NCBI GenBank assembly: GCA_048940445.1
Contig: JBHLON010000030.1
Coordinates: forward strand, 1 to 40,620
Direction: 5' to 3'
Source: Promethearchaeota archaeon
GTDB lineage: Archaea; Asgardarchaeota; Lokiarchaeia; Sigyniarchaeales; SOKP01
DNA length: 40,620 nt
In this document: piece by piece, positions 1 to 40,620 of the stretch
Layout: the number at the start of each line of letters is the position of its first letter
Position numbering within the stretch: position 1 is the stretch's first letter
Position numbers and translations under genes: made by a program
The notes under the pieces: generated by a model
Database searches by the model: none
What the model was told of the DNA's origin: nothing
What the model saw: the letters and a program-made list of their open reading frames with translations, nothing else

Positions 1-932
1 TTTATTGAATCACTGGAAATTCTTTTATTTTGTTCAAAAAAGGAAAGCAATTTTGACTTTTCAAATTCATAAAAGTAAATATTATTAAGTTCCTTGTCCT
101 TTACATAAAGATAAATTTCTTTATCACTAAACTCAGAGTTCTTTATTTTTTCTATGAAATCCTTTAATCTAATTTTATGTTTCTTATTTAATTCTGTAAA
201 ATTATACTTTTTTAAAATTATTAAGGAGTCGACCATTTCACAAATTCCATTTAAATCCTTTTCTTCATCATTAAGCTCTCTTGATGGATAATAGAGTTTC
301 TTACATAACTCAATTAATTGATTATTAAAATCAGCTTCTTTATTTCTTATTTTCATTAGAGAAAGTCTCTTGAGTATTCGCTTAAACCAAAATAAATCGT
401 TAAAGTGGAACTCTTCGCATGTATTTATAAAATCTAATAAAGAATGCAAATTATTATTACTCTCTTCAATTAAAAGGGCTTTTAATATATCTCTTTTATA
501 AGTACATAGAATTTGGGGGTGGTTTTTTATTATTTCTTGTAGAAAGTAATGAATATTGTCTCTCACATCCGGATTTTTATCACTTAATGCTCTAGTAAAA
601 TATGATATATATCTTTCTATATATTTGGAATTATTTAACATTCCAAAACCCAGTATAATTATCGAATTTAACATTAATTCTGGTGAATTTAAAAAATCAG
701 TGATTTTTTTTAATATATCCTCAGTGAGATACTTAAAATTATTTTCTGCTAATACACTTAAAATATAAGTTATTAGAATTCTGCTATTATCTTCCTCTAA
801 CAGAATGTTTAATTCTTCTGTAATTTTCTTTATTTTCTCAGTTTTATTTTTATTTAAATACCTGTTTAGTTTCCCAACGATACTTTCAAGTATTTCGTTA
901 TCTTTAAAATCCTCCAAATTAAACATATTCAT
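1..932 (-). CDS. Large alpha-helical (HEAT/ARM-like) hypothetical protein, 3' end runs off the window
   Basis: Not in the ORF track. Manual translation from ATG 932 (or 926) is open to base 1: MNMFNLEDFKDNEILESIVGKLNRYL...YFTRALSDKNPDVRDNIHYFLQEII...; LSDKNPDVRDN resembles a HEAT-repeat turn. Starts 14 nt after the HAD gene stop, so probably co-transcribed. Confidence 0.8.
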   Translation of the reverse strand, partial: MNMFNLEDFKDNEILESIVGKLNRYLNKNKTEKIKKITEELNILLEEDNSRILITYILSVLAENNFKYLTEDILKKITDFLNSPELMLNSIIILGFGMLNNSKYIERYISYFTRALSDKNPDVRDNIHYFLQEIIKNHPQILCTYKRDILKALLIEESNNNLHSLLDFINTCEEFHFNDLFWFKRILKRLSLMKIRNKEADFNNQLIELCKKLYYPSRELNDEEKDLNGICEMVDSLIILKKYNFTELNKKHKIRLKDFIEKIKNSEFSDKEIYLYVKDKELNNIYFYEFEKSKLLSFFEQNKRISSDSI

Positions 933-945
933 TAATGTTTAATTT

Positions 946-1671
946 TTAGTTCAATAAGAATTTTTTGATTGGTTCAAATTCCAAAAGAAATTCAATACTT
1001 TCAAGGATTACTGTTGGATTGGATTCTTCTAAATCCTTTTTAGCTCCATGACCACTTAATAGCGCGATACTTTTAATTCCCGCATTTTTGGCAGTTTCTA
1101 TATCAGCGGGTAGATCTCCCACAAAATATACATTATTTTTCTTAATTGAATAATTATAGATGGTTTTGATTTGCTCTAATGCCAAAATGATTGGATAAGG
1201 ATTTGGTTTTCGATAAGAGGAATTATCTCGAGAGATATACACGGAAAAAAACTTATCTAAATTTAATAATGACCTGAAAAAATTCAAACGATTTGTGCTT
1301 GTGTTCGAAACTATTCCCATTGGAATTTTATTTGCTTTCAATTTCTTCAAAATATTTTCCATATTTGGTTTTAAGGTTTCATATTTTTCATATTGAGGGT
1401 AAGTACGTTTAAACTTGAAAAAAAAGATAATTCTTTTCCATTTACTAGGAATATATCTTTTATAGCTTTTATAAACACGAATTAAAGCTTTAATCCTATT
1501 TTTTTCATCAGCTTCCTCAAACAGACGTGCAATATCAATTAGTCTCAGTTCCCTAATATTTTTAAATTTATAGAATTTACTTTTTAATAATTTTAATGCC
1601 GTGTACTCAAGAGCTTTCTGAGTAATTATGACACCATCAAAATCAAATAACAAAATAGGAGGATTTAGCAT
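946..1671 (-). CDS. HAD-superfamily hydrolase (phosphoglycolate phosphatase-like)
   Basis: Motif I FDFDGVI, motif II VSN, motif III RKPNP, motif IV VGDLPADIETAKNAG. Confidence 0.9.
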   Translation of the reverse strand: MLNPPILLFDFDGVIITQKALEYTALKLLKSKFYKFKNIRELRLIDIARLFEEADEKNRIKALIRVYKSYKRYIPSKWKRIIFFFKFKRTYPQYEKYETLKPNMENILKKLKANKIPMGIVSNTSTNRLNFFRSLLNLDKFFSVYISRDNSSYRKPNPYPIILALEQIKTIYNYSIKKNNVYFVGDLPADIETAKNAGIKSIALLSGHGAKKDLEESNPTVILESIEFLLEFEPIKKFLLN

Positions 1672-1858
1672 ATGTACTACTAAAAATTTACTTTAATTCT
1701 TAAATCTAATGGAATATTTTTGTCTTTTTTTAATATTAAGCTTTCCCAAATCTTATATTATTCTATGTATAAGAAGGTTTTTTAAATAGCATATCTATAT
1801 ATAATGTTAATAACTCGTTTATTTAATAAAAAAATATTAAGATTGCTAGAAAAAGTAT

Positions 1859-2530
1859 GTGATAATGATGTCTGAACAAAAAGTTAAGTCTATAACTGAA
1901 ATTAAGTTACGATCCTATCCAAAAGTAATCTTTTTTTATCCCCTACTTATTGCGAGTTTTGTCCTATGGATTTTACAATGGATTTACGTGGATCCAGTAG
2001 CTTGGTTCGGCAACGTATGGGTAATTATATTCTTTGTGAATCTCTTTATAATTGCCTTTGATTTTTCATCCACCAAATTTTTCCTTCTTCTTCTTGCCGT
2101 AGTAATTGTTGCATTGGTTCTAATATTCTTAATTCCTGGTGGTTTTATACCGACTCCCACTGTTGAGTTTAATTTGGGATTAACAACAGAATTCTATTTT
2201 GTAGCAATGATCATATTAATTTTTATTTTAGGACTAGTCATTCTTAGTGCGCAATTTGACTATTGGAAAATTGAAAGAAACGAAATATATCATAAGAAAG
2301 GAATATTTACTTCAGCAGAACGAATCCCAACTAAAAGTTTAAGAATTAAAAAGGAAATTCCAGATGTATTTGAGTTTTTCACATTGAGAGCAGGATCAGT
2401 TACACTTATGCCGGGTCACGGTGATGTAATTCCTTTAACTACAGTTTTAAACGTGAATAAGAAAGCTGAGCAGATTGATTGGCTGTTAAGTCATATTAGT
2501 ATGGAACCTGATGAATTAGATGGTATGTAA
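1859..2530 (+). CDS. Four-TM membrane protein with soluble beta-rich C-terminal domain (possibly bacterial PH-like)
   Basis: Four hydrophobic segments followed by DYWKIERNEIYHKKGIF...GSVTL. True start probably an ATG at 1865 or 1868. Confidence 0.7.
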   Translation: MIMMSEQKVKSITEIKLRSYPKVIFFYPLLIASFVLWILQWIYVDPVAWFGNVWVIIFFVNLFIIAFDFSSTKFFLLLLAVVIVALVLIFLIPGGFIPTPTVEFNLGLTTEFYFVAMIILIFILGLVILSAQFDYWKIERNEIYHKKGIFTSAERIPTKSLRIKKEIPDVFEFFTLRAGSVTLMPGHGDVIPLTTVLNVNKKAEQIDWLLSHISMEPDELDGM

Positions 2531-2559
2531 TGGGAAATATATTAATTTGATAAATAATC

Positions 2560-2580
2560 TCTATTTTTTATTTTTTTAAA
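2560..2580 (+). terminator. T-rich archaeal terminator between convergent genes
   Basis: ctattttttatttttttaaa about 30 nt after the stop at 2530. Confidence 0.4.
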
Positions 2581-2615
2581 AAATCTAAGTTTAAGTATAA
2601 TTGAATTTTGAGCTT

Positions 2616-3368
2616 TTAAAAGTAATCCCTTATAGATTTTACCATTCTATAAGAATAAGCTATTTGTTGATTTCCTTGATCACTAATCCCCATATGACCC
2701 GGAAGTAGATAGTTTACATCTAAACTAGTAACAAATTTGATGGATTCAGTTAACAGTTTCAAAGATCCTCCAGGAAAATCGTAACGACCGAAACTCCCTC
2801 CTGTAAATACTAAATCTCCGGGGATTAATACTTTCTTGTTAGGTTCATAGTAAATAACTGAACCCATCGAATGTCCAGGAGAATGAAAAATCTGAAAATT
2901 AAATTCATTAAATACATTAATTAATTTTTCTGTACTTAATCTTTCAATATTTAAGGGAGTAATACTTACACCAAACATACTAGCACTTATTCCAAGATTA
3001 CCTGGAAAAATGCGTGATTCATTACCTTCTTGCAAAATTTTGGCTGTTTCTCCATATGCATAGATTTCTGGTTTGCTATCTTTTAATAAATCTATCAATG
3101 GATAAAGACCAAGAACGTGATCAACATGTTCATGAGTGATAAAAACTTTTTTTATATGATTGTAATCCAACTTAACCTCTTTCATTCCCTCTATCAAACC
3201 TTTTAATGATATACCATTTCCAGCATCAAAAAGTGCCAGTTCTTTGGAAGTGGGATCCTTAATTATATATTGATTGCAATCTAACATAGGGTTTTCGCTA
3301 AAGTAATACAAATTATTTATTACTTTTTGACCTTTCTTCTTTGAACTACTAATTCCTGAGAAAAACAT
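2616..3368 (-). CDS. MBL-fold metallo-hydrolase (glyoxalase II-like)
   Basis: THEHVDHV (HxHxDH), SPGHS, PGDLVF, LPGH. Confidence 0.9.
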   Translation of the reverse strand: MFFSGISSSKKKGQKVINNLYYFSENPMLDCNQYIIKDPTSKELALFDAGNGISLKGLIEGMKEVKLDYNHIKKVFITHEHVDHVLGLYPLIDLLKDSKPEIYAYGETAKILQEGNESRIFPGNLGISASMFGVSITPLNIERLSTEKLINVFNEFNFQIFHSPGHSMGSVIYYEPNKKVLIPGDLVFTGGSFGRYDFPGGSLKLLTESIKFVTSLDVNYLLPGHMGISDQGNQQIAYSYRMVKSIRDYF

Positions 3369-3471
3369 AGCTAATACCTTAAAGTATGCAAAAATAAAAA
3401 CTACAATCTTTTAATTTTTTATCATTCAAAAATATAAAAAGTAATTAAATCTAAAAAATAATCTATTTACT

Positions 3472-3882
3472 ATGGAAGATCAACCAGAAAATCTGGCTAA
3501 TATTGAAGCCTTAAAACATAAAATTGGATTCGGAATAAAAATTTGGTTAGAATTTCAAAATAATCAACGAAAGAACATTCTAGGCTCAGGGTGGGCAAAA
3601 TTATTAGAAAGTATAAATGTGAATCAAAAGGAAGAACCTAAATCCTTGACTGTAGCAGCTAAAGAATGTGGCTATTCCTATAAATATGCATGGAATATAT
3701 TAAAAAGAATTGAAAAAAGAACTGGTATCTCTCCCGTATTAACTGCAAAGGGAGGTGCTGGTGGTGGAGGGTACGTAAAATTAAACGAATGGGGGAAATA
3801 TTTGTTAAAAACTTATAAGAATTTACTGTATGAGTTAAAAGAAGTTGAGAAAAAACTTGAAAAAACCTTTAAAATAACCTAG
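3472..3882 (+). CDS. ModE-type winged-helix DNA-binding protein (N-terminal domain only)
   Basis: KIWLE..LGSGWAKLLESI..SLTVAAKECGYSYKYAWNILKRIE..KGGAGGGYVKLNEWG matches the ModE HTH pattern; no TOBE/molybdate-binding domain. Confidence 0.85.
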   Translation: MEDQPENLANIEALKHKIGFGIKIWLEFQNNQRKNILGSGWAKLLESINVNQKEEPKSLTVAAKECGYSYKYAWNILKRIEKRTGISPVLTAKGGAGGGGYVKLNEWGKYLLKTYKNLLYELKEVEKKLEKTFKIT

Positions 3883-3976
3883 TAATTAGATTTTAATTGT
3901 ATCAATCATTGCTAAAATTAAGAATATCAATATTGTTTCTGATTTTAAGTTAATGAGATATTAATAGGGAGATTAT

Positions 3977-4402
3977 GTGGAAGAAATAATTCGGAAATTC
4001 AATGAAGTAAAAGTATCTGAATTTATGATAAAAGAACCTATTTTTATTACACCTAATGAGAAAGTCAGTACCACTGAACTGCTAATGTTAAGGAAAAATG
4101 TGGGAAGCCTTCCTGTAGTTAACAATTCTAAAGATAAGAGAGTAATAGGAATTATTACTCAAAGAGATATTAGGTTAGCTCGATTTGCCATGGATTTAGA
4201 ATCCCCAAATACACGAGTTAGAGATTTGATGACTCCAGATCCCATTGTTGCAAAAGTCACAGATTCGTTAGTACAAGTTTTGGAGAATTTAGTGAAGAAT
4301 AACATTGAACGTTTACCAGTAATAAATGATAATCAAAATTTAATCGGTTATATTACTAAACAATCTATAATCGAAACCATATATAAACGTCTCTATCAAT
4401 AG
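3977..4402 (+). CDS. CBS domain pair protein
   Basis: Two CBS repeats (VSEFM..LPVV..GIITQRD; VRDLMT..LPVI..GYITKQS); GTG start preceded by GGGAGA. Confidence 0.9.
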   Translation: MEEIIRKFNEVKVSEFMIKEPIFITPNEKVSTTELLMLRKNVGSLPVVNNSKDKRVIGIITQRDIRLARFAMDLESPNTRVRDLMTPDPIVAKVTDSLVQVLENLVKNNIERLPVINDNQNLIGYITKQSIIETIYKRLYQ

Positions 4403-4537
4403 AAACATCTCTTTTTTTCAGACATTTTATATGATTATCATATTTAAAAAAAACACATACATATTTTTATTACAATCAATACTTTATGTTTATAGATATT
4501 ATAGTACATTTGAAACTAAAAGTTAAAATGAAGTAAT

Positions 4538-6064
4538 ATGGCATTACCTCTACCAGGAACTCCTATAATTCTTGATATTGGATCAGCTTATACAAAGGTA
4601 GGATTTGCAGGAGAGCCTAGTCCTAGGTTTGTATTTCCCACAATAACTGGTACGGAAAAGTATAAAGCTGTTATGGTTGATGTGAGTGCAAGGAATATAT
4701 ATGTGGGGAATGACGCTGCAAAAATGCGTGGAGTTTTAAAAATCAAACGACCAATAGAAAGGGGAGCAATAATGGATTGGAATGATTATTATGAAATTTT
4801 AAATTATTGTTTTTATTCCCTTTTAAGAGTCCCCGATCTTTCTCAATATCCTGTTTTGTATACTGAACCTCCATTTTTACAAAAAGAAACTAAAGAATAC
4901 ATTGCACAAGTATTATTTGAAACTCATCGCGTAGAAAAACTGATTATGGTTCCCACGCCTATCCTGTCAACATTTAGCGTTGGATTAACAACTGGTTTAG
5001 TAATTGAAAGTGGAGATGGTATTACCTGGATTTGCCCAATTATCAATGGTCAAATTATTGACCAAACAGTACAAAAATTGACTTTGGCGGGTACAGATGT
5101 TAATCAGTATCTTAAAAACTTATTAATGAGAGAGGGGATACATATTGAATCTAGTGCAGTGGATGAGATTGTTAAGGATATGAAAGAGCGTAATTGCTAT
5201 TTTGTATTAGATCCTAAAAATCCTCCAAAGAAGGATGAAAAGTTTAGCACTACCATGCCAGATGGTTCCACTTTAAATGTACCACATTACATCTTTCACG
5301 AAGCACCCGAAGTACTATTTCAGCCTAGCCTTATTGGATACCCAATTGATAATATTCCTCAAGCAACTATAAAAAGTTTAGAAGGAATTGATAAGTATTA
5401 TTGGAGTGAACTTTTATCGCATATCGTTTTATCTGGAGGTAATTTATCCTATTCTGGTTTTGAAGAACGATTAGCGTTAGAATTATCAAATTTACTGCCT
5501 CAATTAGGAAAGATTCCTAAACCTAAACAAGAGAAATCATCATCTAAAGGAAAATCCCAACTTAAGTCTCTTGAAGTGGTGAAAAAACAAGAAGATACTT
5601 GTCCTCATTGTGGAACTAGAGTAGATTTATCCGACGGCAAAGAATTATGTCCTTCATGTGGAGGGCGAATTGTGTTACCGGAACTTACAATTAATTTAAA
5701 TGAATCAAATAAACAAGCGCCAATTATTGATGGGAAACTTTTTTGTCCTCATTGTGGAAAAAGTATTCCTGATAGCGCCTCAATTTTTTGCCCATATTGT
5801 GGAAAAAGTGTTGAGACTTCTGAAATTAAAGAGAGTTCTAAGAAAGTAATTGATTCACCTCCTCCTGCCAAAGAATTTGCTGGCTTCTTCGAATCATCTG
5901 ATGAAGTACTAAACTTCTTTGTTCCGGATAATCTTATGTATTCTATCTTTAATGGAGCAGCGATTTTAGGAACGCTCCCTTCATTTCTAAGATTGTTTAT
6001 TACTTACGAACAATTCCTTTCGAATAAGGATCTTTTATATAAAGATATAAGTGAAATTTTCTGA
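4538..6064 (+). CDS. Actin-related protein (Asgard ARP) with double zinc-ribbon insertion
   Basis: Actin motifs DIGSAYTKVGFAGEPSPRFVFP, YVGNDA, PIERG, PVLYTEPP, FET, TTGLVIESGDG, LAG, MPDG, APEVLFQPSLIG, IVLSGG, YSIFNGAAILGTL. About 130-aa insert with CPHC/CPSC/CPHC/CPYC. Confidence 0.93.
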   Translation: MALPLPGTPIILDIGSAYTKVGFAGEPSPRFVFPTITGTEKYKAVMVDVSARNIYVGNDAAKMRGVLKIKRPIERGAIMDWNDYYEILNYCFYSLLRVPDLSQYPVLYTEPPFLQKETKEYIAQVLFETHRVEKLIMVPTPILSTFSVGLTTGLVIESGDGITWICPIINGQIIDQTVQKLTLAGTDVNQYLKNLLMREGIHIESSAVDEIVKDMKERNCYFVLDPKNPPKKDEKFSTTMPDGSTLNVPHYIFHEAPEVLFQPSLIGYPIDNIPQATIKSLEGIDKYYWSELLSHIVLSGGNLSYSGFEERLALELSNLLPQLGKIPKPKQEKSSSKGKSQLKSLEVVKKQEDTCPHCGTRVDLSDGKELCPSCGGRIVLPELTINLNESNKQAPIIDGKLFCPHCGKSIPDSASIFCPYCGKSVETSEIKESSKKVIDSPPPAKEFAGFFESSDEVLNFFVPDNLMYSIFNGAAILGTLPSFLRLFITYEQFLSNKDLLYKDISEIF

Positions 6065-6194
6065 ATTTTTAAAGTACTTTTTTTAAATATATCCTAAAAT
6101 TATGATTTATATCTTATAATTTAGTTAATTTTTAATTCCAAGCTAAATTAAAAAAATTAAAATTTATTTTTGAACCACTTTGAGGTTTTTTTAA

Positions 6195-7295
6195 TTGAAA
6201 AGTAAATTACGGAGCTTAACAGTAATTGCTATAATTTTTTCCTTATTCTTCGTAATTCTTCCATCAGTTTCAGCGAAAACAAGACAAAGCTATTTAGTGG
6301 ACTTTCTCTATCATAATTATAACGAAAATCGGCGTTTTGGTAATAATTTTGAGGATACTTTCTATGCCTTAGAGATAATCAATCATTACAATTTATACTC
6401 AATCCCAGTCTTATTTGGAACTGAAGTTAAAATTGATAAACCTACATTTATTGATAATTTAAAAACAGATTTAGAGGAACTGTTTGAGGACAATGGTGTT
6501 AACCTTTATGTTTTATTCTATATATTAAGTTGTCTGAACATATTAAATGGGTTAGAATCATTAGATTCGAATATAAGGCATAAAATAAACGAATATGTTA
6601 ATCAAACCGTACAACCATCTGGTGGTTTTTCAATTACAAATTCATCCAAAGTAGCGAATCTCATCTCAACCTTTATGGCTTATAAAGTATATGGTTTGTT
6701 AGGGGAACCTATTATTAATGAAACAACCCATATAAACTGGATACTCTCTTGTAATAATACTGATGGGGGTTATGGAGCTAACCAGACTTTACCCTCAACA
6801 ATTTCAACAACATATTATGCAACTTATCTAATTTATGAGTTCTCTTCAATCCTAGTTAACGAATCTGCCACATTAAACTATCTAACATCATTCTATTGTA
6901 GTGACTCATATGATAAAGTTAATTATGGTGGATATTTCCCTAATCAAGTATCTGATAACACATTATTAAGTAGTACTTATTATTGTGTTAAATCTATTGA
7001 TTTAATCGACAATTCGAAGTTGCATCCAGATTCGACAACAAATTGGATATTAGGCCATCAAAATTTTCAAGATGGTGGATTTATAGAAAACCCCTCCGCT
7101 CAAGGTCAGGAATCTTCCTCGATAGCAGCATCCTATTATGCATTTAAATCATTACAGATCTTAAATGCACTTAGTTATTTAGATCAAGATGTCTTTATGG
7201 TCGAGTTTAACTACACAATTTTAATTATAGTACTCGCTATAATAGGTATAATAGCTGTGGTCATTGCCTTTATTTGGAAAAAAAGAAAAATATAA
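6195..7295 (+). CDS. Prenyltransferase/squalene-cyclase-repeat (alpha/alpha barrel) protein with signal peptide and C-terminal TM anchor
   Basis: Repeats QPSGGFS, CNNTDGGYG, NYGGYF, QNFQDGGF, each followed by an ST(YY)A-type helix. Hydrophobic N-terminus ending VSA|K; C-terminal TM plus WKKRKI. GAGGT 8 nt before the TTG start. Confidence 0.8.
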   Translation: MKSKLRSLTVIAIIFSLFFVILPSVSAKTRQSYLVDFLYHNYNENRRFGNNFEDTFYALEIINHYNLYSIPVLFGTEVKIDKPTFIDNLKTDLEELFEDNGVNLYVLFYILSCLNILNGLESLDSNIRHKINEYVNQTVQPSGGFSITNSSKVANLISTFMAYKVYGLLGEPIINETTHINWILSCNNTDGGYGANQTLPSTISTTYYATYLIYEFSSILVNESATLNYLTSFYCSDSYDKVNYGGYFPNQVSDNTLLSSTYYCVKSIDLIDNSKLHPDSTTNWILGHQNFQDGGFIENPSAQGQESSSIAASYYAFKSLQILNALSYLDQDVFMVEFNYTILIIVLAIIGIIAVVIAFIWKKRKI

Positions 7296-7407
7296 CTCTA
7301 ATCTTATTTTTAATAATCATCTAATAATATTTAATTAAATCCTTTGGCTTACAATTTTATATATTGATTTTTTTATTCCTAAATGAATTATCTTAATTTG
7401 ATTAATC

Positions 7408-8265
7408 ATGGAAAAAGTCCTTGATGGTAAAAAATTAGCAGAAAAACTTAATTCTGATTTAAAAGCAGAAATAAAAAATCACTATGAACAAACAGGAATT
7501 AAACCAAAACTGGCAGCTATTCTAGTGGGTGAAGATCCTGCCTCTGAAATCTATGTAAACATGAAGAGAAAAAAATGTGAACAAGTTGGTATTGATTCGA
7601 TTTTGATAAAGCTAGATAAGCATATTTCAGTTGAAAAATTATTTGATGAAATAGATAAACTGAACAGTGATGAGACTGTTCACGGTATTCTCTTACAAAT
7701 TCCTATTCCTGTAAAGTTCAAGGAAATAAAGTCAAAGATATTAGAAAAGATTTCTCCCATTAAAGATGTTGATGGTTTTAATCCCATTAACAAGGGGATG
7801 CTCTTTGATTACAAAGAAGAATTAGCACCGTGCACTCCTAAAGGTATTATTGCTTTACTTGAACATAATAATATCGTGATTCAAGGTAAAGATGTTGTAA
7901 TTGTAAATCGTTCCAACCTCGTTGGAAAACCTCTTATCTTTATGCTTCTAAAACGTAATGCAACTGTTACTATCTGTCACACGTCTACCAAAAATCTTGA
8001 AAATCATATGCGAAGGGCAGATATATTAGTTGTAGCTGTAGGAAAGCCAAAATTTATCACTAAGAATAAAATAAAAGAAGGAGTCATTATTATCGATGTG
8101 GGACAAAATAGAGTCCAAGGAAAATTATACGGTGATGCAGATTTTGAAGACGTATTTGAGAAATGTGGAGCCATAACTCCTACACCCGGAGGAATTGGAC
8201 CATTAACTGTTGCTTTCTTGCTTCAAAACACTTTAATTGCATATAAAAAACAATTAAAAATTTAA
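7408..8265 (+). CDS. folD: Bifunctional methylenetetrahydrofolate dehydrogenase/cyclohydrolase
   Basis: LDGK, DPASEIYV..K, HGILLQIP, KDVDGF, PCTPKG, RSNLVGKP, ATVTICH, IDVG, GD.DF, TPTPGGIGPLTVA.L..N. Confidence 0.96.
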   Translation: MEKVLDGKKLAEKLNSDLKAEIKNHYEQTGIKPKLAAILVGEDPASEIYVNMKRKKCEQVGIDSILIKLDKHISVEKLFDEIDKLNSDETVHGILLQIPIPVKFKEIKSKILEKISPIKDVDGFNPINKGMLFDYKEELAPCTPKGIIALLEHNNIVIQGKDVVIVNRSNLVGKPLIFMLLKRNATVTICHTSTKNLENHMRRADILVVAVGKPKFITKNKIKEGVIIIDVGQNRVQGKLYGDADFEDVFEKCGAITPTPGGIGPLTVAFLLQNTLIAYKKQLKI

Positions 8266-8361
8266 AAAGTCACACTTTAAAAGAATTAGAAATAAATACA
8301 TTTATTATTAATATAAGACATATAAAGGATTATCAGTAAAAATTAAATACTTCTTGAAATT

Positions 8362-8814
8362 ATGGCAATTCTCGAGTGCGGAATAAATCTAGGAATGAGA
8401 AATTTGATTGACATTCGTTATTATTCATCCTCGGACAATTTATTAGATCCAAATCTGAGAGCAGGATTTCTTTCCGCCCTTGAATCTTTTACTAGTGAGG
8501 TTTTTGGAGATGATATCAATGTGGTCTCATTAGCTTCATTCAAACTTGTATGTTACTGTGATTTAATAGCATTGCCTAATGAAGAATCAAATAAACAACC
8601 ACTTTTATCGTATGCAATCATAGAAAAAGAGACAGACACAGAACTTGTAAAGAAATTTTTAAGAAAAATAAATTCCCATTTTTTAAACAGATATTCTCTT
8701 AATGACATTTTTTCAAAGAAAGAAAATTATTTTAAAGGTTTCATCGATCGAATCAATGGAATTCTCGGAGATTTAAGACTAAAAACAGAAGATCGATTTC
8801 GATCAATTTTTTAA
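8362..8814 (+). CDS. Longin-like domain protein
   Basis: 150 aa; DPNLRAGFLSALESF helix, then beta strands, then the LRKINSHFLNRY helix: the pattern typical of Asgard longin/sedlin-like proteins. Confidence 0.65.
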   Translation: MAILECGINLGMRNLIDIRYYSSSDNLLDPNLRAGFLSALESFTSEVFGDDINVVSLASFKLVCYCDLIALPNEESNKQPLLSYAIIEKETDTELVKKFLRKINSHFLNRYSLNDIFSKKENYFKGFIDRINGILGDLRLKTEDRFRSIF

Positions 8815-8863
8815 ATCTAAGTGATCATTATCTTTGAATTAATTACTTTGGTGTTAATAATTT

Positions 8864-10066
8864 ATGAGTTCGAATATAGGTCCAGAAGCGGAAGCAGCTT
8901 ATCAAAAATATCTAGATGCCACCACCTTAGATGAAAAGATTAAAAAGCTGGAAGAGTTTATCTCTTTGGTACCGAAACATAAAGCTACCGAAAAGATTGT
9001 AGCTTTAAATAAATCACGTCTAGCAAAGCTAAAGAGAGAGCAAGAAGAGCAAAGAATTAGGCAAAAAATTACAGCCAAAGTGATAAGTCCTTTTTCAATT
9101 AAAAAAGAAAATATTCAGGTAATCTTAATAAGTGATTATTACACACCCGGTGCAGGTAAAACATCACTATTAAATTTTCTAACTGGAGCAGCAGAAGAAA
9201 AAATAGGCAAGTTCACCTCGTTACCTGAAATAGGTATTTATGAATACGATAAAATTCGCTATCAAATAGTTGATATGCCTTCAATAATGGAAGGTGCTTC
9301 TAATGGAATTGGGAATGGCAAAGAAATACTTTCTCAATTAAGAGCTTGCGATCTAATATGTTTTTGTATTGATTTATCTCGAGATTATAATTCTCAGCTA
9401 AATTTATTGATTAGTGAGTTAAATAAAGCAAATATACGTTTAAATATACAACCACCACCAATAACAATCGAGAAGACAGGTTCAAATAAGATACAAATAT
9501 TTTTTCTCACTCCCGAAGCAAAAGAATCTGATGAATTTTTGGAATTAACGGAAAAGATAAAAGAAATAGTAGCTGTGAATGGACTGAGAAATGCAGTTGT
9601 TAAGATCTTTGGTGAGATAACTCTTGATCAAGTAGTTGACGCATTAAATCCTTCTGTTGCATTTAAAAAAGCGATAATTATTGGAACTAAAGGAGATTTA
9701 CCAGGTACTAAAAAAAAGTTTGAAAAATTAAAAAAATTATATATAAAAACGTTTCCAATAATAATTGGATCCAGTATTCCGAAAAAAGAATTCCCCGATA
9801 ATTTTGGAGAATTAATTTTAAAAATTCTGGGAAAAGTAAAAGTCTATACTATGCATAAGGGAGTAGTTGCTGAAAAACCTTTAATTGTAGACTCTGAACC
9901 AAACATGCCTAAAATTAGAGACATCGCCCAAAAAATACATAAAAGTTTCTATGAAAAATTTGATCATGCTATAGTAATTAGAGAATCAGAACGCCAAAAA
10001 CGAAAGAAAGTAGGACTCGATTATGAATTAAAAAATAATGATATTATAGAACTATTTACTAAATAG
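8864..10066 (+). CDS. DRG/OBG-family GTPase with C-terminal TGS domain (degenerate G motifs)
   Basis: N-terminal PKHKATEK...RLAKLK helical hairpin, GAGKTS, QIVDMPSIMEGAS.G.GNG, TGS IAQKIH...VGLDYEL.NNDIIE. Confidence 0.9.
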   Translation: MSSNIGPEAEAAYQKYLDATTLDEKIKKLEEFISLVPKHKATEKIVALNKSRLAKLKREQEEQRIRQKITAKVISPFSIKKENIQVILISDYYTPGAGKTSLLNFLTGAAEEKIGKFTSLPEIGIYEYDKIRYQIVDMPSIMEGASNGIGNGKEILSQLRACDLICFCIDLSRDYNSQLNLLISELNKANIRLNIQPPPITIEKTGSNKIQIFFLTPEAKESDEFLELTEKIKEIVAVNGLRNAVVKIFGEITLDQVVDALNPSVAFKKAIIIGTKGDLPGTKKKFEKLKKLYIKTFPIIIGSSIPKKEFPDNFGELILKILGKVKVYTMHKGVVAEKPLIVDSEPNMPKIRDIAQKIHKSFYEKFDHAIVIRESERQKRKKVGLDYELKNNDIIELFTK

Positions 10067-12749
10067 AGAGAGGATTTCGTATTTTCTCTATAATATTAGG
10101 TATTTCTTTAATTTGATCTTCATATATCAAATCTAGTTTTGGAATTCCATTTAAAATGTTTAAAATACTTTCAAATGAATAAATCAAATTTTCTAAATAA
10201 TCAATGATATCGCCTTTAAAAATTTGTATCTTATATTCCTCTTCAAAAACTTTACTGATTTCATCTACAGAGAGATTCTTATTAATTCTAAATGATAATA
10301 ACATTCTTTCTAAGTTCTTTCTCCCACAATCACAATAAGGGTTATCCTTACAATCACAATTAAAGATTTCATTCACCCATTTTACAATAAATTCAATAAA
10401 TTCATTTGAAAATTTTTTTCTTTTTCTTACATAGTCTGCATTCATCAAAGATAAGACACTGGAACTAAAAAAATTATTACTAAAATATTTCATGTTAATA
10501 TTTTTTGATAAATCTGAAACGACTTTTTTAGATAAATAAACATTCTTTAATGGCTTTAATTCGAGTACAATATTTATGATATTCTCAGCTTTTAGTCTTA
10601 GAAGTTCAATAATTTCTAAACTTTTTTCGATAGTTAAAAACGATTTTGATACAGCTCGTCCTAATTGAGTCGCAATATAATTAGAATCTTCAGTTAATAA
10701 AATTAATTTCAGTGTTATTAACTTTTTTAGTAACAATTCTATTTCATAATCTGAATTTATTAGGTATTTATTAAATTCATAAATTCTCTCCTTGGTCGTT
10801 CCTTTATTAAACATTGAAATAAATCCAAGTAATTCTGTCATTGATTTATCTTCAACGGGTTCTAATTCAAAATCTTTTATTTTTCCATTTAACAATTTAA
10901 TTGCTATATTTTCTTCAGTAAGTTTCATTTTAGGTACATAAATTTTTTCAGGTTCAACAAGTAAATATGCATAACCAACATCATGTTTTCCTAATCTTCC
11001 TGCTCGACCTAACATCTGTTCAAATTCTGCAACTGTTAAAATTTTTATTCCCATTGCTAAAGACTCAAATATTACTTGCTTAGCAGGAAAATCAACTCCC
11101 GCAGCTAAAGCAGCAGTAGCCACTACCGCTGAAATCTTCTGGTTTTGAAAATCCATTTCAATAATCTTTCTTTCTTCGCTAGTTAATCCAGAATGGTATG
11201 CCCTTGTAGTGATATCTCTTTTATTGAGAAATGTTGCTAGGGACTCACATTTTTTCCGTGAATTTGTAAAAACAATAGATTGACCCCTAAAACCATAGCT
11301 AGATTTCTCGGAAAAAGCTGATCGAATCAACTTTATTATGAATTTATGTTTTAGACTTTCATTTAAACATAAAACCAAATGTCTTTCGACAGGTACGGGC
11401 CTATTATTGTACTTAATTAATTTTCCATCTAATTTTTTAGCTAAAATTTCTGGAGCTCCAATCGTAGCGCTTAAATATAAAAATTGTACATTTCCATAGT
11501 TCACTTTTAATCTTGCTATTAATCCGTCTAATAGATAACCTCTGTCTAAATCAGTTAAAGTTTGAATCTCATCAATGACTATAGTACCTATGTCTCCTAA
11601 TAGTTCTTTATTTCCACCTCTTAATAGAAAGTCAATGGCTTCATAGGTTGCAATGATAATGTTTGCGTCTATTAATTCTTCTAAATTAAGAGTTTCAGTT
11701 TTATCTAATAGTGATTCTCCAATTTTTTTAATAATCTTTAAATTTAGGTCTTTATATTTTTTCTCGAATTCCTCTGTTCTTACGTTTGCTAAAGCTACAA
11801 TCGGGACCAAATATAACATTTTAAGGCTTTTAGTTAAAATTTTTGAAATTCCAGCAATTTCACCTATCAACGTTTTACCCGAAGATGTTGGAGCCATAAC
11901 GATTTGATTTTCATATTTACTTAAAAGTCCTCTTTCAATTGAGATTGCTTGAATTGGAAGTAATTTATTGATTCCCTGGGTTTTTAATATTGTTATCAAT
12001 TTCTTTGGTATTAAGAGATCATTGATAGGGTAATTTATGTATTTTTTATTGAGTGGAGGACTTTTTTCAATATCATATAAAGTAGCTTCTCTATTTTTTA
12101 CTGGATTAAAATCTGTTTTAAAAGCATTTAAGACTTTATCAATATTTTTAAATTTTAAAATCATATGATTAAAAAAATTTTTAAGTTTTGGATTGACCCT
12201 CCCAGCTGAAATCAATCCGATAATTTTTGCTCGATTTAGCACAAGTTCTAAGGCGCAATCGGAACAAATAATTTGATTTTGATGTGTTTTAATTTGTTGA
12301 TTTTTATTTAAGATATTAAATTCCTTCTTTTCTAAACATGATTTACAAAATGTTAAATTAATTATTTTTTCATTTTTAATTTGGAAGCTTTTTAACATTT
12401 TCCCTACTTGCCGGAAATCCTGGGGATTGGTTTGGTTTGAAAAAGCTATAAACTGCATTTTTTCAGAGATTAGAAATTTTTTGAATACTTTTGGATCAAC
12501 AGGTTCTATATTGCCAACGCTTAATATTTTAGTGAAAGATAAAGGGCGAAACTTATTTTTAAAATCTAAACCAAAGAGAACAGTTCCTCTAAAGAAAGGA
12601 GTTTTAACGTAAGTGATTGATTGAGTCTTCTTATTAAAAGATTTTAAATAGAAAAGGTTAATATTGAAACAATTTTCTTCTTTACTTTCTAAATTTTTAT
12701 CCAACACTAGAAAAAATTTTCTCTTAATAACGCTCAATAAAATCTTCAC
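10059..12749 (-). CDS. Archaeal Ski2-like DEAD/DEAH-box helicase (ASH-Ski2/DUF5814 type)
   Basis: Q motif LLPIQ, APTSSGKT, VPIVALAN, DEIQ, LSATI, TAALAAGVDFP, QMLGRAGR; N-terminal CxxC..CxxC; C-terminal CDCKDNPYCDCG. Confidence 0.9.
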   Translation of the reverse strand: MKILLSVIKRKFFLVLDKNLESKEENCFNINLFYLKSFNKKTQSITYVKTPFFRGTVLFGLDFKNKFRPLSFTKILSVGNIEPVDPKVFKKFLISEKMQFIAFSNQTNPQDFRQVGKMLKSFQIKNEKIINLTFCKSCLEKKEFNILNKNQQIKTHQNQIICSDCALELVLNRAKIIGLISAGRVNPKLKNFFNHMILKFKNIDKVLNAFKTDFNPVKNREATLYDIEKSPPLNKKYINYPINDLLIPKKLITILKTQGINKLLPIQAISIERGLLSKYENQIVMAPTSSGKTLIGEIAGISKILTKSLKMLYLVPIVALANVRTEEFEKKYKDLNLKIIKKIGESLLDKTETLNLEELIDANIIIATYEAIDFLLRGGNKELLGDIGTIVIDEIQTLTDLDRGYLLDGLIARLKVNYGNVQFLYLSATIGAPEILAKKLDGKLIKYNNRPVPVERHLVLCLNESLKHKFIIKLIRSAFSEKSSYGFRGQSIVFTNSRKKCESLATFLNKRDITTRAYHSGLTSEERKIIEMDFQNQKISAVVATAALAAGVDFPAKQVIFESLAMGIKILTVAEFEQMLGRAGRLGKHDVGYAYLLVEPEKIYVPKMKLTEENIAIKLLNGKIKDFELEPVEDKSMTELLGFISMFNKGTTKERIYEFNKYLINSDYEIELLLKKLITLKLILLTEDSNYIATQLGRAVSKSFLTIEKSLEIIELLRLKAENIINIVLELKPLKNVYLSKKVVSDLSKNINMKYFSNNFFSSSVLSLMNADYVRKRKKFSNEFIEFIVKWVNEIFNCDCKDNPYCDCGRKNLERMLLSFRINKNLSVDEISKVFEEEYKIQIFKGDIIDYLENLIYSFESILNILNGIPKLDLIYEDQIKEIPNIIEKIRNPLSI

Positions 12750-12852
12750 TTATATTTCAATTTCAATAGAAAAAATGAAAATAGATAAATCAATTTTTCT
12801 CTAAATTTAATAAATATGAGTTAAAAAAGGTTTTAAAATCAAGAAATAATAA

Positions 12853-13014
12853 TTAGAAGCCAAAAATTTCCTTAATTTTATCATATACTTCCTTAATTTG
12901 TCTGAGTTTAGTTTCATCTCCTTGATTCAAAAAGTGCTCAATCCATTGAGCAAGCCCATTAGACTCAATCCATTGTTTAAAGTATTCAACAGCTTGGCGA
13001 TCTTCAGCAGACAT
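12853..13014 (-). CDS. 53-aa helical microprotein
   Basis: Not in the ORF track: MSAEDRQAVEYFKQWIESNGLAQWIEHFLNQGDETKLRQIKEVYDKIKEIFGF*. Higher GC than its flanks; AAGGA upstream. Confidence 0.75.
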   Translation of the reverse strand: MSAEDRQAVEYFKQWIESNGLAQWIEHFLNQGDETKLRQIKEVYDKIKEIFGF

Positions 13015-13132
13015 TTTTTTTTCCTTTTTTTTTATTTCTATATAAAATTATAAATTATTCTATTTTAATTGTTTCTAGTTTTAAAATAACCTTAAATGTT
13101 TCACATAAATAAAATTAGTTATTTTTTTAATC

Positions 13133-13155
13133 AACAAACTTATTTTTTGTTTGTT
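13133..13155. terminator. Short inverted repeat (AACAAAC-N9-GTTTGTT) downstream of the GH20 gene
   Basis: aacaaacttattttttgtttgtt about 65 nt after the stop at 13218. Confidence 0.3.
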
Positions 13156-13217
13156 ATAATTACTCAAAATTAAAATTTTAAATTCAATTTTGATTACTTT
13201 TGCTTTATGATTAAAAT

Positions 13218-15815
13218 TTATTCAATTATGTCGTAGCGATTCAATAATTTAATAAAAATTTTTAACAGCCAGAACAGTTTTTTAGGGGCTTTTGAAATCC
13301 AGTAATTAAAACTTGCGATAAAGTCATTTTCCTTTGATGATAATCCCTTTAAAAAATTAGGATAATTTAGTCCTCCCGTTATTTTCGGAGGGCTTCCTAA
13401 GCTCTTTGCATTCCTCCACTTACCCTCTAAATTTCTTCTTCCTGACCACGATTTATCGCTTTTCAATATAATAATATTTTCAGATCCAGTTTTGATCTCA
13501 CCATAAACATTGAGTAGCCCGATACCCCCTATAAAATCCGTGTTTTCTATTATAAAAGTATTCTCTCCTTTTCGTAAAAACCTTTTTATATCAAAAATTT
13601 GAATGTTATTTTCCAAAGTAACAAAATTAAGAGAATATCTTGTTATTGTGTAGCCGACAAATAAATCATTTATATAGATCTTGGCAAACGTCCCTGCAAT
13701 AACTTGAATATAAGCTTGATCTACTTCATCATTAATTTGAATAATTTTTTTATAGTATGTTTTATGTGAATTATGTATTTGCTTAGAGTTGTAATATATA
13801 GATTCACTAGGAATATTAGGATTTACCCACTCCTCGTTATTTTCAATTTCAGATATCTTGTCATTGTAAAATTTAATTAACCAAAGATATCTCTGTTCAA
13901 TTCCTTGAAATCCATCTTCCTTTGCGCACTGAAGCCAAATTGACTTATATTCTGTTAAAATTGCTTTTAGATTTATAATTAATCCATTTAACTCTTCAAC
14001 CTTTTTCTTTTTTAATTCAAGTTTTCCTTTTCGTGGGCGAAAATCAACAAGTTTCTTTGAATTTAAACGCTTTAAGCAATAAAATCTTATATGTTTAAAT
14101 ACAAATCCAATACTTCTAATATTTATTTTATTTTTAACAACCATTTCTTCTAAATTTTTACAATTATCAATATTTTTATCTAAATCTTCAAGTAGGTGAT
14201 TAAATTTTGTAGTTTTAATGTTCCGTTTATATATTGAACTTTTTTTATTATAAGGATGGCTAAAAAAATGGATATAATAAGAAGATTCACGAGTGTGTAG
14301 ATTATTATTATCTTGAATGCCTCTTAATGAGCCAAATACCTTTATTAAATCTTTATGAATTATCCCAAAAAAGTGTAAAAACAAACCTTTCCAAAACTTA
14401 ATCTTATCTACTGATTTATTGGGGTTCCATCCAATTTCTGCTGAATATATAAATCCATATACTTTATTTTCTCGTATCTCTTTATTCTTATAATCGCCCC
14501 AACTAGAGGTGACCTCTCCAATTATATTTTTACTATAGCCATAATTGATTAAATTAGTGATATTTTTTTCTGATTTTGTAAATGATGGAAATATTCTGTT
14601 GTAATCCATAATTGAAGGACATACCAGTATTGGATAACCATAATTACTTATAACATCTACGACTGGATGTTTTTCTCTTATGTTATATTTCCAGTACATG
14701 ACAATCATATCTTTTGGTAATTTTTCTAAAACTTTTTCATATTTATAAAGAATATCATGATAAATTATGATTTTCTTATATCCATGTTTTTTAACGATAT
14801 CATAGACTTTTTGATAATGCTTAAGATATGCTTCTTCAATCCCAACTTTTTCAATATAATTCTTTGAAGCATATTTACCAACATCTGTACTTTCATCAGC
14901 AGCGATATGAAAATAATCAGACTTAAAGACTTCACTTAACTCTTTAATCATACCATCTAGTAAATGATATATCTCATTATTAGCCAAATTTAAGCTATTA
15001 GAACCGGGAAACTCACCATAACTCCAATAATCTTGATAATTCAATATGTTATCCCAATGTCCAGTTGTTTGAAAAATAGGAATAAGTTCAACAAAATGCT
15101 TTCTTGCGAATTCAAATACTTCTCCAATTTCTTCTTTTGAATAAGAACCTCTCCCTTCCGAAATTTTGGGATGATCTTTAAATTTAAACATATCTTGCAT
15201 ATAAACTAAATAATAATGATTAATCTTAAAGTGGCTTAGTTCTTCTATAAATTTCTTTAAATTACTAATTGTTGCAGCTTGACCTCTTGAAATGTCATCA
15301 GATACACCTCTTATCTCTAGCAACGGAAAATCAATGATTATTACTTCATTTATAGACAATTTACTCGGTGTAGAATTCATTAATTGGAATAGAGTTTGAA
15401 TTCCATAATACAAACCTTGCTCAGAGTCTGCCTCAATAACTGTTTTAGTTTCTTTAGATAATAGGCTATAGCCTTGTTTAATTTTAAGCTCATTACTCAT
15501 AACTGCTTTAATGTCTAAATCAGGAAAGACTTCATTACATTCTTCAGAAACTTGACCTTTATTAGATAAATCGTCTATGCTTTTACATTTCTTAATTTTG
15601 ACATCAATATCACTTTTAACACTTCTTATTTTATCATTAAACTGCTCAATGATAAAATCAAATTCATCTGGTAGATTAGTTAATACGGTAATTTGATTGT
15701 CAAAATTCAATAAAACATCACTAATTAACTTAAAATATTGAACCTTAGGTATAAGGTATATTTCTGTTGATACTACATTAGTCTTTATTAAATTTTCCAA
15801 GCAGAAAAAAAACAT
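13218..15815 (-). CDS. GH20-family beta-N-acetylhexosaminidase-like protein with C-terminal beta-sandwich domain
   Basis: GH20b domain (QGYSL...[12 protein letters not shown]), D.P...[21 protein letters not shown], catalytic FHIAADE, WKY, SSWGD. No signal peptide. Confidence 0.88.
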
Positions 15816-16107
15816 ATAATTAAATCATTTAATAACCTAAAAAAATTTATTTAAAAGTGTTGAAACAGGGTTCTTAATCTATTTGAGAACTATTATTCAT
15901 ACTAAAATAATAAACTTGCTTCTCTTTTAATATTCTCTTTAACCTTTTCTTCGATCCCGATTTGGATATCAACTGAGTTTATTTTTTTCTTAAAAGAGAA
16001 CTTGATCTATTCTCGAAAATAAATTTTAATCAGGAATTCCTCATCTATTCTCTATAAATACAACTCATATATCAAAAGATTTATAAAGAATTAAAATATA
16101 TCTAGGT

Positions 16108-16755
16108 TTGAACTTATATAAGTTTGAACTTATAATTATTTTAAATATGATAAGAATGCCTATAGATCAAAAAGAAAGAAACTTTCTTGGATATTTTTTA
16201 CCTAATAAACCCATAATTATTGCTATAATCGCTATTTTTGCAGCTTTAACAAGTGCTTTAACATTTATTGTGCCAATCACAATTCCAGCTACACAAGGAT
16301 ACATTAACTTAGGAGATATTGGAGTCATGATTTCGGGGATTCTATTTGGCCCATTAATTGGGGGTATGGCAGGTGGAATTGGGTCTGCTTTGACAGATAT
16401 AATTCTTGCTCCTATATATGCTATCCCAACGTTAATTATAAAAGGTTTAGAAGGCTTTATTGTAGGATTTATAGCTGATCCAAGAAAATATTATAAGAAA
16501 ATAAATTTTCGTGATATTCTTGCTGTTATATTAGGAGGTTCATTAATGGCGTATGGCTACTTTTTGACCGAAATTTATTTATATGGATTCCCAAGCGCTT
16601 TATTTGAGCTTTTCTTAAATGTGACAATTCAATTTGGGTTAGCTGCTGTAGTTGCATTACTCTTTACCAAATTTGCTAGGAAAAACATTATAATTAACTT
16701 ACCATATGTATTTGATAAGATATTTATTTCAGAAGTTTTATCAGAAGACGCTTAA
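16108..16755 (+). CDS. ECF transporter substrate-binding S component
   Basis: AIFAAL (AxxxA), IPATQGYINLGD, GGIGSALTD, PTLIIKGLEG; about 6 TM. Start may be a downstream ATG. Confidence 0.88.
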   Translation: MNLYKFELIIILNMIRMPIDQKERNFLGYFLPNKPIIIAIIAIFAALTSALTFIVPITIPATQGYINLGDIGVMISGILFGPLIGGMAGGIGSALTDIILAPIYAIPTLIIKGLEGFIVGFIADPRKYYKKINFRDILAVILGGSLMAYGYFLTEIYLYGFPSALFELFLNVTIQFGLAAVVALLFTKFARKNIIINLPYVFDKIFISEVLSEDA

Positions 16756-16855
16756 CGCGATTCTATTGATTTTATTTAAATATCTAAGATTCCAATTCCA
16801 TCTTATCATTTTATTAATTTTAAAGTAGCTTCTGATATAATCTTCAGAGTTATTT

Positions 16856-18286
16856 TTAAAATAAGTGTATAAGCGTTTCTAAAGCATCTAATACTTTTTT
16901 TCCATTTTCAGTAATCCTATAATACACATTCTTTCCACTTTTTTCCCTCGAGATTAATTCTTTTTCTTCTAGTTCTTTTAAATGTTGATAAACAGCAGCT
17001 ACACTGATAGATCCTAACATATCTTTGATTTTTGTTCCGTAGATTCCTTTTTTACCAGCCAAAGAAATTTGAGTTAATATTTTTAGTTTCGTACTTAATA
17101 AACTTCCCATCCCCGCGGTTTTAGTCCTGGAGGATAGAGCATCTAATACATAGGGAGCTTTTAAACCACTTCCTGTTATAATACATACTATCTTATCATT
17201 AGGATTGAACATTTCTTGTTGATTTAAGGTCTGTAAAGCCGCTAAAGTTAAAGCTGATGAGGGTTCAGCAAAAATCCCTTCATTTCTAATCAATTCATCG
17301 ATTGAATTTAAAATTAAGTTTTCAGGAATAGCTATTGAAGTACCATTAGTTTCGTTTATGCATCTAATTGCTAAATCTTTAAACATGGGTTTTTTTACAA
17401 GAATTCCCAATGCAATTGACTTTAAGATATCTCCTTCTTCGCTTTCTTTATTTTTTCGTTGAAAAAAACTGTCTACTATAGGAGAAGATATTTGAGATTG
17501 TACTCCTATTAACTTTGGGACCTCCTGGATCATATTTGCTTTCTTAAGCTCATTATAACCTTTCCATAAGCTCACTAATAGCTCTCCGCTTCCCATAGGA
17601 ACTATAATCCAGTCTGGGACTCCTAATTGATGATAAAGCTCAAATGCAATAGTTTTTTGAGCTTCGATTGTAAGAGGATTATACTCACTTGTACATTGAT
17701 AGTAATCATTATATTTTTTATCTAAAGCTAATCTGATCGCATCATCAATAAGATCACCACTAACAATAATTTCTGAATTATATGCAATCATCTGAGCCTT
17801 TTTTCCAATATCGATTTCATGTGGAATAATATTTACACAATTAATATCTTCTAATGAGGCATAAGCTGCAATCGAAGCGCCTTGATTTCCATTAGATGCA
17901 CATACTACTTTATTATATTCCCAACTTCTTGCATGCGATATTAACAATGCAGCGGATCTATCTTTAAATGAGTTTGTAGGATTTTGAGTTTCATCCTTGA
18001 AAAATAAATTTTTAAGACTCAAAATTTGCCCAATTCGTTCGGATTCTTTGCATTGAGTCCCTCCCTCTCTTTTATCTAAGGTAACTATAAATTCTTTATC
18101 TATCTGTGGAAAAGCGAAATAGAAGTCCCAAAAAGTATTCAAGGGCTTATTAAAATTTTCCTTGTAATCCTGAATTTTTGGTATGAACCATAATAAACTT
18201 CCACATTGGGGACATTTATGAATAATTGTATTAAGTTCATATTTCTTATCACAATTACTACAAGTTAAAATTATAGGTTTCCGAAT
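16856..18286 (-). CDS. Threonine synthase-like PLP enzyme (fold type II) with N-terminal Zn ribbon, fused to a C-terminal winged-helix domain
   Basis: NPTNSFKDR (PLP Lys), ASNGNQGAS, EAQKT, VPMGSG, EPSSA, ITGSGLK; wHTH SVAAVYQHLKELEEKELI...YYRITENG. The frame extends 48 codons upstream of the track start through CSNC...CPQCG to ATT 18286. Confidence 0.85.
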   Translation of the reverse strand: MRKPIILTCSNCDKKYELNTIIHKCPQCGSLLWFIPKIQDYKENFNKPLNTFWDFYFAFPQIDKEFIVTLDKREGGTQCKESERIGQILSLKNLFFKDETQNPTNSFKDRSAALLISHARSWEYNKVVCASNGNQGASIAAYASLEDINCVNIIPHEIDIGKKAQMIAYNSEIIVSGDLIDDAIRLALDKKYNDYYQCTSEYNPLTIEAQKTIAFELYHQLGVPDWIIVPMGSGELLVSLWKGYNELKKANMIQEVPKLIGVQSQISSPIVDSFFQRKNKESEEGDILKSIALGILVKKPMFKDLAIRCINETNGTSIAIPENLILNSIDELIRNEGIFAEPSSALTLAALQTLNQQEMFNPNDKIVCIITGSGLKAPYVLDALSSRTKTAGMGSLLSTKLKILTQISLAGKKGIYGTKIKDMLGSISVAAVYQHLKELEEKELISREKSGKNVYYRITENGKKVLDALETLIHLF

Positions 18287-18337
18287 GCCAAACTACCCTC
18301 TAATTTACTTTACATTGAAAGACATTATCTATATTTA

Positions 18338-18826
18338 CTACTTCTCTAAGGCTTCATTGGACGTGTATGCAACAATTATTCTCCCAAAGAATAGATGATG
18401 AGATGCCATACTTCCCGATTTGCATGAATGGACTATTTTACATTCATAATTTAATATGCAATCTTTTATTGTTGGAACTTTAACTTTATTTCCTGCAATT
18501 ATCTCAAGTCCTGCTTTTTTAAATTTATTAATATTCCTACCTGAATATGAACCTGTGATATTTATTGCGTTTTCAATTTTATGAGATGGTATATTGACAG
18601 TAAATTCATTCAAGCCTTCCATTAATAATTTAAAAGTATACCTTGAGGGAGATACTGCTACTGTAATAACTGGAATCCCCCATAGTTCTCCGATTGTTTT
18701 CCATAACAATGCCATTACATTTGGATTTCCTTCTTTATCTGCTGTAACAAGAAGAGCGGCTTTAGACATGAATTCATTCATATGTTCATAGGGGCCTATT
18801 TCAAACCTATTTAGCAACATTATCAT
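18338..18826 (-). CDS. Flavin reductase-like (flavoredoxin/DIM6-NTAB) protein
   Basis: PNVM, VSPSRYT, EFTVNIP, GSYSGR..NKF, P.I......EC, HHLFFG. Start moved to ATG 18826 (or 18820) to avoid overlap with the upstream gene. Confidence 0.88.
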   Translation of the reverse strand: MIMLLNRFEIGPYEHMNEFMSKAALLVTADKEGNPNVMALLWKTIGELWGIPVITVAVSPSRYTFKLLMEGLNEFTVNIPSHKIENAINITGSYSGRNINKFKKAGLEIIAGNKVKVPTIKDCILNYECKIVHSCKSGSMASHHLFFGRIIVAYTSNEALEK

Positions 18827-18842
18827 CTTTACAATACTATTT

Positions 18843-19082
18843 TTATGGTTCAAAAGGCTCATCATGTATGACTTTATCAATTGCGTCTAGACATGCTTCT
18901 TCCCAATCATCATCAGGGTTTATACTTTTGCAACAGTCTGGACACCAATCATCTGGATAGCCAGAATCCCAATCTTCCTCCTCTAGATTACCGTTTAACA
19001 TGCTTCCACAATAAAAGCAAACACTCTCATCATATCTGTCCAGAATTTCCGAAATCAGTTTTATTTTCCTTTTTGAATTCAT
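18843..19082 (-). CDS. Small acidic zinc-finger-like protein
   Basis: CFYC...WCPDCC...C; very D/E-rich; same strand and tightly spaced with its neighbours. Confidence 0.75.
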   Translation of the reverse strand: MNSKRKIKLISEILDRYDESVCFYCGSMLNGNLEEEDWDSGYPDDWCPDCCKSINPDDDWEEACLDAIDKVIHDEPFEP

Positions 19083-19167
19083 TTTCTATTATTCATTTCA
19101 TTGGTTATTATAAAAATATATTCTTATTTTATTAATAAAAAGAAGGAATTAATATCCTATTTCTTGG

Positions 19168-20202
19168 TTATTTTATTAATTCATTTGTTTCCCTTAGAAG
19201 TTTTTCAGCTTTTTGAACTATACTATTCATTATATCTTTTACAGTATCTATGGAATTTATAAGTCCAATGCTTTGACCTAAAAGGACTGCCCCATCCTTA
19301 ATATCACCATCGTAGACCATTTCATAATGCTTTTGATCCTCTAAAGCTTTTTCTGGGGTTAATTGAGCTTCTAAAGCCAACTTTTCTTCTTTACTAGATA
19401 CTGGTTTATGAGAAAGAGCATAATCGTTCCGCCATAACCTAATTGGCCCAAGGACTCCTAAACAATATTCTGTATCACTTGCTTTAGCTTTAGGAGCAAC
19501 ATCTTTATAATTTTGATGAAACTCGCTTTCTTTCGAAGCAATGAAGCGCGAGCCCATTGCTATTGCCCCTGCACCCATTGATAAAGCTCCAGCAAGGCCC
19601 TCACCTGTTGCAAAACCTCCACAAGCTATAAGAGGGATTTCTGGATATTTTTCTCTTACTTGTTGCAATAACACCAATGTACTTACTTTTTCATAAGATT
19701 GGTGTCCACCTCCTTCCCAACCCGTAGCAACAATCCCATCTACTTCTGCTGAAACGCATTTATCTGCTAACCATAGGGCAGGAGCAACGTGAAAATGTTT
19801 TATTTGAGAACCACTTTCTTTTAATTTTCGAAAAGCGTTATTATGTATCATTTTAGGGGTTCCAGCACTTGTTACTACATATACGCATTGTTCTCGTAGT
19901 TTTGGATTATCCCTAATAAACTTTGGAATTACACGACATAACGTTGGGGCGTCAATTTGCAATCTAGCGGTTCTAATATTAAATCCGAATGGTTTATCAG
20001 TATGTTCAATTACGTACTCCATATTCTCCTTCATTTCCTGTATACTACTTTTTCCAAAAAGATTAGTATGACTTAACACACCTAATCCTCCTGCTTCAGA
20101 AACAGCAACTGTCAATTCAGTAGTATAAAAAGGCCCCATAGGTGCAGCCACAATTGGATACTTAATCCCAAACATTTTAGTTACATTTGTTTCGATCGCC
20201 AC
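19168..20202 (-). CDS. Nitronate monooxygenase / FabK-type FMN-dependent enoyl reductase family
   Basis: IKYPIVAAPM, AVSEAGGLG, TDKPFGFNI, GWEGGGH, IACGGFATG, GAGAIAMGSRF, GQSIGLI. Likely GTG start at 20202. Confidence 0.9.
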   Translation of the reverse strand: MAIETNVTKMFGIKYPIVAAPMGPFYTTELTVAVSEAGGLGVLSHTNLFGKSSIQEMKENMEYVIEHTDKPFGFNIRTARLQIDAPTLCRVIPKFIRDNPKLREQCVYVVTSAGTPKMIHNNAFRKLKESGSQIKHFHVAPALWLADKCVSAEVDGIVATGWEGGGHQSYEKVSTLVLLQQVREKYPEIPLIACGGFATGEGLAGALSMGAGAIAMGSRFIASKESEFHQNYKDVAPKAKASDTEYCLGVLGPIRLWRNDYALSHKPVSSKEEKLALEAQLTPEKALEDQKHYEMVYDGDIKDGAVLLGQSIGLINSIDTVKDIMNSIVQKAEKLLRETNELIK

Positions 20203-20266
20203 TTTATTTACCCTTTTGAGATTTATTAAATTATTAAATGCAATAGAATTTAAATCATTAATCATC

Positions 20267-20312
20267 GTTGATATAGGTGTGTATGTCTATACAAAAATGT
20301 TAGTACATCAAC
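20267..20312. promoter_or_regulatory. Nested palindromes, candidate operator between divergent NMO and PfkB genes
   Basis: TGTAT-GTCT-ATACA (20280-20293) and ATGT-TAGT-ACAT, enclosed by GTTGAT...ATCAAC. Confidence 0.35.
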
Positions 20313-20532
20313 ATATCTTAATTATTAAAAATCTTTTTTAAAAAAATCTTAACAATTAAAAAAATATAATTAGGGTGAATTCTAAAGCAAAAGCCAAGAG
20401 AATAAATTAACTATCTTATTTATAATCTTTTTTTTCAAAATATTTCCAAAAATTTACTGACTATTTTTAATATAATTAGAGCTTAATTATTAATAGCCAT
20501 TTATTATTTAATTTTAGTTTTATTGAGTACAC

Positions 20533-21489
20533 ATGCATCCAGATATAATATGTTTAGGGGAATTATTAATTGAAATTATGCGGACACGAGCTGATGTATC
20601 TCACGGAGATATCGGAGAAATCTACAAAGGACCATATCCAAGTGGAGCGCCGGCAATTTTTATTGACTCTGCTGCCCGTATGTCTAAACCGTTTGGATTT
20701 GTGACTGGATTTTTTGGTTCCGTGGGAAATGATGAATTTGGTAGAAGCATTATTAACAAACTTAAAGAAGATGGTGTGGACATATCACAGATAAGAATCT
20801 TGGACAACAAAACAACAGGAATCGCATTTAATCAGTATAACTCAGATGGTTCACGTCAATTTATATTTGCACCCGGTGCAGCTCGAGAAACATTACCTGA
20901 AGATATCAAAGAAGAATATCTTTCAAGAGTAAAAGTTTTGCATATTATGGGTAGTGCTCTTTCTATTAGTGAAAATTCACGAGATTCGTGTTATAAAGCA
21001 ATCAAATTAGCAAAAAAAATGAATCAAAATGTTATAATATCATTCGATCCAAATTTGCGACCTGAAATGCTCGATATAGAAAAAATCTTGGAATTATGTA
21101 AGCCTGTATTAAGGAACGCACAGATTTTATTACCTAGCGGCAAGGAAGCAGAGATGTTGGCTGGAATTGAAGAAAAAAATGAAGCATGCGTAAAATTATT
21201 AGGTAAAGATCCTAAAATTATAGTATTAAAACAAGGAAAGGACGGATGTAAAATATTTACTCAAAAGAATAAGGAAGGAGTCCAAATATCTGGTTTTGAA
21301 GTAGAAGAGATAGATCCAACCGGAGCTGGTGATTCATTTGGAGGAGCTTTTATTGTGGGATATCTCGCCGGGTGGGATTTAATTAAATCTGCCAGATTTG
21401 CGAATGCTGTAGGCGCACTTAAAGTTAAACATTTTGGTCCTATGCCAGACACAACTTTCGAAGATGTTGAGACGTTTATGCTTCACTAG
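20533..21489 (+). CDS. PfkB-family carbohydrate kinase
   Basis: LGELLIE, GSVGNDEFG, TTG, SFDPNLR, KQGKDG, DPTGAGDSF. Confidence 0.93.
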   Translation: MHPDIICLGELLIEIMRTRADVSHGDIGEIYKGPYPSGAPAIFIDSAARMSKPFGFVTGFFGSVGNDEFGRSIINKLKEDGVDISQIRILDNKTTGIAFNQYNSDGSRQFIFAPGAARETLPEDIKEEYLSRVKVLHIMGSALSISENSRDSCYKAIKLAKKMNQNVIISFDPNLRPEMLDIEKILELCKPVLRNAQILLPSGKEAEMLAGIEEKNEACVKLLGKDPKIIVLKQGKDGCKIFTQKNKEGVQISGFEVEEIDPTGAGDSFGGAFIVGYLAGWDLIKSARFANAVGALKVKHFGPMPDTTFEDVETFMLH

Positions 21490-23470
21490 ACGTTTTTAGG
21501 TATAAAGAATAAACCCTAACATTTACTATATTATTATTTTCAATGGAATAAATTCTAAATCCAGGAGGTTTGTATTTATAAAGGGCGGAGATTGGACCCA
21601 ATGCTTGAACTTGAAATACAAACGGTTTATTAACATCAAACCAAATATTTAAATCAGCCTGGTTGTTAAAACTTTCAAATCTTTTTCGATAAGTTGAGGT
21701 GTATACTTCACAAGGGACTTCTATATATATTGGTAAAAACCAAAACCCAAAATTTATTCGTTCAGTTTTCTGAGCTTCTTTTAAGCGGTATTCTTTTAAG
21801 GTATGTGTATGTCCGCATAAAATCAAGTCCACCTTTCTCCTTACTACTTTATCTGAACCTGTAGCTATTCTTAATAAAGTTGCCCAATTATACATTATGG
21901 TTTCATACTTTAAATTTAAAACAGGATCCAGTCTTCCAGTTTTATTTACTTTCTTTAAATTATCTTCGTGGAAATCAGACCATTTCTTAATTCCGTATTT
22001 TTTTTTATACTTTCTTTTTTTGTGAGAACTTAAATTAGGAGATATTGGCGGAGTATGCATTACAATAATTATTTTCTCATCATGGGACAACTTAATATAT
22101 GCTCTGAGTAAATCTACTTGCTCATCCTTTATACCTCTAGTACTGGGACCACCTTTTAACAAGTCGTGAAGATCAGCTATTGAATCTTGCCCTGTATCAA
22201 GGAAAATGAAATTATAATTGTCTCCTATTCTTAAATTATAGTTAAGATTTGGATTTAAATATCTAAAATAGTCTTTTATATATTTGTCTCGAGAATCAAG
22301 AGCAGTAAAATAATTGAAAAATTTAGTATCATAATAACCTTTAATATCTGAACTCGTTAGACCGAAAATTTTACGAATTTGACCAAATCTCAAGCCATAA
22401 TGTTCTTTGCGATAATCATGATTTCCAATAGTGGTAAAAATAGGAACTAAAATCTCTTTTCTATTCACAAATTCTGGATCTCTCCCCAAATAAGGTGGTT
22501 TTTCTAAGTCTCTATTTAGACCAAGTAAAATATCAATAAAGACGTGAAAGTTATTCTCATATTGATAATTTCCTCTTGCAATATTAAGATAATCAATCAA
22601 ATCGCCTGTCATTAAAATGAAATCTAATTGATTTGTATTCGCTTTCTGATTAGCAAATTCTATAAGCAGTCTTAAACTATAATTAAAATTATATTTTGCA
22701 AATCTTAATTCTTCATATTTTTCTTTATGAAATTCTTCTTTATATTCAAAATCTCTCTTTAGAACAAAATCATTTATCTTTTTAAGTTTTCTTTTATTTT
22801 TTTGATAATATTTTATTTTACTTTTTACCTTTTCTTTAATAAAGTGTAAAATGAAATCATTCCTTCGTGCAATATGGAAATCTGAAGCATGAATAAACTC
22901 AAAATTTTCCCAATTTTTATCATAAATTGCAAGACTATGGAAATTTATCTTCTGCTCACTTGTATTAGGAATTTTATGTACCAAATCGAATAATAAAAAA
23001 TCTCTTCCAAATTCAGTAATTAATTTTTCAATTATTTTGATCATAGAGATCTCAATTTTAAATTCAATTTCATATAATTCTCTTCTTTTTCCAAATGCAT
23101 TATCCAAATGTAATGCAAAATTAAGTATATCCCAGACAATACAATTTTGGGCTTCTAAAATTGAGAGACTTCTAAAATCAAATTTTTCTATTTTTACAAT
23201 CTCAATTGGAGTAATAGGATATAAATCTCCTCTTCTTTGTTGAAATTCACCTTCTTCTTTTAAGATTGGTTGAATAAATGTATTTAAATGAAAATATTCT
23301 AAGATTCTACTGACTGTGTGGGAACTTTTGGCTACAATTAAGGTTTTAAATGTAATAGACTTAAAATATTCCTTATTATCGGCTCTGAAATCCTTCAAAT
23401 TAAGAAGTATTGGTTGTCCTAAATTTGGTTTAATAATAACTGGAAAACTTCCCTTGCTTAGATCTAACAT
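21476..23470 (-). CDS. Calcineurin-like metallophosphoesterase with long N-terminal extension
   Basis: HASDFH, TGDLID, IGNHDY, MHTPP, CGHTH. Confidence 0.88.
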   Translation of the reverse strand: MLDLSKGSFPVIIKPNLGQPILLNLKDFRADNKEYFKSITFKTLIVAKSSHTVSRILEYFHLNTFIQPILKEEGEFQQRRGDLYPITPIEIVKIEKFDFRSLSILEAQNCIVWDILNFALHLDNAFGKRRELYEIEFKIEISMIKIIEKLITEFGRDFLLFDLVHKIPNTSEQKINFHSLAIYDKNWENFEFIHASDFHIARRNDFILHFIKEKVKSKIKYYQKNKRKLKKINDFVLKRDFEYKEEFHKEKYEELRFAKYNFNYSLRLLIEFANQKANTNQLDFILMTGDLIDYLNIARGNYQYENNFHVFIDILLGLNRDLEKPPYLGRDPEFVNRKEILVPIFTTIGNHDYRKEHYGLRFGQIRKIFGLTSSDIKGYYDTKFFNYFTALDSRDKYIKDYFRYLNPNLNYNLRIGDNYNFIFLDTGQDSIADLHDLLKGGPSTRGIKDEQVDLLRAYIKLSHDEKIIIVMHTPPISPNLSSHKKRKYKKKYGIKKWSDFHEDNLKKVNKTGRLDPVLNLKYETIMYNWATLLRIATGSDKVVRRKVDLILCGHTHTLKEYRLKEAQKTERINFGFWFLPIYIEVPCEVYTSTYRKRFESFNNQADLNIWFDVNKPFVFQVQALGPISALYKYKPPGFRIYSIENNNIVNVRVYSLYLKTSSEA

Positions 23471-24014
23471 TTCTAAAAAGACTCAAATTATCATGTTATT
23501 TTATAATAATTATTTGACTTTTGTTAAAATTAACTTTTTTAATATTTTTGTAAACATAGGATATTTCTATTCTTTTTTAATGAAGTTCCCTATTATTATC
23601 AGAAAACTTAAATTTAGAAATCTTAAGAGCATTATAGACAATATCTTTTAATTTGAAATTCTATTAAATTAGATAGTCGTAAAATTTACTATAAATATCA
23701 TTATCAGCACAATTTTAACATTAAATTCGTTAAAATTATTAATCTTACTTATCAAAAACATATATAAATTTATCTATCTAGTTCTTTATTTTCCAATTAA
23801 AAAATTAAATATGGTTAAATTTTAAATAGATAAAAATTGTATATTTTATAAGCATCTTAAATTGGATGTATAAAATGGAAGATTATTTAATCAAAAGTCT
23901 ATTTGAACAAATAATATTTAATTTTTCATATTTAAATAAGAATTAAATTTTAAATTACGAATTCTACTTTTATTTAATAAAAAATATAAAAGCTAATAAT
24001 CAAAATTTTGCAAC

Positions 24015-25496
24015 ATGACGGATGAACTAAGGGAAGAAGACAGGGAAAGTAAGACAGAAGGTAAATCAGAAAAAGATGATGATCGGGTAGACAAAGAATT
24101 CCTAAGTAAAGCGAAAGAATCAAGAGATTTAATTGATAAAAAGTTAAGGAGTTTTGAAAATAGTATTGTAGATATTTCAGATACCATTAAAAATGGTGAA
24201 ACTGAAGATGAACAAAAGGAAAAAGAAGTTCCTCTAAGTGAAGAATTAACAGAAGAAATAAAAAAAGAACAAGAAAAACTGGAAAGTATAAAGAAAAAAG
24301 TTGATGATAAGGAGGAATATTTGGCAGCTCTCGAGGAAACTATAAAAGATCTGACAGAAAAATACAATCGAAAAAATGAAGAAATGCAAAATCTGGAAGA
24401 AAGATTAAAGATTACTCAGGAAAGTAAAGAAACTCTTGAAGAAGAATACAAAGAATTGATAAAGAACAATGAGCAATTAGTTAAAACCTATGAAACTCGA
24501 CAGGTTGACCTAATCGTATTAACCGATAGTGTTAAAGAAAAAGTTGCCAATCAAGATGAGCTGAGAACGAAAATTGGTAAAATTAATCAGGAAATTCAAG
24601 AAAAAGAAGGAATTATTGAAAAACAAAAAGAAGAGGCAGAAGCCTTAGACAAGAAAATTAAAAGTCTAACTGCAGAAAATGAAACATTAAAGGTCTCAAT
24701 TGGTAAAAATAGATTTGAATTAGACCACACTAATAAAGAAATTGAAGCAAAAGAAGAGGAAAAGAAACTTTTATCAGAACAACTCGAGAAGAAAGAGCAA
24801 AAGATAAAAACTATTGAACAACAAATCGAAGATTATAAACAAGGATTTCCAGAAATGGAGAAACAAAGAGAAACTTATGAAGAACTGTTAGCTAAATATA
24901 AAGTTCAGTTAACTGAAAAACAACAACAATTAATTGATACTGAGTCTAAAATTCAAAGTTTAACTGAATCCTTGGCTTCTTTTGATGAACAGATCTCTAA
25001 AAAAGAAAATTTAATGGAAGCTAATCAAAAAAGGTTAGAAGACTTAAAAACGGATATAGACAACACCAATATGGAATATATTGAACGAGAAGAAAGATTA
25101 AACTCACTTACAGAAAAGTTAGAATTTATGCAGACGGAACATGATAAATTAAGCAAAGCAAAAGAAGTAATAGAAAAAAGCACAAATGAATCTAAAGCAC
25201 TGCTTCAAAAATTAAAAATTGAATTAGACAATCAAGAAGAAGAAATAAGAGATAAAGAAAGTAGGATTCATAGATTAGAGACTCTTTCATTTATATATAG
25301 ACTCTCGAAATTCTTTGGAGGAATATTAATTGGAGTAGGAATATTTTTTATTATTCTTGTGATAGGTGATGTTTTCGACTTTATCAATTTTGGAGATCTT
25401 ATAAACCTTGGCTCTTTAAGCGTAGTGGGTTTATTATTGTTAATAAGCGCTTTATTTTTAATTATTTCTGGAATCTTTCATTTAGAAAAATCCTAG
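24015..25496 (+). CDS. Long coiled-coil protein with C-terminal two-TM anchor
   Basis: About 400 aa of E/K/Q-rich heptads nearly free of Pro/Gly, then two hydrophobic segments. Confidence 0.85.
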   Translation: MTDELREEDRESKTEGKSEKDDDRVDKEFLSKAKESRDLIDKKLRSFENSIVDISDTIKNGETEDEQKEKEVPLSEELTEEIKKEQEKLESIKKKVDDKEEYLAALEETIKDLTEKYNRKNEEMQNLEERLKITQESKETLEEEYKELIKNNEQLVKTYETRQVDLIVLTDSVKEKVANQDELRTKIGKINQEIQEKEGIIEKQKEEAEALDKKIKSLTAENETLKVSIGKNRFELDHTNKEIEAKEEEKKLLSEQLEKKEQKIKTIEQQIEDYKQGFPEMEKQRETYEELLAKYKVQLTEKQQQLIDTESKIQSLTESLASFDEQISKKENLMEANQKRLEDLKTDIDNTNMEYIEREERLNSLTEKLEFMQTEHDKLSKAKEVIEKSTNESKALLQKLKIELDNQEEEIRDKESRIHRLETLSFIYRLSKFFGGILIGVGIFFIILVIGDVFDFINFGDLINLGSLSVVGLLLLISALFLIISGIFHLEKS

Positions 25497-25537
25497 AAAG
25501 CTGAGTTTTCATAGACTGTAATAACATTATTTATTGA

Positions 25538-27415
25538 TTGGAATTGAATGAAATTAAAAAGGAAGAAGCTTTACCAAAAAGAACTCTTACTCTAACCCAA
25601 GGGATTATTTATGGGATTGGATGCGGGATAGGAGGGTCAATCTTCGTCCTTTTAGGTAATGGTATTGAGAGTGCTGGACCTGGGATTTTAATAAGTCTAA
25701 TTTTAGGGGGAATTCTTATTTTTTTCACTGCTCTTAATTATACGGAATTATCTACAAGTTTACCAATAGCAGGTGGTGCCTACAACTTTCCGAAAGAAGG
25801 ATTAGGAGGATTTCTTGCTTTCATAATGGGATTTTTCTTATGGATAGCTAATACTGCGGCTAGTTCATTTTCTGCCCAAACATTTGCTTCAGTTATTAAT
25901 GCAGTTTTTAAAGAAAATAATATTATATTAACAACACCAATCATAGTTCTTATAGGAATTATACCTGTATTATTAACAACTTTAGTAATATTTAAAACCC
26001 AAAGAATTGCGATAAGAGTTTTATTAATCTTTACCATAATTCTTGTTGGAATGTTCGCTTTCTTTGTAATTGCAGCTTTAGTATTACCTGCTTTTCACAT
26101 ATCAAGTGGTTACTCCGGTTATTTATTTTCAGGTACTAACTTTTTCGGTATAATCTCAGCATTTTCACTATTATTTATTTTATACACCACAATAACATCT
26201 AACTTAGCATTTTTAAATCCAGATCTAAAAAACCCATCGAAAACTATTCCAAAAACAAATAGATATGCAATTATAATTACTATGGGAATATATCTATCGA
26301 TAACATTAGCAGTTCTGCTTAACCTAGTACCAGGATCGACTAATTTAAATGAAAATCCTGTTTTATTAGGCAATATCCTAGGAAGTATAATGGGGCCTTT
26401 TGGATTTTACTTTATGGCTTTTGCAGCCTTAATTTCCACCCTTATAGCTATTAATGCTGCATTAGGATCTGCTGTAAGTGTTATAACTGCATTAGCACGA
26501 GATCGATATATTCCGAAAAAAGTTAAATTAATAAAAAAAAGAACAGATATGCCTGCTTTAGCTTTAACGATTACTGCTTTCTTAGCGATGGTTTTCACAA
26601 TATTTGCGGGAATAGGCTTAACAGCAGAAACTACTAATCTTATCTATTTCATTGCTTTAGCTTCCATTAACTATGCGGCATTTAAACTAAGACGAAAAAG
26701 AAAAGAATTAGATCGCCCTTTTAAAGCTCCTTTCTTCCCTTTTCTTCCAATTCTATTATCTATTTGCTTTTTAATTTTTGCAGTATTATTTGGAATTATA
26801 TTTTCAATTGGAGCTCTCATATTAGGTATCATCATTTCTATAATGGGAGTAACTTACTACTTAATCACCATTGCTGATAAACCGTCAATATCTTTAACTT
26901 TAGCAGGTATTAAGTTTTTTATCGTAATTGGAGTTGGTTTTGTAATATGGATTATAAACAATTTTTCTGCGGTAAGTCCTTCTGCTGTCCTTATAAACCG
27001 AATTTTGATCGTCATATCTATTTTTACAATCGGAACCGTAATTTTCGACCTTTTTCCTCTTCGTGAGGTCATTTATTACTTTATTAAAAAAGTAGATAAA
27101 GAAAAGGTTGCGATAAGATTTGGGGATGCACAAATAATAGAATTGGGGAAAAAACGACTAAGGGTTATACATCTAATAAATATAGTTATAGCGTTTTTTC
27201 AATTTGTCTCTGTTGTTTTAATTTTATCTATTATTTACCTATTATTGAGTAATATAATTATTCTTAATGACATAAATCTTGGCTCAATAATTATCTCTCC
27301 AGAGGCTGGAACCTTTTTCTTTGTGTCAGTTCTAGTATTTTTTGGGATAGTTCTCTTTTTTAGCGGTATTATTTTATGGTATAGAAATAGAGAGTTGAAA
27401 GAACTAGGAATTTAA
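25538..27415 (+). CDS. APC-superfamily amino acid permease with extra C-terminal TM helices
   Basis: GIGGSIF, YTELSTSLP.AGGAY, LKNPSKTIPK, ALARDRYIP, LRRK..ELDRPFKAP. Confidence 0.9.
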   Translation: MELNEIKKEEALPKRTLTLTQGIIYGIGCGIGGSIFVLLGNGIESAGPGILISLILGGILIFFTALNYTELSTSLPIAGGAYNFPKEGLGGFLAFIMGFFLWIANTAASSFSAQTFASVINAVFKENNIILTTPIIVLIGIIPVLLTTLVIFKTQRIAIRVLLIFTIILVGMFAFFVIAALVLPAFHISSGYSGYLFSGTNFFGIISAFSLLFILYTTITSNLAFLNPDLKNPSKTIPKTNRYAIIITMGIYLSITLAVLLNLVPGSTNLNENPVLLGNILGSIMGPFGFYFMAFAALISTLIAINAALGSAVSVITALARDRYIPKKVKLIKKRTDMPALALTITAFLAMVFTIFAGIGLTAETTNLIYFIALASINYAAFKLRRKRKELDRPFKAPFFPFLPILLSICFLIFAVLFGIIFSIGALILGIIISIMGVTYYLITIADKPSISLTLAGIKFFIVIGVGFVIWIINNFSAVSPSAVLINRILIVISIFTIGTVIFDLFPLREVIYYFIKKVDKEKVAIRFGDAQIIELGKKRLRVIHLINIVIAFFQFVSVVLILSIIYLLLSNIIILNDINLGSIIISPEAGTFFFVSVLVFFGIVLFFSGIILWYRNRELKELGI

Positions 27416-28150
27416 ATGGATCTTCCTAAATTTAATCTACATGTTCATTCATCCTATTCTGATGGAAGAAATTCCATTAATGAAATAGTGAAGAAAGCAG
27501 TTGAGTATAACTTAAATTATATTGCAATAACAGATCATTTCACAAATTCATGGAAAGCAAAAATAATACCCAGCTTAAATTCGAGAGATAAAATTCATAA
27601 TTACTTAGAGGAGATCACACAACAACAGCAATATTTAAGACAAAAAAATATTGATTTAAAATTATTTAAGGGTATAGAAATTGATATTAGTAGCTCAGAA
27701 AGTTATATATTAAATTTAATCGATCCATTTAAGTTTGATATAATCCTCTTTGAATATCTTGAAAATCCCGAAGGAATCGCTTTTATTAAGAATATTATTA
27801 AGAATTGGAAGTCAAGATCAATGACTCAAAGTCTCTTCCCTATTTTGGGGTTGGCTCATTTTGACCCTTCTTTCTTTATTTATGGTTCTCTCACTGTATT
27901 AATAAATTTTTTAAAAGAATATGATATTTATTTTGAATTCAATTCTAGCTATTCTCAATATTATTCTGTTAAAAACAATGACTTTTTTATAAAATTACGT
28001 AAATACAATGTACTAGTAGGTATTGGATGTGATTCTCATGATCTAAAAAGTTTAAATAATTTTGGAGAACTGATTAAAGTAATAGAATATTATGGACTTT
28101 TAGATAACTTAACCACTCTAATTAATAAACTTGACTTTAAAATGGGTTAA
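27416..28150 (+). CDS. PHP-domain protein (phosphoesterase)
   Basis: NLHVHSSYSDG, AITDH, GIEI, AH, GCDSH. ATG directly follows the permease TAA. Confidence 0.9.
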   Translation: MDLPKFNLHVHSSYSDGRNSINEIVKKAVEYNLNYIAITDHFTNSWKAKIIPSLNSRDKIHNYLEEITQQQQYLRQKNIDLKLFKGIEIDISSSESYILNLIDPFKFDIILFEYLENPEGIAFIKNIIKNWKSRSMTQSLFPILGLAHFDPSFFIYGSLTVLINFLKEYDIYFEFNSSYSQYYSVKNNDFFIKLRKYNVLVGIGCDSHDLKSLNNFGELIKVIEYYGLLDNLTTLINKLDFKMG

Positions 28151-28165
28151 ATAACAACAAAAAAA

Positions 28166-28558
28166 TTATCTCTGGATTTTGTTGATATATTCCATATAAT
28201 GCCTGAATGCTTTTTCAAATATTATATCTACTAGTTTCTCATTATGATCAATTGGCTCAATTAGGACTGTTTTTAACTCTTTTTTAGTAATATCGAAAAT
28301 CTCCTTCGAAATAACTAATTTTTTAGATAAAGATAAATTTATGATTTCTGAAACTAATTTTCCATTTTTCGTCTGCCATTCATCTAATGCGCGCCAGATT
28401 ATTCCTCTCATAGCTAATAGAGGGATATTCATCAACTCACAAAGACCATTAGAAATCTCTCTTATTAGTTTTAATTGATTAGGATTAAATTTATTCTTAA
28501 TATATTCTATTTCGGAGTCTCTAAGGGCATGATCATTAAAATTAACTAAAAAAGTAAT
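28166..28558 (-). CDS. Hypothetical helical protein (89-130 aa; start uncertain)
   Basis: Track ORF 28166..28435; the frame stays open to 28579; ATT at 28558 is preceded by GAGGT. Confidence 0.6.
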   Translation of the reverse strand: MTFLVNFNDHALRDSEIEYIKNKFNPNQLKLIREISNGLCELMNIPLLAMRGIIWRALDEWQTKNGKLVSEIINLSLSKKLVISKEIFDITKKELKTVLIEPIDHNEKLVDIIFEKAFRHYMEYINKIQR

Positions 28559-28701
28559 GTATACCTCAACCCACTTAATTTAATATTAATTCGTTAGTTT
28601 ACTATTTAAAGATATAGGAATCTATATTCCCAATTAATTTACAATCACAATCCATTCAAAGTACTATAATAGGCAAGAAAAATAAGAATATCTTTTTATT
28701 A

Positions 28702-29475
28702 ATGATTCTTAAATTTACTTATATGAATTTAAATGAAAAGATTGATCTAGCAGCAAAATGGATCGTAGAATCAAAAAAACTTGTTGTATTCACTGGAGCA
28801 GGAATATCAACGGACTCTGGATTACCTGATTATCGTGGTCCCGATGGTGTATGGACAAGACGTGATAAAGGTTTGCCTCCACCGAAGAGTCCTCCATGGG
28901 ATAAAGTAAAACCAAATTCCACTCATTATCTTATAGTAGAATTATTAGAGTTAGGAAAATTAGATTTCCTCATTTCTCAGAATGTTGATGGGTTACACGT
29001 GAAATCTGGAATCCCCTTTGATAAACTAGCAGAATTACATGGTAATATGTATTTTATGAAGTGCTTGAATTGTAATAGGAAAATGACTTTTGAAGAAGCT
29101 GGATGGGATAAATCCAAATGGGGTCCTGGATATCGATCTGAAAGAGTTCGCGAAGATCAGCCAACTTGTCCTTATTGTAATGGTAGAATAATTTCAAGTA
29201 TAGTGAATTTTGGAGATCTACTTCCATATGATGAATTAGAAGAATCAAAGAAGCGTTCTGAAAATGCTGATGTATTTTTCGTTATAGGATCATCATTGGT
29301 TGTAAGTCCAGCAGCTAATATGCCTGGTTATGCCAGAATGAATAAAGCAAAGTTGATTATTTTAAATAAGGGGGCCACTCCCTATGATTCTGTGGCAGAT
29401 ATAAGATTTGACAATTTAATTGGAGATGTATTTCCTCATATTATGGAAAAAGTAAGACAACTTCTAAAAAATTAG
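28702..29475 (+). CDS. NAD-dependent sirtuin deacylase, SIRT6/7 (class IV)-like
   Basis: [51 protein letters not shown], GSSL. Confidence 0.93.
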   Translation: [257 protein letters not shown]

Positions 29476-29523
29476 TCATAATTATTAATTCTTCTTTAAC
29501 ATGAGGTATAGATTAAGAAAATT

Positions 29524-31173
29524 TTACTTTAATTTTCCGTAGATATTTCTATTTCCATTATATTCTTTTAAAACTTTCCTACCTTCTTTATGAGACAAAG
29601 ATAATGTAATATCACTATTTCGACTTAAAGAACCAGTAAATATTTGTTGGTTATCGGCATAAACAATTATGTTACTACTTGCATATTCAGGATCTGCTTT
29701 TAGAACCAATCTATTTTTTTGAATTTCTACATCCAATTCAATTTTTTCTCTATTTGTCCCTTTTTTAGGAGTGAACTCCTCTAATCCTCGATACTTTCTA
29801 GATTTTATTGGATTAATTGGGTTTACGACAATATCTTGTCCAAAAGAATAAATCTCAAATTCTAATCTTTTTGTTTTGTAATCTCTTACTTCTACTACAG
29901 GTCTAGCTAGATCTTTGTCTCTAAAGCCATGAGGTACTTTTACAGTCATTTTTATGGCTAAAACTCTGGAAACATCTCCGTCTTCTATAAATATGATTGT
30001 ATCTATTATGGAAGGAAGCATACCAAGCTCTATTCTACCAATGAATCTCTGAATCGCATCAATTGCGGAGGAGGAGTGCACAACACCTACCATCCCTACT
30101 CCAGATAATCGAAAATCAGCATATACTTGAAAGTCTTTTGTGGTCCTTACTTCATCAAATATTGTAAAATCTGGTCTAACTAATAGGAGTATATCCGCTG
30201 AATTTTCGAGGCTTCCTTCTAATTTAGTATATTGAGTTATTTCGGGACCAACCTGTAAATCTCTTACACTTTCAAGAGTTTTAACAACTTTATTTTGCTC
30301 GGAATAGAAATTTGCCAATGCTGCTGAAAAAGTACTTTTACCAGCACCAGGTGATCCAGCAACTAAGATTCCTTCTGCATTTTCCAAGCGTTTACGTAAT
30401 CTTGAATCAATAGAATAATCATCTAACGTTAGATTAACAAGTGGTCTTACTGCTGTTATTTCAACGTCATTAGAAAAAGGCGGACGCGTAATAACTATTC
30501 TAAACTCTCTTAACTGGGCTACAACAGCACCAAACTTTTCAATTTCAATGAAAGAATGAGTATCCTCACGAACAAATTCTACAATTTCTATTGCTATTTC
30601 CTCAAGTTGATCTTTAGAAATAGATTGGTTGCTTACTCTTTCTAAATACCAATTACCTGGACTGCCTTTCTTAGCATAAGGAGGCAATCCTTGCTTTAAA
30701 TGAATACTCATAGTATCTTCATCAAAGAACCCAATTAATTTGATGGATGTTGAATCTATTTTCTTTGGTGCTAATTTTTCCTTTACTGGCATTACTTCTA
30801 TTCCTTCAAATACACCCATATCTCCTTGGATTTTATCTGAGGTAATTAAAATAGCATTATTATGATGAGCGGTTTCTCTAATTAAAGCATCTAATTCTCC
30901 TCCTGGAGCCATTTTAATTTCATCGCGAGTAGGTCTCTTTCCGACAAGATGTAATTTTATTTTATTCTCATTATGATATTCCCTTAGTTTTTTTAAAACA
31001 TTTAAACCTAAAAAGCCAATTTCTTTTTGGATATTTGTTCGATATTCCACTTCAGCCAAAACTATATTAGGTATAAAGATTTCAGGATTTGCTCCCAATT
31101 CTCCATCTTCAATTAAGTCTAAAATTAGCCCATTAAAAATAACTGATGTATCACATACAAATTTATCTGGCAT
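29524..31173 (-). CDS. PIN-domain ATPase (PINA, Holliday-junction branch-migration type)
   Basis: PIN domain (DTSV, AEVE, LDALI, TSD), Walker A GSPGAGKST, RDLQ, RPDFTIFDEVR, GVGMVGVVH, AIQRF.GR.ELG, DLARPVVEV. ATG 31173 overlaps the endA end. Confidence 0.92.
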   Translation of the reverse strand: MPDKFVCDTSVIFNGLILDLIEDGELGANPEIFIPNIVLAEVEYRTNIQKEIGFLGLNVLKKLREYHNENKIKLHLVGKRPTRDEIKMAPGGELDALIRETAHHNNAILITSDKIQGDMGVFEGIEVMPVKEKLAPKKIDSTSIKLIGFFDEDTMSIHLKQGLPPYAKKGSPGNWYLERVSNQSISKDQLEEIAIEIVEFVREDTHSFIEIEKFGAVVAQLREFRIVITRPPFSNDVEITAVRPLVNLTLDDYSIDSRLRKRLENAEGILVAGSPGAGKSTFSAALANFYSEQNKVVKTLESVRDLQVGPEITQYTKLEGSLENSADILLLVRPDFTIFDEVRTTKDFQVYADFRLSGVGMVGVVHSSSAIDAIQRFIGRIELGMLPSIIDTIIFIEDGDVSRVLAIKMTVKVPHGFRDKDLARPVVEVRDYKTKRLEFEIYSFGQDIVVNPINPIKSRKYRGLEEFTPKKGTNREKIELDVEIQKNRLVLKADPEYASSNIIVYADNQQIFTGSLSRNSDITLSLSHKEGRKVLKEYNGNRNIYGKLK

Positions 31174-31780
31174 ATTCTTCTTCATCAATATCTAATTTAC
31201 TAATTAACTCAAATTTATTGACACTATAATAGATTGGTTTGGATAACCTATCAACTGTAGCAACTATTAAATCTTTTCTAGAGCTCATCGCGACTCGAGA
31301 CATTTTATCTAAATCTTTTAACTCGATCGGATATCCTTCAAAAACAGGATAAATTAAATATTTTGCAGCCTCTTCCTTTATGTCCGCTCCTCTTTTATAA
31401 ACACGGAAGTCGATTCCATTCCCGTATCCCGCTCTAACAATATATCCACGCTTTCGAAGATCCATATAAATTATGTACTTTTGCCATAATCTAGGATCAA
31501 ATTGAGTAAAATAAATTAATAAGTTCTCAAAGTCATAAATTTGGTTCTTTTTATCATTGTCTTTCCATAATAAAATTCTATTTCTTTCACATAAGAGCAG
31601 GACTTCAATTGGTTCCAAAACTAATCTTTTCTCACCCATTTCACTTTCTTCTAAGGTTCCAATGTAAGATCCATTATAAAACTCTTCAATGGCTTCTTTA
31701 TCAGAAATAATTACTTTATCTTCCCTAATAATTGCTTCAAATTGAGTCTTCTCTGTCTTTTCATTAGCTTTTTCTGTCAT
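31163..31780 (-). CDS. endA: tRNA-splicing endonuclease subunit, probably structural (His-less)
   Basis: L.PIE.L.L.E, Y.DLRKRGY.V, DFRVYKRG, KYLI, RVA.S.RK.L..A.VD, YY. Confidence 0.88.
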   Translation of the reverse strand: MTEKANEKTEKTQFEAIIREDKVIISDKEAIEEFYNGSYIGTLEESEMGEKRLVLEPIEVLLLCERNRILLWKDNDKKNQIYDFENLLIYFTQFDPRLWQKYIIYMDLRKRGYIVRAGYGNGIDFRVYKRGADIKEEAAKYLIYPVFEGYPIELKDLDKMSRVAMSSRKDLIVATVDRLSKPIYYSVNKFELISKLDIDEEEYAR

Positions 31781-31839
31781 TTTCCTACTTATTATAGTAT
31801 TTGATATTTATTGAATCTAATTATAATGCAAAAATTCTT

Positions 31840-32721
31840 CTAATTTGATCGCGATACTATAAAATCTATTAATTTACCAAGATCTTTAACATTTTCATAG
31901 ACTTTTGGAGCCTTATCTTCTAAGTATTCTTTAAATACATCCCAACTTTCCTTTTTTCCAGAAGGAGCTTCAACTAATAACTTTTTAGCTTCATTAATGT
32001 CATAACTAAAAAGTAATGCATTATCAAGTTTATTAGCTTCATCACTTAGTAAAAAAATATAAAACTCATTTAAATCCCATGGATTTAATACATGAGCAGG
32101 CTTATTTCCATCTCCTGCTTTACTTCCTCTCAATGCCCTTGTATCTACTTGAGTAGGTAATACCATATTAAAATTAATATTCTCTTTTTTATATTCTGTT
32201 GCCATAGATTTTTGCATTCCTACTACAGCATATTTACTTGCAACATAAGCTGTCAGTTTTGACGGTGCATTTGGATATGCTTCACTTCCAGTTATTATGA
32301 ATCTCGCTTTATTATTTCTATCTTCTTTGTACATATAAGGATATGCTGCTTTAAATGTAAAAAACACTCCTAATATATTTGTGTTTAAAATTTCAGAGAA
32401 TTTCTCATTTTTAAATTCATGAGTCGTCCACATCCGAGAATATCCCGCATTTGCAATTACCCCATTTAAAGGGCCAATTTCTTCATAAAAGAATTTAAAT
32501 GTAGCTAATACTTCGTCATACTTGCCAATATTTGCAGTTTTAGCTATTACTTTCACATTAGTTCCTAAAGAAATAATTTCCTGTTTAGTTTGTTCTAATT
32601 CCTCTAATGTACGAGATGTTAAACCGATATTTGCTCCTTCTTTTGCACAAGCAATGGCAACTGCTTTTCCGATACCTCTTCCAGAGCCAGTAATTACAAT
32701 ATTTTTACCTTTTAACAACAT
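31840..32721 (-). CDS. SDR-family oxidoreductase
   Basis: TGSGRGIG, NAG, catalytic S and YVASK. Confidence 0.92.
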   Translation of the reverse strand: MLLKGKNIVITGSGRGIGKAVAIACAKEGANIGLTSRTLEELEQTKQEIISLGTNVKVIAKTANIGKYDEVLATFKFFYEEIGPLNGVIANAGYSRMWTTHEFKNEKFSEILNTNILGVFFTFKAAYPYMYKEDRNNKARFIITGSEAYPNAPSKLTAYVASKYAVVGMQKSMATEYKKENINFNMVLPTQVDTRALRGSKAGDGNKPAHVLNPWDLNEFYIFLLSDEANKLDNALLFSYDINEAKKLLVEAPSGKKESWDVFKEYLEDKAPKVYENVKDLGKLIDFIVSRSN

Positions 32722-32809
32722 AAGTGAATCAAAAATTTTAGAAATAAAAGATTTACTTTAATTAATAATAAAATAATTAATACATATTCTCCTTTTTTTT
32801 CTCTTAATA

Positions 32810-33400
32810 ATGAATGAATTATATGAAAAACTTAAGATTCGCTTGAAAAGTGCATCCAGAGTCATCTTTATGGGAATTGGAGAAGAGAAATTAAGAGACG
32901 ATGGTGTTGGACCTTATATTATCGGTGAACTTTTAACATACTTTAAAATGGAGAACCCTATTGATGATAAGTTTCTACTTTTAAACGCTGGAACTGATCC
33001 GATGGCAAGAGTGGATGAAATCGTCACTTTTAATCCCTCACATCTAATCTTCCTAGATACCTGTACTTTAAACAAACCTCCTGGAACTATTGCGATACTT
33101 GAGCGTAATAATATAAGTGAACACGTACCTATCTCATCCCATACAATACCGATTCATATAGTTATGGATTTTATTTTAAAGCAACTTCCTATGCTCGATA
33201 TTTTTATGATTGGATTTGTTCCAGAAAGTCTTGAAGGTTTCGAAACCTTAGAATTCTATAATAGGGATCAAATTGATTTTAATAAAATAGGTGAAAATAT
33301 TGATCTTCCTTTTTTTCAGATCAATTTAACGAAAACATTAGAAAAAACTGCTATTGAAATTATAAACATTATAAAGAAGTTAATAAATGAATTTGTTTGA
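32810..33400 (+). CDS. Hydrogenase maturation protease (HycI-like)
   Basis: MGIGEEKLRDDGVG, GTDP, IFLDT, PPGTI, SSHTIP, IGFVPE. Confidence 0.85.
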   Translation: MNELYEKLKIRLKSASRVIFMGIGEEKLRDDGVGPYIIGELLTYFKMENPIDDKFLLLNAGTDPMARVDEIVTFNPSHLIFLDTCTLNKPPGTIAILERNNISEHVPISSHTIPIHIVMDFILKQLPMLDIFMIGFVPESLEGFETLEFYNRDQIDFNKIGENIDLPFFQINLTKTLEKTAIEIINIIKKLINEFV

Positions 33401-33489
33401 TATTAAAGATTTCTAATGGATTTTTTTCTATAATAAACGCAGATAATTTTAATTTACTGTGGTAAATAGCTCCCCACTTTAAATTATTT

Positions 33490-34731
33490 TTAGAATACCC
33501 AAATTAAAAGCAAAATTATCGCAGCAATCATCGATAAGATGATAAAACATCCCGCAGACGTTAAAGCATTTTTAATATAATTTAGCTTGAAATCCACAGC
33601 TTCGTAAGGACAGAGTTCTACACAACAATAACACATTATGCATTTCTTCTTTATCCACCTAGGAACATTCCCTTTTTTTAATTCAATTGGAGGAATGATT
33701 GCTTCTCCTGGACAATTAATCCAACATGTAGAACATAATCTGCACTTTTCTGGCTTAAATTTAACATGAGCTTTGAATATAGTTCTACCAACATAATCTG
33801 CAAGCCAACGAGGTAATGGCATTGATATTGGATGTTTAGGAGGCCGCTTAAAATCTCTTCGTACAGTTTCAACTTTTTCGCCTAATAAATCTATATTTGT
33901 TAAATCACTTGTTCCCAAACCTTTTTCTTCTGCCTTGATTAGATATAAAACTTCCTTAGGATCAAAACCTACTATTTTACAAACCAATGTGTCAAGAGCA
34001 ACTCCATCATAACCAGCTAAAATCAAATTTAGCTCAACAACATCCCCTTGAGAGGGTCCCTTACCTTCTTGACATAGAATTCCATCTATTACTGTTAATT
34101 GTGGATTCGAAACAGAATATATATCTGCCAAAGCCGAACTGAATCTATCTAATGTTGGAAATTGCGCATGAGTTTTGGCTTTGTTCCCCAATAGAATTGT
34201 ACCAAACATGTTTTTTATGCAACAGGTGAGAAGACATTGACCGTGTGTTTTTATTTTTGGAATATTAATAATTAAATCTGCTTTCTTAATTAGATCAGTA
34301 CTCACAAATTCTTTTAGGTCTAATGGATTTTTTACTTCATAATGTTCTCTCTCTGTTTTTTCAAAAGGTATGCAATCTACACCTTCTTCTTGACAAATTG
34401 CTAGAATTCCACTATCTTTCATCGCCAATTCAGTAATTCCTGGTTTTTGACCTCCAGCCGAATCACATACATAAACTTTTGAAGGATTAAACAATTTTAC
34501 CCATTGAATGACTGAACGTAATACTTCTGGATGAGTGTTTACAGCTCTTTCTATTGGCTTTCCCATCAATAGGTTTGGTTTTAATAATACAATCATATTT
34601 TCTTTTTTCATTAAATTTTGGGCATCAATTTGTTCAAGCGCTTTAAAAACAGCTGTTTTGATATCATTTTTATTTACTTTCTGAATAGCGATTTTTGACC
34701 TACCATTCATATTTGTAGACCAATCCTTCAT
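33490..34731 (-). CDS. DUF362 protein with two [4Fe-4S] ferredoxin motifs and C-terminal TM
   Basis: LLKPNL, THPEV, PKIKTH, KNMFG, DGI..QEG.GP..G, D.VALD; CRLCSTCWINCP and CIMCYCCVELCP; hydrophobic tail. Confidence 0.88.
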   Translation of the reverse strand: MKDWSTNMNGRSKIAIQKVNKNDIKTAVFKALEQIDAQNLMKKENMIVLLKPNLLMGKPIERAVNTHPEVLRSVIQWVKLFNPSKVYVCDSAGGQKPGITELAMKDSGILAICQEEGVDCIPFEKTEREHYEVKNPLDLKEFVSTDLIKKADLIINIPKIKTHGQCLLTCCIKNMFGTILLGNKAKTHAQFPTLDRFSSALADIYSVSNPQLTVIDGILCQEGKGPSQGDVVELNLILAGYDGVALDTLVCKIVGFDPKEVLYLIKAEEKGLGTSDLTNIDLLGEKVETVRRDFKRPPKHPISMPLPRWLADYVGRTIFKAHVKFKPEKCRLCSTCWINCPGEAIIPPIELKKGNVPRWIKKKCIMCYCCVELCPYEAVDFKLNYIKNALTSAGCFIILSMIAAIILLLIWVF

Positions 34732-34867
34732 TAAAAATAAAAATTTCTATGCGATTTACTATTATCCTAAAAATTTTTCTAATTATTACATAAATATGAA
34801 AAAGTGAACTTCTATTAATCTATTAGAATCACTTTCCAGTTGCTAATATATATTTATTGAATATAAT

Positions 34868-34905
34868 TAAAAAAGATGAAGAAAAAGAGAAAGAAAGAAA
34901 AAATT
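34868..34905 (-). terminator. Pyrimidine/T-rich terminator after the ubiquitin-like gene
   Basis: Minus strand ttttttctttctttctctttttcttcatcttttt immediately after the stop. Confidence 0.5.
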
Positions 34906-34907
34906 AT

Positions 34908-35162
34908 TTAAATACCACCAGCTTGTGTAGCCATAACTGTTATAACATCCTTTTTTGGATGAATCCCCACTTTTGCAAATTTAAGATCATCTGGAAGTAC
35001 TTTTCCTTTAAATATGAATTGGATAGCTAAAATTGGGTTTAACTTGTATTCTCTCTGTACAGTTTTCTTGATATCTGCGATTGATTGATTCGGATCAACC
35101 TCAATTAATTTTATTGCCTGATCTGGTGGGACTCCTGTAAGTCTAAATCTGTATTGAGTCAT
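34908..35162 (-). CDS. Ubiquitin-like protein precursor (C-terminal GG-I)
   Basis: 84 aa; IEVDPNQSIADIKKTV resembles Ub LEVEPSDTIENVKAKI; QFIFKGKVL resembles RLIFAGKQL; ends TQAGGI. Confidence 0.85.
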   Translation of the reverse strand: MTQYRFRLTGVPPDQAIKLIEVDPNQSIADIKKTVQREYKLNPILAIQFIFKGKVLPDDLKFAKVGIHPKKDVITVMATQAGGI

Positions 35163-35238
35163 TTTATTTCAACTTAAAATTTTTTCATGTATTTAATTAA
35201 TTGTATAATAACTATAATAAAAGGTCAGCGGTCTTCTA

Positions 35239-35260
35239 AATTGTACTATAGTCTACAATT
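35239..35260. promoter_or_regulatory. Palindrome upstream of the ubiquitin-like gene (operator or terminator hairpin)
   Basis: AATTGTA-CTATAGTC-TACAATT. Confidence 0.3.
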
Positions 35261-35309
35261 ATTCTGAATAAACGACATAAATCAATATTGTATATCTAAA
35301 TAATCCAAT

Positions 35310-35507
35310 TTAAAACTTAAAAGGCTCTGGAGGCTGACCTGGAGGACCAGGTGGATTTGGAGGCTGAAATGGGTTAGGTTGCGGTGAAGGATGAAGTGGT
35401 AATCGGCTTAATCTATTTTCAATCAATGAAATACGATGTTCCAATTCATTTACTCTCTTTTCAATTTTTTTAATCCTTTCCATTAAATTTGGGTTTTCTA
35501 TTGTCAT
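35310..35507 (-). CDS. 65-aa coiled-coil plus proline-rich microprotein
   Basis: RIKKIE/RVNELE/RISLIE heptads, then PLHPSPQPNPFQPPNPPGPPGQPPEPFKF; GAGGA upstream. Confidence 0.8.
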   Translation of the reverse strand: MTIENPNLMERIKKIEKRVNELEHRISLIENRLSRLPLHPSPQPNPFQPPNPPGPPGQPPEPFKF

Positions 35508-35685
35508 TATATCAAATTAAAAATCCTCTAAAATGATATTTAATCTTAACGTTCTCTTAGAGAAAGATGGATGGGAATCAGAATATAAATATACCAAATT
35601 TGCATAAATTAGTATATTATTTTTTTTTGGTTTGAGTATAGTAAAAAAGTATAACTTTAAATGATAAGATTTTTACACTTATATT

Positions 35686-36783
35686 ATGGAAAGTTGGAAT
35701 ATTTCAAAAAAGTTAGAGAGCGAATTGCTTAAAAAATCTAGTAGTATTGAAGATAATAGTAGGAGGATACTATATATTCTTAGGAATTTAGGTCCACAGA
35801 GATTTACTAACATCATTAAATATTCAAATTTAAGTAGATCTACTGTATCCAAATATCTTAATTTACATCGAAAAGAGAAAAATATCGAACAGAGGTTAAT
35901 TACTGATAAAAACACTAACCGGCAATACCAAGGTTATGTTATTACCGAAAAGGGAACAGATAAATTGGGAGAAGTCCCTTTAAAATTAAGGGATGAGTTA
36001 TATATTATTAATGAATTAAAAAAAAATGTTCGAAATCTAGAAGATTTAATTGATTTTTATAAAAAAGTAAATGTAGAGGACCCATTTATAATTCATATAG
36101 TTCGTATTATCTCTAAAATAGGAGATAACTTTTTCGAATTACACCAAGATAGGGATCTATATTTGTCCCTTTTTTATATTTTCTATAACTCTATTTTAGG
36201 GCAAGGAGCACTAGCACGAAAATATTGGCATTTCGATGACTCTAGTTCTCAATATTTTGCTGGTTATAAATTGAATTTAGACCAATTTTGTGAATTATAT
36301 CATGTTTCAAAAGAAGCTATTAATTACTTAGCACGAATTAAATTAATCAATCCTGATTTTGGATTTTACCTGATTAAACGTGAGAATAATGACTTTTTCT
36401 TTCACGAAGAGGATCTATTAGGCACCACAACAATTAGATTAATTAAAGATAGATTGATAGACGAGATAATTAATCTTCAAGAAGGTATCTATGATATGAT
36501 TTACGATCTTGATATCATCGCTGAGGATATAGCTAATCAATTACAAGAAATGGGCTTGATATGGAAAGCGATTAAGGAACAATTCCAATTGCTGGTTTTA
36601 AATCTAATAATTAAAAGTTCGATTGAAATGGGTTTCTTAGATCTAGAACGAGAGAAGTTAATGAGCGTGATTGCTCAATCAAACAAATTATCAAAATCAA
36701 AAGAAGGAAAAATACTTCAGGAATCTATATTAAAAGGATCAAAATTGGATATAAATCTTAATGTTCTTACTTTGACCATTTAG
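35686..36783 (+). CDS. Winged-helix protein with large uncharacterised C-terminal domain
   Basis: RILYILRNLGPQRFTNII..SNLSRSTVSKYL...YVITEKG. Confidence 0.8.
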   Translation: MESWNISKKLESELLKKSSSIEDNSRRILYILRNLGPQRFTNIIKYSNLSRSTVSKYLNLHRKEKNIEQRLITDKNTNRQYQGYVITEKGTDKLGEVPLKLRDELYIINELKKNVRNLEDLIDFYKKVNVEDPFIIHIVRIISKIGDNFFELHQDRDLYLSLFYIFYNSILGQGALARKYWHFDDSSSQYFAGYKLNLDQFCELYHVSKEAINYLARIKLINPDFGFYLIKRENNDFFFHEEDLLGTTTIRLIKDRLIDEIINLQEGIYDMIYDLDIIAEDIANQLQEMGLIWKAIKEQFQLLVLNLIIKSSIEMGFLDLEREKLMSVIAQSNKLSKSKEGKILQESILKGSKLDINLNVLTLTI

Positions 36784-36932
36784 GGTATTATTTAGATTTA
36801 GAGCTTTTTTTTAATTTAAGATGTCTCTTATTCACTAAACTCAAAAAGTGTAGAGTTTTTAATATCTTTCTTTTAATAAATAGTATAGAATTTGTTGTAA
36901 ATTCTTTACTGATAAAAATCCCTCTGTTTAAA

Positions 36933-38594
36933 ATGGTCTTAATAGTAATTCTATTTATTGGCATCTTGTTGATCTCCTTTATCTACATAAAATCTAATCG
37001 AAAACCAACAAAAGAATTTAAGGTCAACGAATATATAAAACTAAAATTGGAAAATGGTAGGACTAATATTTATGTAAAGAATCGAGTATTTAGGCAATGC
37101 ATGTATCTCCTTTTAAATATTCCTATTAAAAAAATCCATCAATATGATCATATTGACTCGATTGATGAAGCAGCGGAAAATTTGGATCGTTCAATGGAGA
37201 GAGGTTTTAGAGCAGGAAGGCAAATAACTCCTGAGGAAGAATTCATAGGTCATTGTTCCAATATCCAAGCTTGGGCGGACAACGATTATGATACACGAAT
37301 ATTGCACAGGAATCTAGCATTTCCTCTACTAAAAAGACTAACAGATATAGGAGACCCGCTTGCAATGAAAAAATTTAAAGAAGAGATTGCATTAAGATAT
37401 GCAAGTGGTTATCCAACAGTAATGCAATATTTAACTCAACGAGGTTACTTAAATTATTTAACTAGCGAAGAGTTTGAAAGTATTATTGATGATATAGAAT
37501 CTCCTTTAATTACAGATATTACCGAAAAAATTAAATCATCTTTAAATCGTTTAGAAGATGGAAACGCATTAAGAAGAATTTATTATTCAATAGGAGGTCT
37601 ATTAAGATCATTCAAATTTAAGCATAGTTATTTATTACTTACTCGAGTCTTAAAGGAATTACCAGAAGATACTAGACAAAGATTTATTGAGGTAATATGT
37701 TCTATCTTTCTATCTAGAAAGAGTTTCCCTATGCTTGCGTTTGTGAAATTTGTTAAAGATCATTATGATAATATCAAATTGAATTATATCAGTTATGAAG
37801 ATAAGTTTATAGGGCTATTAGCTGGGAATTCTTTAAATTTAAAACAAAAAAATATAACAGAATTCAATATGGTAGAAGGTGTAAGAGACTTTGCAACCCA
37901 AATAGAAAAGATTGATTTGAGTAAAAATTTGTTATCAAAAATCCAAGGTTTTGAAGATTTTCTAAATTTAAAAATATTAAAACTCAATTTTAACAATATA
38001 TCCGATATTAATGGTTTAGACCTATGCCCTAAACTTAGAATTTTAGAGCTTAATAATAATCGAATTTCAAATTTAAATAGTTTGAAAAAGTTAAAAAGTT
38101 TAGAAAAGTTGTCCCTTAGAAACAATTTAATTGATATGATTTGTGATTTAAGTGAATTTAATCGCTTAGAGTTTTTAGATCTTTCAGGAAATATTAGAAT
38201 TGTCGAGATACCAGATTCACTTAAAGATCTCCCATCATTGAAAGTATTAAAATTATCCGGATGTCCGCTAAGAAATTATTCAGATTCCATATCAAAATTT
38301 TTTTGGATGGAAGCTAATTATAGCTACTATTCAAATTATTCTTCCAATGATGTCCTTCAATATCAGCATGTTTTTAATAAAAATGCTCTTTATGGGAATA
38401 GACTTTATAAGCATTTCGTTAAATGGTTATTAAATATCAGAAAGATTAAAGCAGAATTAAGATGTGGATATAAAGTGATTAATCAATATGAGAATGAATC
38501 AAATAAAAGTGCTATATGGAGTGGTAAGGCTACAAAAGCATTTATAAAGTGGCTAGATGATAAAAAGCAAACCAGAATTTTTGAATTCTTATGA
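36933..38594 (+). CDS. Membrane-anchored leucine-rich-repeat protein with Loki-type N-terminal domain and C-terminal PIP-like motif
   Basis: N-terminal TM; FKVNEYIKLKLE...QCMYLL...EEEFIGHCSNIQAW...RILH.NLAFPLLK domain; about 7 SDS22-like LxxLxLxxNxI repeats; ends KKQTRIFEFL. Confidence 0.88.
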   Translation: MVLIVILFIGILLISFIYIKSNRKPTKEFKVNEYIKLKLENGRTNIYVKNRVFRQCMYLLLNIPIKKIHQYDHIDSIDEAAENLDRSMERGFRAGRQITPEEEFIGHCSNIQAWADNDYDTRILHRNLAFPLLKRLTDIGDPLAMKKFKEEIALRYASGYPTVMQYLTQRGYLNYLTSEEFESIIDDIESPLITDITEKIKSSLNRLEDGNALRRIYYSIGGLLRSFKFKHSYLLLTRVLKELPEDTRQRFIEVICSIFLSRKSFPMLAFVKFVKDHYDNIKLNYISYEDKFIGLLAGNSLNLKQKNITEFNMVEGVRDFATQIEKIDLSKNLLSKIQGFEDFLNLKILKLNFNNISDINGLDLCPKLRILELNNNRISNLNSLKKLKSLEKLSLRNNLIDMICDLSEFNRLEFLDLSGNIRIVEIPDSLKDLPSLKVLKLSGCPLRNYSDSISKFFWMEANYSYYSNYSSNDVLQYQHVFNKNALYGNRLYKHFVKWLLNIRKIKAELRCGYKVINQYENESNKSAIWSGKATKAFIKWLDDKKQTRIFEFL

Positions 38595-39533
38595 ATACTC
38601 TAACATTTTTTCAATTGGTTTTAAAGCTCTTTTGGCAATGTCAGAAGGTACTTTTACTTCATAAGGATTATTCTCTAAGTTCTCTAAAATATATTTAATT
38701 AACTCGAGGTTGTGTTTTTTCATGTTATAACATATCAATTTTTCCTTAGCTAAGTAAAGTTTATTATCAGGAAAATCTTGTTTTAAGCGCTCTACTAACC
38801 CAACTTCAGTACCTATGATGAATTCATTTATCTTTAAAGAATTTTCTTTAACATAGTTATACATTCGCGTAGTAGAGCCTACAAAATCTGCTTGATGTCT
38901 CACCTCTCTTATACATTCTGGGTGAACAAGAACCCTTGCGTGAGGATGCGTACTCTTTATTTCTCTAATATCATTTGGTGTAATTTGCGAGTGAACATAA
39001 CAATGTCCTTTTTCGGGCATTTTAATTGTTTTAATATTAGATAATTCTTCTGCATAATCTGCTAAATTAGCATCGGGTCCGAATAGTACAGCATTAGTAT
39101 TATAATCTCTGCTAATACGCTCAACAATTTTAACAGCATTAGATGATGTACAACAAATGTCAGATTCTGCTTTCACTGTAGCAGTTGAATTTACATATAC
39201 CACAATAGGTAAATCCGGAAAATTTTTTTTATATTCTAATACTTGTTCAGAAGTTAAAAAGGCAGCCATAGGACAACAAGATTCAGGATTTGGGATTAAA
39301 ACATGTTTATCTTGATTCAAAATTGATGCTGTTTCTGCCATGAAATCAACTCCAGCGAATATGATATATTTTGTTTCTACTTTTTCCTTAGCTATTCGGG
39401 ATAAACCAAGTGAGTCACCTAAATAATCAGCTATTTGCTGTATTTCAATAGGTTGATAATAGTGTCCCAGAATTGTTACGTCTCTGTTTTTTTTTAATTT
39501 TAAAACTTCCTCTTGTAATTGACTTAATTTCAA
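38589..39533 (-). CDS. nadA: Quinolinate synthase
   Basis: GHYYQ, GDSL, FMAE, CPMA, YVNS, CTSSNA, PD.NL, CYVH, HPEC, GST, TE.G, C.NMK. Confidence 0.96.
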   Translation of the reverse strand: MKLSQLQEEVLKLKKNRDVTILGHYYQPIEIQQIADYLGDSLGLSRIAKEKVETKYIIFAGVDFMAETASILNQDKHVLIPNPESCCPMAAFLTSEQVLEYKKNFPDLPIVVYVNSTATVKAESDICCTSSNAVKIVERISRDYNTNAVLFGPDANLADYAEELSNIKTIKMPEKGHCYVHSQITPNDIREIKSTHPHARVLVHPECIREVRHQADFVGSTTRMYNYVKENSLKINEFIIGTEVGLVERLKQDFPDNKLYLAKEKLICYNMKKHNLELIKYILENLENNPYEVKVPSDIAKRALKPIEKMLEYS

Positions 39534-39535
39534 AT

Positions 39536-40620
39536 TTATCTCACCTCTGAATTAAGATTATACTTTTTACTAATTTCAAGAAAGGAGCTTACAAAATGCT
39601 TTACTTGTTTCCATGTTAGTCCATATGTATTGAACTTCATTTCTGTAGAAATTCCGGGAGCTAATCCGATAATACCTCTCTCTTTAAACTCGTCTCTAAC
39701 AAAAAAGCCTTTTCTAGAATGCTTCTTTGCAATTTCAGCGAAACCATTCGTTTTAAGATTTGTTAAAGGATGAATTTTAGGTAATTTACCCATAACATCA
39801 ATTCCGTTAACATTTTTAATGTTTTCAACTACAAAATTAGCTTTCTTCGATTCTTCACTTACAAATTCTTTTTGAGTTCTTTGTACTATTGAAGGGAAGC
39901 TTGCCATTAATGTAATTAGAGGTGCTCCATAAACGGGAGGACATCCCATAAAACTACATATTTTATTTTGGAATGATTTAGATGTTAAATCCCCTTGGAT
40001 GTGGGAATTAACCATAATGTCATCATAATAGTCACTACTAAATCCAAGAAGCCCTATTGGACCTGAAGCAGCCATAGATTTATGTCCACTACATGCAATA
40101 AGATCTACATTATTGGCTTTACAGTCTATTGGTAAAATCCCCGCAGAATAAGCTGCATTTAAAACAAAAGGAATATCATAATTCCGACAAATGTTTCCCA
40201 CTGGTTTTGGGTCGTTAAAATTTCCATACTTATAATCTACATGTGTCAATAGAACTAATAAAGGTAATTGACCCGTTTCCTTTTTAACAGTTTCAATCAC
40301 TTTTTCATAATCCTCACTTTTAATATTAAATTCAGGTTTTCCAGAATTTGCCACCTCTCTAACTTTTAACTCATTTGACTCGATCGCTAAATATGTTGAA
40401 TAGTGTGCTAAACTATCTATAACTACAGTTTTTCTTTTCGGATACTTTTTTGATAACGATTTCATTATAAGACGTTTTGATTCTCTAGCAGCTGCAGTTG
40501 GCATCACATTATCAATGTTTAAAAATTTAGACATATCCTGTAGAAAGTCAACAACAGGAGGATTTTCAATTTCATCAATTCTCCCTTTAAGACAATTATC
40601 GCATATTGAATATCCGTCTC
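39536..40620 (-). CDS. pscS: O-phospho-L-seryl-tRNA:Cys-tRNA synthase (SepCysS), 5' end outside the window
   Basis: Frame open to the window edge: DGYSICDNCLKGRIDEIENPPV; ARE, AHYS, THVD..YGN, LNAAY, SGHKSMAASGPIG (PLP Lys), MGC, H..KGFF...E.K.RGI.G..PG. Confidence 0.93.
   Translation of the reverse strand, partial: DGYSICDNCLKGRIDEIENPPVVDFLQDMSKFLNIDNVMPTAAARESKRLIMKSLSKKYPKRKTVVIDSLAHYSTYLAIESNELKVREVANSGKPEFNIKSEDYEKVIETVKKETGQLPLLVLLTHVDYKYGNFNDPKPVGNICRNYDIPFVLNAAYSAGILPIDCKANNVDLIACSGHKSMAASGPIGLLGFSSDYYDDIMVNSHIQGDLTSKSFQNKICSFMGCPPVYGAPLITLMASFPSIVQRTQKEFVSEESKKANFVVENIKNVNGIDVMGKLPKIHPLTNLKTNGFAEIAKKHSRKGFFVRDEFKERGIIGLAPGISTEMKFNTYGLTWKQVKHFVSSFLEISKKYNLNSEVR

Follow-up and report, generated by a model that had tools for sequence, protein, structure and literature searches.

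The window, as we call the whole 40,620-nucleotide stretch of DNA that was analyzed, encodes a real and conserved actin relative of Loki-type Asgard archaea, here named the zinc-ribbon actin-related protein (ARP). Its residues for ATP hydrolysis are replaced, its pointed filament face is largely kept, its barbed face has lost most polar contacts, and an insert with two zinc ribbons stands in subdomain 3. The best reading of these features, still a tentative one that stops somewhat short of being probable, is a non-hydrolyzing cap or tether on the barbed ends of Lokiactin filaments.

A conserved gene with a complete actin fold

The gene was found as a single open frame in an ORF analysis of the window.

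4538..6064 (+): gene of the zinc-ribbon actin-related protein, 508 aa, orthologue of Ca. L. ossiferum UYP44711.1
5909..6061 (+): C-terminal segment completing the actin fold (actin ~327-375), with the cleft residues I345, L346, L349 and F352 kept (solved-actin alignment, model)

The Pfam Actin family (PF00022) matched residues 9-326 (E 4e-66; 223.7 bits versus a cut-off of 27). In a HMMER comparison with solved actins, the Asgard HC1 actin 9wc4 came out as the best relative (E 2.4e-70), and residues 460-494 aligned to it as a second stretch. A structure model built from a diverse alignment reached a pLDDT of 81.0 and corrected residues 16-79, where a model based solely on close homologues had been poor (pLDDT 66.6). 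The model fitted actin 8gsw with a TM score of 0.92 (by target) and an rmsd of 2.2. It had a complete actin core, zinc ribbons with a pLDDT of ~70-75, and linkers below 50. By Pfam and the model, all four actin subdomains are present, as expected of an actin family member.

The actin core has a dN/dS of 0.03-0.07 (versus three relatives) and is under strong purifying selection. Both a pseudogene and an assembly chimera were ruled out by the open frame, a dN/dS of 0.06-0.09, and an architecture common to more than 100 genomes. The first-pass annotation had also claimed a retained C-terminal Phe, but Phe508 lies 2-3 residues past the register of F375 and is replaced by Leu in 65 of 120 homologues (Phe in 52), and this claim was dropped.

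Replacement of the ATPase residues

The following active-site features were identified.

4574..4597 (+): phosphate-1 loop, residues 13-20, with the equivalents of D11, G13, S14 and K18 kept and G15 replaced by A (alignments)
4760..4762 (+): R75, replacing actin H73 of the sensor loop (Arg in 53/53 orthologues)
4955..4957 (+): T140, replacing the catalytic Q137 (alignments)
5006..5029 (+): phosphate-2 loop, residues 157-164, with D154 replaced by E, D157 kept and H161 replaced by W (alignments)
5435..5458 (+): adenine-binding loop, residues 300-307, with the equivalents of G301, G302 and Y306 kept (alignments)

The register was taken from HMMER alignments to solved actins and from an alignment to the Lokiactin of the source genome. 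These placed D13, S16, A17, K20, D160 and Y305 at actin D11, S14, G15, K18, D157 and Y306, respectively, and R75, T140, E157 and W164 at H73, Q137, D154 and H161. The same four replacements had been read by eye in the first-pass annotation, together with the phosphate-1 loop and the adenine loop (GGNLSYSG), and all of these readings were borne out. It had granted that a proper alignment might recover equivalents of Q137 and H161; T140 and W164 were found there instead. The replacements are traits of the clade. Among 53 orthologues, which are related and not independent sequences, position 137 is Thr in 30, Ser in 22, Ala in one and Gln in none, position 73 is Arg in all 53, position 154 is Glu in 51 and Asp in two, and position 161 is Trp in 38 and His in only three. 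In contrast, H73, Q137, D154 and H161 are kept in all of 21 Lokiactins of other lineages.

Equivalents of the nucleotide-binding residues D11, G13, S14, K18, G156, D157, G158, K213, E214, G302 and Y306 are present in the ARP, and 12 of its 19 phosphate, ribose and adenine ligands are identical to those of Lokiactin (17 are similar). The cultured family, that of L. ossiferum, has Glu or Gln at position 14 and Thr or Cys at position 157.

Q137 and H161 function in hydrolysis in F-actin (bioRxiv 10.1101/309534). Yeast Arp4, with Thr (T142) at the Q137 position, binds ATP without measurable ATPase activity, and Arp8 has Arg at the H73 position (PMC3510490). The sequence and these precedents support the earlier proposal of a hydrolysis-poor ARP and suggest that the protein likely binds ATP without efficient hydrolysis. 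Loss of the ATPase residues alone is ordinary for ARPs and not distinctive, because the other two ARPs of the source genome, on contigs C10 and C119, also lack Q137 and H161 and because Arp4 has Thr without ATPase activity.

Asymmetry of the filament faces

Contact residues of the two filament faces were taken from a cryo-EM study of F-actin (bioRxiv 10.1101/309534).

4655..4693 (+): D-loop, residues 40-52, with the equivalents of K39, V43 and M44 kept (pointed face; alignments; pLDDT <50 at 45-50)
5045..5053 (+): tip of the W-loop, with N170 for E167 and Q172 for Y169 (barbed-face contacts lost; alignments)
5258..5266 (+): PDG loop of subdomain 4, with the D244 equivalent kept (pointed face; 53/53 orthologues)
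5390..5404 (+): subdomain-3 loop 285-289, with D286 kept, D288 replaced by Y and R290 by W (barbed-face contacts lost; alignments)

The window ARP keeps 8 of 10 pointed-face contacts and 1 of 5 polar contacts of the barbed face, and thus does not have both faces intact as a Lokiactin does. The 21 Lokiactins of other lineages keep 9-10 of 10 and 4-5 of 5, respectively, and have no face bias. In the 53 orthologues, again as related sequences, K39, R62, V64 and D244 of the pointed face are found in 53/53 and M44 in 51/53. On the barbed face, an aromatic residue at 169 is found in 0/53, D288 in 1/53, R290 in 1/53 (Trp in 45/53) and E167 in 4/53. With a wider residue list, mean BLOSUM similarity to Lokiactin was 3.03 for the pointed face and 1.35 for the barbed face, compared to 1.98 overall; the difference between faces had a permutation p of 0.017 with residues as units.

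The D-loop that the first-pass annotation described as retained is present and Lokiactin-like, although two residues shorter than that of Lokiactin and shorter again in the cultured family. Its low pLDDT at 45-50 is expected of a flexible loop. E205 and P38 of the pointed face are lost, and lateral filament contacts are poorly kept. Loss of the barbed face is only partial, since it retains D286 and the hydrophobic pocket for M44 (142, 143, 148 and 165). The subdomain-3 patch is less conserved within the family than the core is (0.70 versus 0.82), which argues against a rewired self-interface. One face kept and the other lost is the pattern of Arp11, here with the opposite polarity.

The zinc-ribbon insert

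The length of 508 aa is explained by an insert that carries two ribbons.

5516..5908 (+): 131-aa insert in subdomain 3 at actin residue ~326 (residues 327-457), made of a Lys-rich linker, ribbon 1, a linker, ribbon 2 and a linker (Pfam, alignment, model)
5600..5659 (+): zinc ribbon 1, C355, C358, C371 and C374 (four Cys in 120/120 homologues; dN/dS 0.03-0.07)
5744..5800 (+): zinc ribbon 2, C403, C406, C418 and C421 (four Cys in 120/120 homologues; dN/dS 0.14-0.29)

Each module has the two CxxC knuckles of a C4 zinc ribbon, the eight Cys are invariant in 120 homologues, and the zinc-ribbon families PF13248 and PF12773 matched ~354-430 above their cut-offs. The ribbons are predicted to bind zinc. 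Ribbon 2 and the linkers together have a dN/dS of 0.09-0.29. By alignment and model, the insert exits the actin fold beside the lost subdomain-3 barbed patch, on low-confidence linkers. An ESM Atlas search with the insert gave no usable match. A similar ribbon motif occurs in 34 ORFs of the source genome, and the ribbons look like a general Lokiarchaeial module.

With one exception, every orthologue examined has either a single ribbon or two. The exceptional one, a fast-evolving extra copy in genome G249 (L068:2976-4133 (-), G249:C37), comes from the zinc-ribbon clade on a long branch and has lost both the insert and some of the pointed face. One ribbon is found in the basal family and L. ossiferum (insert of 97-119 aa) and two elsewhere (113-172 aa). 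In two homologues (L080 and L097), two additional CxxC lie elsewhere than in the insert.

Distribution and identity

Among 154 genomes from one Lokiarchaeia order, a profile search gave full-length matches in 143 and fragments in three more (146/154). The seven genomes from other orders of the class gave only Lokiactin-level matches to this profile, and a sample of ~157 genomes from elsewhere in the phylum showed no zinc-ribbon ARP. Named homologues came from Lokiarchaeia-type metagenome bins. Five genomes without the gene were checked, and in these the downstream neighbor was likewise missing or at a contig end, with no clear true loss. Since no order but this one yielded the gene in these searches, parallel evolution is suggested, and an ancestor of the eukaryotic Arps is unlikely.

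A phylogeny with Lokiactins had been proposed in the first-pass annotation. In a quick tree, built with the insert removed and without eukaryotic Arps, the orthologues formed one clade of their own (SH-aLRT 98) apart from the Lokiactins, and branching broadly followed families. The source genome has four actin homologues: a Lokiactin (C72), the ARPs on C10 and C119, and the zinc-ribbon ARP. Lokiactin (C72; HC1 actin 9wc4) is the closest sequence relative of the last, at 39% over the core, and shares its D-loop pattern and nucleotide ligands. It differs in keeping H73, Q137, D154, H161 and both faces, in having no insert, and in its separate clade.

By tree, synteny and sequence, the zinc-ribbon ARP is the orthologue of UYP44711.1. 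The two share a clade and neighbors, and the matching gene in a 6.04-Mb closed genome contains both published qPCR primers of UYP44711.1. The differences are that UYP44711.1 is 38% identical to the window ARP, has one ribbon (two CxxC) rather than two and a shorter D-loop, and carries Ser at 137, a kept H161, Gln for S14 and Cys for D157. On these grounds, the zinc-ribbon ARP belongs to the actin family and, within it, to the UYP44711.1 group, and is not a Lokiactin. Three L. ossiferum ARPs were previously placed in a tree, where UYP44711.1 is a branch, transcribed less than Lokiactin; zinc, the active site and the faces are not mentioned (Rodrigues-Oliveira et al., PMC9834061, Fig. 5d,e). A literature search that reached few subscription papers found none describing the insert or the face asymmetry.

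The basal family f29 (L103, L104, L105 and L108) has further, very divergent actin homologues; that of L103 has Q137 kept and Trp at 161.

Protein levels and gene neighborhood

In the portion of the L. ossiferum tables of Radler et al. covered here (10.1101/2025.11.30.690169), loci 01003 and 01004 are listed at 31.93 and 41.88 kDa. The two genes downstream of the ARP encode proteins of 31.95 and 41.9 kDa, which match these loci. Gene order and accession offsets point to locus 01005 as the ARP orthologue, which is expressed as protein in L. ossiferum. In the same portion, the mean log2 level of locus 01005 is 16.12 compared to 21.69 for Lokiactin (~47-fold lower) and 17.3-20.1 for the gelsolins (10.1101/2025.11.30.690169). 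A level ~1/47 that of Lokiactin suits an end-binder.

A crosslinked Lokiactin pull-down in L. ossiferum enriched profilin, five gelsolins and an ARF GTPase, with no ARP named (PMC13716822). The orthologue was not among the table rows covered, which extend down to a log2 ratio of -1.06 with 841 rows beyond. This is weak evidence against Lokiactin as the partner, because the orthologue is scarcer (16.1) than the enriched gelsolins (17.3-20.1) and because an end-binder is present once per filament.

Upstream of the ARP lie a ModE-like regulator and a CBS protein; downstream, in order, are a surface protein with a toroid, FolD, a 150-aa protein and a DRG-type GTPase.

6195..7295 (+): surface protein that has an alpha-alpha toroid of prenyltransferase type and, at its C terminus, a hydrophobic anchor (ARP neighbor across the order)

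The pair of ARP and surface protein is kept from the family of the source genome to the basal family, except in G307. Lokiactin and the C10 ARP had no neighbors kept across families in the short flanks examined. The ARP may be tethered to the surface (membrane) protein. A stoichiometric operon of the two was ruled out, as their protein levels are ~40-fold apart in L. ossiferum and the genes are unlinked in G307; this level difference makes a fixed complex unlikely. In the portion of the tables covered, the L. ossiferum orthologue of the surface protein has a log2 level of 21.46 versus 21.69 for Lokiactin and a pull-down ratio of -0.02, which is not an enrichment (10.1101/2025.11.30.690169). 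No cytoskeletal gene was found near the ARP in the window annotation or the neighborhood comparison.

A predicted barbed-end cap and its alternatives

A barbed-end cap would work as follows. A low-abundance actin paralogue would bind nucleotide and hydrolyze it poorly, and would join the Lokiactin barbed end via its intact pointed face (D-loop, R62 and D244). Growth would then stop, as the ARP's own barbed face lacks residues that receive the next subunit and bears the tethered zinc-ribbon insert, and through the ribbons this end would be connected with some other protein or structure. We infer ATP binding without hydrolysis, Lokiactin as the partner, capping, zinc binding and any tethering role. 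Gelsolins already supply barbed-end capping, and this counts against a cap, as do the lack of a nearby cytoskeletal gene, the shorter D-loop of the cultured family and the partly kept barbed face. To our knowledge, no actin-fold barbed-end capper is known in eukaryotes. A capper or adaptor for Lokiactin had been among the roles first proposed; the barbed-end capper or adaptor fits, while Lokiactin would be its presumed partner, the orthologue showing no enrichment in the pull-down rows covered (PMC13716822). By analogy, Arp11 of dynactin is an actin-fold protein at a filament end, wrapped by p62, which has zinc ribbons (PMC8047447). Arp11 is at the pointed end, whereas the zinc-ribbon ARP is predicted at the barbed end with ribbons in the same chain, so this would be an analogy only.

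Another explanation, which we consider unlikely, is a monomeric scaffold like Arp4, working off the filament and using ATP as a structural element, with the ribbons and the hydrophobic cleft binding some other partner. The cleft residues are 92% conserved within the family, similar ribbons occur in those 34 ORFs, and the orthologue was not enriched with Lokiactin in the pull-down rows covered. Thr at 137 as in Arp4/BAF53 and Arg at 73 as in Arp8 also point this way, both being non-polymerizing ARPs with insertions in the fold and a replaced H161 (PMC3510490). A scaffold, however, leaves unexplained the Lokiactin-like D-loop, which is non-structural, and the order-wide R62, V64 and D244 at 34-42% overall identity. 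Arp4/BAF53 and Arp8 are nuclear chromatin-remodeller subunits, whereas the zinc-ribbon ARP keeps an actin-like pointed face and has zinc ribbons as its insert; the likeness is one of the active site.

The ARP on C10 (UYP44126-type; L002:1483-2595 (-), the same as G000:C10:60018-61130) has lost Q137 and H161, and the same type was found as L074, L076, L077, L101 and L102. It keeps 5/5 of the barbed polar contacts and has lost M44 and R62, the mirror image of the zinc-ribbon ARP, which makes it a candidate for capping the pointed end or for nucleation. Families f1 and f2 have this type, and f28 has a fragment of it. A closed heterodimer of the two, forming a non-polymerizing module, would account for this mirror asymmetry and for the presence of both ARPs in most f1 and f2 genomes. 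It is nonetheless doubtful: the two genes are unlinked, and no C10-type gene was found in the four basal f29 genomes with a zinc-ribbon ARP (63-88% complete), which points to Lokiactin, more than to the C10-type ARP, as the original partner. In the single-contig genome G307, Lokiactin was the only other actin found beside the zinc-ribbon ARP.

A slow homopolymer appears improbable, as does a subunit that co-polymerizes occasionally; in either case the interface and the active site would both be rewired (E157 and R75 for Q137 and H73), and the ribbons would decorate the filament. E154 and R73 are nearly invariant, W290 is found in 45/53, the M44 pocket is kept, and actin Q137A still polymerizes, all of which would suit such a subunit. 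Its low abundance and the free variation of barbed positions 169, 287, 288 and 291 within the family do not.

An Arp2/3-like nucleator templating barbed-end growth, the other role first proposed, is very improbable despite the kept actin fold and hydrophobic cleft, since the surface needed for growth of a daughter filament (E167, Y169, D288 and R290) is the one lost and the C10-type ARP fits the role better. Arp2/3 presents barbed faces for growth. What the zinc-ribbon ARP shares with that complex is the proposed regulation of the main actin by a divergent paralogue; it differs in lacking the barbed-face contacts.

Returning to the barbed-end cap, a broader and more speculative proposal is that two one-faced actin paralogues arose in the Lokiarchaeia of this order, separately from eukaryotes, and bracket Lokiactin filaments, with the zinc-ribbon ARP capping and tethering the barbed end and the ARP of UYP44126 type acting as a pointed-end cap or nucleator. 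We would not call this proposal probable, but it is conceivable. Two Asgard ARPs now receive opposite residue-level predictions (a barbed-end block versus a pointed-end cap or nucleator). If these are true, archaea would have come to control filament ends through actin paralogues on a path separate from that of Arp2/3 and dynactin.

Other observations

The most divergent ARP (UYP47647-type; L004, the same as G000:C119:9298-13835) lies between genes for 254-aa and 865-aa proteins, both kept beside it in f1, f2 and f28. No Pfam family was matched by the 254-aa protein or by the first 493 aa of the 865-aa protein. This neighborhood looks like a conserved operon with a role unassigned by Pfam.

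Four further genes of the window were noted. The 150-aa gene (8362-8814, +) has no confident Pfam family and appears longin-like by eye; within the family it is 65-76% conserved and lies next to FolD and the DRG-type GTPase. At 16856-18142 (-), a PLP-dependent enzyme of threonine-synthase type is fused to a C-terminal winged helix. A 493-aa coiled-coil protein with a weak ATG16 match is encoded at 24015-25496 (+), and a 553-aa leucine-rich-repeat protein at 36933-38594 (+).

What the first reader, a model, noticed from the sequence alone, without database searches (positions are those of the whole stretch)
5510..5905. About 130-aa tandem double zinc-ribbon module inserted inside the actin fold
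Seen: between LSNLLPQLG and NFFVPDNLMYS (the actin 322-327 PSTMKI loop, subdomain 3, barbed-end side) lies a Lys/Ser linker, CPHC-x12-CPSC, a linker, CPHC-x11-CPYC and a PPP/acidic linker. Known: conventional actins have no such insert; DZR domains mediate protein or nucleic-acid binding. Inference: an actin with a built-in adaptor that could block barbed-end growth or tether filaments to a partner. I do not know of a characterised example.
Basis: partly seen in the sequence, partly recalled or inferred. Interest (0 to 1): 0.75.

Follow-up and report, generated by a model that had tools for sequence, protein, structure and literature searches.

The report
Lokiarchaeal actin relative with zinc ribbons
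This is a real, strongly conserved actin-like protein of one order of Loki-type Asgard archaea. Two small zinc-binding modules on flexible tethers are spliced into a loop that normally glues actin subunits together. It has also lost actin's ATP-splitting residues, so it probably sits at the end of archaeal actin filaments as a stopper or anchor, but this is untested.

Summary
Window 4538-6064 (+) encodes a 508-aa actin-family protein (Pfam Actin 4e-66). Residues 325-456 (window 5510-5905) form an insert with two C4 zinc ribbons between helix alphaK and the next strand. This is the actin 322-328 loop of subdomain 3.

The insert is not an assembly artefact:
- All 117 full-length close homologues carry four CxxC pairs.
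- All eight Cys are invariant in the 43-sequence alignment of close homologues.
- An insert profile finds it in every family of the window's order that it scored (117/117, 11/11, 2/2 genomes). Outside the order it finds only generic ribbons.
- The orthologue in cultured Ca. Lokiarchaeum ossiferum is UYP44711.1. It was published as an unnamed 'ARP' and has only one ribbon.

It is one of four actin paralogues in this genome and is not the Lokiactin. Nucleotide-binding loops are kept, but Q137 is T, H161 is W and D154 is E.

The barbed-end face is only 21% identical to Lokiactin, against 36% overall. The pointed-end face is 47% identical.

Best reading (inferred, about 0.45): a non-hydrolysing, one-faced ARP that docks on Lokiactin barbed ends and offers tethered ribbons to a partner.

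I found no paper describing the insert. This scan has already reported the same family on many other genomes, with the same reading.

The parts
4538..6064 (+). Gene for the 508-aa zinc-ribbon actin-related protein (ARP-Zn), stop codon included
   Evidence: ORF list and translation. Pfam Actin 4e-66 plus zinc ribbons. AF2 core matches actin with TM 0.88-0.92 by target length.
4538..5509 (+). Actin core, residues 1-324 (subdomains 1, 2, 4 and most of 3). P-loops are kept (D13, G15, S16, K20; G159-D160-G161; K216/E217; G300/G301). Catalytic positions are changed (T140 for Q137, E157 for D154, W164 for H161).
   Evidence: Alignment to beta-actin and Lokiactin numbering, with family conservation. 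phmmer alignment to solved actins.
5510..5593 (+). N-terminal tether of the insert, residues 325-352. It starts with a near-invariant I-P after G324, then a variable Lys/Ser-rich linker.
   Evidence: G324 is invariant; I326 and P327 are invariant among close homologues and at least 90% conserved overall. Linker conservation is 0.60 and AF2 pLDDT is about 37. The linker is acidic in some distant orthologues.
5594..5665 (+). Zinc ribbon 1, residues 353-376 (C355, C358, C371, C374)
   Evidence: The four Cys are invariant in all 50 aligned family members, single-ribbon forms included. Conservation is 0.80, equal to the actin core.
5666..5737 (+). Short conserved hydrophobic stretch after ribbon 1 (I-x-I type), then the variable inter-ribbon linker; residues 377-400
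   Evidence: The stretch is visible in distant orthologues. The inter-ribbon linker has conservation 0.29 and pLDDT below 50.
5738..5809 (+). Zinc ribbon 2, residues 401-424 (C403, C406, C418, C421)
   Evidence: Pfam Zn_ribbon_3/DZR best stretch is 397-426. The Cys are invariant among close homologues. The ribbon is absent in L. ossiferum UYP44711.1 and in f4-type proteins.
5810..5905 (+). C-terminal tether, residues 425-456: a variable linker, then a conserved acidic-aromatic patch (P-A-x-E-F; E446 and F447 near-invariant) leading into the core strand
   Evidence: Alignments A1 and A3. An equivalent E-F or E-Y acidic patch is present in all distant orthologues. AF2 strand 447-450, with pLDDT rising from 50 to 77.
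5906..6061 (+). C-terminal actin core, residues 457-508 (strand after the insert, then the subdomain 3/1 helices that line the hydrophobic cleft)
   Evidence: phmmer aligns 460-494 to actin 356-390 of PDB 9wc4. Conservation is 0.80.
6195..7295 (+). Conserved downstream neighbour: a 366-aa membrane protein with an N-terminal signal/anchor, a prenyltransferase-type alpha-alpha toroid domain, a C-terminal TM helix and a tail of a few basic residues
   Evidence: Pfam Prenyltrans 5.2e-20. The same gene follows ARP-Zn on the same strand in f1, f3 and f4 loci. It does so in more than 50 of 52 genomes cross-checked.
3472..3882 (+). Conserved upstream small protein (136 aa) with the look of a ModE/LysR-type winged helix-turn-helix; context only
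   Evidence: Homologues lie upstream of ARP-Zn in f1 and f3 loci, 34-67% identical. Pfam gives only a weak HTH_1 match, E 0.033.
3977..4402 (+). CBS-pair protein between the wHTH gene and ARP-Zn; seen in the three f1-family loci examined, not in the f3 loci; context only
   Evidence: Pfam CBS 7.5e-29. Present in L005-L007. Absent between the two genes in L008-L010.

Best explanation
Shown: this is a genuine actin-related protein (ARP) paralogue under strong purifying selection. It is specific to one order of Lokiarchaeia-type Asgard archaea, the order that includes Ca. Lokiarchaeum ossiferum and Ca. Harpocratesius repetitus. It has a complete actin fold, with one or two C4 zinc ribbons on flexible tethers inserted in the alphaK/next-strand loop of subdomain 3. 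It keeps the nucleotide-binding loops but has replaced the residues that activate the hydrolytic water (Q137 to T, H161 to W, D154 to E).

Inferred mechanism: it binds ATP or ADP as a structural cofactor without actin-like turnover. Its well-conserved pointed-end face (D-loop, residues 61-65, the P-D-G loop of subdomain 4) docks on the barbed end of a Lokiactin filament or of another actin-family subunit. It cannot itself be extended, because its barbed-end face has diverged and the longitudinal contact loop carries about 130 extra residues. It would therefore act as a terminal subunit, that is a cap or an anchor.

The tethered ribbons, especially the always-present first one, would recruit a partner to that filament end. 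Candidate partners are membrane-protein tails, other ribbon-bearing proteins or nucleic acid. The conserved acidic-aromatic patch at the end of the insert may occupy the protein's own hydrophobic cleft.
For: Identity and reality:
- Pfam Actin 223.7 bits and zinc-ribbon families over their cut-offs.
- The AF2 core matches actin with TM 0.88-0.92.
- There are 521 homologues; the 120 best listed are almost all 498-512 aa and all but one carry ribbon Pfam families, and they come from independent assemblies.
- All 117 full-length close homologues have four CxxC pairs.
- Ribbon 1 is as conserved as the core, 0.80 against 0.81.
- An insert profile hits 117/117, 11/11 and 2/2 genomes in the three families of the order that it scored. 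Elsewhere in the phylum it hits only generic ribbons, E above 1e-12.
- Among representatives of 1.8 billion proteins, every full-length relative at 42% identity or more has the insert.

Paralogue status: the genome has four actin-family genes, including a separate Lokiactin scoring 442 bits.

Catalysis: T140, E157 and W164 are 76%, 96% and 88% conserved in the family, while D13, G15, S16, K20, G159-D160-G161, K216, E217, G300 and G301 are kept.

One-faced character:
- Identity to Lokiactin is 36% overall, 47% on pointed-end contact residues and 21% on barbed-end contact residues (hypergeometric P = 0.003).
- The same trend appears in five distant orthologues.
- There is no such asymmetry in the genome's two other ARPs.

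The insert sits in the 322-325 loop, which contacts 243-245 of the next subunit in F-actin (PMC7247010).

Expression of the orthologue: L. ossiferum UYP44711.1 is P0273. It is one of the three ARPs whose transcripts were measured, at levels below Lokiactin (PMC9834061).
Against: - No binding, polymerisation or metal data exist.
- The contact-residue sets were taken from my knowledge of F-actin and only partly checked against a paper. The pointed-face enrichment alone is not significant (P about 0.1).
- The 322-328 loop lies at the filament surface: K326 and K328 are the residues mutated in a solved actin-tropomyosin filament complex (entry title, rank 22). With tethers of about 30 residues, the ribbons might be extruded sideways without blocking elongation.
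- The hydrophobic cleft residues stay well conserved within the family (0.84-0.85). The barbed face is therefore remodelled, not dead.
- The D-loop and hydrophobic plug have normal length, so homopolymers are not excluded.
- I could not inspect model coordinates, so contacts between the insert and the core are unknown.
Confidence: 0.45

Rival explanations
1. Surface-decorated polymer. ARP-Zn polymerises on its own or copolymerises with Lokiactin. The insert leaves the longitudinal interface sideways, so the filament displays a row of zinc ribbons that bind membrane proteins, DNA or other filaments.
For: - The D-loop, residues 61-65, the P-D-G loop and the hydrophobic plug have normal length and are conserved.
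- The cleft-lining residues are conserved within the family (0.84-0.85).
- The tethers are long and predicted to be disordered.
- The loop is surface-exposed in F-actin next to K326/K328, the residues mutated in a solved actin-tropomyosin filament complex (entry title, rank 22).
Against: - Barbed-face contact residues are only 21% identical to Lokiactin (P = 0.003), and the W-loop and the 283-294 segment are poorly conserved even within the family, 0.60-0.66.
- The catalytic Q137 and H161 equivalents are lost.
- Transcripts of the L. ossiferum ARPs are several-fold below Lokiactin, which does not suit a stoichiometric copolymer (PMC9834061).
Confidence: 0.2
2. Not a cytoskeletal end-binder. 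ARP-Zn is a monomeric or heterodimeric structural subunit of another complex, as Arp4, Arp5 and Arp8 are in chromatin remodellers, and its ribbons and charged tethers bind DNA or RNA.
For: - Hydrolysis residues are lost but nucleotide loops are kept, as in several non-polymerising eukaryotic ARPs (established knowledge).
- Zinc ribbons often bind nucleic acids.
- A small wHTH-like gene is conserved upstream.
- Earlier notes of this scan describe a different, Heimdall-type zinc-ribbon actin next to DNA boxes (not tested here).
Against: - No helicase/HSA-type partner is linked to the gene; the nearby helicase belongs to a general syntenic block.
- Tether charge is not conserved: basic here, strongly acidic in P0124 and in the f3 proteins.
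- The conserved pointed-end face argues for an actin-family partner.
- The constant neighbour is a membrane surface protein, not a nucleic-acid enzyme.
Confidence: 0.15
3. Masked nucleator rather than cap. The barbed face is functional but is covered by the insert's acidic-aromatic patch. When the ribbons engage a partner, for example at the membrane, the patch is released and ARP-Zn seeds a Lokiactin filament growing from its barbed end. This would resemble Arp3, whose C-terminal tail wedges into its own barbed-end groove.
For: - The E-F or E-Y acidic patch is conserved next to the core in all subfamilies.
- Cleft residues are conserved.
- The Arp3 C-terminal tail is a precedent for autoinhibition through the barbed-end groove (PMC4947185).
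- f3-type orthologues carry a conserved L-(L/I)-K-K-(T/V) stretch followed by an amphipathic and an acidic segment, an order reminiscent of a WH2-C-A module.
Against: - Pfam finds no WH2 or thymosin match in those segments.
- The L-K-K-T stretch is absent from the window's own subfamily.
- The barbed-face contact residues have diverged.
- No model coordinates were available to show docking.
Confidence: 0.1
4. Artefact: a misassembly, a chimeric contig or a mobile insertion (an intein or transposon remnant) inside an actin gene.
For: Read-level support could not be tested here.
Against: - The same in-frame architecture is found in hundreds of proteins from NCBI, JGI, ENA and Logan assemblies and in closed genomes.
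- The eight Cys are invariant among close homologues and length varies little, 498-512 aa.
- No intein or transposase domains were found.
Confidence: 0.01

Closest known systems
Ca. Lokiarchaeum ossiferum actin homologue UYP44711.1, one of three unnamed 'ARPs' in Rodrigues-Oliveira et al. 2022 (PMC9834061, Fig. 5d,e)
   Same: It is the orthologue. It has the same insertion site, the same first zinc ribbon and acidic tail, and the same downstream toroid membrane-protein gene followed by FolD. It lies in the same order as the window's genome.
   Different: It is 499 aa and has only one ribbon. Its C-terminal tether is long and charged, with an I-K-K-T stretch. The paper reports only its tree position and a transcript level below Lokiactin. 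It says nothing about the insert or the altered catalytic residues.
Lokiactin / conventional actin (this genome's copy L001; best solved match PDB 9wc4 'HC1 actin'; rabbit and human actins)
   Same: The fold and size of the core are the same (TM 0.88-0.92 by target length; phmmer 2.4e-70). The P-loops, the adenosine-binding K/E pair and the G-G motif are kept. The D-loop and hydrophobic plug have similar length.
   Different: Identity is 36%. Q137, H161 and D154 are replaced. The barbed-end contact residues have diverged. There is a 132-residue insert in the 322-328 loop.
Eukaryotic ARPs that work through one face or through inserts: Arp3 (inserts within the actin core, C-terminal tail in its barbed-end groove), Arp11/Arp10 (terminal subunit of the dynactin Arp1 filament), Arp5/Arp8 (large inserts that bind nucleosome or DNA)
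   Same: They share the principle: an actin fold that keeps one polymer interface, has lost or changed the other, and carries lineage-specific inserts that give new binding functions. PMC4947185 states that Arp3 inserts control filament interaction and subunit attachment, and that its tail wedges into the barbed-end groove. From memory, Arp3 also has an insert in the same alphaK/beta15 loop; I could not check this because the paper is not held.
   Different: No specific orthology: solved Arp1 and actin chains score alike, about 1e-65. None of these ARPs carries zinc ribbons. If the reading is right, this protein would cap the barbed end, whereas Arp11 sits at the pointed end. The roles of Arp11, Arp5 and Arp8 are quoted from established knowledge and were not tested here.
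Double zinc ribbon (Pfam DZR PF12773 / Zn_ribbon_3 PF13248) tails of membrane proteins, e.g. the 498-aa protein on contig C81 of the same genome
   Same: The layout is the same: two CPxCG...(F)CPxCG knuckles separated by a short linker. It is the best non-ARP match of the insert profile in this genome (8.6e-11) and the best DZR match (46 bits).
   Different: There the module is a C-terminal cytoplasmic tail, not an internal insert. The module is promiscuous, with 35 DZR-like matches in this genome, and its function is uncharacterised, so it gives no mechanism.

Membership tests
Actin family (Pfam PF00022; actin and ARPs) | Profile match over the curated cut-off | tested here: met
   223.7 bits against a cut-off of 27; residues 9-326 cover profile positions 6-359 of 410. 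The C-terminal part after the insert aligns to actin 356-390.
Actin family (Pfam PF00022; actin and ARPs) | Four-subdomain actin fold | tested here: met
   AF2 model with core pLDDT mostly 87-96. Foldseek against solved actins gives E 7e-36 and TM 0.88-0.92 by target length.
Actin family (Pfam PF00022; actin and ARPs) | Nucleotide-binding phosphate loops and adenosine pocket | tested here: met
   D13, G15, S16, K20; G159-D160-G161; K216, E217; G300, G301 and Y305 are kept and 84-100% conserved in the family. Actual nucleotide binding cannot be tested here.
Bona fide filament-forming actin (Lokiactin / conventional actin) | Catalytic residues Q137 and H161 (and D154) that position the hydrolytic water | tested here: not met
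   T140, W164 and E157 stand at these positions, 76%, 88% and 96% conserved in the family. This genome's Lokiactin has Q, H and D.
Bona fide filament-forming actin (Lokiactin / conventional actin) | Both longitudinal faces conserved, with an uninterrupted 322-325 contact loop | tested here: not met
   Barbed-face set 13/63 identical to Lokiactin, against 134/368 overall (P = 0.003). A 132-residue insert lies in the loop. The residue sets are partly from memory.
Bona fide filament-forming actin (Lokiactin / conventional actin) | Being the genome's highly conserved main actin | tested here: not met
   A separate gene on contig C72 scores 442 bits against PF00022. This one scores 217 bits and ranks third of four.
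Zinc ribbon / DZR (PF13248, PF12773, PF13240) | Two CxxC knuckles per ribbon, with a profile match over the cut-off | tested here: met
   Zn_ribbon_3 44.6 bits (cut-off 27), DZR 37 (27.3), Zn_Ribbon_1 35.4 (25), two stretches each. The eight Cys are invariant among close homologues.
Zinc ribbon / DZR (PF13248, PF12773, PF13240) | Zinc actually bound; a folded ribbon | not testable with these tools
   AF2 gives only moderate confidence: ribbons at pLDDT about 70-77 in the full model, and a mean of 59.8 with pTM 0.26 when the insert is folded alone.
A specific eukaryotic ARP class (Arp1-Arp10) | Closer to one ARP class than to actin | tested here: inconclusive
   Solved Arp1 chains (3e-65) and actins (5e-67 to 1e-64) score alike. 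No labelled phylogeny was made. Published trees place the orthologue among 'other ARPs' (PMC9834061).
WH2 / beta-thymosin actin-binding motif (considered for the insert's C-terminal tether) | Profile match to WH2 or thymosin; L-K-K-T/V preceded by an amphipathic helix | tested here: not met
   No Pfam match even at E up to 10. The L-K-K-T-like stretch exists only in f3-type orthologues, not in the window's protein.

The most novel reading that the evidence does not exclude
ARP-Zn is a self-contained device for positioning filament ends. It is a hydrolysis-dead actin fold that caps (or, when unmasked, seeds) Lokiactin filaments. Through its tethered zinc ribbons it fastens that end to the cytoplasmic side of envelope proteins, such as the always-adjacent toroid membrane protein or the ribbon-tailed membrane proteins. 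This would be a prokaryotic, single-polypeptide forerunner of eukaryotic cap-and-anchor or nucleation-promoting machinery, and it would help to shape the protrusions of Lokiarchaeia.
Probability: 0.15. Interest if true: 0.85.

Novelty: new variant of a known kind. Interest (0 to 1): 0.6.

Why it matters
[quoted passage not shown] This family is a clean, order-wide conserved ARP with three unusual properties that can be tested directly:
- a built-in zinc-ribbon adaptor;
- loss of the hydrolytic residues;
- an asymmetric loss of one filament face.

It is encoded in at least one cultured strain (L. ossiferum), so localisation, pull-downs and in vitro assays with Lokiactin are feasible.

If it caps or anchors filament ends, division of labour among actin paralogues (a builder and an end-regulator) would predate eukaryotes. 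It would also have been solved there by domain insertion rather than by separate capping proteins.

Tried and rejected
It gave no information on binding.
Read-level support and expression in this organism are untested.
- AF2 on the isolated ribbons (residues 346-430, 50-sequence alignment): mean pLDDT 59.8, pTM 0.26. This is too poor for a fold search, so none was run.
- Model coordinates are not exposed. I could not measure insert-core contacts or superpose the model on a filament to look for clashes.
- ESM Atlas search with the ribbon region: only generic DZR clusters at scores of 0.83 or less, which is chance level by the tool's own figures.
- WH2/thymosin idea for the C-terminal tether: no Pfam match.
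- The upstream 136-aa ORF was considered as a profilin-sized partner. Its conserved motifs look like a ModE/LysR-type wHTH instead.
- The Arp3 insert paper (PMC3537046) is not held. The point about the Arp3 alphaK/beta15 insert rests on memory.
- Submitters' taxon names ('Hodarchaeota', 'Thorarchaeota', 'Odinarchaeota', 'Heimdallarchaeota') suggested a pan-Asgard family. Genome searches by GTDB placement show that strong matches occur in one order only, so I rejected that reading.
- Misassembly, intein and transposon remnant were considered and rejected.
Full report
**1. What is in the sequence**

Window 4538-6064 (+) is a single open frame of 508 codons. Pfam matches Actin over residues 9-326 (4e-66, 223.7 bits against a cut-off of 27). 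Several zinc-ribbon families pass their cut-offs over residues 354-377 and 397-426: Zn_ribbon_3 at 44.6 bits, DZR at 37 and Zn_Ribbon_1 at 35.4.

The protein has eleven Cys. Eight of them form four CxxC pairs at 355/358, 371/374, 403/406 and 418/421.

phmmer against all solved chains aligns residues 6-323 and 460-494 to the two sides of the actin 322-328 loop. The best match is 'HC1 actin' 9wc4 at 2.4e-70, and conventional actins and Arp1 score about 1e-65. An alignment with this genome's Lokiactin places the break between actin positions 327 and 328.

The AF2 model (50-sequence alignment, mean pLDDT 79, pTM 0.73) has a confident actin core. Helix 308-323 comes first, then the insert, then strand 460-461. 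The core superposes on solved actins with TM 0.88-0.92 by target length.

**2. The insert is real and conserved**

- A word-indexed search found 521 homologues. The best 120 are almost all 498-512 aa, all but one carry the same Pfam ribbon families, and they come from NCBI, JGI, ENA and Logan assemblies.
- All 117 full-length close homologues have four CxxC pairs in the insert.
- In a 43-sequence alignment all eight Cys are invariant. So are G324, I326 and P327 at the entry of the insert, and G359, P372, S415, F417, P419, G422 and F447 inside it. E446 is conserved in at least 90% of these sequences.
- Ribbon 1 is as conserved as the actin core (0.80 against 0.81). Ribbon 2 is somewhat less conserved (0.69). 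The linkers are variable (0.29-0.60).
- An exhaustive HMMER scan of 1.8 billion cluster representatives shows that every full-length relative at 42% identity or more carries ribbons at the same site. These relatives have longer and often very acidic tethers (P0123, P0124, P0127, P0130). One form has only the first ribbon (P0126). The next hits, at 39% identity or less, are ordinary actins and ARPs.

The family and the insert are therefore coextensive. I found no close relative without the insert.

**3. Who has it**

Searching one genome per species by GTDB placement, the single-sequence query hit 127/134 genomes of the window's own family. It also hit some genomes of three sister families in the same order, and nothing convincing elsewhere.

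A profile of the insert alone (alignment A2) hit 117/117, 11/11 and 2/2 genomes of at least 80% completeness in three families of that order. In nearly all of these genomes the best match runs over most of the insert and lies in a 500-566-aa frame. Two genomes of the window's own family, G233 and G147, gave only weak generic hits of about 1e-7. Outside the order there were only partial hits to generic ribbons in unrelated frames, none better than about 1e-11.

The order contains closed genomes. Exact look-up identifies them as Ca. Lokiarchaeum ossiferum (orthologue UYP44711.1, 499 aa, one ribbon) and Ca. Harpocratesius repetitus (552 aa, two ribbons).

Submitters' labels such as 'Hodarchaeota', 'Thorarchaeota' or 'Odinarchaeota' on close homologues do not agree with this placement. 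I do not rely on them.

**4. It is an ARP paralogue, not the actin**

The genome encodes four actin-family proteins:
- a Lokiactin (442 bits against PF00022);
- a 371-aa ARP (299 bits);
- this protein (217 bits);
- a divergent 380-aa ARP (161 bits).

L. ossiferum also has four. The paper that describes them shows Lokiactin forming the filaments and gives only a tree position and lower transcript levels for the other three, including UYP44711.1 (PMC9834061).

**5. Active site**

The phosphate loops and adenosine pocket are kept and highly conserved: D13, G15, S16, K20; G159-D160-G161; K216/E217; G300/G301; Y305.

The positions of actin Q137, D154 and H161 are T140, E157 and W164, conserved 76%, 96% and 88% in the family. 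This genome's Lokiactin has Q, D and H.

By established knowledge of actin catalysis, Q137 and H161 position the attacking water. I therefore infer nucleotide binding without actin-like hydrolysis.

**6. The two filament faces**

I used F-actin contact residues from my own knowledge, partly checked against PMC7247010. That paper gives the D-loop 38-52, the 243-245 to 322-325 contact, the W-loop, the C-terminus, the 135-146 cleft helix and the plug 262-272.

| Residue set | Identical to Lokiactin | Note |
|---|---|---|
| All aligned positions | 134/368 (36%) | |
| Pointed-end face | 17/36 (47%) | enrichment not significant, P about 0.1 |
| Barbed-end face | 13/63 (21%) | hypergeometric P = 0.003 |

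Five distant orthologues show the same direction. The genome's two other ARPs show no asymmetry (43/44% and 28/26%).

Within the family, the pointed-face set is more conserved (0.83) than the barbed-face set (0.72). The cleft-lining segments 139-146 and 345-356 nevertheless remain well conserved (0.84-0.85).

**7. The insert itself**

Its layout is as follows:
- an I-P entry after G324;
- a variable tether, basic here and acidic in other lineages;
- ribbon 1, followed by a short hydrophobic I-x-I stretch;
- a variable linker;
- ribbon 2, which is optional;
- a variable tether;
- an acidic-aromatic patch (P-A-x-E-F here, E-Y or E-F elsewhere), immediately before the core strand.

AF2 gives the ribbons moderate confidence and the tethers very low confidence. 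The isolated ribbons do not pack into one domain. I read them as two independently tethered knuckles, of which the first is the essential one.

The same kind of double ribbon forms the cytoplasmic tail of a 498-aa membrane protein elsewhere in this genome. The genome holds 35 DZR-like matches. The module is promiscuous and its function is uncharacterised.

**8. Context**

The gene is followed, on the same strand, by a 366-aa membrane protein. That protein has an N-terminal signal/anchor, a prenyltransferase-type alpha-alpha toroid domain, a C-terminal TM helix and only a few basic residues in the cytoplasm.

This pair is kept in all three families of the order, including a high-GC genome. I cross-checked coordinates. 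The two genes are neighbours in more than 50 of 52 genomes. The exceptions are one split across contigs and one with a 2.3-kb gap. Two otherwise fairly complete genomes of the family (G233, G147) lack both genes.

A small wHTH-like gene is conserved upstream. FolD, a DRG-type GTPase and a helicase complete a syntenic block, which looks like general synteny.

The pairing with the surface protein is suggestive but not proof of a functional link, because almost all of that protein lies outside the cell.

**9. Interpretation**

- Shown: the observation, the conservation, the paralogue status, the altered catalytic residues, the asymmetric divergence of the two faces, and the gene pairing.
- Inferred: the protein docks by its pointed-end face on the barbed end of a Lokiactin filament and cannot be extended. 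It presents zinc ribbons at that end for a partner. I give this about 0.45.
- Rivals: a ribbon-decorated (co)polymer (0.2); a non-cytoskeletal subunit that binds nucleic acid (0.15); a masked nucleator whose acidic-aromatic patch covers its own cleft (0.1); an artefact (0.01).

I could not test binding.

**10. Novelty**

Full-text searches for Asgard or Lokiarchaea with actin and zinc ribbon, Zn-ribbon or zinc finger found no description of this architecture. Neither did searches for ARPs and insertions, or for 'asgardactin'. Subscription journals are not covered by these searches.

The orthologue has appeared in published trees as an unnamed ARP. I therefore class this as a new variant of a known kind.

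This scan has already reported the same family on many other genomes, and the follow-up readings agree with mine. My face analysis was done before I saw them.

Noticed in passing
P0273 (L009:4807-6303:-), P0274 (L008:4963-6618:-), P0127, P0130; no counterpart in window 5810-5905: f3-type orthologues, including L. ossiferum UYP44711.1, share three elements in the C-terminal tether of the insert. These are a conserved basic stretch ending L-(L/I)-K-K-(T/V), then an amphipathic D/E-E-L/F-A segment, then an acidic E-Y patch. The order recalls the WH2-C-A module of WASP-type nucleation factors. Pfam finds no WH2 or thymosin match, so this is a weak lead only.
   Followed up: partly
window 6195-7295 (+): A membrane protein with a prenyltransferase-type alpha-alpha toroid domain. 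It is predicted to lie outside the cell between an N-terminal signal/anchor and a C-terminal TM helix with a tiny basic tail. It lies directly downstream of ARP-Zn across the whole order (more than 50 of 52 genomes cross-checked). Two genomes lack both genes.
   Followed up: partly
window 3472-3882 (+): A 136-aa protein conserved upstream of ARP-Zn in two families of the order. It has invariant Y-S-Y-K-Y-x-W and G-G-x-G-G-G-G motifs typical of ModE/LysR-type winged helix-turn-helix domains. Pfam gives only a weak HTH_1 match (E 0.033). It may be a local regulator.
   Followed up: partly
G000 contig C81, L012:426-1922 (+): A 498-aa membrane protein with a Gly/Arg-rich, Tyr/Trp-rich N-terminus, TM helices and a cytoplasmic C-terminal double zinc ribbon. 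That ribbon is the closest relative of the ARP insert in this genome. The genome has 35 DZR-like matches at E of 1e-3 or better, so ribbon tails may be a common docking module here.
   Followed up: partly
G000 contigs C10 (L002:1480-2595:-) and C119 (L004:1483-2625:+): These are the two other ARP paralogues of this genome (371 aa and 380 aa). The 380-aa one is very divergent: 26% identical to Lokiactin, with a long insertion in the subdomain 2 region. Neither shows the face asymmetry seen in ARP-Zn.
   Followed up: partly
one search hit list (P0002, P0063, P0070, P0083 and others): Close homologues (63-90% identical) carry submitter labels from four or five different Asgard 'phyla' (Hod-, Heimdall-, Odin-, Thor-, Hermodarchaeota). 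Genome searches by GTDB placement confine the family to one order. The labels of those MAGs look unreliable.
   Followed up: partly
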